Shown: positions 1-64,000, numbered from the stretch's first letter. The stretch: DNA of 64,000 nt from Vulcanimicrobiota bacterium (GCA_050250895.1 JBFWNU010000001.1:1480008-1544007); one strand, 5' to 3'. The notes: generated by a model from the sequence alone, not told the origin. Numbers and translations: made by a program.

Positions 1-102
1 TGGACGGCCCTGCCATTTAATCACGCCATCTGGCATCTTTTCGTGATGGCGGGCAGCATCTGCCACTATTTCTCTCTGCTTTTCTCGGTGGCTCCCTGGT
101 AG
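1..102 (+). CDS. Hemolysin III / PAQR family membrane protein, C-terminal fragment
   Basis: Frame 1 reads WTALPFNHAIWHLFVMAGSICHYFSLLFSVAPW*; HAIWHLFV...GS.CH is the HlyIII C-terminal motif; 5' end lies outside the window. Confidence 0.85.
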   Translation, partial: WTALPFNHAIWHLFVMAGSICHYFSLLFSVAPW

Positions 103-232
103 TTTTCAGAGATCTTTTGGGCTGGCTCGGTATGGTGTGGGTGGAGGTTGGAGCAGATGCACGCACACGAAACCACGGACCTGGTAGAACTTTCCGAAGA
201 GGCTCTCGAAGAAGAGCCCTGGGTCGAGGCGA

Positions 233-1051
233 TTACACTGGACTGGCTGTCCTGACCTCGGGGGGCAACCACGACCCCATCCGGCGGGTCCACTCGTCGA
301 CGGCCCGCACCAGGCGCGGCTGTCTCCCCGACTGATAACTGAACCCGAATTTTAGATAAGAACCCGCATAGGCCAACAGTGTGAGCGGGTTCGGGTGCAG
401 CCGAAAGGCGCGCCAGGCCGAAGGCGAGAGTTTGACCAGGGTGTTCACCACCAATCTCAGGGAGGGACAGACCAGAGTTCGTCCCTCCTGACGGTCCTCG
501 GCCAGATCGACCAATTTGTCCCCTACGTTTCCAATCTCTCCGGTGCGAGTGAGAAATTCCTTGAGGGCGAGCGGCAGTTCAGGCAGCAGGACCAGTAGCA
601 ATCTGATGGTGTGCCCGGCTTCTTCAAGAGCCCGGTTGATGTAGCCCGACGGATCTTCTTCGAGGCGCAGCCTTTCACCCATTTCCATGAGCGCTTCGAC
701 CGAACTCGCGAACGCTTCGCTCGCCCGCCGCCGCCGGGCCACCCGGCCGATAGCTTCGAGAGTGGATCTAAACTCTGGTTTACGCTGGGAAAACCCATCG
801 GCCTGGCCGTGGCGAAGATAGTCCACGATGAGTCGACCTGTTTGTTGGCGAGCGGATAGCTCGGTCTGGCTGTCGATGGCGTCGTCCATGTGGTCCATGG
901 CCAGGGCCAGGATATAGGCATCGAGAGCCTCGGTGAGAGTGAGGGGATAGCCGAAGTCGGCGGCCAGAGCAGGCAGGTCCAGAGCCAGCTTGGAATACTC
1001 GGCGCGCATCTCGACGTCGGGGATGAAATGGCTCACCCAGGGCGATTCCAC
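233..1051 (-). CDS. Hypothetical protein, possible class I isoprenoid synthase-like fold
   Basis: 272-aa helical ORF with Asp-rich MDHMDDAID and GNVGDKLVDLAEDRQEG motifs. Confidence 0.45.
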   Translation of the reverse strand: MESPWVSHFIPDVEMRAEYSKLALDLPALAADFGYPLTLTEALDAYILALAMDHMDDAIDSQTELSARQQTGRLIVDYLRHGQADGFSQRKPEFRSTLEAIGRVARRRRASEAFASSVEALMEMGERLRLEEDPSGYINRALEEAGHTIRLLLVLLPELPLALKEFLTRTGEIGNVGDKLVDLAEDRQEGRTLVCPSLRLVVNTLVKLSPSAWRAFRLHPNPLTLLAYAGSYLKFGFSYQSGRQPRLVRAVDEWTRRMGSWLPPEVRTASPV

Positions 1052-1109
1052 ATCTCCGGATGAGTGCCTCTTCAGAGGAACCTCTCGCTAGCTTCCGGAA
1101 CTGATAGGG

Positions 1110-1856
1110 ATGTTCAAAGCCTTGCTAGCCGGCCTTCGTGCTCTGGTGGAAGGCCGGGGGGACCAGGACTGGGACTTTCTCGAGCGTCGCGAGCTGATTC
1201 GTATCCGCTGTCATTATGACGTCGAGTTTCAGGTCAAAGGCAAGAAGCACAAGGGCTCGGTCGTGGATATGGGCATGCAGGGAATGAAACTGCGCTGTTT
1301 TGCTCCGCTCAAGAAGGGTGAAGAAGTCAGCGTAACTTATCCCATCGAGATTCTCGACGCCGCTCATCAGACCATCCGCTGCAAGGTACTGTGGGTGCGC
1401 AAACGCGACCGGGACTTCGTGACCTTCGCAGGGCTGGGCTACAACGAAGACGATCAGGTCATGAGTAAGTCATGGGTCAAGAGCTTGCTCAAGCAGCTCG
1501 GCTTCGGCAACAACCGCATTTTTCAAAAGCGTAAGGCCGTGCGCGCCGAGTGCTTCATCCCGGTCGAGGCGGTCTATGGCCACGGCAAGGTCAGCGAAGG
1601 ACGGATCTACAACCTGGGAGTCGGGGGCGCCCTGGTCGAGGCGCCCAAAGACTTTGGTCAGGGGAACATGGTCGAGTTGCGGATTGGCCCCTTCGAAGAA
1701 CTCGAGCAGTTCAGCATCACCGGCACCGTGATCGTGTCGCGCCGACAGGGTGGTCTCTATCTGCAGGGTGTTCAGTTTGGCGAACTCAAAGAGCGAACCG
1801 TCCATGGGCTGGGTCGTTATCTGATTCACCTGCTCAACAACCACTGGTGCGATTGA
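1110..1856 (+). CDS. Tandem PilZ domain protein
   Basis: RRELIR...DMGMQG and RKAVR...NLGVGG match the RxxxR and (D/N)xSxxG-like motifs twice. Confidence 0.85.
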   Translation: MFKALLAGLRALVEGRGDQDWDFLERRELIRIRCHYDVEFQVKGKKHKGSVVDMGMQGMKLRCFAPLKKGEEVSVTYPIEILDAAHQTIRCKVLWVRKRDRDFVTFAGLGYNEDDQVMSKSWVKSLLKQLGFGNNRIFQKRKAVRAECFIPVEAVYGHGKVSEGRIYNLGVGGALVEAPKDFGQGNMVELRIGPFEELEQFSITGTVIVSRRQGGLYLQGVQFGELKERTVHGLGRYLIHLLNNHWCD

Positions 1857-2032
1857 CCACCGAGCACTTTTTCGTCTGCCCCCACTGCTGGCAGCGTATC
1901 TCGATGGTGCTCGATCTCGGTCAATCACAAAGCTACGTCGAGGATTGTGAGGTTTGCTGCAATCCGCTGCAGATCACCTATCGGGCCTACGAGGGCGTGC
2001 TCGAGGAATTTTCGGCCGACCCTGCTCAGTGA
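1853..2032 (+). CDS. CPXCG-type small cysteine-rich protein
   Basis: TTG start overlaps the upstream TGA; CPHC...QSYVEDCEVCCNP signature. Confidence 0.85.
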   Translation: MTTEHFFVCPHCWQRISMVLDLGQSQSYVEDCEVCCNPLQITYRAYEGVLEEFSADPAQ

Positions 2033-2116
2033 GTATCCGCTGGGATAGCCGCCCTTTACTCCAGGCGCGTCGTGATCTCACAGGGTCGCACCGCTAGGTT
2101 AGGAGTGGAGGCTGCG

Positions 2117-2605
2117 ATGCGAATTCTTGAGAAGCTTGACGAGAAGTGCTTGAAACGTCTCGGCGACGAGGCCAACACCAGTGCCAGGCTGGCTGCGCGG
2201 GTGGCCGAATTGGCTGTGCCGATGATGCTGGGTGCGGCCAGGGCCCACCGCGAGTTGCCCCGCCTGGTGGATATGGTCACTCGCGAGTATGGGCAGTTGC
2301 GCTCTAATCTGGCCGGTTACTTCAGCAGCGGCTGGGCCCACTTCAGCAACCGTCAACACGGACCTGACCTCGGCCTGGTGGGCATGCTGTTCGGAAACCA
2401 CGGGGCTCAGGCGGCCGAGTTGGTGGCGGCCCAAACCGGACTGGCCCCCGTCCAGGTGATGCGGATGATGGGACTGCTGGCTCCGGTCGTCATCAGTCAC
2501 CTCGAGGTGGAAGCTCCCGATGAGGACTCACCTCTAGCCCGCGCTGCCGGAGAGCTGGTTGCCCATGGTAACGCCCGGCCCCTGGAAGAAGCCCTTTCTA
2601 CTTAG
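2117..2605 (+). CDS. DUF937-like helical protein
   Basis: GGAGG RBS before ATG 2117; GMLFGN...AAQTGL...MMGLLAPVVISHL resembles DUF937. Confidence 0.6.
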   Translation: MRILEKLDEKCLKRLGDEANTSARLAARVAELAVPMMLGAARAHRELPRLVDMVTREYGQLRSNLAGYFSSGWAHFSNRQHGPDLGLVGMLFGNHGAQAAELVAAQTGLAPVQVMRMMGLLAPVVISHLEVEAPDEDSPLARAAGELVAHGNARPLEEALST

Positions 2606-2614
2606 CCTGGACGT

Positions 2615-2637
2615 TCTGGCTCCGGACCGGAGCCAGA
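2615..2637. repeat. Perfect 11-bp inverted repeat
   Basis: tctggctccgg-a-ccggagccaga, with no U-tract. Confidence 0.6.
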
Positions 2638-2686
2638 CGGGTAGGGCCTGAAGGCGAGCGCGGGATTTTGTAAAACCTTACCGTTA

Positions 2687-4549
2687 ATGCTGGCTGCCGG
2701 CGCGGTGCTCGAGGACCGCTATCAAATCGAGAGAAAACTGGGGGAGGGCGGGATGGGCTGCGTCTATCTGGCCACTCATCTGCGTCTCAAGAAGCAGTTT
2801 GCGGTCAAGTCGCTGCTGGTGCTCTCCGACGACCCTGTCGAGCAGCGCCAGTATCTCGAGCAGTTCGAGGCCGAAGCCCAGATGCTGGCCAGCCTCGAGC
2901 ACCCCTCCTTGGCCGGGGTTAGCGATTTCTTCGAAGCCGACGGGGTCCATTATCTGGTGATGGAGTTCATCGACGGCAAGACCCTTACCAAAGTGGTGGA
3001 GCTGGCGCCCAAGAACATTTCTCAGCGCCGGGTCTTGCAATGGACCAACGAGCTGCTCGATGTGCTCGAGTATCTGCACGGCAGCAATCCTCCTGTGATC
3101 GTGCGCGATCTCAAACCCGACAACATCATGCTCAATCGCGACGGCAACCTCAAGCTGATCGACTTCGGTATCGCCAAGCAGTTGAGCCCGGGCAAGCAGA
3201 CCCGGGCTATCGTCAAGGGAATGGGTACAGCCGAGTATGCTCCCCTCGAGCAGTATGGCCAGGGCTCTACCGACCAGCGCTCGGACATCTACGCCCTGGG
3301 GGCCACTCTCTACTTTTTGCTCACCGGCCAGCCGCCTCCGCCCGCCTGGAAGCGAGCCAGCGAGGGGGTAGCCGTGCCCGACCCGCGACCCCTCAACCCC
3401 ACCGTGACCGATGTGTTCTGGCGGGCCCTGCAGGCCATGCTCGAACTTTCTCGCGACAATCGGCCTGCCAATGTGCAAGCGGTGCGGGCTTTGTTGGCCG
3501 GTCACGGCATCGCCAGAACTCCGCCTCCACCGCAGCCGACCAGCAGCTACGGTTTGCCGGCCTCGCAGCTCGCCCAGCCCAAGACCAAGGTCGAGCCGGT
3601 GGTGCGGGTCAACTCCAAGACCCTCAATCTTCGTTTGACCAGTGGCGAAAAGCTGCAGCGCTATGCCGCTCCCATCCACAGCCTGGCCTTCTCGCCCACT
3701 CACGGGGTGTTGGCGGTGGGCTCCACCTTCGTCCACCTCTGGGATCTGGCCAGCCGCAAGTTGTGGCAGAAAGTGTGGAGGGGCACCGGCTCGTACAATT
3801 GCACGGTGGCCTTTTCGTCCGACGGCCGCTGGTTGGCGGTCGGGTCCCACGACGCCACCGTGCGCATCTTCGAGGTTCGCACCGGCAAGATGCTACGGAC
3901 CCTGGCTTTGCGCAAGGTCGCCTTTATCACCGATAAGGTGCGTGATGTGGGCTTCGCCTACGGTTCCAGGCTGGTGGGGGCAGTGTCGGACCTTTCCAAT
4001 CTCAGGGTCTGGGATTCAACCAACGGTCGCGAGCGCTATCAGAAGGCCTGGCACACTACCGGGCTCTTGTCGCATTTTCAGGCCAAGTCGACCTCGCTAG
4101 CGTTCTCTTCGGCCAATCACCTGGGCGTGGGGGGATCCGACGGCACCATCACTTTGTACGAGGCCAGCTCAGGCGAGCGCCTCGAACGCATCGAGGGTCA
4201 TAGCGACGAGGTCTCGGCCCTGGCTTTTTCCAAGGACGGCACCTTTCTGGCCAGCTCGTCGATGGATGGCTCGGCGGCTCTTTGGAAGATCCCCGAATTG
4301 ACCGAGTTGCGTCGCTTTTCACACCCTTCGATCGTCTATTCGGTCTGCTTTTCCCACGACGGGCGGTTGTTGGCTACCGGCGCCGGCGATTGCGCCATCC
4401 GTCTTTGGGACGTGGCCCTGGGCACCGAAGTGCACCAGATTCGTGAGCACACGGGGGCGGTCTTTGCGGTGGCCTTTTCCTCGGTGCGAGGCTTTTTGGC
4501 CAGCGGCTCCAACGATCGCACCGTGCGACTGTGGAATCTCAGTTGGTAA
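2687..4549 (+). CDS. Hanks-type Ser/Thr protein kinase with C-terminal WD40 repeats
   Basis: GEGGMG, AVK, RDLKPDN, DFG, APLE kinase motifs, then repeated GS.D.TVRLW WD40 units. Confidence 0.95.
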   Translation: MLAAGAVLEDRYQIERKLGEGGMGCVYLATHLRLKKQFAVKSLLVLSDDPVEQRQYLEQFEAEAQMLASLEHPSLAGVSDFFEADGVHYLVMEFIDGKTLTKVVELAPKNISQRRVLQWTNELLDVLEYLHGSNPPVIVRDLKPDNIMLNRDGNLKLIDFGIAKQLSPGKQTRAIVKGMGTAEYAPLEQYGQGSTDQRSDIYALGATLYFLLTGQPPPPAWKRASEGVAVPDPRPLNPTVTDVFWRALQAMLELSRDNRPANVQAVRALLAGHGIARTPPPPQPTSSYGLPASQLAQPKTKVEPVVRVNSKTLNLRLTSGEKLQRYAAPIHSLAFSPTHGVLAVGSTFVHLWDLASRKLWQKVWRGTGSYNCTVAFSSDGRWLAVGSHDATVRIFEVRTGKMLRTLALRKVAFITDKVRDVGFAYGSRLVGAVSDLSNLRVWDSTNGRERYQKAWHTTGLLSHFQAKSTSLAFSSANHLGVGGSDGTITLYEASSGERLERIEGHSDEVSALAFSKDGTFLASSSMDGSAALWKIPELTELRRFSHPSIVYSVCFSHDGRLLATGAGDCAIRLWDVALGTEVHQIREHTGAVFAVAFSSVRGFLASGSNDRTVRLWNLSW

Positions 4550-5681
4550 GCAGTCGCTCGCCCTGCAAGTAACAGCGCTTGGCTCCGGACGGGTCGAACA
4601 CGTAGACGCCGTCGCGCGAACCTATCGAGGTGCAGACGAGTTCGGGGTCGCCCTCCATGAGCAGAAAGCTATCCTGGTTGAGGCCGACACAGGTCCGGTT
4701 TTGAAAGCGATGGGCCAGATAGCTGAGGTTGTTGGGGTCGTCGGTCTGGATGCGATCCATGCAGTGGGGAAACAGTTGCAGGTGGCGCACCAGCCCGAAG
4801 CCGCGGTCGAAAAGTTGAAACTCGCGACTGGATTCGAAGTCGTTGTAGATGATGATGCGCTCGCACAGCAGCAGCGAGCCGGCCGAAACGCTCAAAAAGG
4901 TGGTGCCCAGGCGCAGGGCCTCCATCAGGGGCTCGCGCAGGCGGAAGAAGTTGAGGCAGCGATGGAGTTCGGCCAGATTGCCGCCGAAAAGAAAGAGCGA
5001 GTTGGCACTCAGGATGCGGTCGGCCAGGTCGCCCCGCAGGCGAAGCCAGGTAGGGTTGTAGTGCAGCCCTGTTCCGTCCACGAATTGCTCGTCGAGCTCT
5101 GAAAGCAGGCGCACCATGCGATCGTCGTTGGCCACCAGGCGGTCGATGGTGTCGCGGATGTCTTCTTCGAGAAAGGTCGAGAGCAGGCGCGAGCCGTCAA
5201 AACGCGCCGGCGAGTGACGCAGGGTGCCGGTAACGTCGGCCATGACGCGGGCCAGGCTGCGGCCGGGATTGCGCTCCTTTAACTCGGCGATGGTACGGCG
5301 AAGCTGGCCAGTGTAGAAATTGTTCTTCTCTAGATAGAGGTCGCGTCCCGACTCGATCAGGGACTCGCGCTCCGCCCAATCGGCGGCCAGGCGCGGTTCC
5401 AGGCGGCAGAATTCGCGATAAGCGTGAAAGGCCGACAGGTTCTCGATATTGCGATCGAAGCCAGCGACGAAACGGGACGGGATACCGATTTCGGTCAACG
5501 CCTTCTTGATGTGCCCCTCGTCGTGCTCACGCTCGCCCCAGGCAGCCGTAATCAGCAAGACCTTGCGAGAGTCGGCTATCCTGGGGTCTTGATGGCGACT
5601 GTCGAGCAGCAGGTCGCGAGCAGCGTAGACATAGTCACGGTCGGCGCGAATGTTACCGTTGAATAGAATGCGACCACGCAT
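4539..5681 (-). CDS. Peptidase S51 / class I glutamine amidotransferase-like protein
   Basis: LITAAW, FLFGGN, SVSAGS nucleophile elbow, GFGL...LFPH; large helical insertion. Confidence 0.65.
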   Translation of the reverse strand: MRGRILFNGNIRADRDYVYAARDLLLDSRHQDPRIADSRKVLLITAAWGEREHDEGHIKKALTEIGIPSRFVAGFDRNIENLSAFHAYREFCRLEPRLAADWAERESLIESGRDLYLEKNNFYTGQLRRTIAELKERNPGRSLARVMADVTGTLRHSPARFDGSRLLSTFLEEDIRDTIDRLVANDDRMVRLLSELDEQFVDGTGLHYNPTWLRLRGDLADRILSANSLFLFGGNLAELHRCLNFFRLREPLMEALRLGTTFLSVSAGSLLLCERIIIYNDFESSREFQLFDRGFGLVRHLQLFPHCMDRIQTDDPNNLSYLAHRFQNRTCVGLNQDSFLLMEGDPELVCTSIGSRDGVYVFDPSGAKRCYLQGERLLTN

Positions 5682-5692
5682 CTTGGCTTAGC

Positions 5693-5722
5693 AAAAAGAG
5701 CCCGGGGAGTCCCGGGCTCTTT
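5693..5722 (-). terminator. Intrinsic terminator after the BI-1/YccA gene
   Basis: aaagagcccggg-gagt-cccgggctcttt hairpin with a T-run on the minus strand. Confidence 0.8.
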
Positions 5723-5739
5723 CGTCAGGCTCTCTGGAT

Positions 5740-6534
5740 TTAGTCGCGGCTGCCCAGCAGTAGCGAAAGAACCGCTTGGAAAAGGTTGAACAGGCCGGCG
5801 AACAGGCACAGGGCGGCGGCGGCCGGGTCGTCAAAATCAGGGTCGTTAGCGATCGCGCTGGTGACGTGAGCCAGGCAGACGGTTCCGAACACACCCAGGG
5901 CCGCCGAGATCAGGTTCGAGACCACACCACTGTGGAGGAAGAAGGCGTTGACCGGGATGGCCAGCACCAGGGCTCCGAAGGTGCCGGCCATGACGGCTTT
6001 CGACATCTTGAAGTCGGCCCCGCTCTGGAAGACATAGAAAGTCACGGCGCCAAACACGGTAGCTGTGACTACCATGGCGGCGTGCACCAGGTTCATGCCT
6101 TGTTCGGAATAGACCATGCCGAGAAAAATCAGCGGCGAGAGGACCAGTCCGGCTACGAAGCCGTCGAACCCGAGAGCGGGCACGGCCAGGCGCGGATTGT
6201 TGTGGGCCACCGAGAGGGCGATGCGAGGAATCACGTTGATGAGCACCAGGATGCCCAGCCAGCCCAGGCCGCCCATATTGAAGAAGAAGCGCAGGAACGA
6301 CTCGGAACTGGAGCCGAGAAACCCTCCGACCATGGCGCCAAACACGGCCACTGCGAGGTAGAGGTAGGTCTGCTGCAGCATCTTGGTGCGGCGCAGTTTG
6401 GTCTGAGGATCGTTGCGATCGTAGACCGTCGCCCCAGGATTGTAGGGTTGAACCCTCTCTTCCTGCAGCATGTCCTGGGGCGGAAGCCAGGCGCCCTGGG
6501 CGACCCCATCATGATTCTCGGTGGTGTAGTCCAT
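5740..6534 (-). CDS. Bax inhibitor-1/YccA family membrane protein
   Basis: About 7 TM segments; LQQTYLYL N-terminal and AAALCLF..LFNLF..LSLL C-terminal patterns. Confidence 0.8.
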   Translation of the reverse strand: MDYTTENHDGVAQGAWLPPQDMLQEERVQPYNPGATVYDRNDPQTKLRRTKMLQQTYLYLAVAVFGAMVGGFLGSSSESFLRFFFNMGGLGWLGILVLINVIPRIALSVAHNNPRLAVPALGFDGFVAGLVLSPLIFLGMVYSEQGMNLVHAAMVVTATVFGAVTFYVFQSGADFKMSKAVMAGTFGALVLAIPVNAFFLHSGVVSNLISAALGVFGTVCLAHVTSAIANDPDFDDPAAAALCLFAGLFNLFQAVLSLLLGSRD

Positions 6535-6641
6535 CTATCGAACCTCCTGTGTCGGAGAATTGTCTCTTTTAACCGTGTTTCCCTTTCTCATGTTCCCTAT
6601 CACTTCCAGGGCAGTCGGTCGGCCGGTAGAAGTCCCCCATT

Positions 6642-6878
6642 ATGTCTTCCCAGGAGCAGAGACGACTGCCTCTCGAGGAAGCCGCCGAGGTCTTGCGTCT
6701 GCCCGTGGTGGCCGTCCGGCGCCTGGTGGAATCGGGGGAGTTGGTCGGTGACGAGCTAGGTATCGATTGTGAGGGTCTGGCCGAGTTCATCGGCCGGCCC
6801 TTCGCGCCCAAGACGCGCAAGACGAAAGGTTGGCGGCGTCGCCAAAAGGCTCAGTCCGAAACGTCACGAAGCGCCTAG
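6642..6878 (+). CDS. Small excisionase-like HTH DNA-binding protein
   Basis: LPLEEAAEVLRLPVVAVRRLVESGEL plus a basic tail. Confidence 0.55.
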   Translation: MSSQEQRRLPLEEAAEVLRLPVVAVRRLVESGELVGDELGIDCEGLAEFIGRPFAPKTRKTKGWRRRQKAQSETSRSA

Positions 6879-6879
6879 C

Positions 6880-7986
6880 ATGCGCGCGGCGATTCTAGAC
6901 ACATTTTTCATGGAGCGGGCCCTGCAGTTGGCCGCTCGGGGCCTGGGACGCACCCGCCCCAACCCGGTGGTAGGGGCCGTCATTGTTCGCGATGACAAGA
7001 TCGTGGGTGAGGGTTGGCATCTTAAGGCTGGCGAAGCCCACGCAGAAGTGCTGGCCCTCGAAGCGGCCGGCGACAAGGCGATCGGAGCCACCCTCTACAT
7101 CAATCTCGAACCTTGCGCCCATCAGGGCCGGACCCCCCCCTGCGCCCCTGCGCTGGTCGACGCTAAGCTTGACCGGGTGGTGGTGGGCATGGTCGACCCT
7201 GATGAGCGGGTAGCCGGCAAAGGAATCGAAATTCTGCGTCAGGCCGGAGTGACTGTCTCGATGGCCGACCCCGACTCGGCCCAGCGGTGCCGAGAGATGA
7301 ACCGCTTCTATCTGCGACGCTTGCGCTCCGGACGACCCTTTCTGACTCTGAAATTTGCCTCGACCCTGGATGGAAAACTGGCCACGAAGTCGGGCCACTC
7401 GCGTTGGATCACGGGACCCGAGTCACGCCGCTGGGTGCACCGCCAGCGCGATGTGCATGACGCGATTCTGGTGGGGATCAACACCGTTCTCACCGACGAT
7501 CCCGAACTGACTGCCCGCGACCCCGAAGGACGCACCCCGGTGAAGATCGTGGTCGATTCGCTGGGGCGCCTACCGGCCAGGGCTCGCCTGTTCGACCAGT
7601 GCGAGGAAGGAGTCATCGTATTGACCACCAGTCGCGGCCAGGAACGGGCGCGCGAGCTTCCGGTCGAGGTCATCGTTTCCGACGGTCTGGATGGTCGGGT
7701 TGAATTGGGTCAGGCGTTCAAAGAGCTGGCCAATCGGGGTTTGACCAGTGTTCTGGCCGAGGGCGGTGCGACGCTGAACTATGCGCTCCTGCATGCCGGA
7801 CTCGTCGATCGTGTAGCCGCGTTTGTGGCCCCCAAGCTGGTGGGCGGGTCGGAAGCTCCCACAGCGGTAGGCGGCCTGGGGGTCGAGAGCCTCGATCAGG
7901 GCTGGGAATTACAGGATGTCGGATGGAAACTGATGGGCCACGATCTACTGGTGGAAGGGTATCTTGCCATCCCCTGGGAAGGCTAA
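6880..7986 (+). CDS. ribD: Riboflavin biosynthesis deaminase/reductase
   Basis: PNPVVGA, HAE, LEPC.H.GRTPPC, STLDG...SRWITG, EGG motifs. Confidence 0.95.
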   Translation: MRAAILDTFFMERALQLAARGLGRTRPNPVVGAVIVRDDKIVGEGWHLKAGEAHAEVLALEAAGDKAIGATLYINLEPCAHQGRTPPCAPALVDAKLDRVVVGMVDPDERVAGKGIEILRQAGVTVSMADPDSAQRCREMNRFYLRRLRSGRPFLTLKFASTLDGKLATKSGHSRWITGPESRRWVHRQRDVHDAILVGINTVLTDDPELTARDPEGRTPVKIVVDSLGRLPARARLFDQCEEGVIVLTTSRGQERARELPVEVIVSDGLDGRVELGQAFKELANRGLTSVLAEGGATLNYALLHAGLVDRVAAFVAPKLVGGSEAPTAVGGLGVESLDQGWELQDVGWKLMGHDLLVEGYLAIPWEG

Positions 7987-9085
7987 GCTGGTGCAATCGA
8001 CCGTAACTCAAAGGCTTGACAGTAACCAGGCCCTGGCCTTGACCCGCGAGGACCCTCGTGAGGTGGTGGCTGCAGCCGGAGCCCTGCGCAACCAGCTCAA
8101 GGGGCGCACTTTGACCTATTCCCCCAAGGTCTTTCTGCCGGTCACCAACCTTTGTCGGGATCGCTGTTCCTACTGCACGTTCCGCAAGAGCCCGAAGGAC
8201 CCCGGTGCTCACACCATGAGCCTGGACGAGATCCGCCAGGTCTCGGCTCGAGGGGTCCAGGCGGGATGTGTCGAGGCTTTGATGTGTCTGGGCGACCGTC
8301 CCGAGACGGCCTATCCGAGCTACGGCGAGAAGTTGCGTCTGATGGGGGCGCTCAGCACGCCGGCCTACGTGGCGATGGCCTGCCAGGTCAGTCTCGAAGA
8401 GGGTCTCTTGCCTCACACCAACGCCGGCCTGTTGACCGAGGCTGAGCTTAGACTGCTGCGTCCCCTCAACGTCAGTCTGGGGTTGATGCTCGAGAATATC
8501 AGCCCCCGGTTGCGCCAGAAAGGAATGCCCCACTCGGCCGCCCCCGACAAGGATCCGCTCCTGCGTATGCAGATGCTCGAGGCGGCCGGGCGTCTCAAGA
8601 TCCCTTTCACCACCGGCATTTTGATCGGCATCGGCGAGACCTGGGAAGAACGCATCGACAGCCTGCTGGCGATCCGAGAGTGTCACGATCGCTATGGCCA
8701 CATCCAGGAAGTGATCGTGCAGACCTTCCGGGCCAAGCCGGGCACCAGAATGGCCGAGTTCGGCCATCTTTCCGACCTGGAGTTGGCCCACACCGTGGCC
8801 ATCGCCCGCTTGATGCTTGGCCCCATGAATCTGCAAGCTCCTCCCAATCTGTCTCCTGATGGCCACCACCTGTTGATTTCGGCGGGGATCAACGATTGGG
8901 GTGGGATTTCCCCCGTGACCCAGGACTTTATCAATCCCGAGGCTCCCTGGCCCCATCTGGAAGCCCTGCGGGCTACCTGTCGAGAGGCGGGTTTTGAACT
9001 CAAGCCCCGCCTGCCGATCTATCCCGAATATATCCATCAGGAATTCGTCGACCCCGGGCTGTTGATGCGATTGGAGGCTATGTGA
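7964..9085 (+). CDS. cofG: FO synthase subunit CofG (radical SAM)
   Basis: TYSPKVFLPVTNLCRDRCSYCTF, LPHTNAG, SLGLMLE, QAPPNL, INDWGGISP. Confidence 0.93.
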   Translation: MPSPGKAKLVQSTVTQRLDSNQALALTREDPREVVAAAGALRNQLKGRTLTYSPKVFLPVTNLCRDRCSYCTFRKSPKDPGAHTMSLDEIRQVSARGVQAGCVEALMCLGDRPETAYPSYGEKLRLMGALSTPAYVAMACQVSLEEGLLPHTNAGLLTEAELRLLRPLNVSLGLMLENISPRLRQKGMPHSAAPDKDPLLRMQMLEAAGRLKIPFTTGILIGIGETWEERIDSLLAIRECHDRYGHIQEVIVQTFRAKPGTRMAEFGHLSDLELAHTVAIARLMLGPMNLQAPPNLSPDGHHLLISAGINDWGGISPVTQDFINPEAPWPHLEALRATCREAGFELKPRLPIYPEYIHQEFVDPGLLMRLEAM

Positions 9086-10350
9086 CTTTAGCCAATCTCT
9101 ACGAGCGTCGCCGTCAGGCGCTGTCTGCACCGGTCGGCGAGGCCCTCGAAGCTGCCCTGGCCGGCCACGACCTCGAACGCGACCAGGCCCTGGTGCTGGC
9201 TCGCGTGCGGGGGGTCGAACTCGAGGCCCTGGTCCAGGTGGCCGACCACCTGCGCGAGCAACAGTGCGGCCACCAAGCCTCTTATGTGGTCAACCGCAAT
9301 GTCAACTTCACCAACGTTTGTATCAAGCGTTGCACCTTCTGTGCCTTCAGTCGCGACCACCGCTTGGAAGAAGCCTATTACTTGCCTCAACACGAGGTGC
9401 TTCGACGTATTCAAGAGGCCATCGAGTTGGGGGCCACCGAGGTGTGCGTGCAGGCCGGCCTGCCTCCCAAGATGGACGGATCGCTCTATGTCGAGCTGAC
9501 CCGGGCCATCAAGTCGCACTTTCCGACCCTTCACCTGCACGCCTTCTCTCCCGAAGAGGTGCTCTACGGGGCTATTCGTTCCCGCTCGAGTATCGGCGAG
9601 TATCTGCAACAGCTAAAAGAGGCCGGGCTCGACAGTTTGCCCGGCACCTCGGCCGAGATTCTCGACCAGGATCTGCGCGACAAGATCGCCCCTGGTCGGA
9701 TCACCGTCGAGCAGTGGACCGAGGTCATCGAAGCGGCCCACCAGTTGGGTTTGCCGACCACCTCGACCATGATGTTCGGCCATCTTGAAGCACCCGACCA
9801 CTGGGTGGACCATATGCTTTACCTGCGTGAGCTGCAAAAGCGAACCGGCGGCTTTAGCGAGTTCGTGCCTTTGAGTTTCGTGCATCAAGAGGCGCCCATG
9901 ATGACGCGACTCGAGGGGGTGCGGGCCGGGGCCACGGGCGCCGAGGTAGTGCTGGTGCACGCGTTAGCCCGAGTGCTGTTAGGCGCGCATCTGCGCAACA
10001 TCCAGGCTTCCTGGGTCAAAGAAGGACCCAAGCTGGCTCAGATTTTGCTGGCGGCCGGCTGTAACGACCTGGGGGGGACCCTGATCAACGAGAGTATTTC
10101 GACTTCGGCCGGGGCATCGTTCGGGCAGCTGGTGCCTCCGGCCGAACTGCGACGGATTTTGCGAGACGCGGGTCGCTTGCCCGTTCAGCGCAACACTCTC
10201 TATGGGGTCGTGCGTCGCTTCGAGAGCGAGCCCCTGCGCCCGGACGCTCTAGATCAGGTGGCCGACCCAGAAGGCCGCTTCGGTTCGTTTCAGCAGTTGG
10301 TGGCCGCCAAGGAACACCGCTTCGTGCATCCTCTGCGCGTGCTCAGCTGA
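9082..10350 (+). CDS. cofH: FO synthase subunit CofH (radical SAM)
   Basis: VVNRNVNFTNVCIKRCTFCAFS, PGTSAEIL, NIQASWVK, NDLGGTL.NESI; coupled to cofG. Confidence 0.92.
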   Translation: MTLANLYERRRQALSAPVGEALEAALAGHDLERDQALVLARVRGVELEALVQVADHLREQQCGHQASYVVNRNVNFTNVCIKRCTFCAFSRDHRLEEAYYLPQHEVLRRIQEAIELGATEVCVQAGLPPKMDGSLYVELTRAIKSHFPTLHLHAFSPEEVLYGAIRSRSSIGEYLQQLKEAGLDSLPGTSAEILDQDLRDKIAPGRITVEQWTEVIEAAHQLGLPTTSTMMFGHLEAPDHWVDHMLYLRELQKRTGGFSEFVPLSFVHQEAPMMTRLEGVRAGATGAEVVLVHALARVLLGAHLRNIQASWVKEGPKLAQILLAAGCNDLGGTLINESISTSAGASFGQLVPPAELRRILRDAGRLPVQRNTLYGVVRRFESEPLRPDALDQVADPEGRFGSFQQLVAAKEHRFVHPLRVLS

Positions 10351-10717
10351 GCCGGGCCAGGTTAAAGCCGCACACGACCGCCGCCAGACCGACCACCAGA
10401 TGGATCGAGAGGTTCGCCAGGGCCATCCACCAGGCCGACTGTTCTAGCATGCGATAGGTTTCGAGACTAAAAGTCGAAAAGGTGGTGAAGCTGCCCAGAA
10501 AGCCCGTCATGAAGAATAGCTTGGGCAGATCCCCCGGGTCTTGCCCGACCTCGATCCGCCCCGCTATCAACCCGATCAACAGACACCCGAGCAGGTTGGC
10601 CGCCATCGTGCCGTAGGGAAAATCGGGGCCGGCCAGGCGCAGAAACAGACGGGTCATGCCGTGGCGACTGAGAGCGCCCAGAAACCCCCCTGCGCCGATC
10701 GCCAGCCATTGATTCAT
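10343..10717 (-). CDS. crcB: Fluoride efflux channel Fluc/CrcB
   Basis: GGFLGALSR, FPYGT..AN, TGFLGSFTTFSTF. Confidence 0.95.
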   Translation of the reverse strand: MNQWLAIGAGGFLGALSRHGMTRLFLRLAGPDFPYGTMAANLLGCLLIGLIAGRIEVGQDPGDLPKLFFMTGFLGSFTTFSTFSLETYRMLEQSAWWMALANLSIHLVVGLAAVVCGFNLARLS

Positions 10718-10882
10718 TCTTCGAGGTTGGCCCTTGGACTCGGCTGTTCCTGGAGTTTGGCAAAGAAAAAGGAGTGAAATGGCAATATTCCGTTAACCCA
10801 GTTAACAAATTCTTAACCAGAAAAAGGGCGCCATGAACTCGATTTGGCGCTAAACTAGGAAGGAACCTATTCGGAGGGCAAC

Positions 10883-11629
10883 GTGGATTTGAAAGCCGCG
10901 CTAGACAGGATTAAAGAGGGCGTGCAGAACGGGGTAGATGCAGTTCGCGACTACGCCGACGACAACCCCGACACCGTTCGCAAGGTCGGTCCCATCGCGA
11001 CCGGACTGCTAATCTTCTTAGGAGCTCTGATGGTCTTCAGAGCCTATCGCGAAGTACCTCGCGAAGCCGATCCCGGACGCGGACACCCGCTGGCCGCGGT
11101 CCAGGAATATGACGCGCAACCGGCCGCCCAGCCTCTGCCAGAGGCTACCACCTCGGAGCGTGGCCACCCCCTGGCCGCCGAAGAGACCGGACCGGCCCCG
11201 AGCGAGCCGGTGGCTCAAGAAGAAGAAGCTTATCCCGAGGTGGCCGAGCAACCCACTTATCAACCCGCTGCTGCCCCCGTGGCCGCTCCTTCCGACGCTT
11301 TGGATGATTCGGCCAACGATGCCGGGGTGGCGCTGGCCCGGTTCTTCCACAACCTTGACGAGCACAACTATGGCGAGGCCTACCGCGGCCTCTCGGCCGA
11401 CTGGCAGGCCTCGCTGCCCTACGAGCGCTTCGCTTACGGATATAGCACGACCGAAGCGCTCAACTGCGAGGTCGAGCATGTGCGTCGCTTCGAAGACGGC
11501 CGGGTCCGCGTGGCGGTCACCCTGGACGCCATCGAGAACGGGACCCGCTCGCGCTATGTCGCTAGCTACCTGATGATCTCCGAGGGTGGCGAGTGGCGTC
11601 TCGACCGCGGCCTGCAGCTGCGGATCTAG
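10883..11629 (+). CDS. Single-TM protein with Pro/Ala linker and NTF2-like C-terminal domain
   Basis: TM segment, duplicated RGHPLAA, then FFHNL...Y.EAY..LS..WQ...EGGEWRL. Confidence 0.55.
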   Translation: MDLKAALDRIKEGVQNGVDAVRDYADDNPDTVRKVGPIATGLLIFLGALMVFRAYREVPREADPGRGHPLAAVQEYDAQPAAQPLPEATTSERGHPLAAEETGPAPSEPVAQEEEAYPEVAEQPTYQPAAAPVAAPSDALDDSANDAGVALARFFHNLDEHNYGEAYRGLSADWQASLPYERFAYGYSTTEALNCEVEHVRRFEDGRVRVAVTLDAIENGTRSRYVASYLMISEGGEWRLDRGLQLRI

Positions 11630-11643
11630 CCACAACGATAGCC

Positions 11644-12036
11644 TTAGCCCATCGCGGATGAAGCGGTGGGCTTGATTTTGTAAATCACTCGGGTCTCGGC
11701 AGGGCTGCGATAGGGGTAGCTATCGACCCCCAGGTATTTCTTGGCCAGCATGTCGATGTGGGCATCGGCGCCTTCTTCGGTGATTGTGACCACTTCGCCC
11801 CGCACTTCCAGATAGCGGTAACTGTTGTCGGGGTCGAGCATCGACAGGGCCACCTGCGGACGGGCCCGCATGTTCTTGTCTTTGCGGCGGCCTTTAGCCG
11901 AGTTGACCTCGATCATGCCATCGCGATAGTGAAACCAGACCGGCGTCGATTGGGGAGTGCCATCGGGTAGAAGTGTACAAAGGTGCGCCAGCACCGGCTT
12001 TTCAAGAATGTCTTGATAGTTATCAGGGATACTCAT
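11644..12036 (-). CDS. PPOX-class (FDOR-B) putative F420-dependent oxidoreductase
   Basis: HLCTLLPDGTPQSTPVWF, R.K.KN...PQVALS.LDPDN.YRYLEVRG. Confidence 0.85.
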   Translation of the reverse strand: MSIPDNYQDILEKPVLAHLCTLLPDGTPQSTPVWFHYRDGMIEVNSAKGRRKDKNMRARPQVALSMLDPDNSYRYLEVRGEVVTITEEGADAHIDMLAKKYLGVDSYPYRSPAETRVIYKIKPTASSAMG

Positions 12037-12105
12037 CTGGGGCGATTCGCTGGTCGAGCAAGGCTTCCCTAGGGGTTCTGGTTGTGGTATCCTGACCAGT
12101 ACACC

Positions 12106-14523
12106 ATGCAGGCGGATCGGGTCCCTTCAATAGTCTTTTCTCGGACTGCTCCTAAGTCCGCCCATGCCCGCGAGGCGCCACCCACCAAGGCGGATCAGAT
12201 CACCGCCGATCTGTATCAGTCGCTGGGTATCGAGGCGCCTGAGACTCCCCAACCTCCACCCCCGGCCAAACCCAGACGCTCTCTGCCGGGCCGCGTTTTG
12301 CGTGGCCTCGGCTGGTTGGGAGCGGCCGTCGGAGCCGGAGCCGGCGTGGTCGGAGCGATCGGTTACACCGCCAACCGCGAGGCTTTGAAGACCCCGGCTG
12401 TATCGCTCTACCTCGACGCCGAGCTGTTTTCGACGCCCAATCTCAGCCCGACGACCACGACCAACGCGCCGGTCCAGGCCCAGGCCGGCCGCAGTTGGAA
12501 TCTGGCCGACTCGCCGGTGACGGTCTTTCTGCCCAGCGACACCGTCCGCCAGGTCGTGGACGACCTGGCCGAGACGGCCCCCATCGCGCGCCTGCTCGAG
12601 CAGAAGATCGCTCAGGTCCGCCAGGATGTGCAGCAGAAGCTAGGTCAGTTGGCAGTGCCTGACAACGACCTGCTGCTGGATCTCGACATTCCGCTGCCCA
12701 CCGGCGACCGGCCCTTCTTTCACCTGGGCGAGCAGAACCTGCCCTCGGGTGGCTTGCGCGAACTGCAAAGCGAATCCGTTCCGCTCTCTTTACATGTAAG
12801 CGCCGAGCCGATCACCACCGGAATCGACCTGGAACTCGAGCTGATGCAGGGGGCCAGGGCCCCCGAGGGGGGCGGCCCGGGTTTGTTTCTGGGCACGGCC
12901 CGAGCCCGGGTGACCGCCGGCCCCGAGCTGGTGATTCGTGGTCAGGCCGACCTGCGCCACGACCTCGATGGCGAAGTGACTCGCTCTAAACTCGAGGCGC
13001 TCGAACCAGGGCCGAGCGAGTTGCGGTCGCGGCTCGAGAGGCGGCTCTATGAGGGACGCCAGCTGAGCCAGCATCAAGGTGTGCGGGACTCGCTGGAAAC
13101 GGCCCTCGATTCGCAGTCGGTCGAGTTCGAGGGGCACGTGCGAAACGGTGACAAGCCTCTGGCCGAGGTGCTCTTTCACCTCTGGCTCAGCCCCGATAGC
13201 AACGGTGACGGTCGGGCCGAGGTGAAGGTGACCCAGCAGGCCGATCTGGACCGACTCGAGGCCATGCGGATCGAGGTCACCCGTCTCGAGAACACCGGTC
13301 AGGCTCCTGAAGGCAGGTTGGCGCGTTGGCTGCATTCCACCGCGGGTGACTATTTCGAGGAGGGCGTGCGGGCCGCCCTGCCCGAGGCCACGGCTGCGCT
13401 CCAGAAGATCGCTGTAGAGAAAGTGGGCGAACAGTTGGCCAGGACCAGCCCCGAGGTGGCGCTGCGAGCCAATCGGGTGGTCGACTCGGCTTTCCAGGTG
13501 GGCGACGAAGGGATCACCATTCATTCTACCCACCAGGGGGTATCGGACCTGACCTTCTGGCTGGGTCAGGTTCAGGTAGGACAAGACGGTACTCTGGCCG
13601 TGGCTATCAAGACCAGGCCCGGTCTGGGCGAAGTGCCCGATCAGCAACTGCCACCCGGCATGTCGCTGGCCGCGGGTGAAGCCGGGGTCAAGCTCGACGG
13701 CACCTTGCTCAACACCCACCTGCGCGACCAGAGCGACGGCGGTAGCATCGACTGGAGGTCGTTCCTCGAGAAGGTCGAGAACGGGGCCGACCTGCGCGAG
13801 GTGTCTTTCGGCTGCGATACGGCTGGCCGCCCTTGCTGGCCGCGCCTTGTCCTTGACCAGGGGAGACCCGCCGTGGTCTTTGATGTGAATGTGATTCCCA
13901 ACGGGGCCAAGCCGGTAGAAGGGGTGACCGGGTTGGTGGCCGGAGCCACCGGCGCCCTCGATGGCGGAGCGGCCAAGCTGCAGAAAGGCCTGGAAGAGAA
14001 GACCGGGCTCTTCGGAACCATTGTCGGCGGCATCATTCGTATTCCCACCGCCGTGATCGACGGCGCAGTCGGAGTGGGAAAGGTGGTGGTCGACAACACC
14101 GCCGGGCTGGTGGTGGACACCACCAGCGAAGCCCTGACCCGGCCGAGCATTCACACCGGAGTGGTCGTGCCGCTCAAGCTCGACTTCGACAAAGAGGGCC
14201 TCAACGTTGTTCCACTGGGCGATGGGGTGCGCTTTTCCAACCCTGAGCAAAAGGTCCCCTTCGACGTGACCGACTTGATTCCGACCCGGGCGCTGGCGAA
14301 CCTGATCGCTCGCACCGTGGCTTCGGCAGCCGGACCCTCGCAGGTCGGAGAGCAGGCCGAGAAGGTCAATCTAGACGTCAACCTCGAGCGACTCGGCGCC
14401 GAGATCGCCGAGCTAGGCTGGAGCGGCGGCAAAGAGAATCCAGATCTGGTGGTCAAGCTGAAGGTCAACCCTCAGGCGGCTGAGTGGATCGCCGCCAAAG
14501 CCGTCACCGGGCTCGAGCGTTAG
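12106..14523 (+). CDS. Large hypothetical protein with N-terminal hydrophobic anchor
   Basis: About 805-aa ORF; Pro-rich N-terminus, one hydrophobic stretch, beta-rich body. Confidence 0.7.
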   Translation: MQADRVPSIVFSRTAPKSAHAREAPPTKADQITADLYQSLGIEAPETPQPPPPAKPRRSLPGRVLRGLGWLGAAVGAGAGVVGAIGYTANREALKTPAVSLYLDAELFSTPNLSPTTTTNAPVQAQAGRSWNLADSPVTVFLPSDTVRQVVDDLAETAPIARLLEQKIAQVRQDVQQKLGQLAVPDNDLLLDLDIPLPTGDRPFFHLGEQNLPSGGLRELQSESVPLSLHVSAEPITTGIDLELELMQGARAPEGGGPGLFLGTARARVTAGPELVIRGQADLRHDLDGEVTRSKLEALEPGPSELRSRLERRLYEGRQLSQHQGVRDSLETALDSQSVEFEGHVRNGDKPLAEVLFHLWLSPDSNGDGRAEVKVTQQADLDRLEAMRIEVTRLENTGQAPEGRLARWLHSTAGDYFEEGVRAALPEATAALQKIAVEKVGEQLARTSPEVALRANRVVDSAFQVGDEGITIHSTHQGVSDLTFWLGQVQVGQDGTLAVAIKTRPGLGEVPDQQLPPGMSLAAGEAGVKLDGTLLNTHLRDQSDGGSIDWRSFLEKVENGADLREVSFGCDTAGRPCWPRLVLDQGRPAVVFDVNVIPNGAKPVEGVTGLVAGATGALDGGAAKLQKGLEEKTGLFGTIVGGIIRIPTAVIDGAVGVGKVVVDNTAGLVVDTTSEALTRPSIHTGVVVPLKLDFDKEGLNVVPLGDGVRFSNPEQKVPFDVTDLIPTRALANLIARTVASAAGPSQVGEQAEKVNLDVNLERLGAEIAELGWSGGKENPDLVVKLKVNPQAAEWIAAKAVTGLER

Positions 14524-15484
14524 CCAGCACCAACCCGGCCGCGGGCTCGTCCTCGAGGCTTTCCCCGCGGGCCCATTTCTTGAGGGCCACTCGGAGTTGC
14601 CTGCGTTCCAGTTGGGTGGGGCTCTCGAAAGACGGTAGGTCGGGGCCTGGCTGCAGCTGCAACTTGCCGCGCAGATAAGCGCGGGTGGCCCACAGGACGG
14701 CCTCGAGGCGAGCCAGTCTTTGGTGTCGCACCAGCGAGTCACGGAGGTCTTGCTCTCGCTCGGGGGAGGGCTCCTTGTCGGCCTCGAGATAGTCGGCCAG
14801 GGCCTGGGGCAGATTGCCATGCTTGAGCAGTTGGCGGGCGCGCAGCAAGAGAGGACCATCGGACGCCTCGACCAGGAACAGGTCCAAGTCGGCCACGTGC
14901 TCGAGCAAGGCCCATCCGAGCGACGGCTCGAGAGCGCCGACACTGGCGGCCATGCGAGCCAGTTGGTGCGGGTGCCAATGAAACCACTCGAGCGTCAGGT
15001 CCGGCCAACGCCGGCCCACCAGATGCAGGCCGCGGGCTACCAGTTCCGACTTGTCCGGTCGTCGACCCAATTTCTCGAAGTGGATGAGACACGGGTCGGG
15101 AGCCCGGGCAAGTTGGCATCGCTGGGCCGGAGGTAGACCGAGCAACTCGACCAGGGCCGCCTGCGGCCGCCCTTCGGCCGTAAACGGCGGGCCCGCGAGC
15201 CGCTCCATCCAGGTGAGCAGTTCGGGCCAGTCGACCTGCCCGCGCAGCAGCCAGTCTTCCAGCAAAGCCAGACATTTAGGCAGAAACTTCTGGGGGGTCT
15301 GCTCGAGGCGTCCGACTAGCTCGGGCAAGTGAGTCTCGAGCTCTTGCAGGTCGCTCGGTTCGGGGGGATAGATGGCCAGAAAGGCGAGGCTGCAAGTCAG
15401 TTCGCGTCGCACGGGGTTGGCCAGTTGGGCCCACTCGGCTCGCGCCGGGAGGGCCAGTTTGCAGTTTTCGAGAGTCCTGGTCAT
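14504..15484 (-). CDS. Hypothetical helical protein
   Basis: ATG overlaps the stop of the upstream minus-strand gene; Leu-rich. Confidence 0.6.
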   Translation of the reverse strand: MTRTLENCKLALPARAEWAQLANPVRRELTCSLAFLAIYPPEPSDLQELETHLPELVGRLEQTPQKFLPKCLALLEDWLLRGQVDWPELLTWMERLAGPPFTAEGRPQAALVELLGLPPAQRCQLARAPDPCLIHFEKLGRRPDKSELVARGLHLVGRRWPDLTLEWFHWHPHQLARMAASVGALEPSLGWALLEHVADLDLFLVEASDGPLLLRARQLLKHGNLPQALADYLEADKEPSPEREQDLRDSLVRHQRLARLEAVLWATRAYLRGKLQLQPGPDLPSFESPTQLERRQLRVALKKWARGESLEDEPAAGLVLANARAR

Positions 15485-16545
15485 TTTCCGAGTATGGTGA
15501 GGGGCGCCTGGAGCAGGCGTGGGGCTTCCCAGACTTCTTCCAGCCAACCTTTGAGGGCGCCTACGTAGGCGTCTTCGCAGGCTCGAAAGGTCGATTCCTC
15601 GAGGCCTCCAAAGGTGCCACTATATTCCTGGCCTTTCTCGTCCCGGCCGATCCAGCTTCCGTAGAGAAAACGATCTCCATCACTCAGGCCGGCCTTCCAT
15701 ACCCCCTCGAAGGGAACGCCGTGGATCCTTCCCCGGATCGGTCCTACGAAAGTCTCTTCGCTGTCGGCCTCGGCTTCTCCCTGAAGATCGAGCTTCCAGT
15801 CGTAGTCGCTGGCCGAGGACTCGTAGGTGCCCTGGAGCTTTCCCTCCTGCAGGTCCAGGGCGAGTTTTCCTACCGAACGTTCGAACGCTTCCTTGAGAGT
15901 GCCCAAGAAACGATTCGGCTTGACCTCGGGTTGGTCGAGCAAGAACAGCGAGGCCGCCTCGAAGAGGTGGGCCAGATCGTGAATGTGAAAAACCAGTCCT
16001 CGCTCGCGCTCGATCTGAACTCGCTCTTCCGGCGTCAGCATCATCACCGACACCAGCTGGTCACTCCCTTCACAGAGCTCGAAGCGATAGTAGGGGTGAA
16101 TCAGCAGTTGGTTGACTTCTTTGAGAATCTCGACGTCGATCAGGTTGGGTGAGTGGAGCGCCTCGAGGGTGTAAGGAAACTCCTCCACCAGAAATTCGAC
16201 CCAGATCGGACCCTGAGGCCCGTCCCATCGCTCCTTAATGGATGCTGGTGCGAAGGCGCCGCGCGAAATGGCCGCCCATTGCCGAAGGGTGTCTTCATAG
16301 ACCCGCTTCTCGGCCTCAATCGTTTGATCGGGATCCTCGGTCCAGACGCGAATCTCATCCCAGCGCAGGGCTTGCAGATCGGCGGTGAAGTCTTGAGGGT
16401 CAAACACTCCGCCGGCCTCTTCTTCAAGAGCGATCAAGACCTCGACCAGATCTTGATCTTCGAGTTCGCGATAGGCCCCGAAAAAGCCGAAGGGCCGATA
16501 GTAGCGGACCAGGCCCAACAACCAGGATTCTACTGCATCACTCAT
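15481..16545 (-). CDS. Hypothetical protein
   Basis: Acidic, aromatic-rich ORF with plausible coding composition. Confidence 0.7.
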   Translation of the reverse strand: MSDAVESWLLGLVRYYRPFGFFGAYRELEDQDLVEVLIALEEEAGGVFDPQDFTADLQALRWDEIRVWTEDPDQTIEAEKRVYEDTLRQWAAISRGAFAPASIKERWDGPQGPIWVEFLVEEFPYTLEALHSPNLIDVEILKEVNQLLIHPYYRFELCEGSDQLVSVMMLTPEERVQIERERGLVFHIHDLAHLFEAASLFLLDQPEVKPNRFLGTLKEAFERSVGKLALDLQEGKLQGTYESSASDYDWKLDLQGEAEADSEETFVGPIRGRIHGVPFEGVWKAGLSDGDRFLYGSWIGRDEKGQEYSGTFGGLEESTFRACEDAYVGALKGWLEEVWEAPRLLQAPLTILGK

Positions 16546-16589
16546 TCCAGGCAAGAACCCTTCGCAGAGCGACGAAGGGTCGCCTGCCA

Positions 16590-16985
16590 ATGCATCCTGA
16601 ACTAGCCCCCCTCTATCGATCCGAACACCCCGAGCAGAGTGTGCTCGCTTTGAAACGCTTCTTGCTAGTGGCTAAAAGCCGCGGCGACGCGGCTCTATGC
16701 GCCGAGTTGCTCGGGTTGGTGGCCCGCTGCCAGTGGCTGGCCGGCGAACTCGATGCCGCCCAGGAGAGCCTCAACGATGTCGAGTTCGTCTTGATCGACT
16801 CGAAATTGCGGGGGGGGCAGGTCGAAGCCCGCTACCTGATGGAGCGGGCTCTCTGGTTTGCCGCCTGCGGTCTGGCCGCACCGGCCGCCAAGAGCGCCCG
16901 CGAGAGCCTGGCCCTGGCCGAGGAGCCTCTGGCCGGCGAACTCGAGGCGCTCTGGAGCGAGTTATCCGACGGCCGTCGGGGCTAG
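16590..16985 (+). CDS. Hypothetical TPR-like helical protein
   Basis: AELLGLVARCQWLAGELDAAQESL pattern; divergent from the upstream gene. Confidence 0.55.
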   Translation: MHPELAPLYRSEHPEQSVLALKRFLLVAKSRGDAALCAELLGLVARCQWLAGELDAAQESLNDVEFVLIDSKLRGGQVEARYLMERALWFAACGLAAPAAKSARESLALAEEPLAGELEALWSELSDGRRG

Positions 16986-17972
16986 TTTCGAGGCCAGGTA
17001 TTCCTCGGCTTCCATGGCCGCTTTACAGCCCATTCCGGCGGCCGTAATGGCTTGTCGATAGCGTTTGTCCACCACGTCACCGCAGGCATAGACCCCTTCG
17101 AGGTTGGTCTTCACGTCTTCGGTTACGCTGTGGCCCTTGACGGTGACGATGTAGCCCTCTTCGTCGGTGGTCACCCGGCCTCCCAAAAAATCGGTATTGG
17201 GAATGTGGCCAATGCCCAGGAACATGCCATCACAAGCCACCGTTCGGCGCTCGGTGCGAGGGTCATCGAGCTTGTCTGAAGGTGCCCCCTCGGGATGGGT
17301 GATCACCTCGACCCCACTCACCGCCCCCGTTTCATGGTCGCCCAGCACGCTGACGACTTCGCTGTTCCACAGGAACTCGATCTTGGCGTGCTCGAGGGCC
17401 CGCTGCTGCATGATTTTCGAGGCTCGCAAGGCTTCGCGCCGGTGGATCACGATCACCTTGGTGGCGAATCGAGTCAGAAAGAGGGCCTCTTCCATGGCCG
17501 AATCCCCGCCCCCGATGACGGTGACCACCTGGTCGCGAAAGAAGGCTCCGTCGCAGGTGGCGCACGAACTGACCCCACGTCCGAACATCTCGCCTTCGCC
17601 GGGCACGTCGAGGCGTCGGGCTCTGGCTCCGGTGGCCAGAATCAGCGAGTCGGCGGTGATGCGCTTGCCGTTGTCGAGTTCGACCGTATACGGCGGTCCG
17701 CCATCTTCGAGCCTGGCGATCAGGCCATACTCGTAGCGGGCGCCGAAGCGCTGAGCTTGCTGCTTCATATTTTCGATCAGGTCAAAGCCCCCAACCCCCT
17801 CGGGAAAGCCCGGAAAGTTCTCGACATCCGACGTCAAGGAGAGCTGACCACCGGGCTCGTTGCCCTCGAGCACCAGGGGTTTGAGGTCGGCGCGAGCGGC
17901 GTAGATGGCGGCCGTGTGACCGGCACAACCTGACCCGGCGATGAGCACGCTGACGTGTTCGGAATTCGACAT
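16962..17972 (-). CDS. trxB: Thioredoxin reductase
   Basis: GSGCAG, GGQL..TSDVENFPG, CATCDG, GGGDSAMEEA, YRQAITAAG. Confidence 0.95.
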   Translation of the reverse strand: MSNSEHVSVLIAGSGCAGHTAAIYAARADLKPLVLEGNEPGGQLSLTSDVENFPGFPEGVGGFDLIENMKQQAQRFGARYEYGLIARLEDGGPPYTVELDNGKRITADSLILATGARARRLDVPGEGEMFGRGVSSCATCDGAFFRDQVVTVIGGGDSAMEEALFLTRFATKVIVIHRREALRASKIMQQRALEHAKIEFLWNSEVVSVLGDHETGAVSGVEVITHPEGAPSDKLDDPRTERRTVACDGMFLGIGHIPNTDFLGGRVTTDEEGYIVTVKGHSVTEDVKTNLEGVYACGDVVDKRYRQAITAAGMGCKAAMEAEEYLASKLAPTAVG

Positions 17973-18084
17973 GAGAAAGCTCCTAGAATGGTAAGATGGC
18001 CTCAGGGCGTTTGCCAGTTTAACAAGTCCTTCCCAACTTGTAAATCGAGCAGGGATTCGAACAACCGCAGGCGCAGCAATCTGC

Positions 18085-18978
18085 ATGGGTTGTCAAAAGA
18101 TTTTGGGACAAGAGATTGCGGGGCGTGTTCGTCAGCGAGTCAAAGAGCGAGCCGCTGAATTCAAAGCCCGGACCGGGGTGGTTGCAGGGTTGGCAACCTT
18201 GCTGGTGGGCGATGACCCGGCCAGTCACACGTACGTGCGCATGAAGCATCAGGCCTGCAGCGAGTCGGGACTGCGTTCGTTTGGCAAGAACCTGCCTTCG
18301 ACCGCCACCCAGGCCGAGGTCGAAGCGGCTGTGCGCGAACTGGCCGACAATCCCGATGTGCACGGCATTCTGGTGCAGTTGCCGCTGCCTGCCCATATCG
18401 ATGAGGCGGCGGTATTGGCCGGCGTTCCCCTCGAGAAGGACGTGGACGGATTTCATCCGGTCAACATGGGTCTGTTGGCCCAGAAGGGCTCGAAGCCACA
18501 CTTCGTACCCTGCACTCCGGCCGGCTGCATGGTCTTGCTCGAAGAGAGCGGGATCACCCTCGAAGGAGCCCGGGCGGTGGTGGTCGGTCGGAGCAATATC
18601 GTCGGCATGCCGGTGGCCTTGTTGTTGCTCGAACGCAACGCCACCGTGACCATTGTCCATTCCCGCACCAAGGACATGACGGCTCACCTCAAAGAGGCCG
18701 ATGTGGTGGTGGTGGCCATCGGCAAGCCGGGCTTTATCACCGGCGAGATGCTCAAGCCCGGGGCGGCCGTCATCGATGTCGGCATCAATAAGATCGACGC
18801 GCCCGACCATCCGCGCGGCTATCGCATCGTCGGCGATGTCGACTTCCCATCGGCCGAGAAGGTGGCCGGTTATTTGACCCCGGTTCCGGGTGGGGTCGGG
18901 CCGATGACCATTGCGATGCTGTTGTCCAACACTCTCGAGGCCGCCCTGGCGGCAACACCGGAGCCCGCCCGGCCGTGA
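18085..18978 (+). CDS. folD: Methylenetetrahydrofolate dehydrogenase/cyclohydrolase
   Basis: YVRMK, LVQLPLP, KDVDGFHP, PCTPAG, TPVPGGVGPMT. Confidence 0.97.
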   Translation: MGCQKILGQEIAGRVRQRVKERAAEFKARTGVVAGLATLLVGDDPASHTYVRMKHQACSESGLRSFGKNLPSTATQAEVEAAVRELADNPDVHGILVQLPLPAHIDEAAVLAGVPLEKDVDGFHPVNMGLLAQKGSKPHFVPCTPAGCMVLLEESGITLEGARAVVVGRSNIVGMPVALLLLERNATVTIVHSRTKDMTAHLKEADVVVVAIGKPGFITGEMLKPGAAVIDVGINKIDAPDHPRGYRIVGDVDFPSAEKVAGYLTPVPGGVGPMTIAMLLSNTLEAALAATPEPARP

Positions 18979-19247
18979 TCATCATCGGGTGGGGGCACCA
19001 GAAGCTCAAGCGGCTTGGGCCGGTCAACAAGCTCGTCTGTCCCAACTGCCGCAACGAAGATTTCTGGGAATTGCGCCAGGTCAGCACCTGGTTCACCTTC
19101 TTCTTCATCCCGATCTTTCCTTATAGCAGCCAGAGCTATCTCTGTTGTCCCATCTGCGCGGCCTCGCGCGAGGTAGAGGGCAGCGAACTAGAGGCCTGTC
19201 GCAGCCAGGCAGAGCAGAATCTGGCTCGTCTCAAGGAGACGGGATGA
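18975..19247 (+). CDS. Zinc-ribbon domain protein
   Basis: CPNC...WFTFFFIPIFP...CPIC. Confidence 0.8.
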   Translation: MIIIGWGHQKLKRLGPVNKLVCPNCRNEDFWELRQVSTWFTFFFIPIFPYSSQSYLCCPICAASREVEGSELEACRSQAEQNLARLKETG

Positions 19248-20452
19248 TCTCGCCGCATTTCGAGCGCCTGCTCTATGATGCCGACCTGACCAACTTCGAA
19301 ACCTACATCCGTCTGGCCGTCCAGGTCGGCTCGAGCGATGTTCACTTCGAGCCGATGCCGGGCGAGTTGCGCATTCGGCTACGCATTGAAGGAGAGCTGG
19401 CTGAAGCCGTGCGCTTGCCTCATCCAGGAGGCAACAAACCCCACCCCTGCGTGGTGCAGATCAAGGCCCGCAGTGACCTCAGCCTGCAGTCGCGAGTGCC
19501 CGAAGACGGCCGCTTCGACCTCATGGTCGAGGGCGCGCCCCTGAGCATGCGCGTGGCCACGATGCCTCAGGTTTGGGGCGAGAAGGTGGTCATTCGCATC
19601 TTCGACGTCAACCGTATCGAGTCGCTGACCGGATTGGGCTTTCGCGAACAGAACCTCAAATCTGTCCAGGATTTGGCCGACCGCAGTTCAGGCATGTTGC
19701 TGGTGACCGGACCCACGGGCTCGGGCAAGACCACCACCCTGTATTCGCTGCTGAACTATCTCAATCGACCCAGCCGCAACCTGGTGACGGTGGAAGATCC
19801 GGTCGAGTATTTTTTCTACGGTGTCAATCAGATCCAGGTTTCTCACCAGGGGGTAACCTTTCAGTCGGCTCTGCGGGCCCTGTTGCGTCACGACCCTGAC
19901 GTCATCATGCTGGGCGAGATTCGCGATCGCGAAACCGCCGAGACGGCCTTTCACGCGGCGACGACCGGTCACCTGGTCCTGACCACGGTGCACGCCAAAG
20001 ACTGCATTGGCGCCCTCATGCGCCTGCTCGACCTGGGCGTGCCGCCGCTGATTTTATCGCAGGTGGTCAACGGAGTGGTGGCTCAGCGCCTGGTGCCGCG
20101 GCTTTGCACCCACTGCGCCAAGCGTGATTACCATCCGCCCCTCGAGCAGATTCCGACCTACCACAGCGTGGGCTGCGAACGCTGTCTGCAAACTGGCTTT
20201 ATCGACCGCCAGGGGGTGCAAGAGCTGCTCGTGATGACCGACACGCTGCGCAAGATGCTGGCCTTCGAGACGCCCGAAGAAGAGTTTCATCTGGTAGCCC
20301 TCAAGGAGGGCATGGAAACGCTCAAAGAGGATGCCCTCTACAAGTCGATTTCGGGCACCATCAATTATCGAGATGCCATCGGGATCTCCGACGAGCCCCT
20401 CGACCGGATCGTGGCCGACATGCCGCGGCTGGCCGCCTATATGGAGTTATAG
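19244..20452 (+). CDS. GspE/PilB-family secretion/pilus ATPase (short form)
   Basis: SDVHFEP, Walker A GPTGSGKTT, EDPVEY, DPDVIMLGEIRD, TGHLVLTTVH, CTHC/CERC. Confidence 0.9.
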   Translation: MISPHFERLLYDADLTNFETYIRLAVQVGSSDVHFEPMPGELRIRLRIEGELAEAVRLPHPGGNKPHPCVVQIKARSDLSLQSRVPEDGRFDLMVEGAPLSMRVATMPQVWGEKVVIRIFDVNRIESLTGLGFREQNLKSVQDLADRSSGMLLVTGPTGSGKTTTLYSLLNYLNRPSRNLVTVEDPVEYFFYGVNQIQVSHQGVTFQSALRALLRHDPDVIMLGEIRDRETAETAFHAATTGHLVLTTVHAKDCIGALMRLLDLGVPPLILSQVVNGVVAQRLVPRLCTHCAKRDYHPPLEQIPTYHSVGCERCLQTGFIDRQGVQELLVMTDTLRKMLAFETPEEEFHLVALKEGMETLKEDALYKSISGTINYRDAIGISDEPLDRIVADMPRLAAYMEL

Positions 20453-21213
20453 AAAGCTTCGAGTCGCTCCATGGCGCGCTCGAGTTCTCGCGTAGCCGGA
20501 GTCGAGGGTTGATAGCCGAGCCGGTGATAAGCGCTACGCAAGCGCTCGAAGCTGGGGATGGTCTGGCTGACATCACTGTAGCCGGTCGCCTGGCGCTCGA
20601 AGGCTTCGGCCGCCAGCACCAACCGGCGCCAATCGTCGGGCCACACATTGTTGGGCTGGCCAGCTCCGAAGCGATAGCGTAGCCAGCCACGGTTGCCCAC
20701 TCGCCGGGCCGTGTCGTGAAGATTGCGAGCCTCGCGCAGCAAAGCCTGAGGATTTTCGAAGACGGCGGGGGCGACCGGGCCGGTTAACGGAAACGAGGCC
20801 AGGTGCTCTCCCGCCGGGGAGGCTTTGCCACCGAACCGGGCCCGCAGCTCCCGAAGCTGGTCTTCCAGGGCTTTGGCCTGGGCGACCAGGTCGTCGACGG
20901 GGTTTTGCAGGCCCGAGACCGAGCCGCTGGTTTGCAGGCCCCGCCGGGCGCTGGCCAGGGCGTCGATCTCGGGCCCTAGCCGATCGACTCCTCGGGCGGG
21001 CAGCGCCTCGGCCAGTCTCTGGCTAGCCTGGGCCAGGGCCTCGAGGTCCTGGCGGGCCAGACCCTGGCCCCAGGTGAGCTGGCCTCGATCGAGTTGGGCG
21101 GCCAGTTCGGTGGCCCGCTGGTTGAGGGTGTGACTGGTTTCTAACAACGTTTGGGCCCAGCCGGGACCGACCAGGCTGACGAGCAGGATCATGAGGATCG
21201 ATAGGTTTCGCAT
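20437..21213 (-). CDS. Hypothetical secreted helical protein
   Basis: Signal peptide MRNLSILMILLVSLVGPGWA. Confidence 0.65.
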   Translation of the reverse strand: MRNLSILMILLVSLVGPGWAQTLLETSHTLNQRATELAAQLDRGQLTWGQGLARQDLEALAQASQRLAEALPARGVDRLGPEIDALASARRGLQTSGSVSGLQNPVDDLVAQAKALEDQLRELRARFGGKASPAGEHLASFPLTGPVAPAVFENPQALLREARNLHDTARRVGNRGWLRYRFGAGQPNNVWPDDWRRLVLAAEAFERQATGYSDVSQTIPSFERLRSAYHRLGYQPSTPATRELERAMERLEAFYNSI

Positions 21214-21264
21214 ATCTCTATTATACCCAGAGGAAGTAAGTGGGGTTGCTCTGGTCGAAAGTGG

Positions 21265-21669
21265 ATGGCAATGGCTCAGGATTTTGCACGGATTTTTGAC
21301 CAGACCCGCGCCATCGCAGTGGTCGGCATCAGCGAGAAGCCATGGCGAGCCGGCCACTACGTGCCCGAATATCTGGCCCAGCAGGGCTTCCAGATTCTAG
21401 GGGTGACCCCCACCGGTCACAGTTCGCTGGCCGAGCAATCGGCCACGACCCTGGCGGGGTTGGAGCGGCCGGTCGAGCTGGTGTTGATGTTTCGCCGCAG
21501 CGATCAGGTTGGCGAGCACCTGGCCGATATTCTCAGCGTCGAGCCCCTGCCGCGAGTGGTCTGGATGCAGTCGGGCATTCGCAATGAGGTCTTCGCTCGG
21601 GCTTTGCAAGCGAGGGGGATCGAGGTGGTCAGCGACCGCTGCGCCATGGTCGAGCATCGACTGCTATGA
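21265..21669 (+). CDS. CoA-binding protein (YccU-like)
   Basis: IAVVGISEKP.R....V..YL...G, VWMQSGI, DRC..VE. Confidence 0.9.
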   Translation: MAMAQDFARIFDQTRAIAVVGISEKPWRAGHYVPEYLAQQGFQILGVTPTGHSSLAEQSATTLAGLERPVELVLMFRRSDQVGEHLADILSVEPLPRVVWMQSGIRNEVFARALQARGIEVVSDRCAMVEHRLL

Positions 21670-22304
21670 CACGTCGCTACAAATTTCACATCGATTTGCG
21701 CGCTTTGAATCGAGTCGCGCCACCCCAACGAGATGACGGCTTCCAGCTGTCTGAGCAGTTGCGTGAGCAGGTGGGCGATACCTCGCGTTGGGAGTTGTTG
21801 CAACGGGCCATCGAGGCGGTGCCAGAGCTGAGTAGCTGGTCGCCTGAGTGGCAGGACCCTCTGTTGGGCGAAGAGATGATGATGACCTACAACGCTTCTT
21901 TGCGCAGGGCCCGCTCGGCCAGACCCGGCGCCTACGAGCGCAACGCTATCAATTTCAACGTGTTCTTCGATTCTGACGGGATCAAACACGTGGTCTCGCG
22001 CCCGGTGCACGAGCCCCACGACCGCGTCTCTGAACTGATGATCAGTCCCAACGGCATCATCCTGCGGTTGGCTTACGAGCGCGTCACCGGGCCGCGACAG
22101 AACACCGACGACCTTTTCGAAGATGGCCTGTGCGCCCTCGATAGTGACGAAGAAGCTCACCGTTTCGTGCGCTATCCTGGCTATGAACTGCGCCAGGAAC
22201 GCTTCGAGCCCGAGCAAGAGACGCTGGTCGACGTGCTCGAGCAGGTGTTGTTCTATGATCTCGAGCGCCGCGAACTGGCGGTGCGCCCGGTCGCCCCCGA
22301 CTAG
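21666..22304 (+). CDS. Hypothetical protein
   Basis: ATGA-coupled to the upstream gene, 212 aa. Confidence 0.6.
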   Translation: MTRRYKFHIDLRALNRVAPPQRDDGFQLSEQLREQVGDTSRWELLQRAIEAVPELSSWSPEWQDPLLGEEMMMTYNASLRRARSARPGAYERNAINFNVFFDSDGIKHVVSRPVHEPHDRVSELMISPNGIILRLAYERVTGPRQNTDDLFEDGLCALDSDEEAHRFVRYPGYELRQERFEPEQETLVDVLEQVLFYDLERRELAVRPVAPD

Positions 22305-23002
22305 ATGACGTCGTTGAATTCGGTGCCCGGGATGATGGGGTTGTTGAACAGGTCGAACACGCCCACGGCCTTGCTCATCATCGAGGTGAGTTCTTTGCCG
22401 AACTTGGCTCCGGCCCAGGGATCTTCGGGCTCTTTCTTGGGACCGTTGCGCAGGCCCTGGAAGGCTTCCAGGAACAGGCGATAGTCCGCCCGGCGGTAGG
22501 GCTCGTCGCCGGTGAACTGGCCCAGTTGATCTTGCACCACTTTCGAGAGACGACTGACCATGTTTGCCAGCTTGCCGGTGGTGGTGTGAGGGCCTTCGGT
22601 TGGACCGTGGTCGGCCAGGAAGCGAGCCTGGATTTCGCGGCTGTTGTCGCTAAACGAGGCGCGCAGCAACTCCTGGCGCTCGTGGCGGGGGCGCTCGAAG
22701 CGGTGAGCCTTGCGAGCTTCTTTGTTCTCTTTGCCAGCGGCCGCGCCGGTGGCACCGAGGGCGGGGCGCTCGATAGCCGATTGGTAGCGGCGGCGACGCC
22801 GAACCTTGGGGGTTTCGGTGAAGGTGCCGGTGAGCGCGCCCTGGGTGGCCGCTTGCGAGCTGCTGCCGCCCTGGGACACATCAGCACTAGCCGAGGCGAG
22901 AACACGCTGGGAGCGAGTGCTCTTGCGAGTCCCTTTGGGACTCATCATCTGGGCTTGGCCGGTGTTGGCCGCCATCATGGTCGCGTTCTGGTTGACGTTC
23001 AT
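22301..23002 (-). CDS. Hypothetical protein with low-complexity basic N-terminus
   Basis: GGGGGAG RBS before ATG; 233 aa. Confidence 0.65.
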   Translation of the reverse strand: MNVNQNATMMAANTGQAQMMSPKGTRKSTRSQRVLASASADVSQGGSSSQAATQGALTGTFTETPKVRRRRRYQSAIERPALGATGAAAGKENKEARKAHRFERPRHERQELLRASFSDNSREIQARFLADHGPTEGPHTTTGKLANMVSRLSKVVQDQLGQFTGDEPYRRADYRLFLEAFQGLRNGPKKEPEDPWAGAKFGKELTSMMSKAVGVFDLFNNPIIPGTEFNDVI

Positions 23003-23161
23003 GGCTCCCCCCTATAGTAGCCCGAAGCAAGTCTCGAGGCGAGGCCCGTTTGTAACAGCGAGGCACATGATGTTGACTTTTTGTTAACCGTTGTTGAGAA
23101 ATTGTTACAGCTGGCAGGGGTGGGGGGATGGGATCCGGGGGGTTCTGTCAAAGGGACAGTC

Positions 23162-23899
23162 ATGGCCGCAGACAGTGTTCCTATAACGGTTTGGAAGCCC
23201 CTCGAAACCTGCCTGGAAGAACTCAAATCCATTCTCTCCCAGGATCTTCTGGCAGTGGTGCTCTACGGCAGCGCAGCCCGAGGCGATTTTGCCGCCGGAA
23301 CCTCGGACCTCAACTTGATGGTAGTGACCCGCTCTTTCTCGACCCATCAATTACGCGAGGTCACCGCCACCATCCAGGCCGCCTGGCGGGCCGTCCGGCT
23401 CGATCCCTTCATCCTGACCCTGGAGGAATTGCGGCGTTCGGCCGACGTTTTTCCCCTGCGCTACCACGAGATCAAGAGTTGCTATCGCCTGCTGGCCGGT
23501 GAGGACGTGCTCGAGGACATCTTCGTGCACGACGAGCACTTGCGTTTGGCCTGCGAGCGAGAAGCCAAGCAGATGGTGCTCAGGTTGCGCCAGCTGTACA
23601 TGCTCAGAGCCGGCCTGCGGCCGGCTCTGAGAGAGACGTTGATCTCGACCATCAACCCATTCTTGCGGCTGTTGGCCGTGGCCCTGCAATTGACCGGCAA
23701 GAATCCCCCCGAGGATCTCGAGCAGATGTTGGAACTGGCCAGCCGCGAACTCGAGGTTCCGGCCGATGCGCTCTTTCGGGTGTGGTCGTTGCGATTTTCC
23801 ACCCAACCAACAGAAGAGGCGATCCTGACAGGCCTCTATGAACAGTTCATAGAGTGCGCCGTCGGGCTCGCCTCTTACGTTGACCGTCTAGGGGTCTAG
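23162..23899 (+). CDS. Nucleotidyltransferase (Pol-beta superfamily) domain protein
   Basis: VVLYGSAARGDF...SDLNLMVV; helical C-terminal domain. Confidence 0.8.
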   Translation: MAADSVPITVWKPLETCLEELKSILSQDLLAVVLYGSAARGDFAAGTSDLNLMVVTRSFSTHQLREVTATIQAAWRAVRLDPFILTLEELRRSADVFPLRYHEIKSCYRLLAGEDVLEDIFVHDEHLRLACEREAKQMVLRLRQLYMLRAGLRPALRETLISTINPFLRLLAVALQLTGKNPPEDLEQMLELASRELEVPADALFRVWSLRFSTQPTEEAILTGLYEQFIECAVGLASYVDRLGV

Positions 23900-23900
23900 C

Positions 23901-24518
23901 TTAGAGCCGGTCGTTGCTGGTCTCTTGGGGACCGCGGGTGCCGGGCACGACCTGGGCATTGGCGGCTTCGCCGACATTGCCGACTTTGTCGGTCTCGTTG
24001 ACGTTGCCGACCGCTGGCGTGCCGGCGATGCCGGCTGCGCCCTGCGCGGCTGAATCCGAGCCGGCCGCCTCGGTGGCCTTACTGCCATGGCCCTGGCTGG
24101 CGGCTTCAGACCCGCCCACCTGACCGGCCGAGTCGTCGGTGCTCTGACTGCTCTCGCGGCTGCTGTTGCCCGACCCGCTCGAACTGGCTCCGCTATAGGT
24201 GTCGTAGAGCGACTGAAGATTGTTGTTGGTGTTGGTCTCTTGCACGCCGCCGACCTGTTGGGTCGAGGACAGTTGCTGAGCTTCGGGCGATAGCCCAGCC
24301 GAGTCTTGAATGTTCTGAGCGCCGGCCGCGGCGGCAGCCGCTCCTCCGACCTCGCCGACCTTGCCGTCGTCTTCACCGGCGCCACCGGCTGCCGGGGCCT
24401 GGAAGCGCTGGCTGAGGGCGGCGGCGCCTTGAGAACCGCCTGCTCCGATAGAGAGATCGCTCGAGCCGCCTTTGGACCCGATCGCTCCGATTGCCATATC
24501 ATCTTTGTGGTGGGACAT
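23901..24518 (-). CDS. Low-complexity Gly/Ala/Ser-rich hypothetical protein
   Basis: Strong GAGGAGG RBS before ATG 24518; the longer listed ORF extension is an antisense shadow. Confidence 0.65.
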   Translation of the reverse strand: MSHHKDDMAIGAIGSKGGSSDLSIGAGGSQGAAALSQRFQAPAAGGAGEDDGKVGEVGGAAAAAAGAQNIQDSAGLSPEAQQLSSTQQVGGVQETNTNNNLQSLYDTYSGASSSGSGNSSRESSQSTDDSAGQVGGSEAASQGHGSKATEAAGSDSAAQGAAGIAGTPAVGNVNETDKVGNVGEAANAQVVPGTRGPQETSNDRL

Positions 24519-24716
24519 CAAATCCTCCTCTGGTTGCCTGCAAAAGCAGTATATCTCAAGGGTCGAGCGACTGTCTCGAATTTCCAGGAAAGTTAACTCA
24601 TGGCAACAACTCGCGGATCTTTTAACATGTTGGAAACACTTTTGGCTGGACAAGGACTCTCGTCGAAACTGTCTCTGACGGCAGCGGTGAGACGGGGCGA
24701 GGTGAAGTGAGATGGT

Positions 24717-25223
24717 ATGGGACGACGTTTGAGCCTGCGCCAGGCTTCCGAGCAACTGGGCGTGCATAAGAATCGATTGTGGCGGGCGATCAAGAGTGGC
24801 CAGCTTCGAGCCGAGCTGCAAGAGCGAGGCGGACGCAGTACCTATAAGGTGGATGATGACGAACTGGCCCGCTGGGCTGGCGAGTTTCTCTCGTCGGGCG
24901 AGTTCGAGACGGTGCGAGCCGAGTCGAAACGAGGCGAGACGGTCCCGCTCGAGGTGCACCTGGCCTTGCAGCAACAAGTGGACGGACTGATCGAGGAGCT
25001 TCGTCGGGCCGAACGCCGGTTGGTCGCGGTGCAGTTGGCGTTCGCGACCGAGCAGCAGGTCCTGGCCGAGACTCAGCAGGCCCTCTTCGAGGCCCGGAGC
25101 CACCTCGACAGCGATCCGGCTCCCATCCTGGCCCAAGAACTCAAGGCGGCCCGCACCGAGTTGGCCCGTTGGGAAAAGCAGCGGCGCAGCCAGACCTGGT
25201 GGAGCACCATCCTTCGAGCCTAG
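24717..25223 (+). CDS. HTH DNA-binding protein with C-terminal coiled coil
   Basis: LSLRQASEQLGVHKNRLWRAIKSGQL; coiled coil ending WW..IL. Confidence 0.75.
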   Translation: MGRRLSLRQASEQLGVHKNRLWRAIKSGQLRAELQERGGRSTYKVDDDELARWAGEFLSSGEFETVRAESKRGETVPLEVHLALQQQVDGLIEELRRAERRLVAVQLAFATEQQVLAETQQALFEARSHLDSDPAPILAQELKAARTELARWEKQRRSQTWWSTILRA

Positions 25224-25267
25224 TGTTCCAAAGGGGAACGTGCCTGCCGTCGTGAACCCATCGTGAG

Positions 25268-25915
25268 ATGTCCGAATCGACCGAGATGTACCTGCTCACT
25301 ATCTATAAGCTCAACGAGCAACATGGTAGAGCCGGCAACACCCTGATGGCCAATTGGCTCGGAGTGAGCACGGCCTCGATCACCGAGATGGTCAAGAAGT
25401 TGGCCGAAAAGGGCCTGGTCGAGCGCAAGGGCCGCGGGCTTTATCTCAAGCCCGCCGGAGAGAAGATCGCGCTGCGAGTCATCCGCAAGCACCGCCTGGC
25501 CGAGCGTTTTCTGACCGACCACCTGGGCATCCCCTGGGACCATGCTCACGACCAGGCGTGTCGCCTCGAACACATACTATCTGATCAGGTGGTCAACGCT
25601 CTGGAAGAATTCCTGGACTATCCGGCCACCTGTCCCCACGGGCATCCCATTCCCGACCGTGACGGGCGCCTGGAGTATACCGAGAGCCCCAGGCTGCACG
25701 ACCACCCCGAAGGGCGAGTGGTCGAGGTGGAACGGGTTAGCGAAGAGTCGGCCGAGGTGCTGCGTTACTTAGAAGAGATCGGGCTCAAGCCGGGCTGTCG
25801 GCTGACCATCGAGAAGGTGGCCCCTTTCGAAGGACCCCTGCTGGTGCGCGTGGGTGAGGCAGCCCTGCCCTTGAGTCGGGAGATTGCTGGAAAGATCTGG
25901 GCCAGGGCAACATGA
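25268..25915 (+). CDS. DtxR/IdeR/MntR-family metal-dependent regulator with FeoA domain
   Basis: EMYL..IYKL, KHRLAERFL, ACRLEH, CPHGHPIP, SH3/FeoA C-terminus. Confidence 0.93.
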   Translation: MSESTEMYLLTIYKLNEQHGRAGNTLMANWLGVSTASITEMVKKLAEKGLVERKGRGLYLKPAGEKIALRVIRKHRLAERFLTDHLGIPWDHAHDQACRLEHILSDQVVNALEEFLDYPATCPHGHPIPDRDGRLEYTESPRLHDHPEGRVVEVERVSEESAEVLRYLEEIGLKPGCRLTIEKVAPFEGPLLVRVGEAALPLSREIAGKIWARAT

Positions 25916-26039
25916 TTGAAACAAAATCTCGCGAGATAGTTACCTGGTTAACATAGTTGTAACTTCAGGCGTTTGGCAACCCCCTCCCCCTTCGATACAC
26001 TAAAGGCAATTAACCGACACGAAAGGGGACTACCTAGAA

Positions 26040-26387
26040 ATGGGTAAAGTCAAAAATCAGCCTAACATCAACATCAACATCGTCAACAGCGGCAACAGCT
26101 TCAACGGCGCCAACGGTGCCAACAGCCTCTTCGGCGGACAGCCCGGCTGCGGTGGTTGCAACGGCGCTCACGGCCCCCACGGTCCTCGCGGCGCTCGCAT
26201 GCGCGCGATGCGCAACCTTCACAAATTGGCCCACGTCCTCAACGGCGGCGGCCCTGGTCACGGACACGGAAACTGCTTCGGCTGCGGCAACCCCGGCTTT
26301 GGCGGCCTGGGCGGTGGCTTCGGTGGCGGCTTCCAGGTGGCCGGCAGCTTCAAAATGGGTGTAGGCGGCTTCCTCGGCCTCGGCTAG
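26040..26387 (+). CDS. Gly/Cys/His-rich small protein, paralog 1
   Basis: GAAAGGGG RBS, biased codon use, own terminator, clear paralogy with 26621-27010. Confidence 0.8.
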   Translation: MGKVKNQPNININIVNSGNSFNGANGANSLFGGQPGCGGCNGAHGPHGPRGARMRAMRNLHKLAHVLNGGGPGHGHGNCFGCGNPGFGGLGGGFGGGFQVAGSFKMGVGGFLGLG

Positions 26388-26417
26388 CTAGAACCCCTCG
26401 ATACCAGCACTGAAAGG

Positions 26418-26447
26418 GCCTCTTGTCTTCGGACAGGGGGCTTTTTT
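26418..26447 (+). terminator. Intrinsic terminator
   Basis: 10-bp stem with cUUCGg loop followed by T6. Confidence 0.85.
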
Positions 26448-26620
26448 GCGTTGGGCAGAGGTTGGTTCGGGCGGCGGAGAGTTTACAGAAAACGAAGAAT
26501 AGTTAACGGTCTGTTTACAATGGCAACCTGGTTGTCACAAAAACGGGTGGGTACCGCCTGGGATTTGGCCTACTATCATCTCAAGCAAGACAAACAAATT
26601 GCACGAAGGAGCTTGGAGTA

Positions 26621-27010
26621 ATGGGCAAAGTTAAACAGCAACCGGGAATCAACATCAACATCATCAACAGCGGCAACAGCTATGGCGCCAACGGCGCTCA
26701 GGGCGCCCAGGGCCAGAACCCCCTGCAGTCCCTGTTCGGTGGACAAGGTGGATGTTGTGGCGGTCCTAAGGGTGCGATGCACCGCCGCATGCATGCGATG
26801 CGTAATCTGGCCAAAGTGGCTGGCGCGCTCGGTGGTGGCGGTGGTTGCCAGAGCTGTATGGGTGCCGGTCACCCGAATTTCGGCGGACTTCACGGAGCTA
26901 TGAACCTGGGTGGCGGCCTGGGCGGCGGTTTCGGCGGCGGTCTCGGCGGTGGCTTCCAGGTAGCCGGTAGTTTCAAAATGGCGGCCGGTGGCTTCCTCGG
27001 AATGGCCTAG
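26621..27010 (+). CDS. Gly/Cys/His-rich small protein, paralog 2
   Basis: AAGGAG/GGAG RBS; shares MGKVK.QP.ININI.NSGNS and GGGFQVAGSFKM..GGFLG with paralog 1. Confidence 0.8.
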   Translation: MGKVKQQPGININIINSGNSYGANGAQGAQGQNPLQSLFGGQGGCCGGPKGAMHRRMHAMRNLAKVAGALGGGGGCQSCMGAGHPNFGGLHGAMNLGGGLGGGFGGGLGGGFQVAGSFKMAAGGFLGMA

Positions 27011-27034
27011 CAACTAGAATTTGATGTGGTCTCG

Positions 27035-27061
27035 AAAGGCCGCCCCAAGGGCGGCCTTTTT
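27035..27061 (+). terminator. Intrinsic terminator
   Basis: aaaggccgccc-caa-gggcggccttt plus T-run. Confidence 0.85.
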
Positions 27062-27104
27062 GCTGTTTGTTTTACCCGGTGGCCGCCGGGGCAAGTAAAC
27101 GGGG

Positions 27105-27413
27105 ATGACTTTTGACGAACCAGACTTTGAAGCCCTGGCCAAGAATTGGCTAAGGGTGGACCCCCGCACCAGCGCTCAGGATGCCCAACTCCAAGCCCGC
27201 ATTCAAGCACGGCTGGCCGCCGCCCTGGCCGAACGTCGGCGGCAGGTGCGAGCCGCCGCCCAGGACGAGGGTGGTGACCTGGTAGTTTCGATCGACCGCA
27301 GCCGCCTCTGTCCCGAGACCGGCCTCGATCTGTCCGCCCTGGCCGAGCTGGCGGGTTTTGTGGAAGAGCTCAGCGAGGGTCCGAAATCCGATTCAGAATC
27401 TGAGGATCAATAG
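27105..27413 (+). CDS. Hypothetical protein
   Basis: 102-aa ORF filling the gap, GGGG upstream of ATG. Confidence 0.5.
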   Translation: MTFDEPDFEALAKNWLRVDPRTSAQDAQLQARIQARLAAALAERRRQVRAAAQDEGGDLVVSIDRSRLCPETGLDLSALAELAGFVEELSEGPKSDSESEDQ

Positions 27414-27505
27414 GGTTTAGACTTTCCTCCGAGGCGACAGAATAATGGATACGCACGTCAGTTCGTGCGAAAGTTTTTGACCACACAGAAAGACGAGGAC
27501 GAGCA

Positions 27506-28438
27506 ATGAGGATCGGAGTGCTGCGAGGCCGGGAAGAATCTTTTCCTGAAGCTATTATCGCCTGTATCAATGCTAGAGACGAGGATGTGACGGCCGAGTT
27601 CGTGCATCTCGGCGGAACGAGCATGGGAGAGGAGTGTCCCTATGACGTGATCATGGACCGCATCTCTCACGAGGTTCCCTACTATCAGGTTTATCTCAAG
27701 CAGGCTTCGATGCAGGGCACTTACGTCGTCAACAATCCCTTCTGGATGAACGTCGACGACAAGTTCTTCGGCTACTCGCTGGCTCAGAAGATGGGAATCC
27801 CGGTTCCCAAGACGGTGGTGCTGCCCAACAAAGAATACATCGCGGACATCAACGCCAAATCACTGCGCAACCTCTGGCCCATCGACTGGAACCTGCGCCT
27901 GCAGGAAGTCGGCCTGCCCTGCATCATGAAGCCGGCCTTCGGCGGCGGCTGGAAGAACGTCACCAAGATCACCTCGGTCGAGCAGGCCATCGAGACCTAT
28001 CAGCAGTCGGGCGACCTGACCATGATGCTGCAAGAGTTCATCGACTGGGATGACTACATCCGCTGCTTGTGCATCGGCCGCAAGTATGCCCGCTCCATTC
28101 GTTATATCCCTCGTCCGATGGGCATGGGAGAATACGTTCAGGACCTGAGCGTGCTCAACCCCGAGCATGCCCGCAAGGCCGAAGAGTACAGCCTCATGTT
28201 CAACGAGGTGCTGGGCTACGACATGAACGCTCTCGAATTCGCTATCAAAGACGACATCGTTTATGCTATCGACATCACCAACTACGTCTGTGACATGGAC
28301 TATAAGTCGCTCAAGGACGCTCACTTTGGCTGGGCCGTCGAGCACATGTCCGACTTCCTCATCGAGATGGCCCGCGAAAAACAGGTCAATCACCCGGCCG
28401 CCAATTGGGCCCGCATTCCCGAGTTCACCCTGGCCTAG
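27506..28438 (+). CDS. RimK/glutathione synthetase-like ATP-grasp ligase
   Basis: DRISH, VNNPFW...DDKFF, VPKT, MKP..GGGWK.V, LQEFI, EFA. Confidence 0.85.
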   Translation: MRIGVLRGREESFPEAIIACINARDEDVTAEFVHLGGTSMGEECPYDVIMDRISHEVPYYQVYLKQASMQGTYVVNNPFWMNVDDKFFGYSLAQKMGIPVPKTVVLPNKEYIADINAKSLRNLWPIDWNLRLQEVGLPCIMKPAFGGGWKNVTKITSVEQAIETYQQSGDLTMMLQEFIDWDDYIRCLCIGRKYARSIRYIPRPMGMGEYVQDLSVLNPEHARKAEEYSLMFNEVLGYDMNALEFAIKDDIVYAIDITNYVCDMDYKSLKDAHFGWAVEHMSDFLIEMAREKQVNHPAANWARIPEFTLA

Positions 28439-28457
28439 CTCTCTCAGGCTGAATCCG

Positions 28458-28490
28458 ACAGGCCTCGCACGCGAGTGTGGGGCCTGTTTT
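28458..28490 (+). terminator. Intrinsic terminator
   Basis: acaggcctcgcac-gcga-gtgtggggcctgt plus TTT. Confidence 0.75.
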
Positions 28491-28541
28491 GTTTCCCCTT
28501 CTCGGCGGAGGGAAGCTCCATGGGTCCAAGAATTTTTCGGT

Positions 28542-28970
28542 ATGGCGAAAACACTTTCGGCTGAAAAACTTCGTCAGATCCAGTCGATCATGGAGCGTGA
28601 TCCTCAGGCTTACTCCGAGATCGAGTTCGGTCTCTTGCGCCATGCCCAGGGCCAGCGCCGCGAGCAACTGGTCACTGGCCGGATGCTCAAACAGCAACAG
28701 CGCGAAAACGAGTTGCTCAAAAACCGCCTGGCCCTGGCCGAGAAGCGGCTGACCACCCTGGCACGGGCCTTGCACAGCGTTTGCGAGGCGGCCGGTAGAA
28801 GCCTCATCGACTGGGAGAGCGATCGCGAACTGGCCTGGATTTTCGGTATTTTGCGCGGCTGGGAAGACCTCGAAGACGAGTTGGCCGAGCGGTTCGCCTG
28901 GACTCCGTCGCAACGCGAACTGATCCAGCGTTATCGGGCCGGGCTACTCGAGATCTGTCAGGCCGAATAG
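28542..28970 (+). CDS. Hypothetical coiled-coil protein
   Basis: ATG 28542 downstream of the terminator; helical. Confidence 0.55.
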   Translation: MAKTLSAEKLRQIQSIMERDPQAYSEIEFGLLRHAQGQRREQLVTGRMLKQQQRENELLKNRLALAEKRLTTLARALHSVCEAAGRSLIDWESDRELAWIFGILRGWEDLEDELAERFAWTPSQRELIQRYRAGLLEICQAE

Positions 28971-29003
28971 TCGCAGGAAAAGTCGTGGGTTACGCCAACT
29001 GGC

Positions 29004-30560
29004 ATGCCTATGAAGCGATTTTTCCTGGTTCTGGTTTGCGTCTGTGTCATGGTCGGCTGTGGCGGGGGCGGCGGTGGTGGCGGCGGACAAGCGACGGGTG
29101 GTGGAGGTGCCGGAGGCGGTGCAGTGACACCTCCGCCTGTGTTGCTCACCCCCCGAACCTTCACGGTTCCCAACTTTGGGGCCAACCAGAAAGCTGTCTT
29201 CCTCAGTGGCCTGACCCCGCCCACGGATGCGGCGGGCGGAAACCAGACCATCCAGCTGGTCAGCAACAACCGCAGCCTCCCGACCGTGGCCAGGGCAGAA
29301 GAAGCGACGCCGGCCTCGACCTCGAACGAGCCGATCGGCTGCGGGATGGTGCTCTTGCGCGAAGAGCCGGTTCGGCCCACCGACCAGGCCCTGTCGAGAT
29401 CAGGCGTGCTGCCTCGCTTTCAAGAGCTGGCCGAGGGCAGCGTCGAAACCTTCTTTAGCTCGTTTACGGGCCAGACGATCACCACCCAGAAGGTGCTCGA
29501 GCCCAACGAGACCATTCGATGTACGATTTTCGCCGAGGTCGTCTCGGGGGCGCCAGTGGTTTCCAGGGCGCGGGCTCTGCAGATCGCCGAAGCTTTTGAC
29601 ACCGACAATCCGTTCTTGCCGGGACCGGGCGGGATTTACGACCAGGTGAGGGCCATCTATGGCTCGGAGTGGTCGGCCCTGGGAGGGCGCGACGGCGACG
29701 CCAAGATCGTGCTGGTATTCATGCGCTCGGCCAGCATTGGCGGAACCGGCTTGTTCGGCTTCTTCCGTCCCACCGACGCTTCGCTAAAGTCACAGATCGC
29801 CAACAGCAATGAAGGCGAAATCCTCTACCTCAACGCCGACCGCACCCTCGACGAGCAATTGGGCACCATCGCTCACGAGTTCAAGCATATGATCAGCTAC
29901 AATACCAAGGTCATCCGCCAGGGGGCCTTCCCGGCCAACGCTCCCTTCGAGAACCTGAGCGTCGAAGAAGGCCTGGCGGTATTGGCCGAGCAGCTCATCG
30001 GCTATACCATGGAGCGGGGAAACAGCTTTCAGTTCATCGTCTCGCGCAACTATCTACAGGCGCCCCAAAACTTTGATTTCTTCACTTTTTCGACTTCGAA
30101 TGCCGGCTACTACGGGCAGGGGTATCTGTTCTTCCGCTACGTGTTGGAACATTTCGGCCAGCAGACCATCACCAATATCGCGATGTCGACCAGCACTGGT
30201 CTGACCAACCTCAACCAGAATCTGGCCCCCGGGTTTGCCGAAGTGTTCCGGCGCTGGACAGTGGCCAACTATGTCTGCAACCTGGGCGGAACGCCGCCTA
30301 CCATCTACACCTATCCCAGCGGTTTTCGAACTCAGGGCAACATCCCCGCGGTGGGCACTTTGCCCGGGCCGGCGGTCCTTAATGCCCCCAACTCTGGAAC
30401 CTTCAGCACACCAGTCCAGGGCAATTGGTCGGCGGCCTACGTCGGCTATCAGAACGGCAATGGCACCGCCCTGGAGATTACGTTCACTCCGCCCGCCAAC
30501 AGTACTCAGCAGCTTCTCTTCGAGAATCCCACCGGCACCTTCACCAGTCTCCAAAACTAG
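29004..30560 (+). CDS. Lipoprotein zinc metallopeptidase (M30/M6-like)
   Basis: Lipobox VMVGC, GFF..D...SNEGEILYLN, HEFKH, EEGLA. Confidence 0.8.
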   Translation: MPMKRFFLVLVCVCVMVGCGGGGGGGGGQATGGGGAGGGAVTPPPVLLTPRTFTVPNFGANQKAVFLSGLTPPTDAAGGNQTIQLVSNNRSLPTVARAEEATPASTSNEPIGCGMVLLREEPVRPTDQALSRSGVLPRFQELAEGSVETFFSSFTGQTITTQKVLEPNETIRCTIFAEVVSGAPVVSRARALQIAEAFDTDNPFLPGPGGIYDQVRAIYGSEWSALGGRDGDAKIVLVFMRSASIGGTGLFGFFRPTDASLKSQIANSNEGEILYLNADRTLDEQLGTIAHEFKHMISYNTKVIRQGAFPANAPFENLSVEEGLAVLAEQLIGYTMERGNSFQFIVSRNYLQAPQNFDFFTFSTSNAGYYGQGYLFFRYVLEHFGQQTITNIAMSTSTGLTNLNQNLAPGFAEVFRRWTVANYVCNLGGTPPTIYTYPSGFRTQGNIPAVGTLPGPAVLNAPNSGTFSTPVQGNWSAAYVGYQNGNGTALEITFTPPANSTQQLLFENPTGTFTSLQN

Positions 30561-30970
30561 CGCTTGGTGCGGTCCCAGCTGATCACGCGCTCGGGCCGAA
30601 CTCGGATATAGACAAAGCCGTCGGGAATGCTGGTGGGGGGCTGTTCGCCTCGCTGGCTGGCGACTGCCTGCTTGAGGGCGAGCAGTTCTTTTCGCTCGCG
30701 AACGACCGTTGCATAGCCCTGGACGAGCACTCCGATCAATTCTCCGGTGCCACGGCCGCTTTCGAGCAGAAGCGACACTTTGGGGTTTCGGTCGATGTTT
30801 CGCACCTTGCGGGTGGCCGGCTTACAACCCATGTAGATGTCTGACCCGAGCACGAAATAACCCATGGGCACGCTGTGGGGAAAGCCGTCGGAGTCCAGGC
30901 TGGTCAGGATGATCCAGTGCTTCTTCTGGCCTAGGAACTCGGAAATTTCATCTTTGGTTAGATGGCGCAC
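30557..30970 (-). CDS. Pyridoxamine 5'-phosphate oxidase family (PPOX/FDOR-B) protein
   Basis: LTSLDSDGFPHSVPM, KVRNIDRNPKVSLL, GVLVQG, PERVISWD. Confidence 0.85.
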   Translation of the reverse strand: MRHLTKDEISEFLGQKKHWIILTSLDSDGFPHSVPMGYFVLGSDIYMGCKPATRKVRNIDRNPKVSLLLESGRGTGELIGVLVQGYATVVRERKELLALKQAVASQRGEQPPTSIPDGFVYIRVRPERVISWDRTKR

Positions 30971-31088
30971 AGACGTACTCCGTTCATAATCTCTTAATCT
31001 CAGGGCAAAAGGCCTCTTACCTTTTGACAACACCCTGGCCCTTCTACTGGCCTAGACTTTAAGCGTGGAGCCGGAAAGAAGGAACACG

Positions 31089-31334
31089 ATGATCGCCAGT
31101 TTCAACGCAGCCAACATGGCCGCCCGGTACCAAATGATGAGGTCGGACCTCGATCAGTCGAGGACCATCTATACTCAGATGGCCGCTGACGCTCAAAAGG
31201 AGGATGCCAAGCGCTGGAAGATTCTTAGCGATACTCAGACCAAGATCTTCGAGATTGTCAGTGACGTCACCGTCAACAAGGCCAAGACGCACGACAAGCT
31301 CTTTGAGCAGTGGGACAAGTACATCCGGTCGTAG
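31089..31334 (+). CDS. Small alpha-helical protein
   Basis: AAGGA RBS; 81 aa, amphipathic, no Pro/Gly/Cys. Confidence 0.7.
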   Translation: MIASFNAANMAARYQMMRSDLDQSRTIYTQMAADAQKEDAKRWKILSDTQTKIFEIVSDVTVNKAKTHDKLFEQWDKYIRS

Positions 31335-31336
31335 CC

Positions 31337-32560
31337 CTACAGGGCCGCCTTTTTCACGGTCGAGCCGAGAGCTTCGGGCACCCCCAACACGAGGGTGACC
31401 TTGGAGCCGCGGCGGTCGAGCGCGTAGAGGCGGCCCTTTTTCTTCCAGTTGCCGGCCTGGTGGCTGCCGTAGAGTTGGGTCAGCCCTGTGGTCATGAGCG
31501 TTTCGAACTCCTGGGCGTCATCGACGCTATCCCAAACGGTCGCCCACACCACAAAGCCTGCTTTGCCCCTGGCGTAGGCCCGATAGCAGTCGCCACCCCA
31601 GCCGCTGGCGGCCTCGAAGTTGGAGGCGCCGTACTCCTGGCAGAGAATGCGCACCGTAAATTCGCCGGCATGGTTTTCAGCCACCGACTTGTAGCCGCCG
31701 AAGCTGCTGGGCAGCCGGCTCAGCGAGATTTTCTGAGGCGGGTCGTTACCACGGAGGTATTTACCGGGGTGATAGATCTGCTCGCTCGAGGCGGGCGGTT
31801 GGCGCAGCGCCCGGTCGACCGCCTTCCAACCTCCTTGCTTGCGCAGGGCTGTGGCGAACACCATGCCCTGGGCGTAGGGGGCCGAGAGGACCTCTCGAAA
31901 GTAGCGCGGGGCCGAGGCCAGAGCGGGATCGCTCAGCGAAAGCAAACTGGGGTCCATGCCAGCCACGCCCGCGTCACCCAGGCTCTCGAGTTGCTCGGTC
32001 GAGATTCCCAGCTTACCCATGGCATAGTCCATCATGAGCAAGCTGGCATCGCCTTCGATCACCGCCTGAGCGGCAAAACTGGCATCGGTCGAAGTGGCCG
32101 TCTTTCGGGCGATCTTCTCGAGGTCGAAATGCTGATCTTGAATGGCGTGGCCGAGTTCGTGAACGGTGAAAAGATCGGTCAGGTCCAGCCCCAGGGCAGC
32201 GCCGACATCGGGCAAGTTGGCGTCTTTGACCACGATGTATCGCTTCTTGGCGGGGTCGTACAGGCCGCGAACCTGGCTGGCGTAGAGGGTGCGCAAGATG
32301 GTGCGAATCGACCCGCTCTCGGGCATCAGCCCCAGGCTCTTGAGAAAGAACTCTTGAGCGGCCGTGAGGTCGGGGTCCAATTCTGCGTCGAGCAGTTTGA
32401 GGACATAGTCTGCGGCCTGCTTCTGACTGACCACGGAGCTGGGGATTTTTCGGTATGACAATTCGCGCAGGCGGCCGGCTTCGGCCCCCAGAGCCCCGAG
32501 ATCGGGTTGGGCCAGCGCGGCCGCGGACAACAGTAAGAAGAGGATGGACAGGTGGCGCAT
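31337..32560 (-). CDS. Secreted putative zinc metallopeptidase
   Basis: Signal peptide, GLYDP, HELGHAIQDQHF, EGDA, SSEQIYHP, GWGGD. Confidence 0.8.
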   Translation of the reverse strand: MRHLSILFLLLSAAALAQPDLGALGAEAGRLRELSYRKIPSSVVSQKQAADYVLKLLDAELDPDLTAAQEFFLKSLGLMPESGSIRTILRTLYASQVRGLYDPAKKRYIVVKDANLPDVGAALGLDLTDLFTVHELGHAIQDQHFDLEKIARKTATSTDASFAAQAVIEGDASLLMMDYAMGKLGISTEQLESLGDAGVAGMDPSLLSLSDPALASAPRYFREVLSAPYAQGMVFATALRKQGGWKAVDRALRQPPASSEQIYHPGKYLRGNDPPQKISLSRLPSSFGGYKSVAENHAGEFTVRILCQEYGASNFEAASGWGGDCYRAYARGKAGFVVWATVWDSVDDAQEFETLMTTGLTQLYGSHQAGNWKKKGRLYALDRRGSKVTLVLGVPEALGSTVKKAAL

Positions 32561-32597
32561 GAGGGCCCAATTCTGGTCAGCGGTAGGGAACCCCTGG

Positions 32598-32806
32598 AAA
32601 TGAAACGGGCGACCCTCGCGGGTCGCCCGCCATCGGAGGTTTGCGTATTTCTACGCGCCCACCCCTCCGCGGGTGGGTGTTATACTGTCGTAAATGGCAC
32701 CCACCTCCCTTCCTGTCGCGTTCTTCGTCGACATACGGACGCTGGGGTCGGTCCACCCCTGTCCGCTTCGCAGCCAGGACCGTTGGCTACGAGAACTTTT
32801 CAAGTC
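32598..32806 (-). ncRNA. Candidate structured small RNA or leader
   Basis: Bounded by a near-consensus promoter and a GNRA-capped terminator hairpin; several internal stems. Confidence 0.55.
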
Positions 32807-32812
32807 GCGAAA

Positions 32813-32841
32813 ATTGTAACAAACGTGTGAACGCTAGTCAA
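32813..32841 (-). promoter_or_regulatory. Sigma70-type promoter
   Basis: TTGACT-N17-TACAAT with extended -10 TG on the minus strand. Confidence 0.75.
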
Positions 32842-33679
32842 GAGTTTGAGCCTGTGGGAGAGGCGTAAATATCTCTTGAAGTTGGCGGGCCGCCGAGGGG
32901 GCTCTCAGAGTGGGCCGCACCAGGGGGTCAGAGTCAATCCTGAAGACCCTCTGTTGCTGCACTGCGCGTAAGTTAGACCAACCGGGCAAGCGGGCCGCCT
33001 CGGTCGGGTCGAGGGTCGTGAGGACAATCACATCCGGGTCTCTTAGCAAAAGATCCTCATGGGACACGTTGGGATAGCCGTCAAGTTCAGAGAAGATGTT
33101 CTTCCCGCCGGCCAGGGTGATCAACTGGTCGACGAAGGAGCCCCCTCCGGCGGTCATCAGCGGGGTGCTCCAAATCTCGATGAAGACTCGCGGGGCCGGC
33201 TGTTTGCTGGCTCGCTCACGAATCTCGGTGACCTCGCGTTCAAATTTGTCCACCAGTTGCCGGGCCCGAGCTTGCTTGCCCACGATCTCTCCCAGTTCGA
33301 GGACCTGCTCTGGCAGGCGGTCCAGGTCGGCCGTGGCCAGGGCTCGACAGGGCACGCGCAAACTCTCCAGGCGCGCTTGCTGGGTGTTGAAGCCGGGGTC
33401 GAGCAGAACCAGATCGGGACGCAGCGAGACAACCTTTTCGTAGTTGATGTTCATGTCTCCGACCGAAGGTCGGGCTTTGACCTCGGGGGGAAAATCATCG
33501 TTGTCGGTGACACCCACCACCGACTCGCCCGCCCCCAGGGCAAAAAGAAGCTCGGTCAGGCTGGGGACCAAAGAGACAATGCGCCGGGGCGTGTCGGGGC
33601 TGGCGGCCGGACGAGGCGAATCGGGCGAGCAGCCTGCTAGCAGCAGGGCGGTGACGAATATCAGCCAGAAGTCTCTCAT
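32834..33679 (-). CDS. btuF: Cobalamin ABC transporter substrate-binding lipoprotein (BtuF-like)
   Basis: LAGC lipobox, RIVSLVPSLTELLFALG, LAGG.N.F; downstream of a B12 riboswitch. Confidence 0.85.
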   Translation of the reverse strand: MRDFWLIFVTALLLAGCSPDSPRPAASPDTPRRIVSLVPSLTELLFALGAGESVVGVTDNDDFPPEVKARPSVGDMNINYEKVVSLRPDLVLLDPGFNTQQARLESLRVPCRALATADLDRLPEQVLELGEIVGKQARARQLVDKFEREVTEIRERASKQPAPRVFIEIWSTPLMTAGGGSFVDQLITLAGGKNIFSELDGYPNVSHEDLLLRDPDVIVLTTLDPTEAARLPGWSNLRAVQQQRVFRIDSDPLVRPTLRAPSAARQLQEIFTPLPQAQTLD

Positions 33680-33739
33680 CGTTACAACAAGCAGATCTGG
33701 CTGCATCGGGTGACGCTCTTGTCCGGAGTCTGCCGAATG

Positions 33740-33885
33740 CTCGCAATCGGTCTCCTGACTCTCGGCTCGACGCCTGACACCCCCTTCCCCACGATGGTGC
33801 AGGTGGATCTTGGTGCGGCTCCCCGATTACAGTGGCGGCAACCGTGCCGGATTCACACCGGCTTCCCGTGCATTGCGAACCTTGA
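33740..33885 (-). ncRNA. Cobalamin riboswitch
   Basis: Minus strand reads GGGAAGCCGGTGTGAATCCGGCACGGTTGCCGCCACTGTAA...GGGAAG...AGTCAGGAGACC (B12 box). Confidence 0.93.
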
Positions 33886-33970
33886 TCTATTCCGGCTCGA
33901 GAAAGAGCGGACCTGCCCAGGCCCTGTCAAAAATCAGGGACGCATCTGAGGCCTATTCTTAGCCGGGCCC

Positions 33971-36900
33971 TTAGCGGGTCCCGGCCTTGAGCAGGTCGAC
34001 CACGTAACGGCCCAGCAGCTTGGTCTGAGCCGTCGAGAGTTCCACGAACTGAACGCTGTGATGCCAGCCGTGTTCGGGATGCTCGCGCGATTGCAGCACC
34101 TCGCAGAGCACATCCAGACCCTCGTGGATTCCGAAAGACTCGACGCTGAGGGTGATGCGATCTCCGGGCGAGAAGGCTTGCTGGCAACCCAGCAGGGCTC
34201 CACCCAGTCCGAGGTCGAGACAGGTTCCAGCCACCTTGCTCCCATCGGGCAGGACCAGATCCACCGCCAGATTGGCTGGGGCACGAGTGAATTTGCGCTG
34301 ATTGAAGACCTTGGATTGCATGCCCACTTTGTTGAGCAGCGAGACGACCCAACTGCGGCCGAGCACCTCGGGAGATTCGCTAAACTGCAATCCGGCTTCC
34401 ATCACGCCGGCGTCGGACACCTTGAACCAGACCACCGTGGCGGCCACGCGGTCGTCGGGGTCGTCTTCGCCCCGATAGGGGTTGCTGATGTGCAGGGTCT
34501 GGCCGCGGTTGACCTGGCGCGAAACCACCAGGCGCATACCACCCAGGCTGATGTCCTTGATGGTGGCGTGAAAAATCTGGTTGCCGAAGAAGCAGTTGAC
34601 GTCGTACTCGCAGGAGAGGCGGACCAGACGACGGCGCTCCTGAGGGCTAGCGCCGGGGGAGGCGACGGGAGTGGCCACTCCATCCTTGATGGCCGATAAG
34701 ATACCCTCGCGGGTGCCTCCATCGCCTTGTTCCTGCACGCTTTTGAGTGCCTCGAGAATAGTCGAGCGATACTCGTCGGGAGGCTGCTGCAGTCGCGGCA
34801 CCTCGTTGTCGACGGGGGCCAGTAGCTCTTCTTTCGAAGGCTCCGGCTCTTCTTCAGGCGCTTCGCTCTCGGCCTCTTCTTCGACGGGCTCGGGGACCAG
34901 TTCCTCAAGGTCGGCTACGGCCTCGACCTCGGGAGCCGGGCCGGGGGCCTCGAACAGGGCGTCTCCCAGATCGAGTGTGGCGGGCCCGGCAAACAAGGCG
35001 TCTTGAGTGTCAGCGGGACCCTGCAACAGGGCGGGGCCCTCGAGCTGAGCCACGTCACTCTCTGGGACCCCTTGAAGGGTTTCTTCGGCCTCGGGAGCTA
35101 CCAGGTCGGCACGCGGTTGCTCCACCTCTGGGGCCGGGGCTTCCTGCTCGGACTCCTCGGCTACTACTTCGACGGGCTCGGCACCCTCGTCCTCGAGAGC
35201 CAGCTCGTCTTCACCAGAGTCCTCGACACCGTCGTCTTCTAGCGCGAGTTCGTCGTCCTCGGAGTCTTCGACCGCGTCGTCCTCCAGGGCCACTTCGTCT
35301 TCTTCAGAGTCCTCGACGTCGTCGTCTTCTAGCGCGAGTTCGTCTTCCTCGGAGTCTTCGACGGCGTCGTCCTCTAAGGCAAGCTCTTCTTCCTCAGAAT
35401 CCTCCAGGTCTTCATCCTCGAGGGCAAGTTCATCCTCTTCAGCTTCTTCGCCATGCACTTCGGCCTCGAGGTCCGCGTCAAGCACGAGGTCATCTTCTTC
35501 GAGTTCGAGTTCTTCACCGATCTCGTCGATGTCTTCCAGGGCGAGCTCTTCTTCGATAGAAGCCTCATCCTCGGGCTCCAGAGCCAGCTCTTCGTCGGTG
35601 AGGGCCAGTTCCTCGTCTTCTAGCTCGAGCTCTTCGTCAAGACCCAAATCCTCTTCGAGTTCGGCTTCTTCGAGGGCCAACTCGTCTTCCAGACCCAGTT
35701 CCTCGTCCTCGAGGTCGAGTTCGTCGTCTTCCAGCGCAAGCTCTTCGTCTTCCAGCCCGAGTTCGTCCTCGATGGAAGCTTCCTCTTCGGGCCCGAGGGC
35801 GAGTTCCTCGTCCTCCAGGTCGAGTTCCTCGTCTTCAGGAGCGAGTTCGTCTTCGGCCGACTCTTCGCCGTCGTCTTCCAGGTCGAGGCTCTCGTCTTCA
35901 AGAACCAATTCGTCCTCGACGGGCGCTTCTTCGGCGACTTCGTCTTCGAGGTCAAGCTCTTCGTCCTCGAGGTCAAGCTCGTCGTCTTCGAGGGCCAGCT
36001 CGTCTTCGCCGGACTCTTCGTCTTCGAGGTCGAGTTCTTCGTCCTCGAGAGCCAGCTCGTCTTCGCCAGATTCTTCTTCGGCTTCTTCGTCCTCAAGGTC
36101 GAGTTCTTCGCCTTCGAGGGCCAGCTCGTCTTCGCCGGACTCTTCGTCTTCGAGGTCGAGTTCTTCGTCCTCGAGGGCCAGCTCGTCGTCGCCAGATTCT
36201 TCCTCGACTTCTTCGTCCTCAAGGTCGAGTTCTTCGTCTTCGAGGGCCAGCTCATCTTCCCCAGGCTCTGCGGGCGCCTCGGCCACCTCGACCTCGAGGT
36301 CCAGTTCCTCGTCTTCGAGATCGAGCTCTTCGTCCTCGAGGTCCAGTTCTTCTTCGGGCGATTCTTCTTCAGCTTCGGCGACCTCCAGCTGGGCCCCGAT
36401 GGCGTCGATGTCTTCGAGTTCAAGCTCCGCGGGGGCCGGCTCCGGCTCCCCCGATTCCTCTTCGTCCTCGAGATCGAGTTCGTCTTCTTCGACCTCTTCG
36501 TCTTCTAGAGCTAGCTCGTCTTCCTCAGACTCCTCGACCTCTTCGTCCTCGAGGTCGAGTTCTTCGTCCTCAGACTCCTCTTCGACCTCGTCGTGCTCGA
36601 GAGCCAGTTCCTCTTCCTCGGACTCCTCGTCCTCGAGAGCTTCCTCGTCTTCCTCGACATCATCGTCTTCGAGGCCAAGTGCATCTGCCTCGGACTCTTC
36701 CTCGACGTCATCTTCTTCAAGGTCTAGCTCTTCATCGTCTTCTTCCTCTTCCTCGGACTCCTCGACATCGTCATCCTCGAGGTCGAGGTCGTCTTCGTCT
36801 TCTTCTAGTTCGTCCAGCTCGAGTTGGGGGATATCCAGCAGGGTCGGTTCGGGCCGTTCTTCGCGCGTCCGAAAGGCGATCTGGTCGAGAGGCTCGTCGT

Positions 36901-37756
36901 AATCGTCCTCCTCCTCGTCCTCTTCGTCTTCGGCCTCGTCGTCGTACTCTTCATCTTCGTCTTCGTCTTCATCGTACTCTTCATCTTCGTCTTCGTCTTC
37001 GTCTTCGGCCTCGACCTCGTCGTCGTCTTCCTCGAAGTCTTCGTCTTCCTCGAAGTCTTCGTCTTCCTCGAAGTCTTCGTCTTCCTCGTAATCTTCGTCT
37101 TCCTCAACGTCGTCTTCGAAAAGCTCCTCGCTGTCGAAGTATTGCTCGAAGTCGTCTGGCTCCTGGTATTCTTCGACTTCTTCGAACGAGTCATAGCGCT
37201 CGAGCGACTCGAAACGGCGAAAGTGGCGTTCGATCGACTCCATCTCGTCAGGGCCGCGCTCGAAGGAGGTGTAGTAGAGGGGATCCTCGATGCCGACGCC
37301 ACGGAAGTAGTCTCGGAATGAGGGCAGCGGCTCCTGATCGTCGGGTTCGAAACGGCGGCGGCCGCGCCCGCTCGGGGCCGGTCCGCGGGTGGAAAAGATC
37401 TGGGGCATTTCGACCAACCCGGCCAGCAAGCCCATCAAGCGGGCGCGCTCTTCTTCCGCTTCCCAGATCATTTGCTGGATCAGGCGGGTAGATTTGCCGC
37501 TCTCCTGGCGTTCGGAGAGGTCGGTGCGCAGTTTACGCAGGATCGATTCTACGTCAGAGAGCCGGTCGCGGAGGTTCTCGAGGCGCAGAATGGCAAGACG
37601 GTCACTGGCGAAGTCAATAAGACCCTTCAGTTCCCGCTCTTCGTTCTCCAAGCCGGGCGCCGGCCGGTCTTCCTGGCTTTCTATCGCCAGTTCTTCAAAG
37701 ACCTCAGCCTGCTTCCTCAGCCAGGACGAAACTCTTGATGAATCGAACTCTGGCAT
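33971..37756 (-). CDS. Giant acidic-repeat protein with N-terminal helical domain and C-terminal tandem PilZ
   Basis: 1261 aa; E/D/L repeats; RRRLVR...DISLGG and RKFTR...DLGLGG. Confidence 0.85.
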   Translation of the reverse strand: MPEFDSSRVSSWLRKQAEVFEELAIESQEDRPAPGLENEERELKGLIDFASDRLAILRLENLRDRLSDVESILRKLRTDLSERQESGKSTRLIQQMIWEAEEERARLMGLLAGLVEMPQIFSTRGPAPSGRGRRRFEPDDQEPLPSFRDYFRGVGIEDPLYYTSFERGPDEMESIERHFRRFESLERYDSFEEVEEYQEPDDFEQYFDSEELFEDDVEEDEDYEEDEDFEEDEDFEEDEDFEEDDDEVEAEDEDEDEDEEYDEDEDEDEEYDDEAEDEEDEEEDDYDEPLDQIAFRTREERPEPTLLDIPQLELDELEEDEDDLDLEDDDVEESEEEEEDDEELDLEEDDVEEESEADALGLEDDDVEEDEEALEDEESEEEELALEHDEVEEESEDEELDLEDEEVEESEEDELALEDEEVEEDELDLEDEEESGEPEPAPAELELEDIDAIGAQLEVAEAEEESPEEELDLEDEELDLEDEELDLEVEVAEAPAEPGEDELALEDEELDLEDEEVEEESGDDELALEDEELDLEDEESGEDELALEGEELDLEDEEAEEESGEDELALEDEELDLEDEESGEDELALEDDELDLEDEELDLEDEVAEEAPVEDELVLEDESLDLEDDGEESAEDELAPEDEELDLEDEELALGPEEEASIEDELGLEDEELALEDDELDLEDEELGLEDELALEEAELEEDLGLDEELELEDEELALTDEELALEPEDEASIEEELALEDIDEIGEELELEEDDLVLDADLEAEVHGEEAEEDELALEDEDLEDSEEEELALEDDAVEDSEEDELALEDDDVEDSEEDEVALEDDAVEDSEDDELALEDDGVEDSGEDELALEDEGAEPVEVVAEESEQEAPAPEVEQPRADLVAPEAEETLQGVPESDVAQLEGPALLQGPADTQDALFAGPATLDLGDALFEAPGPAPEVEAVADLEELVPEPVEEEAESEAPEEEPEPSKEELLAPVDNEVPRLQQPPDEYRSTILEALKSVQEQGDGGTREGILSAIKDGVATPVASPGASPQERRRLVRLSCEYDVNCFFGNQIFHATIKDISLGGMRLVVSRQVNRGQTLHISNPYRGEDDPDDRVAATVVWFKVSDAGVMEAGLQFSESPEVLGRSWVVSLLNKVGMQSKVFNQRKFTRAPANLAVDLVLPDGSKVAGTCLDLGLGGALLGCQQAFSPGDRITLSVESFGIHEGLDVLCEVLQSREHPEHGWHHSVQFVELSTAQTKLLGRYVVDLLKAGTR
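34800..37190 (-). repeat. Coding acidic repeat tract (ELALEDEELDLEDEE-like units)
   Basis: Degenerate repeats; perfect 18-nt tandem units (EEDEDF) near 37024-37088. Confidence 0.85.
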
Positions 37757-37939
37757 CCCCTTAGCGAGCGAGGCTGACCCGGTGCGCCCGAACGGTGGGC
37801 TCCCCTCGCCCTAACACGATCCCCTTACGGCTACGTAGTTAGCATATGCAACGAATTCCGTTCAAGTCGGCTCGATGCCATCCCTGCTAAACGAAGCAAT
37901 TTTTAGAACAAATGTTCCCCTTTGGGAGGGGACTTGGCC

Positions 37940-38437
37940 TTAGGCTGAGTCTACGACTTCTCGCTGGGAGGCCTTCTTACGGGCCTTCTTGGAGGGGCGA
38001 GCATCGGGCGCGATTTCTCGGCTGCGCCGTACGTCAGGGTTGGGTTTGCGAGCTTTTTGGCGCCCGCGAAGGCGTCGGCTTTCTTCTTCGGCTCGCACAG
38101 CCGCCGTGATGATGTGGTGCAGGCGGACGCGTTCGGACTCGGCGATGCTGATGAACGACTGGATCAAAGAGACCGGACGCCCTTCTTCTACTCGCTTTTG
38201 TTGGTCCTCTTGCAGGCCGCGCAAGATCGATTCGACATCTTCCATGTTCTCCTGGAGAGCTTCCAGCCGCAAAGACGCCAATCGGTCCTGAGCAAGACCG
38301 AGCAGGTCTTCCAGGCGATCTTCCTCTTCCTGGCGTGATTGAAAGGTGTGGGACTTCTCACCTTCCAGAAAGAGTTCTTCTAGCGCCTCTGCTTCAGAAC
38401 GCAGTCTCGACGCAAGCTCGAAGCTTGACTCCCTCAT
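37940..38437 (-). CDS. Stand-alone paralog of the N-terminal domain of the giant PilZ protein
   Basis: DRLA.LRLE.L...DVESILR.L..D...R.E.G...LIQ..I..AE.ER.RL is shared; basic C-terminal tail. Confidence 0.8.
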   Translation of the reverse strand: MRESSFELASRLRSEAEALEELFLEGEKSHTFQSRQEEEDRLEDLLGLAQDRLASLRLEALQENMEDVESILRGLQEDQQKRVEEGRPVSLIQSFISIAESERVRLHHIITAAVRAEEESRRLRGRQKARKPNPDVRRSREIAPDARPSKKARKKASQREVVDSA

Positions 38438-38598
38438 CTACGAAGTCCTCCAGTTCCCCAAATCGAAATTGAAAAATCGAACATACGATCTTTTAATATC
38501 CCTCAACCCAAATCCTGCCTGAGGAAGAATCCTTACAAACCAGGAGTTCTCCTCCCTCGCAATAATTGATCTGCCAGAATCTTTTCGCCGGAGGACCC

Positions 38599-38862
38599 AT
38601 GAGTCGCCCCAAAGTCGAGATCTATACCTGGCAGACATGTCCTTATTGTTGGAGGGCCAAACAGTTGCTTGAAGATAAGGGGATCGCCTATATCGAGCAT
38701 TCCGTCGACGGCGACGACGAGGCCCGGGCGAAAATGATCGAGCGCGCGGGCGGCCGGCGCAGCGTACCCCAGATTTTTATCAACGACACTCACGTCGGGG
38801 GATGTGATGACCTTCATGATTTGGAGCGCCAGGGTAAGCTCGATGCTTTGCTGGCAGGTTAA
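38599..38862 (+). CDS. grxC: Glutaredoxin 3
   Basis: CPYC, SVPQIFI, GGCDDL; GGAGG RBS. Confidence 0.95.
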   Translation: MSRPKVEIYTWQTCPYCWRAKQLLEDKGIAYIEHSVDGDDEARAKMIERAGGRRSVPQIFINDTHVGGCDDLHDLERQGKLDALLAG

Positions 38863-38885
38863 GCCTGCCGGCTGATTTCGGCGGA

Positions 38886-38931
38886 AAATGAAAAGACCCT
38901 CGGCATCGGGGGGGGTCATCCGCCAAGGGTC
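38886..38931 (-). terminator. Terminator-like hairpin with C8 loop
   Basis: Minus strand gacccttggc...cccccccc...gccgagggtc-ttttcatttt. Confidence 0.6.
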
Positions 38932-39036
38932 GGAGGCGTTAGCCTCTGTAAGAATAATACCGCAGAGACCGGATTGGTCGAAGTGACAATACTACCAAGT
39001 CTGGCTAGTATATAGCTACCAATACGTTTTTTGTGG

Positions 39037-41709
39037 TCATGAACACTGCGCTTTTACCAGGTCCTCGACCTGGGCCAGGGCGGCCGAAAGCTCATCGGGA
39101 TTGCGTCCGCCCGCTTCGGCCAGGTCAGGGCGACCGCCGCCGCCACCGCCTACGCGCTTGGCTACTTCGCGGATGAGGTTGCCAGCATGGTACCCCTGTT
39201 TGACCAACCCTTTGTCCACCAGGGCCAGCAACGAGACCTTGCCGCCAGCCGTGCCGGCCAGAACGGCGATTCCCTGGAAGGTCGGGCGCAGAGCATCGGC
39301 CACTTTGCGCAGGTAGTCGGGGCCATGGGGTCCCAAATCGTGAGCCAGCAAGGCCACCTCGCCGACCTGCCGCTGGTTCTTGAGCAGCCCTTCGACCTGC
39401 TGGCTGGCCTCGGCCTGGCGAGCCCTCTCGAGTTCTTTTTCGAGATTTTTCTGCGTTTCCAGTAGAGCTTCGACCTTCTTGGCCACATCGCGCGCAGGCA
39501 CCCCCAACTCACGGCCGAGTTGCTCGAGCAGTTCCCGCTCCTGGCGCGCCGCCTCTAAGGTGGGCAGGCCGCAGATGGCCTCGACCCGGCGAATGCCAGC
39601 GGCGATAGCACCCTCCGAGACAAAGCGGTAGGGTCCCAGGTCGCCGGTTCGCAGGGCGTGGGTGCCGCCGCAAAGTTCCATCGAATAGCCGTCAAAAACA
39701 GGGTCTTCGAGCAGCCCCGAACCCTCACCGCCAATCTTGACCACCCGAACCTTGTCTCCATACTTGTCGCCAAAGAAGGCGATTACCGAGTCGGGCTTTT
39801 TGGACATGGGGATCTCGAACCATGAGACCGGTTCGTTCTCGAGGATGCGGGCATTGATCATCTCTTCGATCGTGGTCAATTCTGAGGACTTGACCCCTTC
39901 GAAGTGGGTAAAGTCAAAGCGCAGCCGTTCGGGGGCCACCAGCGAGCCCTGTTGGCGAACGTCCTTGCCCAAGACTTCGCGCAGGGCCCAGTGAAGCAGG
40001 TGGGTAACGGTGTGATGCCGCTGAATCTGGCGACGCCGCTCGCCATCTACCAGGGCCTGCACTTCGGCACCGGCCTGGGGAACCTGGCCGCTCACCAGGT
40101 GGCAGCGGTGAATGACCACGCCTTCTCGTTTTTGAGTGTCCTCTACCGCAAGTTCGAAGCCTTCCCCCACCAGTTGGCCCTTGTCGCCGAGCTGGCCACC
40201 CATTTCGCCGTAGAAGGGAGTGCTCTCCAGCACGATCTCGGGCTTCTTGGGATTGCCCAGCACGGCCTGGACCCGGGTCGACTCCTCTAGCTTTTCAAAG
40301 CCCACGAAGGGGGTGGGAGGCAGGTCGAGTTCGACCGCCTCGGCCGAAATCACCACTTTGGTCTGAGCGGCCCGAGCGCGTTCGCGCTGCTCTTCCATAC
40401 ATTTCTCGAAGGTCTCGCGATCCACCGTGAGGTTTCGCTCCCGAGCCATCGCCTCGGTCAGATCGACCGGAAAGCCATAGGTGTCATAAAGCTTAAAGGC
40501 GGCCTCGCCCGAGAACACGGTGGTCTGGCCCAACCCGGCCACCTCTTCTTCGAAGAGATGGATGCCGCGGTCGAGCGTCTGGTTGAACGAGACCTCTTCG
40601 GCCTTGATGATGCGCTCGATCTTGTCCCGTTCGCGAATGACCTCGGGAAAGACATGCCCCATGTGTTCGGCCAGCACCTTGACCAGTTTAAAGAGAAACG
40701 GCTCGGTCAGCTCAAGCTTGCGCCCGTAGCGGGCCGCCCTTCTCAACAGGCGACGCACGACATAGCCGCGCCCATCGTTGGACGGAATAGCTCCGTCGGC
40801 GACCGAGAAGGTGATCATGCGAATATGGTCGGCGCAGACCCGCATCGCGATCGAAACGTCATCGCCCGACTGGCCCGGGTGATAGGTTTTGCCCGACATC
40901 TGGGCCAGGGCCTCGATGATGGGGCGGAAGACCTCGGTGTCGTAGTTGGACACCTCGACGTCAAAATTCTTGCCGCCGGTGCACTCGAGCACCGAGCAGG
41001 CCCGCTCGAAGCCCATGCCGGTGTCCACATGCTTGGCCGGAAGTTCGCGCAGCGTTCCGTCGGCTTCCTGGTTGTATTGTATGAAGACCAGGTTCCACAG
41101 TTCGATGGCCAGCGGCGATCCCTGGTTGACCAGCGGTCCCCCGCTCTTGTCAGGGGTCAAATCGATGTGAATCTCTGAGCAGGGGCCGCAGGGGCCGGTA
41201 TCGCCCATCATCCAGAAGTTGTCGTCTTTGCCAAAGAAGAGGATGTGGCTGGGATCGATGTCGGTGCAGGTCCGCCAGAGTTCGGCCGCCTCTTCATCCT
41301 TGTCGAGGTCGTCGGTGCCCCCGAACACGGTGGCGTAGAGGCGGTCTTTGGGCAGCTTCCAAACCTGGGTGAGCAGCTCCCAGGCCCACTCGATGGCTTC
41401 CTTCTTGTAGTAGTCACCGAACGACCAGTTGCCCAACATCTCGAAGAAGGTGTGGTGATACGTGTCGTGACCGGTTTCTTCGAGGTCGTTGTGCTTGCCC
41501 GAGACGCGAATGCACTTCTGGGTGTCGGCAATGCGCCGGTTGCGTGGGGTAGCCTGGCCCAGGAAATAGGGCTTGAACTGATTCATGCCGGCATTGGTAA
41601 AAAGCAGGGTGGGGTCGTCGGCCGGCACCACCGGGGCGCTAGCGACGATCTCGTGCTGCTTTTGCTCGAAAAAATCTAGGAACGATTGACGAATCTCTGG
41701 GCCTTTCAT
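39037..41709 (-). CDS. alaS: Alanine--tRNA ligase
   Basis: FTNAGMNQFK, FEMLGNWSFGDY, DTGMGFER, HTVTH, ELCGGTH, GGGGG. Confidence 0.98.
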   Translation of the reverse strand: MKGPEIRQSFLDFFEQKQHEIVASAPVVPADDPTLLFTNAGMNQFKPYFLGQATPRNRRIADTQKCIRVSGKHNDLEETGHDTYHHTFFEMLGNWSFGDYYKKEAIEWAWELLTQVWKLPKDRLYATVFGGTDDLDKDEEAAELWRTCTDIDPSHILFFGKDDNFWMMGDTGPCGPCSEIHIDLTPDKSGGPLVNQGSPLAIELWNLVFIQYNQEADGTLRELPAKHVDTGMGFERACSVLECTGGKNFDVEVSNYDTEVFRPIIEALAQMSGKTYHPGQSGDDVSIAMRVCADHIRMITFSVADGAIPSNDGRGYVVRRLLRRAARYGRKLELTEPFLFKLVKVLAEHMGHVFPEVIRERDKIERIIKAEEVSFNQTLDRGIHLFEEEVAGLGQTTVFSGEAAFKLYDTYGFPVDLTEAMARERNLTVDRETFEKCMEEQRERARAAQTKVVISAEAVELDLPPTPFVGFEKLEESTRVQAVLGNPKKPEIVLESTPFYGEMGGQLGDKGQLVGEGFELAVEDTQKREGVVIHRCHLVSGQVPQAGAEVQALVDGERRRQIQRHHTVTHLLHWALREVLGKDVRQQGSLVAPERLRFDFTHFEGVKSSELTTIEEMINARILENEPVSWFEIPMSKKPDSVIAFFGDKYGDKVRVVKIGGEGSGLLEDPVFDGYSMELCGGTHALRTGDLGPYRFVSEGAIAAGIRRVEAICGLPTLEAARQERELLEQLGRELGVPARDVAKKVEALLETQKNLEKELERARQAEASQQVEGLLKNQRQVGEVALLAHDLGPHGPDYLRKVADALRPTFQGIAVLAGTAGGKVSLLALVDKGLVKQGYHAGNLIREVAKRVGGGGGGRPDLAEAGGRNPDELSAALAQVEDLVKAQCS

Positions 41710-41758
41710 GGTGGCTCCTCTCAGAAGGAGACCGATTCTGGCCAGACGGGGTTACTTC

Positions 41759-44176
41759 CTACCGTTTTCGGGCTAGCTCGGGATAGCGCCGATCAATAAT
41801 ACGCAAGAACGCCTCGACCAGGTCGGGGTCGAAGTGGGTAGCTTTGCCCTCTTCTAGGATTCGCCGCACCTTGGCCACTTCCATGCCAGCTTTGTAGGGG
41901 CGCTCGGCGGCCAGGGCGTCAAACACGTCAGCCACCGCGATGACCCGAGCCGGCAGGGGAATCTGGTCGCCGCTGAGGCCGTCGGGATAGCCCTTTCCGT
42001 CCCAGCGCTCGTGGTGGCCTCGGATGGTGGGGCACAAATGGCGAAGCGACGCGATGGGATAGACGATCTGCTCGCCATAAATGGGGTGCATCTTGACCAG
42101 TTCGTACTCTTCCTCGGTCAGGCGCCCCGGCTTGTAGAGAATTTCCTTGGGAATGTGGATCTTGCCGATGTCGTGCAAGAGCCCAGCTCGCAGCATATCC
42201 TGCCCTGACATAAACTCGCCGATCTGGTCGAGTTTGGCGTCCGACTCCCCGTCGAGCAAGAAGCCCATTTCGCCGATATCCTTGAGCATGGCCCCGAACT
42301 TGATCTCTTTGCGGGTGTTCTTGTCGCTGATCCCAACCTCGTCGGCCAGTTCCATGGCCAGATCCAGCACCCGGGCCGAGTGGGCATAGGTGAACTCGCC
42401 GCCCATCTTGAGGATCAGGCCCAGGCTGTTGACGGCCGTGTTCTCGTCGAGTTCTTCCAGTTCTTCGTCGCGGTAGAGCTTTTTCAGCAGGGCCGAGATA
42501 GAGTGTCCGGCCATCCGCGAGGCGGTGTCGAAGCTGGCCTGAGTCGGCACCATGGTGTTGAGTTTGGCCATGCTCAGACGATAGGCGTCGAGGCTGGTGG
42601 TCAGACGCAGGCCGCGAACGTTGGCTTTTTCGGCGGCCTCGGTGCCCGCCTGGGCCGGAGGACCGCCACCGGGACCTTTGCCACCCCCTTCGCGCTCCCC
42701 GGCTTTCATCGACCCCGTCAAGGGATGGCGGGCCGCGGCCTGATGGACCGACTGGCGCGAGTTGGCCGGGGCCTGCTGCTGTTGCTGCTGCTGGGCCTGC
42801 GCGGTGCTGGCCTGGTGAGGATCGTTGGGTTTGCCGGCCGCTCCCCGATAGGAAGGCAAATAGCCCGACTCGTCGGGTCGCCCTGGCCGGCGCATCGAGA
42901 TCGGCTCGACCCGGTCTTCGAAGTTGCTGCGGCTGGACTCGAACAGCCCGTCGAGAACGGGGTTGAAGATGGGGATGTGGGAAGTGACCGGCCGCTTGCC
43001 GGTGGCCGCTCCTCGAGGCGGTTGGCCGGGGGTTTGCTGGGCCCGTGGCATGCCCTCGGAGGATAGTTGCCGTTTCTCTCCGGGCAGGCTGGCCTGGAGC
43101 GGACGACCGCTATCGCCCGGCCGGCCGGGCATGAAGCCCGACTTGGCGCCCCGCAGCGAGGCTCGTCGCGGCTCGCCGAAGCTCTCGCCAGCGGTGCGGC
43201 GAGTGCGCAGCAGTTGAGGGCCGCTCTCGGCCTCTTCGGAATGGTGGTGGGTCTGGGTGGCCGACGCGTCCCGCTTGTCCTTGGTCAGGGCCTTGGTGTC
43301 TCCGGTCAGAGCAGCCCCCCGCAAGAGTTCGGAGCTGCGGGTAGTGTCCTCTGCTCGGGGGGCGGCCGGAGCTTGACGGGCGGGCTCGGATTGGGTCTCG
43401 CGTTTGACCTGCGTTTCGGCCCGCGGGGCGGGTTGGCTGGGAGCCTGCCGCTCTTGTTTGAGCAGGCTACCGCGCTCGCTCGACGACGGCGCTGTTCTAG
43501 CCTCGTTCTTGGGTTGGGCCGTGGTCTCGGTCCTGTTTTGTGGTTGGGGGTGCTCGTCGCTGGTCTCGTGGGCGGTGGTGGTCGCAGCCGCGTCGGGTTT
43601 GCCGGCCGGCTTCTGGGCCTTGCTCTGGGCGGTGCCGGCTTCGGTCTGCTGCTGGGGTGTCTCGGGCTGTTTCTCGCGCGCTTCGAGGCGCGCGCTGACC
43701 CGTTCCATGTGCTGGCGCAGCTGCGCCAGGGCCTCGCGGGCCTGGCTCTGAAACTTTTCTTGCGGTGTTTGAGCCTGTTGGCTCTTTTGGGTGGCTTGCT
43801 GCTCTTTGGCTTGTTCTGATTTGTTGGTGTGGGCGGCTTTAAAGGCGGCGGTGGCGCGACTCATCTTGCGCAGCAGTTCGAAGTCGTTGACATCGAAATT
43901 CTCGAGGTCGGTGAGATGGGCCATGGCTTCTTCGCCTTCGAGGGCTGCTTCGTGGTCGAGCTTTCCGCTTTCGCGCAGGGTGTCCCAGGTGCGTTTGAGC
44001 TGATCGGCCGCGCTAAAGAGCCGCTGGCGGGCCAGACTTTGTTGGTTGACGCCGTCTTGAGCGGTCGCAGCGGCTGGCTCTTGGGAGGGTGCTTGAGGCT
44101 TGGCCTGATCGGCTTCACTGGCGCCTTTGCGAACGCCGTCGGCAGAGGTGAATCCCTTCTGCTGGACATTGATCAT
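41759..44176 (-). CDS. HD-GYP c-di-GMP phosphodiesterase with long disordered N-terminus
   Basis: HSARV, LHDIGK, HHERWDGKGYP, ADVFDAL...RPYK; start could be 44194. Confidence 0.9.
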   Translation of the reverse strand: MINVQQKGFTSADGVRKGASEADQAKPQAPSQEPAAATAQDGVNQQSLARQRLFSAADQLKRTWDTLRESGKLDHEAALEGEEAMAHLTDLENFDVNDFELLRKMSRATAAFKAAHTNKSEQAKEQQATQKSQQAQTPQEKFQSQAREALAQLRQHMERVSARLEAREKQPETPQQQTEAGTAQSKAQKPAGKPDAAATTTAHETSDEHPQPQNRTETTAQPKNEARTAPSSSERGSLLKQERQAPSQPAPRAETQVKRETQSEPARQAPAAPRAEDTTRSSELLRGAALTGDTKALTKDKRDASATQTHHHSEEAESGPQLLRTRRTAGESFGEPRRASLRGAKSGFMPGRPGDSGRPLQASLPGEKRQLSSEGMPRAQQTPGQPPRGAATGKRPVTSHIPIFNPVLDGLFESSRSNFEDRVEPISMRRPGRPDESGYLPSYRGAAGKPNDPHQASTAQAQQQQQQQAPANSRQSVHQAAARHPLTGSMKAGEREGGGKGPGGGPPAQAGTEAAEKANVRGLRLTTSLDAYRLSMAKLNTMVPTQASFDTASRMAGHSISALLKKLYRDEELEELDENTAVNSLGLILKMGGEFTYAHSARVLDLAMELADEVGISDKNTRKEIKFGAMLKDIGEMGFLLDGESDAKLDQIGEFMSGQDMLRAGLLHDIGKIHIPKEILYKPGRLTEEEYELVKMHPIYGEQIVYPIASLRHLCPTIRGHHERWDGKGYPDGLSGDQIPLPARVIAVADVFDALAAERPYKAGMEVAKVRRILEEGKATHFDPDLVEAFLRIIDRRYPELARKR

Positions 44177-44325
44177 GGAAGTGAAGTCGAACATCGAAAA
44201 GTCTGGCCCCTTATGTTATCACGACCAGCCAAACAAGGTAAAGGCAAAGGGATCAAACTTCCCAAAACGAAGGACAGGCCACGTCGCTTTCCGGCGGCTC
44301 GAGTGACCAACCCCGGAGGTATGCC

Positions 44326-44838
44326 ATGAGTGGTGCCCAGATGGCTCCAGAATTCAGTCTTGAAGACACGCGAGGTCAGACCGTCAGGCTTTCTGACCAT
44401 CGCGGACGGGTGGTCATTTTGATCTTCGCCAGTCAAGCCACCCAGGAGGCCGCCTCGCGAGCCGCCAGCGGGCTTGGCAAGCGACTTCTACAGAACCCTC
44501 AGGTGGACATGTTCACCATCGTCAGCGTGCCCAAGATGTTCAAAATGATGGCTCAGGGGCTGCTCAAAGGAGCTCAGGACAAGGCTCTCTCGGCAGCTCG
44601 GAAGCGCTTCGAGAAAGAGGGCGCCGAAGTCCCCGCCGACCTGGAAAAGCGCATCTACATCTTGCCAGATTGGAATGGTGAGCAGGTCAAGCAGTTTGGC
44701 TTTGATCCCAAGGCCAAGATGGTCCACGTGGCCCTGGTCGCTCCCGACGGCACGGTGCCCGAGCGGGTCTCTTCGGAAGATGGCGAAAAAGCGGCCGAGG
44801 CCATCGCCGAGAAAACGCTCGCCCTACTCGGCCTGTAG
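44326..44838 (+). CDS. AhpC/TSA-like thioredoxin-fold protein without cysteines
   Basis: APEFSLED..G..VRLSD.RG.VVILIF, LPDW.G, LVAPDG; GGAGG RBS. Confidence 0.75.
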   Translation: MSGAQMAPEFSLEDTRGQTVRLSDHRGRVVILIFASQATQEAASRAASGLGKRLLQNPQVDMFTIVSVPKMFKMMAQGLLKGAQDKALSAARKRFEKEGAEVPADLEKRIYILPDWNGEQVKQFGFDPKAKMVHVALVAPDGTVPERVSSEDGEKAAEAIAEKTLALLGL

Positions 44839-44844
44839 GACCTT

Positions 44845-45342
44845 CTACTTCTCGTCGGTGTTGGTGAAGTCCGACGGCTTGAGGTCGTCGATGAACTTCT
44901 TGAACTCGGTGTATTCCTTGGCGTCGTCGCTGCGCGACTTGTCTTCGACCGTCTCCTCGAGAATGATCTGCTCAGAGACGTAGATGGGCGAGTTGGTGCG
45001 CAGGGCCAGGGCGATGCTGTCACTGGGCCGGGCGTCGATCTCGAGGGGGCCGACGTTGGATTCGAGCACGACCTTGGCATAAAACGTATTCTCTTGAATG
45101 TCGTGAATGATGATACGGTCGACCCGGGCGCGGAGCGCCTCGATGACGGACTTCATCAGGTCGTGAGAGAGCGGGCGAGGGACCTGGGTCCCTTCCAGGG
45201 CGAGGGCGATGGCGGTGGCTTCGAACGGTCCGATCAGGATGGGCAGATGACGCTTGCCTTCGAGGTCTTTCAAGATGACGACCGGGTCGTGGGTGAGGAG
45301 GTCAATCCCCAACTTGTCGACTTTCATCCTCCGCATTCCCAT
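44845..45342 (-). CDS. Bifunctional nuclease (DUF151) family protein
   Basis: LPILIG..EA.AI, PRPLSHDL, IDARPSDSIALALR. Confidence 0.92.
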   Translation of the reverse strand: MGMRRMKVDKLGIDLLTHDPVVILKDLEGKRHLPILIGPFEATAIALALEGTQVPRPLSHDLMKSVIEALRARVDRIIIHDIQENTFYAKVVLESNVGPLEIDARPSDSIALALRTNSPIYVSEQIILEETVEDKSRSDDAKEYTEFKKFIDDLKPSDFTNTDEK

Positions 45343-45488
45343 GTGCCGGTTAACCCTCTCTAGATTGAACAAGTATAAAGCGTAGATGCGATGATCCCTG
45401 AGTACTGTTCCCTGGACCACAAGTAAATCCTCTGTCCGCCAGGCAGTTATTACAAGGGCACGGCCCGCGCTCTGGCGAAGGCGGGGCG

Positions 45489-46205
45489 GTGGAAAATCCA
45501 GTAGCCCTCATCTCCGACTGGAAGGGTTTAGCCGGTCCGGCCATCGCCCTGGCCCTGGCCCGTTGTGACTTCTCGCTGATGATCAACGGCCCCGAAGACG
45601 AGATATTCTCTCTTCAGACCGGAGAATTCCACGGCAAGATCCTGGCTCTGCCCTTCGACTACTCCTCTGAAGAGGCGGTCGAGCACGTCTTTTCGGCCGG
45701 GATCGATATCTTTGGGCGGGTCGACATTCTGGTCAACAACATCTATCACTGGAATGATGCGGCCCTGGGCGAGATTACCGATCAGATGTGGAACGACGTG
45801 CTCAACAACAACTTGAGGGCAAGCTTCTATGTTTGCCGCGCAGCCGCCCGACTGATGCAGGCTCTGGAGTATGGCAAGATCATCAACGTCACTTCCACCT
45901 CCTCGTTCTCGGGAGTCCACACCCAGTTTGCTGCCAGTTGCGCAGCCCTGCACTCGTTGACCCGGTCGCTGGCGCGCGAGCTGGCTCCCCTGGTGAGGGT
46001 CAATAGCATCGCCTGCGGACTGGTCGAGGAGCCGTGGGTGGATGAGGGGGGTCCCGAGCTGAGGGCGGCCTTGACGCGCAGTATTCCCCTGGGGCGGTTG
46101 TGCCGCACCGAAGACGTGGCCGAAGCGGTGGCTTACCTGGCCACAGGGGCCGACTTTATGACCGGACAAATGCTGGTGATCGATGGTGGAGAGACGATGC
46201 GATGA
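45489..46205 (+). CDS. SDR-family protein with degenerate catalytic motif
   Basis: VDILVNN, LTRSLARELAP.VRVN, FMTGQ.L.IDGG; YxxxK position reads FAASC. Confidence 0.85.
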   Translation: MENPVALISDWKGLAGPAIALALARCDFSLMINGPEDEIFSLQTGEFHGKILALPFDYSSEEAVEHVFSAGIDIFGRVDILVNNIYHWNDAALGEITDQMWNDVLNNNLRASFYVCRAAARLMQALEYGKIINVTSTSSFSGVHTQFAASCAALHSLTRSLARELAPLVRVNSIACGLVEEPWVDEGGPELRAALTRSIPLGRLCRTEDVAEAVAYLATGADFMTGQMLVIDGGETMR

Positions 46206-46561
46206 GAGTTTGGCTGTGCCTTTTGTGGCTGGGTTTGAGTCTGGCGGCAGCGGCCGTGCCGGTGGACGAGGCTTCGATGGTGGGTCGCTGGGAAGCTACG
46301 GTCAATCGCCGCACCCCTGACAACAAACGGGTGGAAATCACCTACACCTGGGTGTTTCAAGAAGACCATACGGGCTGGCAGGGGATCAAGAATAGCCAGT
46401 TCGAGGTGGACTCGAAGTCGGAGCTGACCTGGGATATCGACGATCGGACCCTCAATGTGCGCACCAGATCCGGCTTGCGGAGTTATCCGATTATCTCGGT
46501 CAATCGGCTCGAGATGGTCCTGCGCGACGGCAAGCGGGTCACTTACAAGCGCACTCCATAG
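46202..46561 (+). CDS. Small secreted beta-barrel (lipocalin-like) protein
   Basis: Signal peptide, MVGRW...F.ED.TG...W.I...TL...YKR. Confidence 0.6.
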   Translation: MRVWLCLLWLGLSLAAAAVPVDEASMVGRWEATVNRRTPDNKRVEITYTWVFQEDHTGWQGIKNSQFEVDSKSELTWDIDDRTLNVRTRSGLRSYPIISVNRLEMVLRDGKRVTYKRTP

Positions 46562-46612
46562 AAGAAGCGTTCGACAGGACTCGCATGATCGGTCGAGAAC
46601 TTCGCCGCACCC

Positions 46613-48919
46613 ATGCGGCAGCGAGTGGTTCAATGGTTTTTTTTGGTGCTTCTGACGGGTCGCCTCTGGGCGGCTCCGCCACTGGCTGTTCCCGATCCCT
46701 CTAACGGTCAGCTGCTGTTGCTCAAAGACGGGGCCGTGAGGGCCCTGGCCCTCGAAGATGGCCAGGAGCTTTGGAGAACTGCCGTCGACGGAGCCTCGGA
46801 AGGCAAGCTCCTGGTGGTCGACGGTCAACGCTACCTCGCTACCCCCGACAAACTCTACTCCGTGGCTCGCGACGGTGAGGTCGAGCAGTTGGCCGAAATG
46901 GATTGGGGGCCGCAAAGCTATTCTGGCGGCTTGCTCTATGGCTTTGGTGGAAGTGTCTTCTATCGTGGACCCGTGCCCTGGGAAGCCAAAGTGGCCAAGA
47001 TCCAGGCGGTCCTCGAGGCCCCGGATGCGCTGGTTCTCACTACCGAAAAAGAGCTGCTGGTGCTCGACAAAGAGGGCAAGCTGCTGTGGAAAAGCGCGCG
47101 AGCGGCGACCGACCAGGGCCCCTGGCTGCTGAAGGACCTGGTGGTGGTGGGTCGTGGCCAGGACCTGCTAGGCTTCGCTCTGGCCGATGGGCAGCGGCGC
47201 TGGGACTATCGTCTCCGAGGCGATCTGGTCGGCGCCCCCGCCGTCAAAGACGACCTGATGCTGGCATCGTTCAAGGTGGATACCCAGCATTATGTGGTCG
47301 GCATGGGGGCCGACGGCCGTCCGCGTTTTCGCGTGCCCATGGAGGGGACGGTGGTCTCCATGTTGCCTGGCTCGACCCATCTGATTTTCTGCGAGGGTGA
47401 GGGTGGCATCAGCATCTCGGCGCTAGATGAAGCGGGAGTGGCCACCGGGCGATGGGGCTTCGCCGGCGAACTGGTCAAGGCCGTCGAGATGGATGGCAAA
47501 GTCTATGTTTTCATCCGCACCAAGCTGAGCGAGCCCAAATTCGATCTGCCCGGGGCGGCCTTCACCTGGAAACTATTCACCCCCAAGCTCAAACCCGTCT
47601 ACAACCTCAAGACCGGTGAGCCCATGCAGGAAGATATCCAGGGCTACCTGTTGCTGTCGTGGGTGCCGGGCCAGACGCCTGACCAGCTGGCTTCAGAGCC
47701 CCGCCAGAGTCTGGTCGGTCCTATTCAGGTGGTCGAGGACACTTTGCTCTATGCCACCCAGTTTCGCCCCGAGCGTCAGGCCGGCCAGCGGGTCAAGACC
47801 GATTGGCGTCACCCTTACGAGCCGGTGGCCGTGCATGGCGTTCATCAGGGTCAGAGCTGGACCTACGCCCCCACCGAGCGCCGCCAGGCCCCTAGCAAAG
47901 ACCGCCTGCCCGACAAAGCCTTTCCGGTGGATGGCACGAGTTTGCTCTTCACCACGGAAGACGACCGTCTGGCTGCCCTCGCGTTGGCCAGCGGCCAACC
48001 CCTGTGGGAGACCTCGAAGATGCGTCTCGACGAAGGGTCGGCCAGTATCGTGGCTGACGACCAGGGATTGACGGTGTTGACCCAGGTCGGGGCGCTGCAC
48101 TATGCCTATCGGGTCAAGGCTGGTCAGGTGGGCTGGCACAAACCCCTCACCGACGTGTTTTTGTGGGACAAGTTCAACAATCTCATGGGCGTGCTGATCC
48201 TGTGTGCGGCTCTGTGCTACTTCATCTTCGCGGCTCGCCGCCGGGATCTGTTCATCCGGCGCATTGCCGGTCTCAACGCCCTCGACGAGGCGGTGGGCCG
48301 GGCCACCGAGATGGGCAAACCCGTCCTCTATGTTACCGGGCTGGCCGATGTTGACGACATTCAGACCCTGGCATCGCTCTCGATCCTGGGTCACGTGGCC
48401 AAGAAGACCGCCGAATACGACACTCCGATCCTGGTGCCCACCAGCCGGGCGGTGGCCTTCAGCGCGGCTCAAGAGGTGGTCAAGGAGGCCTACACGGCCG
48501 CCGGCCGCCCCGACGCCTTCGTGGCTGATAATGTGCGCTATCTGACCGACGACCAGTTCGGCTACACGGCCGGGATCGACGGCATGATGCTGCGCGAGCG
48601 TCCGGCCGCCAACTTCTACATGGGCAAGTTTTATGCCGAGTCTCTGATTCTGGCCGAGACCGGCCACGCCACCGGGGCCATCCAGATTGCCGGTACGGCG
48701 ATGCCCAGCCAGTTACCGTTCTTCGTGGCCGCCTGCGATTACACGCTGATCGGTGAAGAATTGTTCGCGGCCTCGGCCTATCTTTCCAAAGACCCGCTCC
48801 AGGTCGGCAGCTTACGCGGCCAGGACGTGGGCAAGGCGATCGTGATGGTGTGCCTGGTGCTAGGCGCCCTGGCCATCACCTTCGGTTACGATTTCGTCAA
48901 AGGTTGGTTCGCCACATGA
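46613..48919 (+). CDS. Exported PQQ/BamB-like beta-propeller fused through a TM segment to a DUF6754-like domain
   Basis: Signal peptide; LA..DG...W repeats; TM; IRRIAGL.A.DEAVGRATEMGKP...QLPFFVAACDYTLIGEE. Confidence 0.8.
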   Translation: MRQRVVQWFFLVLLTGRLWAAPPLAVPDPSNGQLLLLKDGAVRALALEDGQELWRTAVDGASEGKLLVVDGQRYLATPDKLYSVARDGEVEQLAEMDWGPQSYSGGLLYGFGGSVFYRGPVPWEAKVAKIQAVLEAPDALVLTTEKELLVLDKEGKLLWKSARAATDQGPWLLKDLVVVGRGQDLLGFALADGQRRWDYRLRGDLVGAPAVKDDLMLASFKVDTQHYVVGMGADGRPRFRVPMEGTVVSMLPGSTHLIFCEGEGGISISALDEAGVATGRWGFAGELVKAVEMDGKVYVFIRTKLSEPKFDLPGAAFTWKLFTPKLKPVYNLKTGEPMQEDIQGYLLLSWVPGQTPDQLASEPRQSLVGPIQVVEDTLLYATQFRPERQAGQRVKTDWRHPYEPVAVHGVHQGQSWTYAPTERRQAPSKDRLPDKAFPVDGTSLLFTTEDDRLAALALASGQPLWETSKMRLDEGSASIVADDQGLTVLTQVGALHYAYRVKAGQVGWHKPLTDVFLWDKFNNLMGVLILCAALCYFIFAARRRDLFIRRIAGLNALDEAVGRATEMGKPVLYVTGLADVDDIQTLASLSILGHVAKKTAEYDTPILVPTSRAVAFSAAQEVVKEAYTAAGRPDAFVADNVRYLTDDQFGYTAGIDGMMLRERPAANFYMGKFYAESLILAETGHATGAIQIAGTAMPSQLPFFVAACDYTLIGEELFAASAYLSKDPLQVGSLRGQDVGKAIVMVCLVLGALAITFGYDFVKGWFAT

Positions 48920-49593
48920 TGCGTCGCCAGATACCGCTCATCATCACCTTCCTGTCCGGGTTGGTGCTGGTGGTTCAATACTACTTTTCTACCCTCAACC
49001 ACATCGGCGATACGGTGGCCGACTGGTTTCAGGCGATTAGCGCTTTCGCCTACGTGTTGGGCGCGGCTAGCCTGGTGGTGGTCAACGGCCGCAAGATCCA
49101 GCGCCAGTCTCCGGGCTGGTTCTACAATCTCGTCTTGCTACTGTCGCTATTCATCACTCTCTATGTGGGCATGTTCAACGACTTCATCGGGTTGGGCTAT
49201 CCCGGGCATAACCCGGTGGCCGAAGGCACGACCTTCGACTGGCTCTTCCAGTATGTTCACACCCCGCTCTCGGCCACCATGTTCAGCTTGCTGGCTTTCT
49301 TCATCGCCTCGGCTGCCTACCGTGCTTTCAAAGCGCGCAGTATCGAGTCGACCTTACTACTGGGCTCGGCCTTTCTGGTGATGATCTTCCGCGTTCCCCT
49401 GGGTGAGTTGATCTGGAACGAGTCGGGCCTGGGCAACTGGTTCTCCATCGGCAAGTTCATCGATGACTACATCATGGGTGGCTTTAACGTGGCCGGCCAG
49501 CGAGCCATTCAGGTGGCCGCGGCCATCGGCCTGATTTCGGTCTCGCTCAAAATCATGCTCGGCATCGAGCGGTCCTATCTGGGAGGTGACTAG
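48916..49593 (+). CDS. Polytopic membrane protein (operon subunit)
   Basis: About 6 TM; PLSATMFSLLAFFIASAAYRAF, LGIERSYLG. Confidence 0.8.
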   Translation: MMRRQIPLIITFLSGLVLVVQYYFSTLNHIGDTVADWFQAISAFAYVLGAASLVVVNGRKIQRQSPGWFYNLVLLLSLFITLYVGMFNDFIGLGYPGHNPVAEGTTFDWLFQYVHTPLSATMFSLLAFFIASAAYRAFKARSIESTLLLGSAFLVMIFRVPLGELIWNESGLGNWFSIGKFIDDYIMGGFNVAGQRAIQVAAAIGLISVSLKIMLGIERSYLGGD

Positions 49594-50453
49594 TGGAGCA
49601 GCCCAAGCCCCAGAACGCCGATATCCTCACCCGGCTGGCTACCCTCGATCGGCGCATCATCTTCATCGTCATCGCCTTTGCCGTGGCCATCCCCATCTTT
49701 TTCCCCCTGGGGTTACCCATTGCGCCGACCAAATCGGTGATCGGAGCCTACGACTATACCGAGAAGCTAAAACCCGGCAGCCTGTTGCTCTTTTCATACG
49801 ACTACGGCCCGTCGACCAAGGTCGAGCTACACCCGATGGTTTTGGCTGCCATGGACCAGGTGCTCAAGAAAGACTGCAAGATCATCGGCATGGCCCTCTA
49901 TCCTGAGGGCCAGGCTCTGTGCGACGAGTCGTTTGCGGCCATGATGAAGCTGCACCCCGACAAGAAATACGGCGTCGATCTCGTCAACCTGGGCTATAAG
50001 GCCGGCAACGAGGGCGTGCTGGTCAGTCTGGGCCTCGACTTTCGCGGCCTCTTTCCGGTCGATGCCCGAGGCACGCCCCTATCCGACATTCCCGCCCTGC
50101 GCAGGATCACGCGTCTGCAAGATTTCGACCTGGTGGCCAGCTACTCGGCCGGCTATCCCGGAGCCCTCGAGCACATCCGTCTAACCAACGCCCAGTATGG
50201 CTTGCCGCTGATCGTCGGGACCACGGCCGTGCAGACTCCCCAGTATTATCCCTATTTCAACTCGGGTCAGCTCAAGGGTCTGATCGGCGGGCTGGGCGGC
50301 GCGGCCGAGTACGAGAAGTTGAGCGGCTTTGAGGGCACAGCCACGTCAGGGATGGACGCCCAATCCATCGCTCACTTCGTCATCGCCGCCTTTATCTTGA
50401 TGGCCAACATCATCTACTTCCTACAGTGGCGTGACCGCCAGGAGGCGCGATGA
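49593..50453 (+). CDS. Membrane-anchored alpha/beta domain protein (operon subunit)
   Basis: N- and C-terminal TMs; DYGPST..EL.P, YPYFNSGQL.GL.GGL.GAAEYE. Confidence 0.8.
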   Translation: MEQPKPQNADILTRLATLDRRIIFIVIAFAVAIPIFFPLGLPIAPTKSVIGAYDYTEKLKPGSLLLFSYDYGPSTKVELHPMVLAAMDQVLKKDCKIIGMALYPEGQALCDESFAAMMKLHPDKKYGVDLVNLGYKAGNEGVLVSLGLDFRGLFPVDARGTPLSDIPALRRITRLQDFDLVASYSAGYPGALEHIRLTNAQYGLPLIVGTTAVQTPQYYPYFNSGQLKGLIGGLGGAAEYEKLSGFEGTATSGMDAQSIAHFVIAAFILMANIIYFLQWRDRQEAR

Positions 50454-51118
50454 CCGAAACCTACACGATATCGCAGGTCTTCGGGATCTGGACGGCCGGT
50501 TTCTTGACCGTCTGCGTGTTCAGCTTTCTCTACGGCGACAACCCGCTTTACAAATTCGCCGAGCACGTCTATGTCGGGGTCTCGGCCGGTTACTGGATGT
50601 GCCTGGGCTACTGGCAGACTATCGAGCCGATCATCTTCGAGCGCTTGCTCAAGTTCGATTGGTGGGCCCTCTTGCCGCTGGGTCTGGGCATCATGCTACT
50701 GTTGCGGTTGTTTCCCCAGACGGCCTGGGTGTCGCGCTGGCCGCTAGCCTTTCTGGTGGGCGTCTATGCCGGTCTCAACATCGTCTTGACCATGCAGGCT
50801 CAAGTGCTCAAGCAGGTCGAGGACACCATCGTGCCCCTGGCGGGCAGCGAGTTGACCTGGGGTCAACTGGTGGTCAACTGGATCCTGGTGGTGGGCTTTT
50901 TTACCGGTCTCATCTATTTCTACTTCTCGGTCGAGCACAAGGGCTGGTTCTTCGGCGGGGCCGCCCGGGTTGGTATCTGGATGCTGATGATCGCCCTGGG
51001 AGCCTCCTTTGGCTATACGGTCATGGCCCGGGTCTCGCTGTTGATCGGGCGGGTCATGTTCTTTAAAGACGAGTTTTTGCCGGCCACCTTGCACTTTTTC
51101 TTGAGAGGTGGCGGATGA
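50450..51118 (+). CDS. Polytopic membrane protein (operon subunit)
   Basis: About 6-7 TM; FSFLYGDNPLYKFAEHVYVGVSAGY, GASFGYTVMARVSLLIGR. Confidence 0.8.
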   Translation: MTETYTISQVFGIWTAGFLTVCVFSFLYGDNPLYKFAEHVYVGVSAGYWMCLGYWQTIEPIIFERLLKFDWWALLPLGLGIMLLLRLFPQTAWVSRWPLAFLVGVYAGLNIVLTMQAQVLKQVEDTIVPLAGSELTWGQLVVNWILVVGFFTGLIYFYFSVEHKGWFFGGAARVGIWMLMIALGASFGYTVMARVSLLIGRVMFFKDEFLPATLHFFLRGGG

Positions 51119-51510
51119 GCATCACCTTTCATCCCGCCGCCGAGCGACCGGTGGCGGCGGCCGGGCTGGCCTTCTTTCTGGGCCTGGTCGGGGCCGTCTT
51201 GATGCACCTGGTCTCACCGGTAGTAGCCCTGTCGCTGAGCTTGGCCCTGGCCGCGTCGCTGGCAAGCTTCTTCTTGCCCACCGTTTACGAGTTCGCCGAC
51301 GAGACCATCACGGTCAGCCGGCTGGGCGCCCGCCAGACTTATGCCTGGTCGCGCTTTCGTAGCTTCGAGCAGGACAAGAACGGAGTCTTCCTCTCTCCTT
51401 ATCGCCAGCGCCATCGCCTGGACCGTTTGCGAGGCGTCTTCCTTCCCCTGGACCGCGCCCGCCGCCATCAACTCAAACCGCTGCTGGAGGCCCGTCTTGT
51501 CGAGCGTTAG
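51115..51510 (+). CDS. Two-TM protein with PH-like (YcxB-like) domain
   Basis: FLPT.YEF.DE.I.V......YAWS.F. Confidence 0.65.
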   Translation: MSITFHPAAERPVAAAGLAFFLGLVGAVLMHLVSPVVALSLSLALAASLASFFLPTVYEFADETITVSRLGARQTYAWSRFRSFEQDKNGVFLSPYRQRHRLDRLRGVFLPLDRARRHQLKPLLEARLVER

Positions 51511-51772
51511 CCAGACCCCCGACGTGGCCACCCTGATCGAGAAGGTCTCGGACCAGATCGTGGCCCGGCGCCTGTCGACGGCGGCCATCTTCATCCTCGA
51601 GTCAGGCAAGCCGCTGACCACCGTGGGTAGCCAGTTTCTGATCTTTCTCGACCCCATCCTCAAGATTTTCTTGACCGTGCCCGACTATCAGCTTTTCATC
51701 GAGCTGCTCGAAGACCGCCAGAAGGTTGAAGAACTCATCTGCGCCATCGAGCGAAAAGAGGACGCGCTGTGA
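51497..51772 (+). CDS. Small hypothetical helical protein
   Basis: GGAGG-N6-TTG; AIFILES.KPL...SQ.L.F. Confidence 0.7.
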   Translation: MSSVSQTPDVATLIEKVSDQIVARRLSTAAIFILESGKPLTTVGSQFLIFLDPILKIFLTVPDYQLFIELLEDRQKVEELICAIERKEDAL

Positions 51773-53556
51773 AAGAGATCCGCAGCATTCTGGCCACCGA
51801 TTGCGGCAGCACCACCACCAAGTGCATCCTGATCGAAAAGCAGGGCGACGAGTATCGGCTGGCCGTGCGCGGCGAGGCTCCCACCACGGTCGAGGCCCCG
51901 GCTGAAGATGTCACCCAGGGGGTGGCCAACGCCGTGGCCGAGGTGCAAGAGCTGGCCGGGCGCCCCATGCTCGACGACAAACGCGAGCTGATCAAGCCTT
52001 ACGACGGCAAACAGGGAGTCGACATCTATCTCTCGACCTCGTCGGCGGGCGGGGGTTTGCAGATGGTGGTGGGCGGGGTGGTTCGCGAGATGACGGCCAA
52101 GAGCGCCCAGAAGGCCGCGCTGGGGGCCGGAGCCATCGTGATGGACGTGCTGGCCTCTAACGACAAGCGCCTGCCCCACGAGAAAATCGAGACCATTCGC
52201 CAGCTGCGCCCCGACATGGTGCTGCTGGCCGGCGGAGTCGACGGGGGCACGGTCAAGCATGTGGTCGAGTTGGCTCAGATCGTGGGCGCGGCCGACCCGC
52301 GGCCGCGCCTGGGCGTGAGCTACGAGTTGCCGGTCATCTTCGCGGGCAACATCGACGCTCGCGAGAACGTCGAACAGATCCTGGGACACAAGACGGCGCT
52401 CGAAGTGGTCGACAACCTGCGGCCCTCGATGGAGAAGGAGAATCTCCAGCCCTCGCGCCTCAAGATTCAGGACCAGTTTCTCGAGCACGTCATGGCTCAC
52501 GCGCCCGGCTATCCGCGCCTGATGACCTGGGTCGACGAAGAGATCATGCCGACCCCGGCGGCGGTCGGCTCGATCATGCAGCGGATCGCCGAGAAATACG
52601 ACATCACCGTGGTCGGGGTCGACATCGGCGGCGCTACCACGGATGTCTTCTCGGTCTTCGAGGGAGTCTTCAACCGCACCGTCTCGGCCAACTACGGCAT
52701 GAGCTATTCGTTCTCGAACGTCTTTGCCGACGCCGGCATCGATAACGTCATGCGGTGGGTGCCGTTCGACATGGAAGAGCGTGATCTGCGCAACCGCATC
52801 AAGAACAAGATGATCCGGCCCACCTCGATCCCCTATCTGATGACCGAGTTGGTGGTCGAGCAAGCCATGGCTCGCGAGGCCCTGCGCCTATCCTTTGACC
52901 AGCACAAGCTGCTGGCTACCGGCCTCAAGGGGGTGCAGAGGGTCAACGACATCTCGGCCATGTTCAGCTTTGGCGAAGCGCCTGAAGACACCCTGGTCAA
53001 CGTGATGGAGTTGGACATGCTGATCGGCTCGGGAGGAGTGCTCTCGCATGCCCCCCGCCGGGCTCAGTCGGCTATGATGATGATCGACGCCTTCTTGCCC
53101 GAGGGGGTCACGCAGCTAACGGTCGACTCGATCTTCATGATGCCTCAGCTGGGCGTGCTGGCCAAGGTGCACCCCGAGGCGGCTACCCAGGTGTTCGAGA
53201 AGGACTGCCTGATCTATCTTGGCACCTGTATTGCTCCGGTGGGCCCCTCCAAACCGGGGCGCACCGTGTTGACCGGCACCATCGGGAGCACGGACTTCGA
53301 GCTTCGCTATGGCGAGCTGAAGGTGATTCCCATGAAGGTCGGCGAGAAGGCGTGGGCCCTGTTGCGCCCCACCCGAGGACTGGACGTGGGCGCCGGTCGC
53401 GGCCACCCTCTCGAAACGACCGTCCATGGTGGCGTGGCCGGCATTATCCTCGACGGCCGCGGTCGCCGCCCCTTCGAGGTGCCCAAAGACAAGCAAGAAC
53501 GGATCGAGAAGCTACTGGCCTGGAACAAGGCTCTCGATCTCTATCCGGAGTTCTAA
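51769..53556 (+). CDS. Glutamate mutase L (GlmL)-like ASKHA ATPase
   Basis: TDCGSTTTK, TSSAGGGL, LLAGGVDGG, MPTP, VDIGGATTDVFS, IGSGGVLSHAP. Confidence 0.85.
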   Translation: MKEIRSILATDCGSTTTKCILIEKQGDEYRLAVRGEAPTTVEAPAEDVTQGVANAVAEVQELAGRPMLDDKRELIKPYDGKQGVDIYLSTSSAGGGLQMVVGGVVREMTAKSAQKAALGAGAIVMDVLASNDKRLPHEKIETIRQLRPDMVLLAGGVDGGTVKHVVELAQIVGAADPRPRLGVSYELPVIFAGNIDARENVEQILGHKTALEVVDNLRPSMEKENLQPSRLKIQDQFLEHVMAHAPGYPRLMTWVDEEIMPTPAAVGSIMQRIAEKYDITVVGVDIGGATTDVFSVFEGVFNRTVSANYGMSYSFSNVFADAGIDNVMRWVPFDMEERDLRNRIKNKMIRPTSIPYLMTELVVEQAMAREALRLSFDQHKLLATGLKGVQRVNDISAMFSFGEAPEDTLVNVMELDMLIGSGGVLSHAPRRAQSAMMMIDAFLPEGVTQLTVDSIFMMPQLGVLAKVHPEAATQVFEKDCLIYLGTCIAPVGPSKPGRTVLTGTIGSTDFELRYGELKVIPMKVGEKAWALLRPTRGLDVGAGRGHPLETTVHGGVAGIILDGRGRRPFEVPKDKQERIEKLLAWNKALDLYPEF

Positions 53557-54677
53557 TGGGAGCCTACACACCCGGCCTCAAGGTCACCGAGAATACGCTG
53601 CTCAAGCTCGAGCGGCGCCTGCCCCTGGATGGCGAGGTGCTCGCGCAGGAAGGCGACAAGGTCGTCTGGGACACCATCGTGGCCCGCACCGACCTGCCCG
53701 GTCGAGTGGACATGATCAACGTGGCCAACAAGCTGGGTATCGAGGCAGCGGCCGTGCCTGGGGCGATGTTCAAGAAGGTCGGCGAGCCCATCGGAAAAGG
53801 CGACCCGATGGCTCAGAACGAGGGTTTTTTCGGGTTTTTCAAGTCGACTCTGCCGGCCCCGATGGCGGGCACCATCGAATCGGTCTCGGAGATCACCGGT
53901 CAGGTCATCTTGCGGGCTCCGCCACGACTGGTCGAGATTTCGGCCTATGTCGAGGGGGTGGTCGATCAGGTGCTGCCCAACCAGGGGGTGGTGGTCAAGA
54001 CTTTCGGCACTTTTATCCAGGGTATTTTCGGCATCGGCGGCGAGACCTCGGGCGAACTGGTGATGGTGGCCGAGGCTCCCGACCAGCCGATGACCCCCGA
54101 TCAAATCAAGCCCGAACACGCCGGTAAGATCGTAGTCGGCGGCAGCCTGGTCACCAACCCGGTGCTGGCGGCCGCCATTTCGACCGGGGTGAAGGGTCTC
54201 ATCGTGGGCGGGATTCACGACCAGGACCTGCGCGATTTTCTGGGCTACGACCTGGGCGTGGCCATTACCGGCTCCGAGCGCAAGGGGGTGACCCTGGTAG
54301 TCACCGAGGGCTTTGGCCCCATCCCCATGGCTCGGCGCACCTTCGAGCTGTTGCGCTCGAAGGTGGGCCGGCGCGCCTCAATGTCGGGGGCCACCCAGAT
54401 CCGCGCCGGCGTGATTCGCCCCGAAGTGATCATTCCCGAGCTCGAAGGCGACTGGCTGCAGAGCGAAGACCGCGTGCTCGATCTCGAACTGGCCGTAGGC
54501 GCTCCGGTGCGTATCATCCGTGAGCCCAACTTTGGCCGCCTGGCCAAGGTGGTGGCCCTGCCGGTCGAACCGGCCGTCATTCCCAGCGAGGCCAAGGTGC
54601 GAGTGGCCGAGATCGAACTCGAAGGCGGCGAGCGAATGATTTTGCCCCGAGCGAATCTGGAGCTGATCGAAGGCTGA
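53556..54677 (+). CDS. Hypothetical protein with barrel-sandwich hybrid motifs and C-terminal KOW/SH3-like domain
   Basis: GEVL..EGD.V, VGE.I.KGD.MA...APMAGTI, VGAPVRIIREP.FG; TAATG-coupled to the GlmL-like gene. Confidence 0.75.
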   Translation: MGAYTPGLKVTENTLLKLERRLPLDGEVLAQEGDKVVWDTIVARTDLPGRVDMINVANKLGIEAAAVPGAMFKKVGEPIGKGDPMAQNEGFFGFFKSTLPAPMAGTIESVSEITGQVILRAPPRLVEISAYVEGVVDQVLPNQGVVVKTFGTFIQGIFGIGGETSGELVMVAEAPDQPMTPDQIKPEHAGKIVVGGSLVTNPVLAAAISTGVKGLIVGGIHDQDLRDFLGYDLGVAITGSERKGVTLVVTEGFGPIPMARRTFELLRSKVGRRASMSGATQIRAGVIRPEVIIPELEGDWLQSEDRVLDLELAVGAPVRIIREPNFGRLAKVVALPVEPAVIPSEAKVRVAEIELEGGERMILPRANLELIEG

Positions 54678-54815
54678 GGCCGCTCGCTTTGCTCGCCGGG
54701 GAGCGCTCGCTGTGCTCGCGAGAAAGGAGCGCCGACTGCGTCGGCGGGAGTGGGAGCTCTTGCTTCGCTCGAGGGAAGGGAGCGTCGGTCGCTGCCGCTC
54801 CCTCCGGGAGTTGGG

Positions 54816-55709
54816 CTAAAGGGCCAGGTCGAGCAGGAGTTTGGTGTGGCCTCGGGTGAGGCGCCAGCGGGGTTGGGCGCGCTCAAGGCGGGTCCAGCCG
54901 AGGGTCAGAATGTCGCCTGGCTCGAGGCCGAGTTGATGCAGCGGTCCCTGGCAGCCCGGTGAGCAGCTGATATGGTAGACATCCCACTCACTGTCGAGCC
55001 GGCAGCCGGGTTGCAGTCGCCCGCGGACGGCCACGGCCTGGTGGGTGCGCTGCAGCCGATCGGCCCGGTCGACGACTTCGAGTTGTCGCGAAAGCGGAGC
55101 GGTAGCCATCCAGCCGTCGGCCCCCCGGGTGAAGCTGACATCGGGAAATTCACTCTCGAGAGCACGGATGATGCTATCATCCTGGGTATTGGGCTGAAAG
55201 GGAAGTGGCCCTGACTGCACGGGTGTTTGGTCGATGGCTGCGAGCAGGCGCTTGAAGGCCAGCAGATCCACCAGGGAGCCGACACAGTAGAAGCCGTTCA
55301 GCTTCGGATGTAAGCGGAGGACCATGGTAGGAAATCGACGCTGCATGAGAGGCAGCAACTCTCGGGCCGACGCCCCTTCCAGTAGAAACTCCTGACCGCA
55401 GTACTCCCCTCGGATATCGCGCACCGGGATGAGTAGCAACTGGCGGCCGACCAGCTTCCACTCGTCGCGGCCCACTATTTCATCGAGGGCCTGTAGGGCC
55501 GATGCGCCGGTCAAGTCGAGGTTGACCTGGCCCTCGAGGTTACCGATCACTTCCAGGCCGGCCCGCTGGGCGACCAGGGCGATGGCCTGGTCGCGGCCGA
55601 ATTGGCCCCGCAGTTCGACCGGCGTCTCGAGGCCGATAGGTTGGCGGGTGAGGGCCGCCGAGAGGACCACGACCACCAGCAAGAACCCGAGTTCGGCCAC
55701 TCTTCGCAC
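54816..55709 (-). CDS. Protein with secretin N-terminal-like (STN/N1) domains and no barrel
   Basis: AI..VA..AGL.V....G.V.L.L......ALD.I; LN.F...G....L..F..L...ID. Confidence 0.55.
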   Translation of the reverse strand: MRRVAELGFLLVVVVLSAALTRQPIGLETPVELRGQFGRDQAIALVAQRAGLEVIGNLEGQVNLDLTGASALQALDEIVGRDEWKLVGRQLLLIPVRDIRGEYCGQEFLLEGASARELLPLMQRRFPTMVLRLHPKLNGFYCVGSLVDLLAFKRLLAAIDQTPVQSGPLPFQPNTQDDSIIRALESEFPDVSFTRGADGWMATAPLSRQLEVVDRADRLQRTHQAVAVRGRLQPGCRLDSEWDVYHISCSPGCQGPLHQLGLEPGDILTLGWTRLERAQPRWRLTRGHTKLLLDLAL

Positions 55710-55711
55710 GT

Positions 55712-56323
55712 TCAGTCCCACCACAGGTCGAGCATCTGCTCTTGCCGGATCTGTTCTTGCAGAGCTTCGATGTCGCCCAGGCCTTGATCGACGATGTCGG
55801 GGCAGAAGCGGTAGACGCGGGCGGCGAACTCGGGGAGGGGGTCGGGCACCTTCTTGAGTCGCAAAGTGATGGAGTCGGTACTGGCCTGATAGATGTCGAT
55901 ACCTAGCTCGCGGTCCCAGGCTTGCAGCTCGTCGACGAGATCCGAGGTGCTCAGGCCATAGTTGACCGCGTCGCTGGCGGCCACCCGCAGGATTTCAAAC
56001 TGGTTCGAGCCGGGGGCGACCACCAACTCGGTGCCCTGGGCGGGCGGGTCGGCCAGGCTGTGGATGGTGCCGATGAAGGCCACGTAGCCGGCCGGCAGGC
56101 GAGCCCGGATGTCGGCTAACAGGGGTTCGGCTTGCTCAGGGTCGACCAGCACCGAACGCGCACCATCGTAACGCTCACGACCGAATTCGCGGGTAGAAAA
56201 AGGACGCACGGGCTGACCGGTGGCCTCGGCCAGGACTTGCTCGGCCGGGTCGCTGGCGCCGCCTGGGCCGCAGGCCACCATCAAAGCCAGCATCAGCATG
56301 CCAAAGTCGCGCAGTCTGGACAC
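55712..56323 (-). CDS. DUF4253 domain lipoprotein
   Basis: MVAC lipobox; FCPDIVDQG...L..L.......LWWD. Confidence 0.85.
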   Translation of the reverse strand: MSRLRDFGMLMLALMVACGPGGASDPAEQVLAEATGQPVRPFSTREFGRERYDGARSVLVDPEQAEPLLADIRARLPAGYVAFIGTIHSLADPPAQGTELVVAPGSNQFEILRVAASDAVNYGLSTSDLVDELQAWDRELGIDIYQASTDSITLRLKKVPDPLPEFAARVYRFCPDIVDQGLGDIEALQEQIRQEQMLDLWWD

Positions 56324-56365
56324 TTTAGAACTATTCGGGCCTGGCGAACGAGCGCCTTTGATCGA

Positions 56366-57013
56366 CTAGAGCTTACCGGCCATGAACATCTCCATGGCGC
56401 GTCTTTGCTCGGCCAGCAGGCGTTGCACGGTGGGGCGTTTCTTCATCTCGGCAACAAAGGCCTCAAAGTCGGGCAACTCGGCGAGGGGGTTTGCCTCACC
56501 GGAGAGTTCCATGGTCGTGCCCACCAGAGGCAGAGTGGTGATTCCGGCCAGGTCGGCCAGAGTGAACTCTGAGCCGGCCAGGTAGGGTTGAAACTTGACC
56601 ACCCGTTTGAGGGCCTGCATGCCGAAGGCGACGTCTTCCCTGGCTTTGGCAATCTTGGCCGGGTCTTTGGGCTCGCCGAAATAGGCCCCCCCGAAGAGGG
56701 GGCGCACCGGCGCGTCGAGGTTGAAGTGAATGATGCAGTAGATCTGGTCGGCCACAGCAGCCTGATACGGGTCGGCTGGCAAGAGCGGCGGATTGGGGGC
56801 CAGGCGGTCGAGATAGGTCAGAATCGCGCGGCTTTCGGACAGGAAGCCCTGCTCACACTCGATGGCCGGAATCTTGCCGCAGGGAGAGATTCTAAGAAAC
56901 GACTCTTCGCGATTTGGCTTGACGCCCACTTCCTCAAACTCGAGGCCCTTCTCGAGCATGGCCAGCTTGACGATGTTGTAATAGTTGCTGATGGGAAAGC
57001 CGTGGAGTTTCAT
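56366..57013 (-). CDS. Glutathione S-transferase
   Basis: SNYY, SPCGKIPAI, LSES.AI..YL, FTLADL. Confidence 0.92.
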   Translation of the reverse strand: MKLHGFPISNYYNIVKLAMLEKGLEFEEVGVKPNREESFLRISPCGKIPAIECEQGFLSESRAILTYLDRLAPNPPLLPADPYQAAVADQIYCIIHFNLDAPVRPLFGGAYFGEPKDPAKIAKAREDVAFGMQALKRVVKFQPYLAGSEFTLADLAGITTLPLVGTTMELSGEANPLAELPDFEAFVAEMKKRPTVQRLLAEQRRAMEMFMAGKL

Positions 57014-58038
57014 CGAGGAGAATTCCTCCCGGCGCTGCGCGAGACCTCTGCGGCGGGCTTGAAGTCACTCACCTTGAGTTCGAAGATCTGGCGGCCCTCG
57101 TTGGTCAGCATCAGGGTCTCGTTGTCGATGAAACAGAGGCCCTCGGCCTGGCCGGCTCCGTGAAAGACCAATCGGCGGGCTGCCTGTTGGAAGAATTGGT
57201 CTCCCTGGGGCGGGGTATCGAACAGCCAGACCGACTGCACCGGAGCCTCGACCAGCACGGCCAGGCATGATTCGTCGGGAGCCACATCGGCGGCGGTCAC
57301 CCAGCCGCCTAGCTCCTGATTGTCTACCTTGCGGAGTGGGTTGACGCGATCAAAGGTCATTTGATCCAGGCGATAGAGGTTGGCGTCGAGCGCAGGCACC
57401 GAGAGTCGATAAGCCGGTCGATGCTTGGTGATGAAATAGAGATGACCGCGGAACCAGAAACTGGCCTCGCAATCATACTCCCAGGCCGTGCGAGGCGGAA
57501 ACTCGGTCTGGTCCGGATACTCCACGGGAACCCAGCCCAGCACCCTGGTGCGATGCACCGACAGGGGGTTGGGCTCGCGCACCACATAGATGCCGAGGTC
57601 GCGGCGGGCGTTGCCGTTATTGCCCATATCGCAGAGATAGAGGTTGCCATCGCCCAGGGTGATGTCTTCCCAGTCGATGTTGTTGGCCAGGTCGATGGTA
57701 ATGCCGGGGTAAGGCTGCTTCGACTTGTCCCCCGATGGCGGCCCGACGTAGTAGTCTCGGTTTTCAAGCCACTCGGGAATGACCACTCGCCCCCCCCGAT
57801 CCATGGCGAAGACCCGAGCGATATCACCGCTATCGTTGTGAACCCAGAAAAGACCGGGGTAGGTGCGACTGGCGACTACCCCGCTTTGCTCGTTGACCGG
57901 GGCGTGGTCTACGCGGGCGCTGGGGGAGAGCAGCACACCAGATTGGTCGCTGGGCTGACCGAGCACGCCCACGAATACCAGGGCAATCAGTAGCAGAACC
58001 CCCCCGCCCAGGGCCAGGTATCGCCGCCGTCGCGTCAC
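57010..58038 (-). CDS. Membrane-anchored beta-propeller hypothetical protein
   Basis: TM, E.SG...S...PG.FW.HNDSG, DWEDI, D.GNN.N.R, YDCEA, QAEG. Confidence 0.75.
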   Translation of the reverse strand: MTRRRRYLALGGGVLLLIALVFVGVLGQPSDQSGVLLSPSARVDHAPVNEQSGVVASRTYPGLFWVHNDSGDIARVFAMDRGGRVVIPEWLENRDYYVGPPSGDKSKQPYPGITIDLANNIDWEDITLGDGNLYLCDMGNNGNARRDLGIYVVREPNPLSVHRTRVLGWVPVEYPDQTEFPPRTAWEYDCEASFWFRGHLYFITKHRPAYRLSVPALDANLYRLDQMTFDRVNPLRKVDNQELGGWVTAADVAPDESCLAVLVEAPVQSVWLFDTPPQGDQFFQQAARRLVFHGAGQAEGLCFIDNETLMLTNEGRQIFELKVSDFKPAAEVSRSAGRNSPR

Positions 58039-58099
58039 GGCGGCGGAGTTAGACGCAGCTGGGAAGGACTCCTGGCCGACCGGGGCCGAACTGGCGGGC

Positions 58100-58888
58100 A
58101 TGCCTATCCTCCTGCTCTTGCTGTTGCTGCTGTTCGGTTGTGAACAGGGCGATTCCGTCAGTCTCGACACCGGGGCCTCCGGGGTAACCCCGGCCACCCC
58201 CACGCCGGTCCTGCGGTTTCGGGTGGTGAACACCTTTCCCCACAATACTAACGCCTTCACCGAAGGTTTGTTGTTCTCGGGGGGCAACCTCTTCGAGAGC
58301 ACGGGTTTGCGAGGCCAGTCGTCGGTGCGCCGGGTCGATCTGACCACCGGCAACGTCCTCAACCAGACCAACCTGGCGGCCAACTTGTTTGGCGAAGGAT
58401 TGGCCTTGTTCAACAACCAGTTGTTCATGGTGACCCTGGAAGGCAACGGCTTTCTCTTCAACCCGGCCACGCTGGCCCAGCAGGGGGTCTTCACTATTCA
58501 GGGGCAAGGCTGGGGTTTGGCCAGCACTCCGACGGCGCTCATCATGAGCAACGGCAGCAACTTGATCCAGTTCCTCGACCCCAATACCCGGGCTGTTACC
58601 GGCGTGCTGGATGTTCGCGACCAGGGCATTCCCGTCAACGGCCTCAACGAACTCGAATTCGTGGACGGGATGATCCTGGCCAATATCTTTCCCACCGATC
58701 GCATCGCGGCCATCGACCCCTCCAACGGCCGGGTGATGTTCTACGTCAATCTCGACGGCATCATCAATAAGGCGACGCTGGGTCCCGAGGATGTCGCCAA
58801 CGGCATCGCGTTCGACCAGGGTGGGCAACGCCTGTTCGTGACCGGCAAACGGTGGCCCAGCCTCTTCGAGATCCAGATCGTCCCCTAA
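58100..58888 (+). CDS. Glutaminyl-peptide cyclotransferase (type I) lipoprotein
   Basis: FPH...AFTEGL, ESTG, FGEG, GWGL, LNELE, NGIA, TGK.WP. Confidence 0.9.
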   Translation: MPILLLLLLLLFGCEQGDSVSLDTGASGVTPATPTPVLRFRVVNTFPHNTNAFTEGLLFSGGNLFESTGLRGQSSVRRVDLTTGNVLNQTNLAANLFGEGLALFNNQLFMVTLEGNGFLFNPATLAQQGVFTIQGQGWGLASTPTALIMSNGSNLIQFLDPNTRAVTGVLDVRDQGIPVNGLNELEFVDGMILANIFPTDRIAAIDPSNGRVMFYVNLDGIINKATLGPEDVANGIAFDQGGQRLFVTGKRWPSLFEIQIVP

Positions 58889-59048
58889 GGGTCCACCAAT
58901 CCGGCCTTCGGCGCGAAGCGCCGCCGCCGCAAGCTGGAGCCTTGACACGGGGGTGGGCGCAAGCTGGTGTTTTAGCGCGGAGTTCAGCGGAGGACGCAAA
59001 GGCCGCGGAGGGGTTGCAGGCTTGGGGGAGTAGGCTCTCTAGTGATTT

Positions 59049-59232
59049 TTCTGGTTGAGGCCGGTGCGGCTGGAAGGTCTTCCCACCTTCCACCGTAGTT
59101 CAAGACGCCGGCCAGGTGGTGCCGTGTGTGGTAGCGCCGTACTCGGGGGGGATGCTCTTCCTTCCGTGCTTGAGAGTGGTCTCCACCTTGAGCGGGACCG
59201 GGCAAAGCCCTAACCCATAAATTCGCCAGGAC
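59049..59232 (+). ncRNA. Candidate structured ncRNA (possibly 6S RNA)
   Basis: About 184-nt intergenic segment; the ends pair with GU wobbles on the + strand; internal aggtgg/ccacct stem. Confidence 0.35.
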
Positions 59233-59293
59233 GCTCACCTCACGCCCCCCACGACCCTCTCCGTGCCCTCCTGATCTCCGCGGTTTATTTCTC

Positions 59294-59468
59294 CGGCGCT
59301 GCGCGCCGCGCCGCTGGGGGGACTCCAGCGAACGTCCCCCCGGACGCGGCTTGACGGGACCGATGAGAACGAAGGTCCCGTCAAGCTAAACTGCGCGGGT
59401 AGCGGCGTTCCCATCGGTCCCTTCGGCGCTGCGCGCCGCGCCGCTGGGGGGACTCCGGCGAGCGTCCC
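59294..59468. repeat. Two 45-nt direct repeats flanking inverted repeats
   Basis: cggcgctgcgcgccgcgccgctggggggactcc(a/g)gcga(a/g)cgtccc at 59294 and 59424. Confidence 0.85.
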
Positions 59469-59483
59469 GAGAAGGCCAGCCAG

Positions 59484-60641
59484 ATGGAGAGCTTTCGCCA
59501 GCAACTCAGGGCTCGGCTGGAAGGCATCCTGGCTCCCCGCCTGGAGCGCATTGAGCGAGACCAGAGCTGGCAGGCGCAGACCGAGGCCCTGAGCGAACTG
59601 GGAGAGCACGGCTACCTGGCCATGCTGTTCGCAGACTCGTTCCCCGGGGCTGTGCCTGGCCGGGGGTTGGTGGCCACGGCCGTGATGTCCGAAGAGCTGG
59701 CTTATCTCAACTACGCCTTCGAGACCACCGTGGCCAGCACGCTCAGTTGCGCCAAGACCTTCTACGATTACGCCCCGGACGGGCTCAAGCAGCGCTATCT
59801 GCCGGGTATTCTGCGAGGTAGCGAAGTGAGCGCCATCGGCATGACCGAACCCCAGGCGGGCTCGGATGCCGCGGCCATGAAGACCCGCCTCGAGGTCGAC
59901 GGTGATCACTACGTCATCACCGGGTTCAAGCGCTACATCTCGAATGCCGGGGTGGCTTCCAGCTATCTCGTCTATGGGCTCACCGACCCTGCTCAGGGCG
60001 CGGCCAGAGGGATGACGGCCGTGGTGGTTCCGGCCGACACGCCGGGGCTGTCATGTCCACGCACCTATAGCTTCATGGGTCGAAACGGCTCGGTGGTGGG
60101 CGAGGTGAAGCTGGAAGGGTGCCGGGTGCCGGCGACCAACGTGTTGGGCCAGGTCGGCGGGGGCTTCAAGATCATGCTGAGTATGCTCAACTTCGAACGC
60201 ATTCTGGTGGGAGCCTCGAGTCTGGGCGTGGCCCGCAGTGCCTTCGACGAGGCTCGGCGTCACGCCCAACAGCGTCACGCGTTCGGCCAACCGCTGGGTT
60301 CCAAGCAGCTGATTTGGAGCCGCATCGCCGACATGAGTTGGCGCATCGACAGCGCCCGCGCGCTGACCTATGCAGCGGCTCGGTGCTACGATGAGGGCGC
60401 CCGCGGCAAAGCGTTGATGAAAGAGGCGGCCACCGCCAAGCTGGTGGGTTCGGAGGCAGCCGGTTTTTGCGCCGATGCGGCCGTGCAGATTCTGGGCGGC
60501 GACGGACTGACCAAGGAATATGGGCGGGTCGAGCAGATCTATCGCGATGCCCGAGCGCTGACCATTGCGGGTGGAACCAGCGAGATGGTGCGCTATCTGA
60601 TCGCCCGCACGGCTTTGCCCGATATCGCTCTCAACCTGTAA
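59484..60641 (+). CDS. Acyl-CoA dehydrogenase
   Basis: MTEPQAGSD, G.K.YISN, LNFER, R.AFG.PL, QILGG.G, YRDAR..TI.GGTSE. Confidence 0.93.
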   Translation: MESFRQQLRARLEGILAPRLERIERDQSWQAQTEALSELGEHGYLAMLFADSFPGAVPGRGLVATAVMSEELAYLNYAFETTVASTLSCAKTFYDYAPDGLKQRYLPGILRGSEVSAIGMTEPQAGSDAAAMKTRLEVDGDHYVITGFKRYISNAGVASSYLVYGLTDPAQGAARGMTAVVVPADTPGLSCPRTYSFMGRNGSVVGEVKLEGCRVPATNVLGQVGGGFKIMLSMLNFERILVGASSLGVARSAFDEARRHAQQRHAFGQPLGSKQLIWSRIADMSWRIDSARALTYAAARCYDEGARGKALMKEAATAKLVGSEAAGFCADAAVQILGGDGLTKEYGRVEQIYRDARALTIAGGTSEMVRYLIARTALPDIALNL

Positions 60642-60651
60642 GGAGGACGCA

Positions 60652-62229
60652 ATGGCCATCGACATCGCTTCCATTCTGCGGCGGGCTGCCGACCGCTATC
60701 CCCAGCGCGAGGCCCTGGTCTTTGAAGAGAAACGCTTCACCTATGCCGAGTGGAACGAGAGGGTCAATCGCTTCGCTTTTGCCCTCTCTGAGCTGGGCAT
60801 CTGCCCGGGGGACCGGGTGGCCTTTTATTTGACCAACTCGGAAGGGTCGGTGACCACCCACTTCGCCTGCCAGAAGCTGGGGGCGGTATCGGTGCCCATC
60901 AACTTTCGCCTGGGTCGGACCGAACTCGAGCAGATCGTGCGCGACGCGGGAGCCCGGGTACTGGTCTACAGCCAGTTCGCAACCGAGGAGGTGGCGGCCA
61001 TGGCTCGCAATCTGCGCAGCGTCCACGACTTCATCTCGGCGGCCGAGTCAGACCAGGAGGTCCCCGAGGGGCATCATCGCTTCTTTGACCTGATCGACAA
61101 GCAACCCAACCACCGCGAACCCAACCATCGTAACCAGGCCGACACGATTTCGGCGCTGATCTACACCTCCGGCACCACCGGCCGGGCCAAAGGGGTCGTT
61201 CACACTCACGGCAACGACTTCCATATCGCCATGAACTGCGTGATGGAATACAGCCTGCGCCGAGCCGATCGGGCTCTGCATATTGCTCCGCTCTATCACG
61301 TGGGGGGAATGCAGGCCTTCTTCATTCCCCACGCCCTGGTGGGCGGCGCCAACGTGGTGATGGGACGCTACGACTGTCTCAAGACGATGGAGACCATCGA
61401 GCGCGAGAAGATCACCTCACTGTTTGCCGTGCCGGTCCAACTCGAAGAGATGCTCGACCATCCGCGTCGGGGAGAGTTCGATCTGTCGAGCCTGCGCCTC
61501 ATCACCACGGGGGGGGCGGCCTCTACCAGCAACACCCTGCGGCGTGTGGTCGATGAACTTTGTCCAGGAGTTTTCAACGGCTACGGCATGACCGAGGGCA
61601 GTTTGACCCTGTTACTGCATCCCGAAGATGTGGCCGACCGACCCGAGTCGTGCGGTAAGCCCACGCTGATCACCGATGCTCGTGTCATCCGCCATCAAGA
61701 AGGCGTCCCGTCGAACCCTGACGAGGTGGTGCCCACTGGCGAGAAGGGCCAACTGGTGGTGCGTGGGCCTCAGGTGACTCCGGGCTACTGGAACAATACC
61801 GCCGCCACCGTCGACAAACTCAGGCTGGGCTGGCTGCACACCGGCGATGTGTTCAGCCGTGACGAAGACGGCTTCTTCTATTTTCACGGCCGGGTCGACG
61901 ATATGATCGTCAGCGGCGGCGAGAACGTCTATCCGCGCGAGGTGGAGGAGGCCGTGCTCGGCCACGCCGGAGTCGGCTCGGTAGCGGTGGTGGGTTTGCC
62001 CCACCAACGCTGGGGGCAGGCGGTGACGGCGGTGGTGGTGGCCAAAGGCCCTGAGGTGACGGCCGAGAGCGTGCTCGAGTTTTGCCGCCAACAGAGCGGT
62101 CTGGCTCGCTACAAGTGTCCCAAGATGGTGCTGCTGGTCGAGGAGCTACCCCGCAACCCCACCGGCAAGATCCAGCGCTTTCGCCTGGTCGAGCAGTTTC
62201 GCGAGGTGTACGCCGAGGTGATCCGATGA
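60652..62229 (+). CDS. Acyl-CoA synthetase (AMP-forming)
   Basis: YTSGTTGRAKG, GYGMTE, WLHTGD, GGENVYPREVE, PTGK. Confidence 0.93.
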   Translation: MAIDIASILRRAADRYPQREALVFEEKRFTYAEWNERVNRFAFALSELGICPGDRVAFYLTNSEGSVTTHFACQKLGAVSVPINFRLGRTELEQIVRDAGARVLVYSQFATEEVAAMARNLRSVHDFISAAESDQEVPEGHHRFFDLIDKQPNHREPNHRNQADTISALIYTSGTTGRAKGVVHTHGNDFHIAMNCVMEYSLRRADRALHIAPLYHVGGMQAFFIPHALVGGANVVMGRYDCLKTMETIEREKITSLFAVPVQLEEMLDHPRRGEFDLSSLRLITTGGAASTSNTLRRVVDELCPGVFNGYGMTEGSLTLLLHPEDVADRPESCGKPTLITDARVIRHQEGVPSNPDEVVPTGEKGQLVVRGPQVTPGYWNNTAATVDKLRLGWLHTGDVFSRDEDGFFYFHGRVDDMIVSGGENVYPREVEEAVLGHAGVGSVAVVGLPHQRWGQAVTAVVVAKGPEVTAESVLEFCRQQSGLARYKCPKMVLLVEELPRNPTGKIQRFRLVEQFREVYAEVIR

Positions 62230-63107
62230 AGTTGCGAGTGGGCGTGGCCCAGATGGAATGCGAACTGGGCAATCTGGCCAAGAACCTCGAGCGGATGGAA
62301 GAGTTCGTCGCTCAGGCCGAGGCCGACCAGATCGACCTGCTGGTTTTTCCAGAGCTGGCTTTGAGCGGCTATTCGGTGCGCGGACGCTTTCACGAGATGG
62401 CGGTTCGCCTGGACAGTCCCGAGGTCGTCAAGCTGCGCGAACTCTCGCGGCGGGTCGCGATGGCCGTCGGCCTGATCGAAGAGACCCGGGAAATCGAGTT
62501 CTACAACAGCGCGGTGTACTTTGCCGATGGCAAGATTCGCCATGTCCATCGCAAGATCTATCTGCCCACCTATGGCGTCTTCGAAGAGAAGCGCTTCTTT
62601 GCCCAGGGCCGCGACATGCAAGCGTTCGACACGCGCCACGGGCGGATGGCCATGCTGGTTTGCGGCGATTGCTGGCATCTGCCGCTGCCGTATACCGCCG
62701 TTCACGACGGAGCCGACCTGCTGCTGTTTTTGGTGGCCAGTTCTCGCGAGGGACTGGCCGAGTCGGTGGATTCAGCCGCTGGCTGGCATCGACTCAACCA
62801 GACCTACGCCCTTACGATGGGGGCCTTCGTGATCTTTTCCAACCGTGCCGGTAGCGAAGAGGGGCTCAATTTTTACGGAGCTTCCCAGATCATCTTGCCC
62901 AATGGCGAGGTGGCCTGCCAGGCCGCCTTCGACCAGCCCGACCTCATCGCCGCCGACCTGGACATGAGCCAGTTGCGCCGCCAGCGCATCATTTTGCCCT
63001 TTCGGCGCGACGACCACCTCGAAACCACCTTGCGCCTGACCCGAGAAGTCATGGTCCGCAAGAGCGAGCGGCAACGACGCTTCGTGAGCGAATTCGAAGA
63101 GGCCTAG
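62226..63107 (+). CDS. Carbon-nitrogen hydrolase (nitrilase superfamily)
   Basis: FPEL, HRKIYLP, VCGDCWH (E-K-C triad). Confidence 0.9.
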   Translation: MKLRVGVAQMECELGNLAKNLERMEEFVAQAEADQIDLLVFPELALSGYSVRGRFHEMAVRLDSPEVVKLRELSRRVAMAVGLIEETREIEFYNSAVYFADGKIRHVHRKIYLPTYGVFEEKRFFAQGRDMQAFDTRHGRMAMLVCGDCWHLPLPYTAVHDGADLLLFLVASSREGLAESVDSAAGWHRLNQTYALTMGAFVIFSNRAGSEEGLNFYGASQIILPNGEVACQAAFDQPDLIAADLDMSQLRRQRIILPFRRDDHLETTLRLTREVMVRKSERQRRFVSEFEEA

Positions 63108-63134
63108 CGGAGCGCCGTGTGTTATACTCCTGCT

Positions 63135-64000
63135 ATGAACCGGGGCAGGGGCTTTTCGCTAGGTGCAGCTCTGTTGGTGGTGATGATCGTATCGCTACTG
63201 GGAGTCACCATCGCCGGGATGAGCGTGACCCATCAGGGCTTGCTGCTTCATTCCGAGAATTCGACCCGGGCCCGCAACGCGGCGCGATCGCTCATCGAGC
63301 GAGCGATGGCGGGAATCTTCGACGGTAGCCTGGCCCCCGACGCCACCCTGACCGACCAGGGCACCGGCTATGAAGCGGTGCTGACCTTCGATCCGTCCGA
63401 GGCCGATGCCCGCCAGATTCCCGTCTCGATCAACAATCTAGAAGGCTCGAACTCGGTCAAGAATCCCAATAACGGCGGGTTGGTGCCGGCCGCCACCGCC
63501 CGGCTGGTGGCCTGGTCGCGTTATCGTGGGCAGGTTCATCAGGTGGAAGTCTTGCTCTATGTGCCGCCTTATCCTTACGCTCTGGCTTGTGCCGGGCCGC
63601 TGGATGCTCCCACCGGCGTGATTGTGGGCGAACTCATGGATTATGCCGTCAGCGGTCCCCTCGAGAATCTGCCCCTGGCTCCGGCCGATCTCGGTTCGGG
63701 CAGTGTCGCCTCGAATGCGGTGCTGTTGGGCGGGCGTAGTCGCGTCACCGGCAACGTCGAGACCCCCGGTCAGATCGTGCTCCAGGACCAGGCGGTCATC
63801 GACGGTGAGCGGCGGGGAGGTTGGGGTGACGTGCCCATTCCGGCTCTGGACCCTACCGATTATGACCCCCTTACCCGGGGCCTCACCACCCTGCCTTTGC
63901 CGGCGGCGGGCACTCCGCTGACCCAGGTCTATCGCGAGACCGGCGATCGCACCGTCGACTCGCTCGACCTGCAGAACGGCTTTGTCTATATCGAGGGTAA
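63135..64000 (+). CDS. PilX-like prepilin N-terminal domain protein, 3' truncated
   Basis: MNRGRG|FSLGAALLVVMIVSLLG...ARNAA; frame is open to the window end; TG-TATACT just upstream. Confidence 0.7.
   Translation, partial: MNRGRGFSLGAALLVVMIVSLLGVTIAGMSVTHQGLLLHSENSTRARNAARSLIERAMAGIFDGSLAPDATLTDQGTGYEAVLTFDPSEADARQIPVSINNLEGSNSVKNPNNGGLVPAATARLVAWSRYRGQVHQVEVLLYVPPYPYALACAGPLDAPTGVIVGELMDYAVSGPLENLPLAPADLGSGSVASNAVLLGGRSRVTGNVETPGQIVLQDQAVIDGERRGGWGDVPIPALDPTDYDPLTRGLTTLPLPAAGTPLTQVYRETGDRTVDSLDLQNGFVYIEG

Follow-up and report, generated by a model that had tools for sequence, protein, structure and literature searches.

Nucleoporins have cohesive FG domains whose composition, like that of prion-like low-complexity domains, is rich in Gly, Asn, Gln and Phe with almost no acidic residues. 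Functional amyloid and surface-layer small proteins such as curli CsgA and the chaplins have Sec signals and dedicated assembly genes. MntS of Escherichia coli is a protein of ~42 aa that is not glycine-rich. It is induced at low manganese (PMC4361602), and two MntR sites overlap its promoter (PMC11882963). In Bacillus subtilis, MntR, a member of the DtxR family, is reported to activate mneP and mneS from four weak sites that together occupy ~80 bp and reach from upstream into the -35 region, the MntR sites being 18-bp inverted repeats 19 bp apart with the half-site GGAAAC/GTTTCC (PMC11882963). In Alphaproteobacteria, CtrA boxes of the form TTAA-N7-TTAAC control flagellar genes (PMC3692519).

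The locus studied here lies in a 64,000-nucleotide stretch of DNA (the window) from a Vulcanimicrobiota bacterium and carries two genes for small glycine-rich proteins (paralogs 1 and 2), each with an array of phased hexamers upstream. Like MntS, the paralogs are small proteins linked to a DtxR-family regulator, but they have no sequence likeness to it, and here no operator overlaps the promoter, the arrays lying 5' of the -35 region. As at mneP and mneS, there is an array of several sites, and the half-site GGAAAC/GTTTCC resembles the GGTAAC/GTTTAC found here (PMC11882963). In contrast to the sites at mneP and mneS, the hexamers are 9 to 11 bp apart and are best read as direct repeats, and the targets of the arrays are not metal exporters. 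The TTAAC-like half-sites, the 11-bp phase and the presence of a flagellar gene recall CtrA boxes (PMC3692519), but the phylum is a different one and there are three to six units here, so the likeness is one of pattern only. At the protein level, the composition, the FG dipeptides and the predicted disorder resemble those of nucleoporin FG and prion-like domains; unlike those domains, with which they share no homology, the paralogs are tiny bacterial proteins that stand alone and have Cys pairs and conserved ends. They are also small, paralogous, strand-prone at their ends and possibly self-assembling, as are CsgA and the chaplins, but we saw neither a Sec signal nor assembly genes and obtained no Pfam match.

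A preliminary description of this DNA had reported two paralogous ORFs of 115 and 129 aa, and both were present, at 26040..26387 (paralog 1) and 26621..27010 (paralog 2); these and all other features given below are on the + strand unless marked otherwise. BLASTP aligned the two proteins with 49% identity (65/133; E 3e-12). The sequence blocks listed in that description (MGKVK.QP.ININI.NSGNS, SLFGGQ.GC, RM.AMRNL, CxxC and GGGFQVAGSFKM..GGFLG) were all there, a purine-rich RBS-like stretch precedes each ATG, in agreement with the RBSs claimed, and neither protein contains a single Asp or Glu, again as stated. By eye, neither has an N-terminal hydrophobic segment, and there is no obvious Sec signal. 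A consensus scan placed a promoter-like TTGGCA-17-TACACT at 25973..26001, upstream of paralog 1, with its predicted -10 element at 25996-26001, and an RNA-library contig starts at 26022. For paralog 2, a putative -10-like TACTAT at 26571..26576 was assigned by alignment with the TAnAnT of the other copies, and RNA-library contigs start at 26600-26603. Each gene also proved to have the terminator of its own that had been claimed for it, in both cases a strong hairpin with a U-run that none of 200 shuffles folded as well as: that of paralog 1 is at 26413..26450 (dG -23.7 kcal/mol, z -5.12; also found by consensus scan) and that of paralog 2 at 27034..27068 (12-bp stem with 8 GC pairs; dG -23.3 kcal/mol, z -3.79). 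RBS, promoter and terminator are kept in all three copies in the genome. The evidence supports paralogs 1 and 2 as real genes that are independently transcribed and terminated.

Between the two paralogs, dN was 0.246 and dS 1.54, giving a dN/dS of ~0.16. We also compared the window with a ~93%-identical relative, contigs of which (90-95% identical to the window) were present in three metatranscriptome runs, all belonging to one study, and in one DNA run. Codon position 3 holds 19 of the 21 listed differences in paralog 1 and 15 of the 19 in paralog 2, and the sole indel within either gene is 3 nt long and in frame; with the dN and dS values, this marks the observation as more than chance. There are overlapping ORFs in other frames and antisense, for example at 26576..27013 on the - strand, as might be expected if paralogs 1 and 2 were untranslated chance ORFs in GC-rich DNA. 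However, neither the antisense ORF nor the other-frame ORFs received any support from the substitution pattern, and the bias of the substitutions to third positions of the proposed frames, the in-frame indel, the dN/dS value, the protein-level conservation among 16 sequences (20-70% identity) and that of RBS, promoter and terminator in all three copies speak against this explanation, which we regard as scarcely credible.

For paralog 1, the RNA-library contigs (three runs, one study) are 379-383 nt long and correspond to 26022..26405, that is, from just past the predicted -10 element to just short of the terminator, and for paralog 2 contigs of 296-349 nt span 26600..26934/26949. In one more RNA-library contig we found the N-terminal codons of a gene related to the third paralog, described below. 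The intervals 26432-26585 and 26971-27432 had no RNA-library contig, although the DNA run covers both. This expression evidence consists of assembled contigs from a single study, with DNA carry-over possible, and the mean depths of the RNA contigs (10-14.5 for paralog 1 and 2.7-5 for dtxR) are contig means and no measure of expression rank. In all 10 sequencing runs the share of sampled words was small, only 0.05-0.13, and we therefore draw no conclusion about habitat.

The 9.5-Mb genome holds only three copies of the family. The third paralog, of 112 aa, is located at G000:C6:570519-570854 and has its own strong terminator (dG -19.3 kcal/mol), and no fourth copy emerged when all 106,610 open frames of at least 50 aa were searched locally with a profile. 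Many of the genes examined in this genome are without annotation. The proteins belong to no known family: profile searches of Pfam, NCBIfam and the PDB gave no match, neither Pfam nor NCBIfam has a curated family for any of the three paralogs, a profile built on 16 sequences found no PDB chain at E<=1, the ESM Atlas gave no usable match, and Rfam gave sub-threshold matches only, all of them on the terminator. When 1.84 billion representative proteins were searched with a profile of the three paralogs, five matches at E<=0.001 resulted, three of which are true relatives; P0004 and P0005 were rejected as unrelated repeat proteins. A wider profile recovered six family proteins from a collection of 5.8 billion, two of them from one source and both with a longest contig of 2488 bp, so that they are probably a tandem pair like that in the window. 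Divergent members in a second genus were located by anchoring on the conserved 102-aa ORF that lies downstream. Simpler searches yielded nothing further: a word-index search with a single sequence brought up 2080 candidates without a match at E<=1, 61 relatives searched with one protein yielded three matches (E 0.002-0.009) that we judged spurious, two of the three having internal stops, and tblastn confirmed none of the stretches returned by a pattern scan from the first alignment (597 in genome_contigs and 590 in metagenome_contigs).

The 16-sequence profile matched 11 of the 44 genomes of the class, namely both genomes of the window's genus, all eight of the second genus and, weakly, one elsewhere. 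None of the six genomes of a third genus of the same taxonomic family matched, and in a 401-genome sample of the phylum the matches were confined to the window's taxonomic family. The protein family is very rare: it comprises the six proteins from the sequence collection and those found in 10 genomes, which belong to two genera of class Xenobia (Eremiobacterota). We know of no cultured member of this class. Among the papers listed for Xenobia or Eremiobacterota, none describes such a small-protein family as far as title or abstract shows, and among those listed for glycine-rich, disordered small proteins secreted by the flagellar type III route none was relevant. The family is undescribed in the libraries and literature searched, but small, disordered proteins rich in glycine are already known as a broad kind.

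The family is rich in Gly, Asn and Phe. Paralogs 1 and 2 are also Cys-rich, with four Cys each, 31-32% Gly and a pI of 10.1-10.5. Thirteen of the 16 members are basic (pI 8.8-11.6) and have four to eight Cys and zero to two acidic residues. The other three, which are same-locus orthologs of 70-77 aa, have no Cys, no His and three to five acidic residues, and their pI ranges from 4.5 to 8.3, two of them being acidic (4.5 and 4.7); they still carry NPGFG and end in ...SFLG or ...NFLG. The N-terminal element alternates hydrophobic residues with Asn and is strand-like (ININIINSGN, LNLNLNFG). It is followed by a Gly/Pro/Gln linker bearing a Cys and then by an amphipathic helix (RMRAMRNLHKLAHVL, or, in the second genus, MMRMMQMMMQMMSQMM or LIRKFTQLLSRLL), after which come, in order, CxxC or CC (usually), NPGFG and an alternating strand-like segment ending in GFLG. 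Only NPxFG and the C-terminal LG are invariant in all 16 sequences, with the Phe preceding the LG nearly so: 10 of the 16 end exactly in FLG, and across the family (F)LG lies at the carboxyl terminus or close to it. Each protein has one to four FG dipeptides. AlphaFold2, supplied with the family alignment, gave a mean pLDDT of 48.8 and a sole helix at residues 57-70, from which we read the chain as probably mostly disordered with one amphipathic helix. Composition and model together fit a disordered, possibly self-associating protein. Encapsulin cargo with a C-terminal targeting peptide was also considered and rejected, PF04454 being absent from this 99.6%-complete genome under conditions in which control genomes matched. 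The genome does have three BMC shell genes, which are located elsewhere than the paralogs.

Directly upstream of paralog 1, as the preliminary description had it, is the gene for a DtxR regulator: the 215-aa product of 25268..25915 has all three DtxR-type domains in Pfam (Fe_dep_repress, 1.5e-15; Fe_dep_repr_C, 6.9e-34; FeoA, 2.1e-18), which identify it as a member of the DtxR/MntR family, and its matches to the NCBIfam MntR-Thermus and DtxR-Actino models are under the cut-off. That description had proposed synteny with dtxR as a check, and every one of the 10 genomes with the family proved to have dtxR 5' of a family member. Within the second genus it directly precedes the family member in seven genomes, with a 317-aa ORF between the two in the eighth, and a gene for an iron-chelate-type ABC ATPase lies just 5' of dtxR. 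In the other genome of the window's genus, a 2-kb contig carries a NUDIX gene, dtxR and a small gene truncated where the contig stops, and the other family copy sits 3' of a Peripla_BP-like gene. The linkage persists in this genome although the flanks differ, which speaks for a functional tie; as the two genera are closely related, their shared gene order may be inherited. The third paralog and two extra paralogs of the second genus are in unrelated contexts, not near dtxR. Downstream of paralog 2, an ORF at 27105..27413 encodes an acidic 102-aa protein of no known family, with homologs in 21 of the 40 genomes of the order, genomes without the small-protein family among them, and an ORF at 27506..28438 encodes a distant RimK-family ATP-grasp protein of 310 aa (TIGR00768, E 1.8e-11, under the cut-off) with 76 confirmed loci that reach MAGs labeled Dormibacterota and Chloroflexi at 42-49% identity. 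Both are probably syntenic neighbors that lie outside the system.

The arrays are the one DNA feature conserved 5' of all family copies and orthologs examined. That of paralog 1 reads AGTTAC-N3-GTTAAC-N5-TGTAAC (25938..25963), is conserved in the paralogs and orthologs and fits a pattern found genome-wide, as does that of paralog 2, GTTAAC-N5-GTTTAC-N3-GGCAAC-N5-TGTCAC (26502..26538). The arrays consist of three to six GTTAAC-like hexamers (GTTAAC, GTTTAC, GGTAAC, TGTAAC, TGTCAC or GGCAAC) with spacers of 3-5 nt and a period of 9-11 bp, and they end ~30 nt 5' of a TAnAnT -10 element. Family promoters have a good -10 and a weak or variable -35, which would fit dependence on an activator, and the phased layout suggests an activator bound on one face of the helix. 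A 14-bp motif, AACNNNGTTGTMAC, has seven occurrences in the genome, three of them at the paralogs and the remaining four uninformative.

Genome-wide, a strict three-unit pattern had 16 sites, as against none in the reversed-genome control, and a looser pattern had 81 matches (50 sites after merging), as against seven in the reversed genome; removal of coding GGYAACGCN repeats left 37 looser-pattern sites. At 14 of 28 sites re-examined, the next ORF on the same strand starts 82-123 nt from the array start. The motif was derived from the family's own promoters, and membership in this putative regulon is assigned by motif only. One array lies 5' of a 271-aa gene of the FlgE/F/G (hook/rod) family, between fliK and fliM in a flagellar operon that ends ~3.6 kb before the window, and is conserved in nine genomes of the two genera, with a variant in the third genus; another lies between flgB and a divergent ORF. 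Family and flagellar genes thus have a promoter element in common, as judged by this motif sharing. Further genes 3' of arrays include two for single-domain PilZ proteins, one for a subtilase and one for a peptidoglycan-binding protein, and many array-driven ORFs have no Pfam family. Eight of the latter are no longer than 180 aa and Gly-rich, and several have CxxC; a local profile search detected no homology between the other glycine-rich array-driven ORFs and the paralogs. Among the 42 flanking ORFs scanned, no metal-transport or metal-homeostasis gene was recognizable directly 3' of an array, a divergent MFS_3-type transporter gene being the sole possible metal link. The promoter of the flagellin gene differs, its -10 region having GCCGATAA, which we take to be a sigma-28-like -10 element.

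The reading that we favor, tentatively, is that the members of the family are disordered proteins that self-associate or are exported, that they belong to a motility- or lifestyle-linked regulon and that their Cys residues serve as accessory cross-linking or metal sites. A genuine orphan family recovered as gene-sized contigs from RNA libraries, the predicted disorder around a conserved core of NPxFG and terminal LG, and the sharing of the arrays with hook/rod, PilZ, subtilase, peptidoglycan-binding and Gly-rich orphan genes all point this way, and it is because the arrays are common to hook/rod, PilZ and orphan genes that we read a motility- or lifestyle-linked regulon rather than a DtxR-repressed metal protein. 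Against this stand the derivation of the motif from the same promoters, the single study behind the expression evidence, the third genus with the hook gene and no detectable family member, the MntR-array precedent of B. subtilis with its similar half-site and the position of dtxR 5' of a family member in every one of the 10 genomes. The last two belong to a live alternative that we rate only a little lower, in which the neighboring DtxR/MntR-type regulator would bind the arrays cooperatively and activate or repress the genes according to Mn or Fe supply, and the Cys-, His- and Met-rich products would buffer, chaperone or sequester metal. The arrays could be DtxR sites, because MntR activates through arrays of weak sites with a similar half-site (PMC11882963), and MntR of E. 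coli likewise controls a small protein, MntS (PMC4361602). The constant dtxR linkage (one intervening gene in a single genome), the iron-chelate-type ABC ATPase gene 5' of dtxR in the second genus, the 4-8 Cys arranged as CxxC or CC in 13 of 16 members, and the His runs or Met-rich helix (such as MMRMMQMMMQMM) of some members would all suit this alternative. Yet three of the 16 sequences, all same-locus orthologs, have neither Cys nor His, no invariant residue is a metal ligand and no Cys column is invariant, and on these grounds the metal binding proposed in the preliminary description is unlikely to define a family whose only invariants are NPxFG and LG; metallothionein-like, family-wide ligand clusters were absent from the 16 sequences. 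The DtxR/IdeR operator has a palindromic 19-bp consensus, TWAGGTWAGSCTWACCTWA, and no site in the genome matched it with three or fewer mismatches, the best matches at the two paralog promoters having seven and eight and the leader of one ortholog having a palindrome with four, just 3' of the -10. Nor do metal transporters lie directly 3' of arrays (none among the 42 flanking ORFs), the third and further paralogs are away from dtxR, and synteny in two sister genera may be simple inheritance.

Alternatively, the flagellar type III export apparatus might carry the proteins as its substrates, or they might be otherwise secreted factors co-expressed with the flagellum; they would leave the cell unfolded and with no Sec signal and act outside it as matrix, adhesive or antimicrobial peptides. 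We consider this improbable. The arrays are common to the hook/rod-family gene and the flgB upstream region, PilZ genes fall in the same motif set, and the proteins are small, probably unfolded and lack an obvious Sec signal, but export itself is pure conjecture, no chaperone or export signal was identified, the flagellin gene is under a different promoter with GCCGATAA at its -10, and the third genus (six genomes) has the hook gene and no detectable family member, showing that the family is not needed for flagella. Very unlikely, in our estimate, is a ribosomally made precursor of a modified peptide, as the preliminary description had also suggested, or a glycine-rich bacteriocin or microcin. 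The conserved N-terminus, the variable Cys/Gly-rich middle, the several paralogs and the RimK-family ATP-grasp gene two genes 3' would be in keeping with such a product; however, no maturation, export or immunity genes occur within ~5 kb, the ATP-grasp gene ranges far beyond the family (76 loci), no maturation enzyme is a conserved neighbor, the third and further paralogs are in unrelated contexts, the most conserved part is the extreme C-terminus and not a leader, and no double-glycine leader was seen by eye. To readings outside the five weighed here, the untranslated chance ORFs included, we grant a small share of belief, somewhat more than to flagellar export.

On the favored reading, that of motility-linked disordered proteins, an activator would bind the phased arrays on one face of the helix and switch on each of the separate transcription units. 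The conserved terminal motifs and FG-type contacts would then bring about self-association or docking, to which the Cys pairs would add disulfide or metal cross-links, and the proteins might act as a cohesive phase inside the cell or outside it, after Sec-independent export. A bolder version, for which we see a lesser chance than for flagellar export as such, would have a Xenobia lifestyle regulon in which CtrA-like arrays control hook and PilZ genes together with a set of orphan, acid-free, Gly/Phe-rich disordered proteins that form a cohesive, disulfide-cross-linked FG-type material and are exported with no Sec signal, possibly by way of the flagellar export gate.

The family illustrates well how a conserved small protein can be present in RNA libraries and yet go unrecognized by any library. 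If the proteins self-associate, they would offer a very small, tractable bacterial model of FG-type or prion-like cohesion, and if the FG-type cross-linked material is real, it would be a bacterial counterpart of FG hydrogels. If instead the neighboring DtxR regulator controls the paralogs, they would represent a new kind of metal-responsive small protein. The promoter points to an undescribed regulatory code, in which phased hexamer arrays are found at a flagellar gene, genes for c-di-GMP receptors and many low-complexity orphan genes. Should these arrays mark a motility or lifestyle regulon, co-regulated genes could be predicted from them throughout the class. The regulon defined by the promoter arrays may be a more valuable lead than the family itself.

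Array promoters of the kind found upstream of the glycine-rich family genes also occur near the window, in a flagellar operon of the same genome (locus L120; contig C1, 1462000-1476500) that ends ~3.6 kb ahead of the window start. The operon looks complete, with flgB, flgC, a fliE-like gene, fliF, fliI, a fliJ-like gene, an SLT-domain gene, fliK, a FlgE/F/G-family (hook/rod-family) gene, fliM, fliN and fliP/Q/R-like genes, and it contains a GTTAAC-array promoter internally, between fliK and the hook/rod-family gene. The promoter-like element ~100 to 170 nt 5' of the flagellin start near C1:571330, GGTTAC-N15-GCCGATAA, is unlike the array promoters and resembles a sigma-28-type promoter.

Arrays also appear to drive six low-complexity ORFs of 87 to 178 aa (Gly, 18 to 51%), at C1:80576 (+), C1:1600698 (+), C1:1743925 (+), C1:1893014 (-), C1:2056118 (-) and C4:347316 (-). 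Four of these encode a CxxC or CxxxxC pair, among them one of 103 aa (Gly, 51%) with 7 Cys residues. None of the six has detectable homology to the small glycine-rich family. Our array counts exclude long coding runs of GGYAACGCNGGYAAC at C1:3741828-3743178 and C5:432666-432711, which encode Gly-Asn-Ala-type repeats and are chance matches to the hexamer pattern.

In genome G009, the leader of the small gene (loci L028 and L048) carries, immediately 3' of the -10 element, a palindrome, TTAGGTAAGATAAACCTAG, with 4 mismatches to the DtxR consensus. A weaker version occurs in genome G003 and is absent from the family genes of the window. Downstream of the window's paralogues, window 27105-28438 contains an acidic 102-aa ORF and, after it, a distant RimK-family ATP-grasp gene. 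Conservation of the ATP-grasp gene, at 42 to 49% identity, extends to MAGs that carry Dormibacterota or Chloroflexi labels; the two genes are tentatively likened to carrier-protein and ligase pairs. A 518-aa ORF (window 29004-30560) has a lipoprotein-like N terminus, a Gly/Ala run of ~25 residues and an HEFKH (HExxH) motif, and its sole Pfam match was a weak one, to Peptidase_M78 (E 0.008).

PilZ-domain genes are numerous at window 1110-1856 and 33971-37756, and GGDEF response-regulator genes are divergent from arrays at C6:398939 and C8:187314. Together, these genes hint that the array regulon has a link to c-di-GMP.
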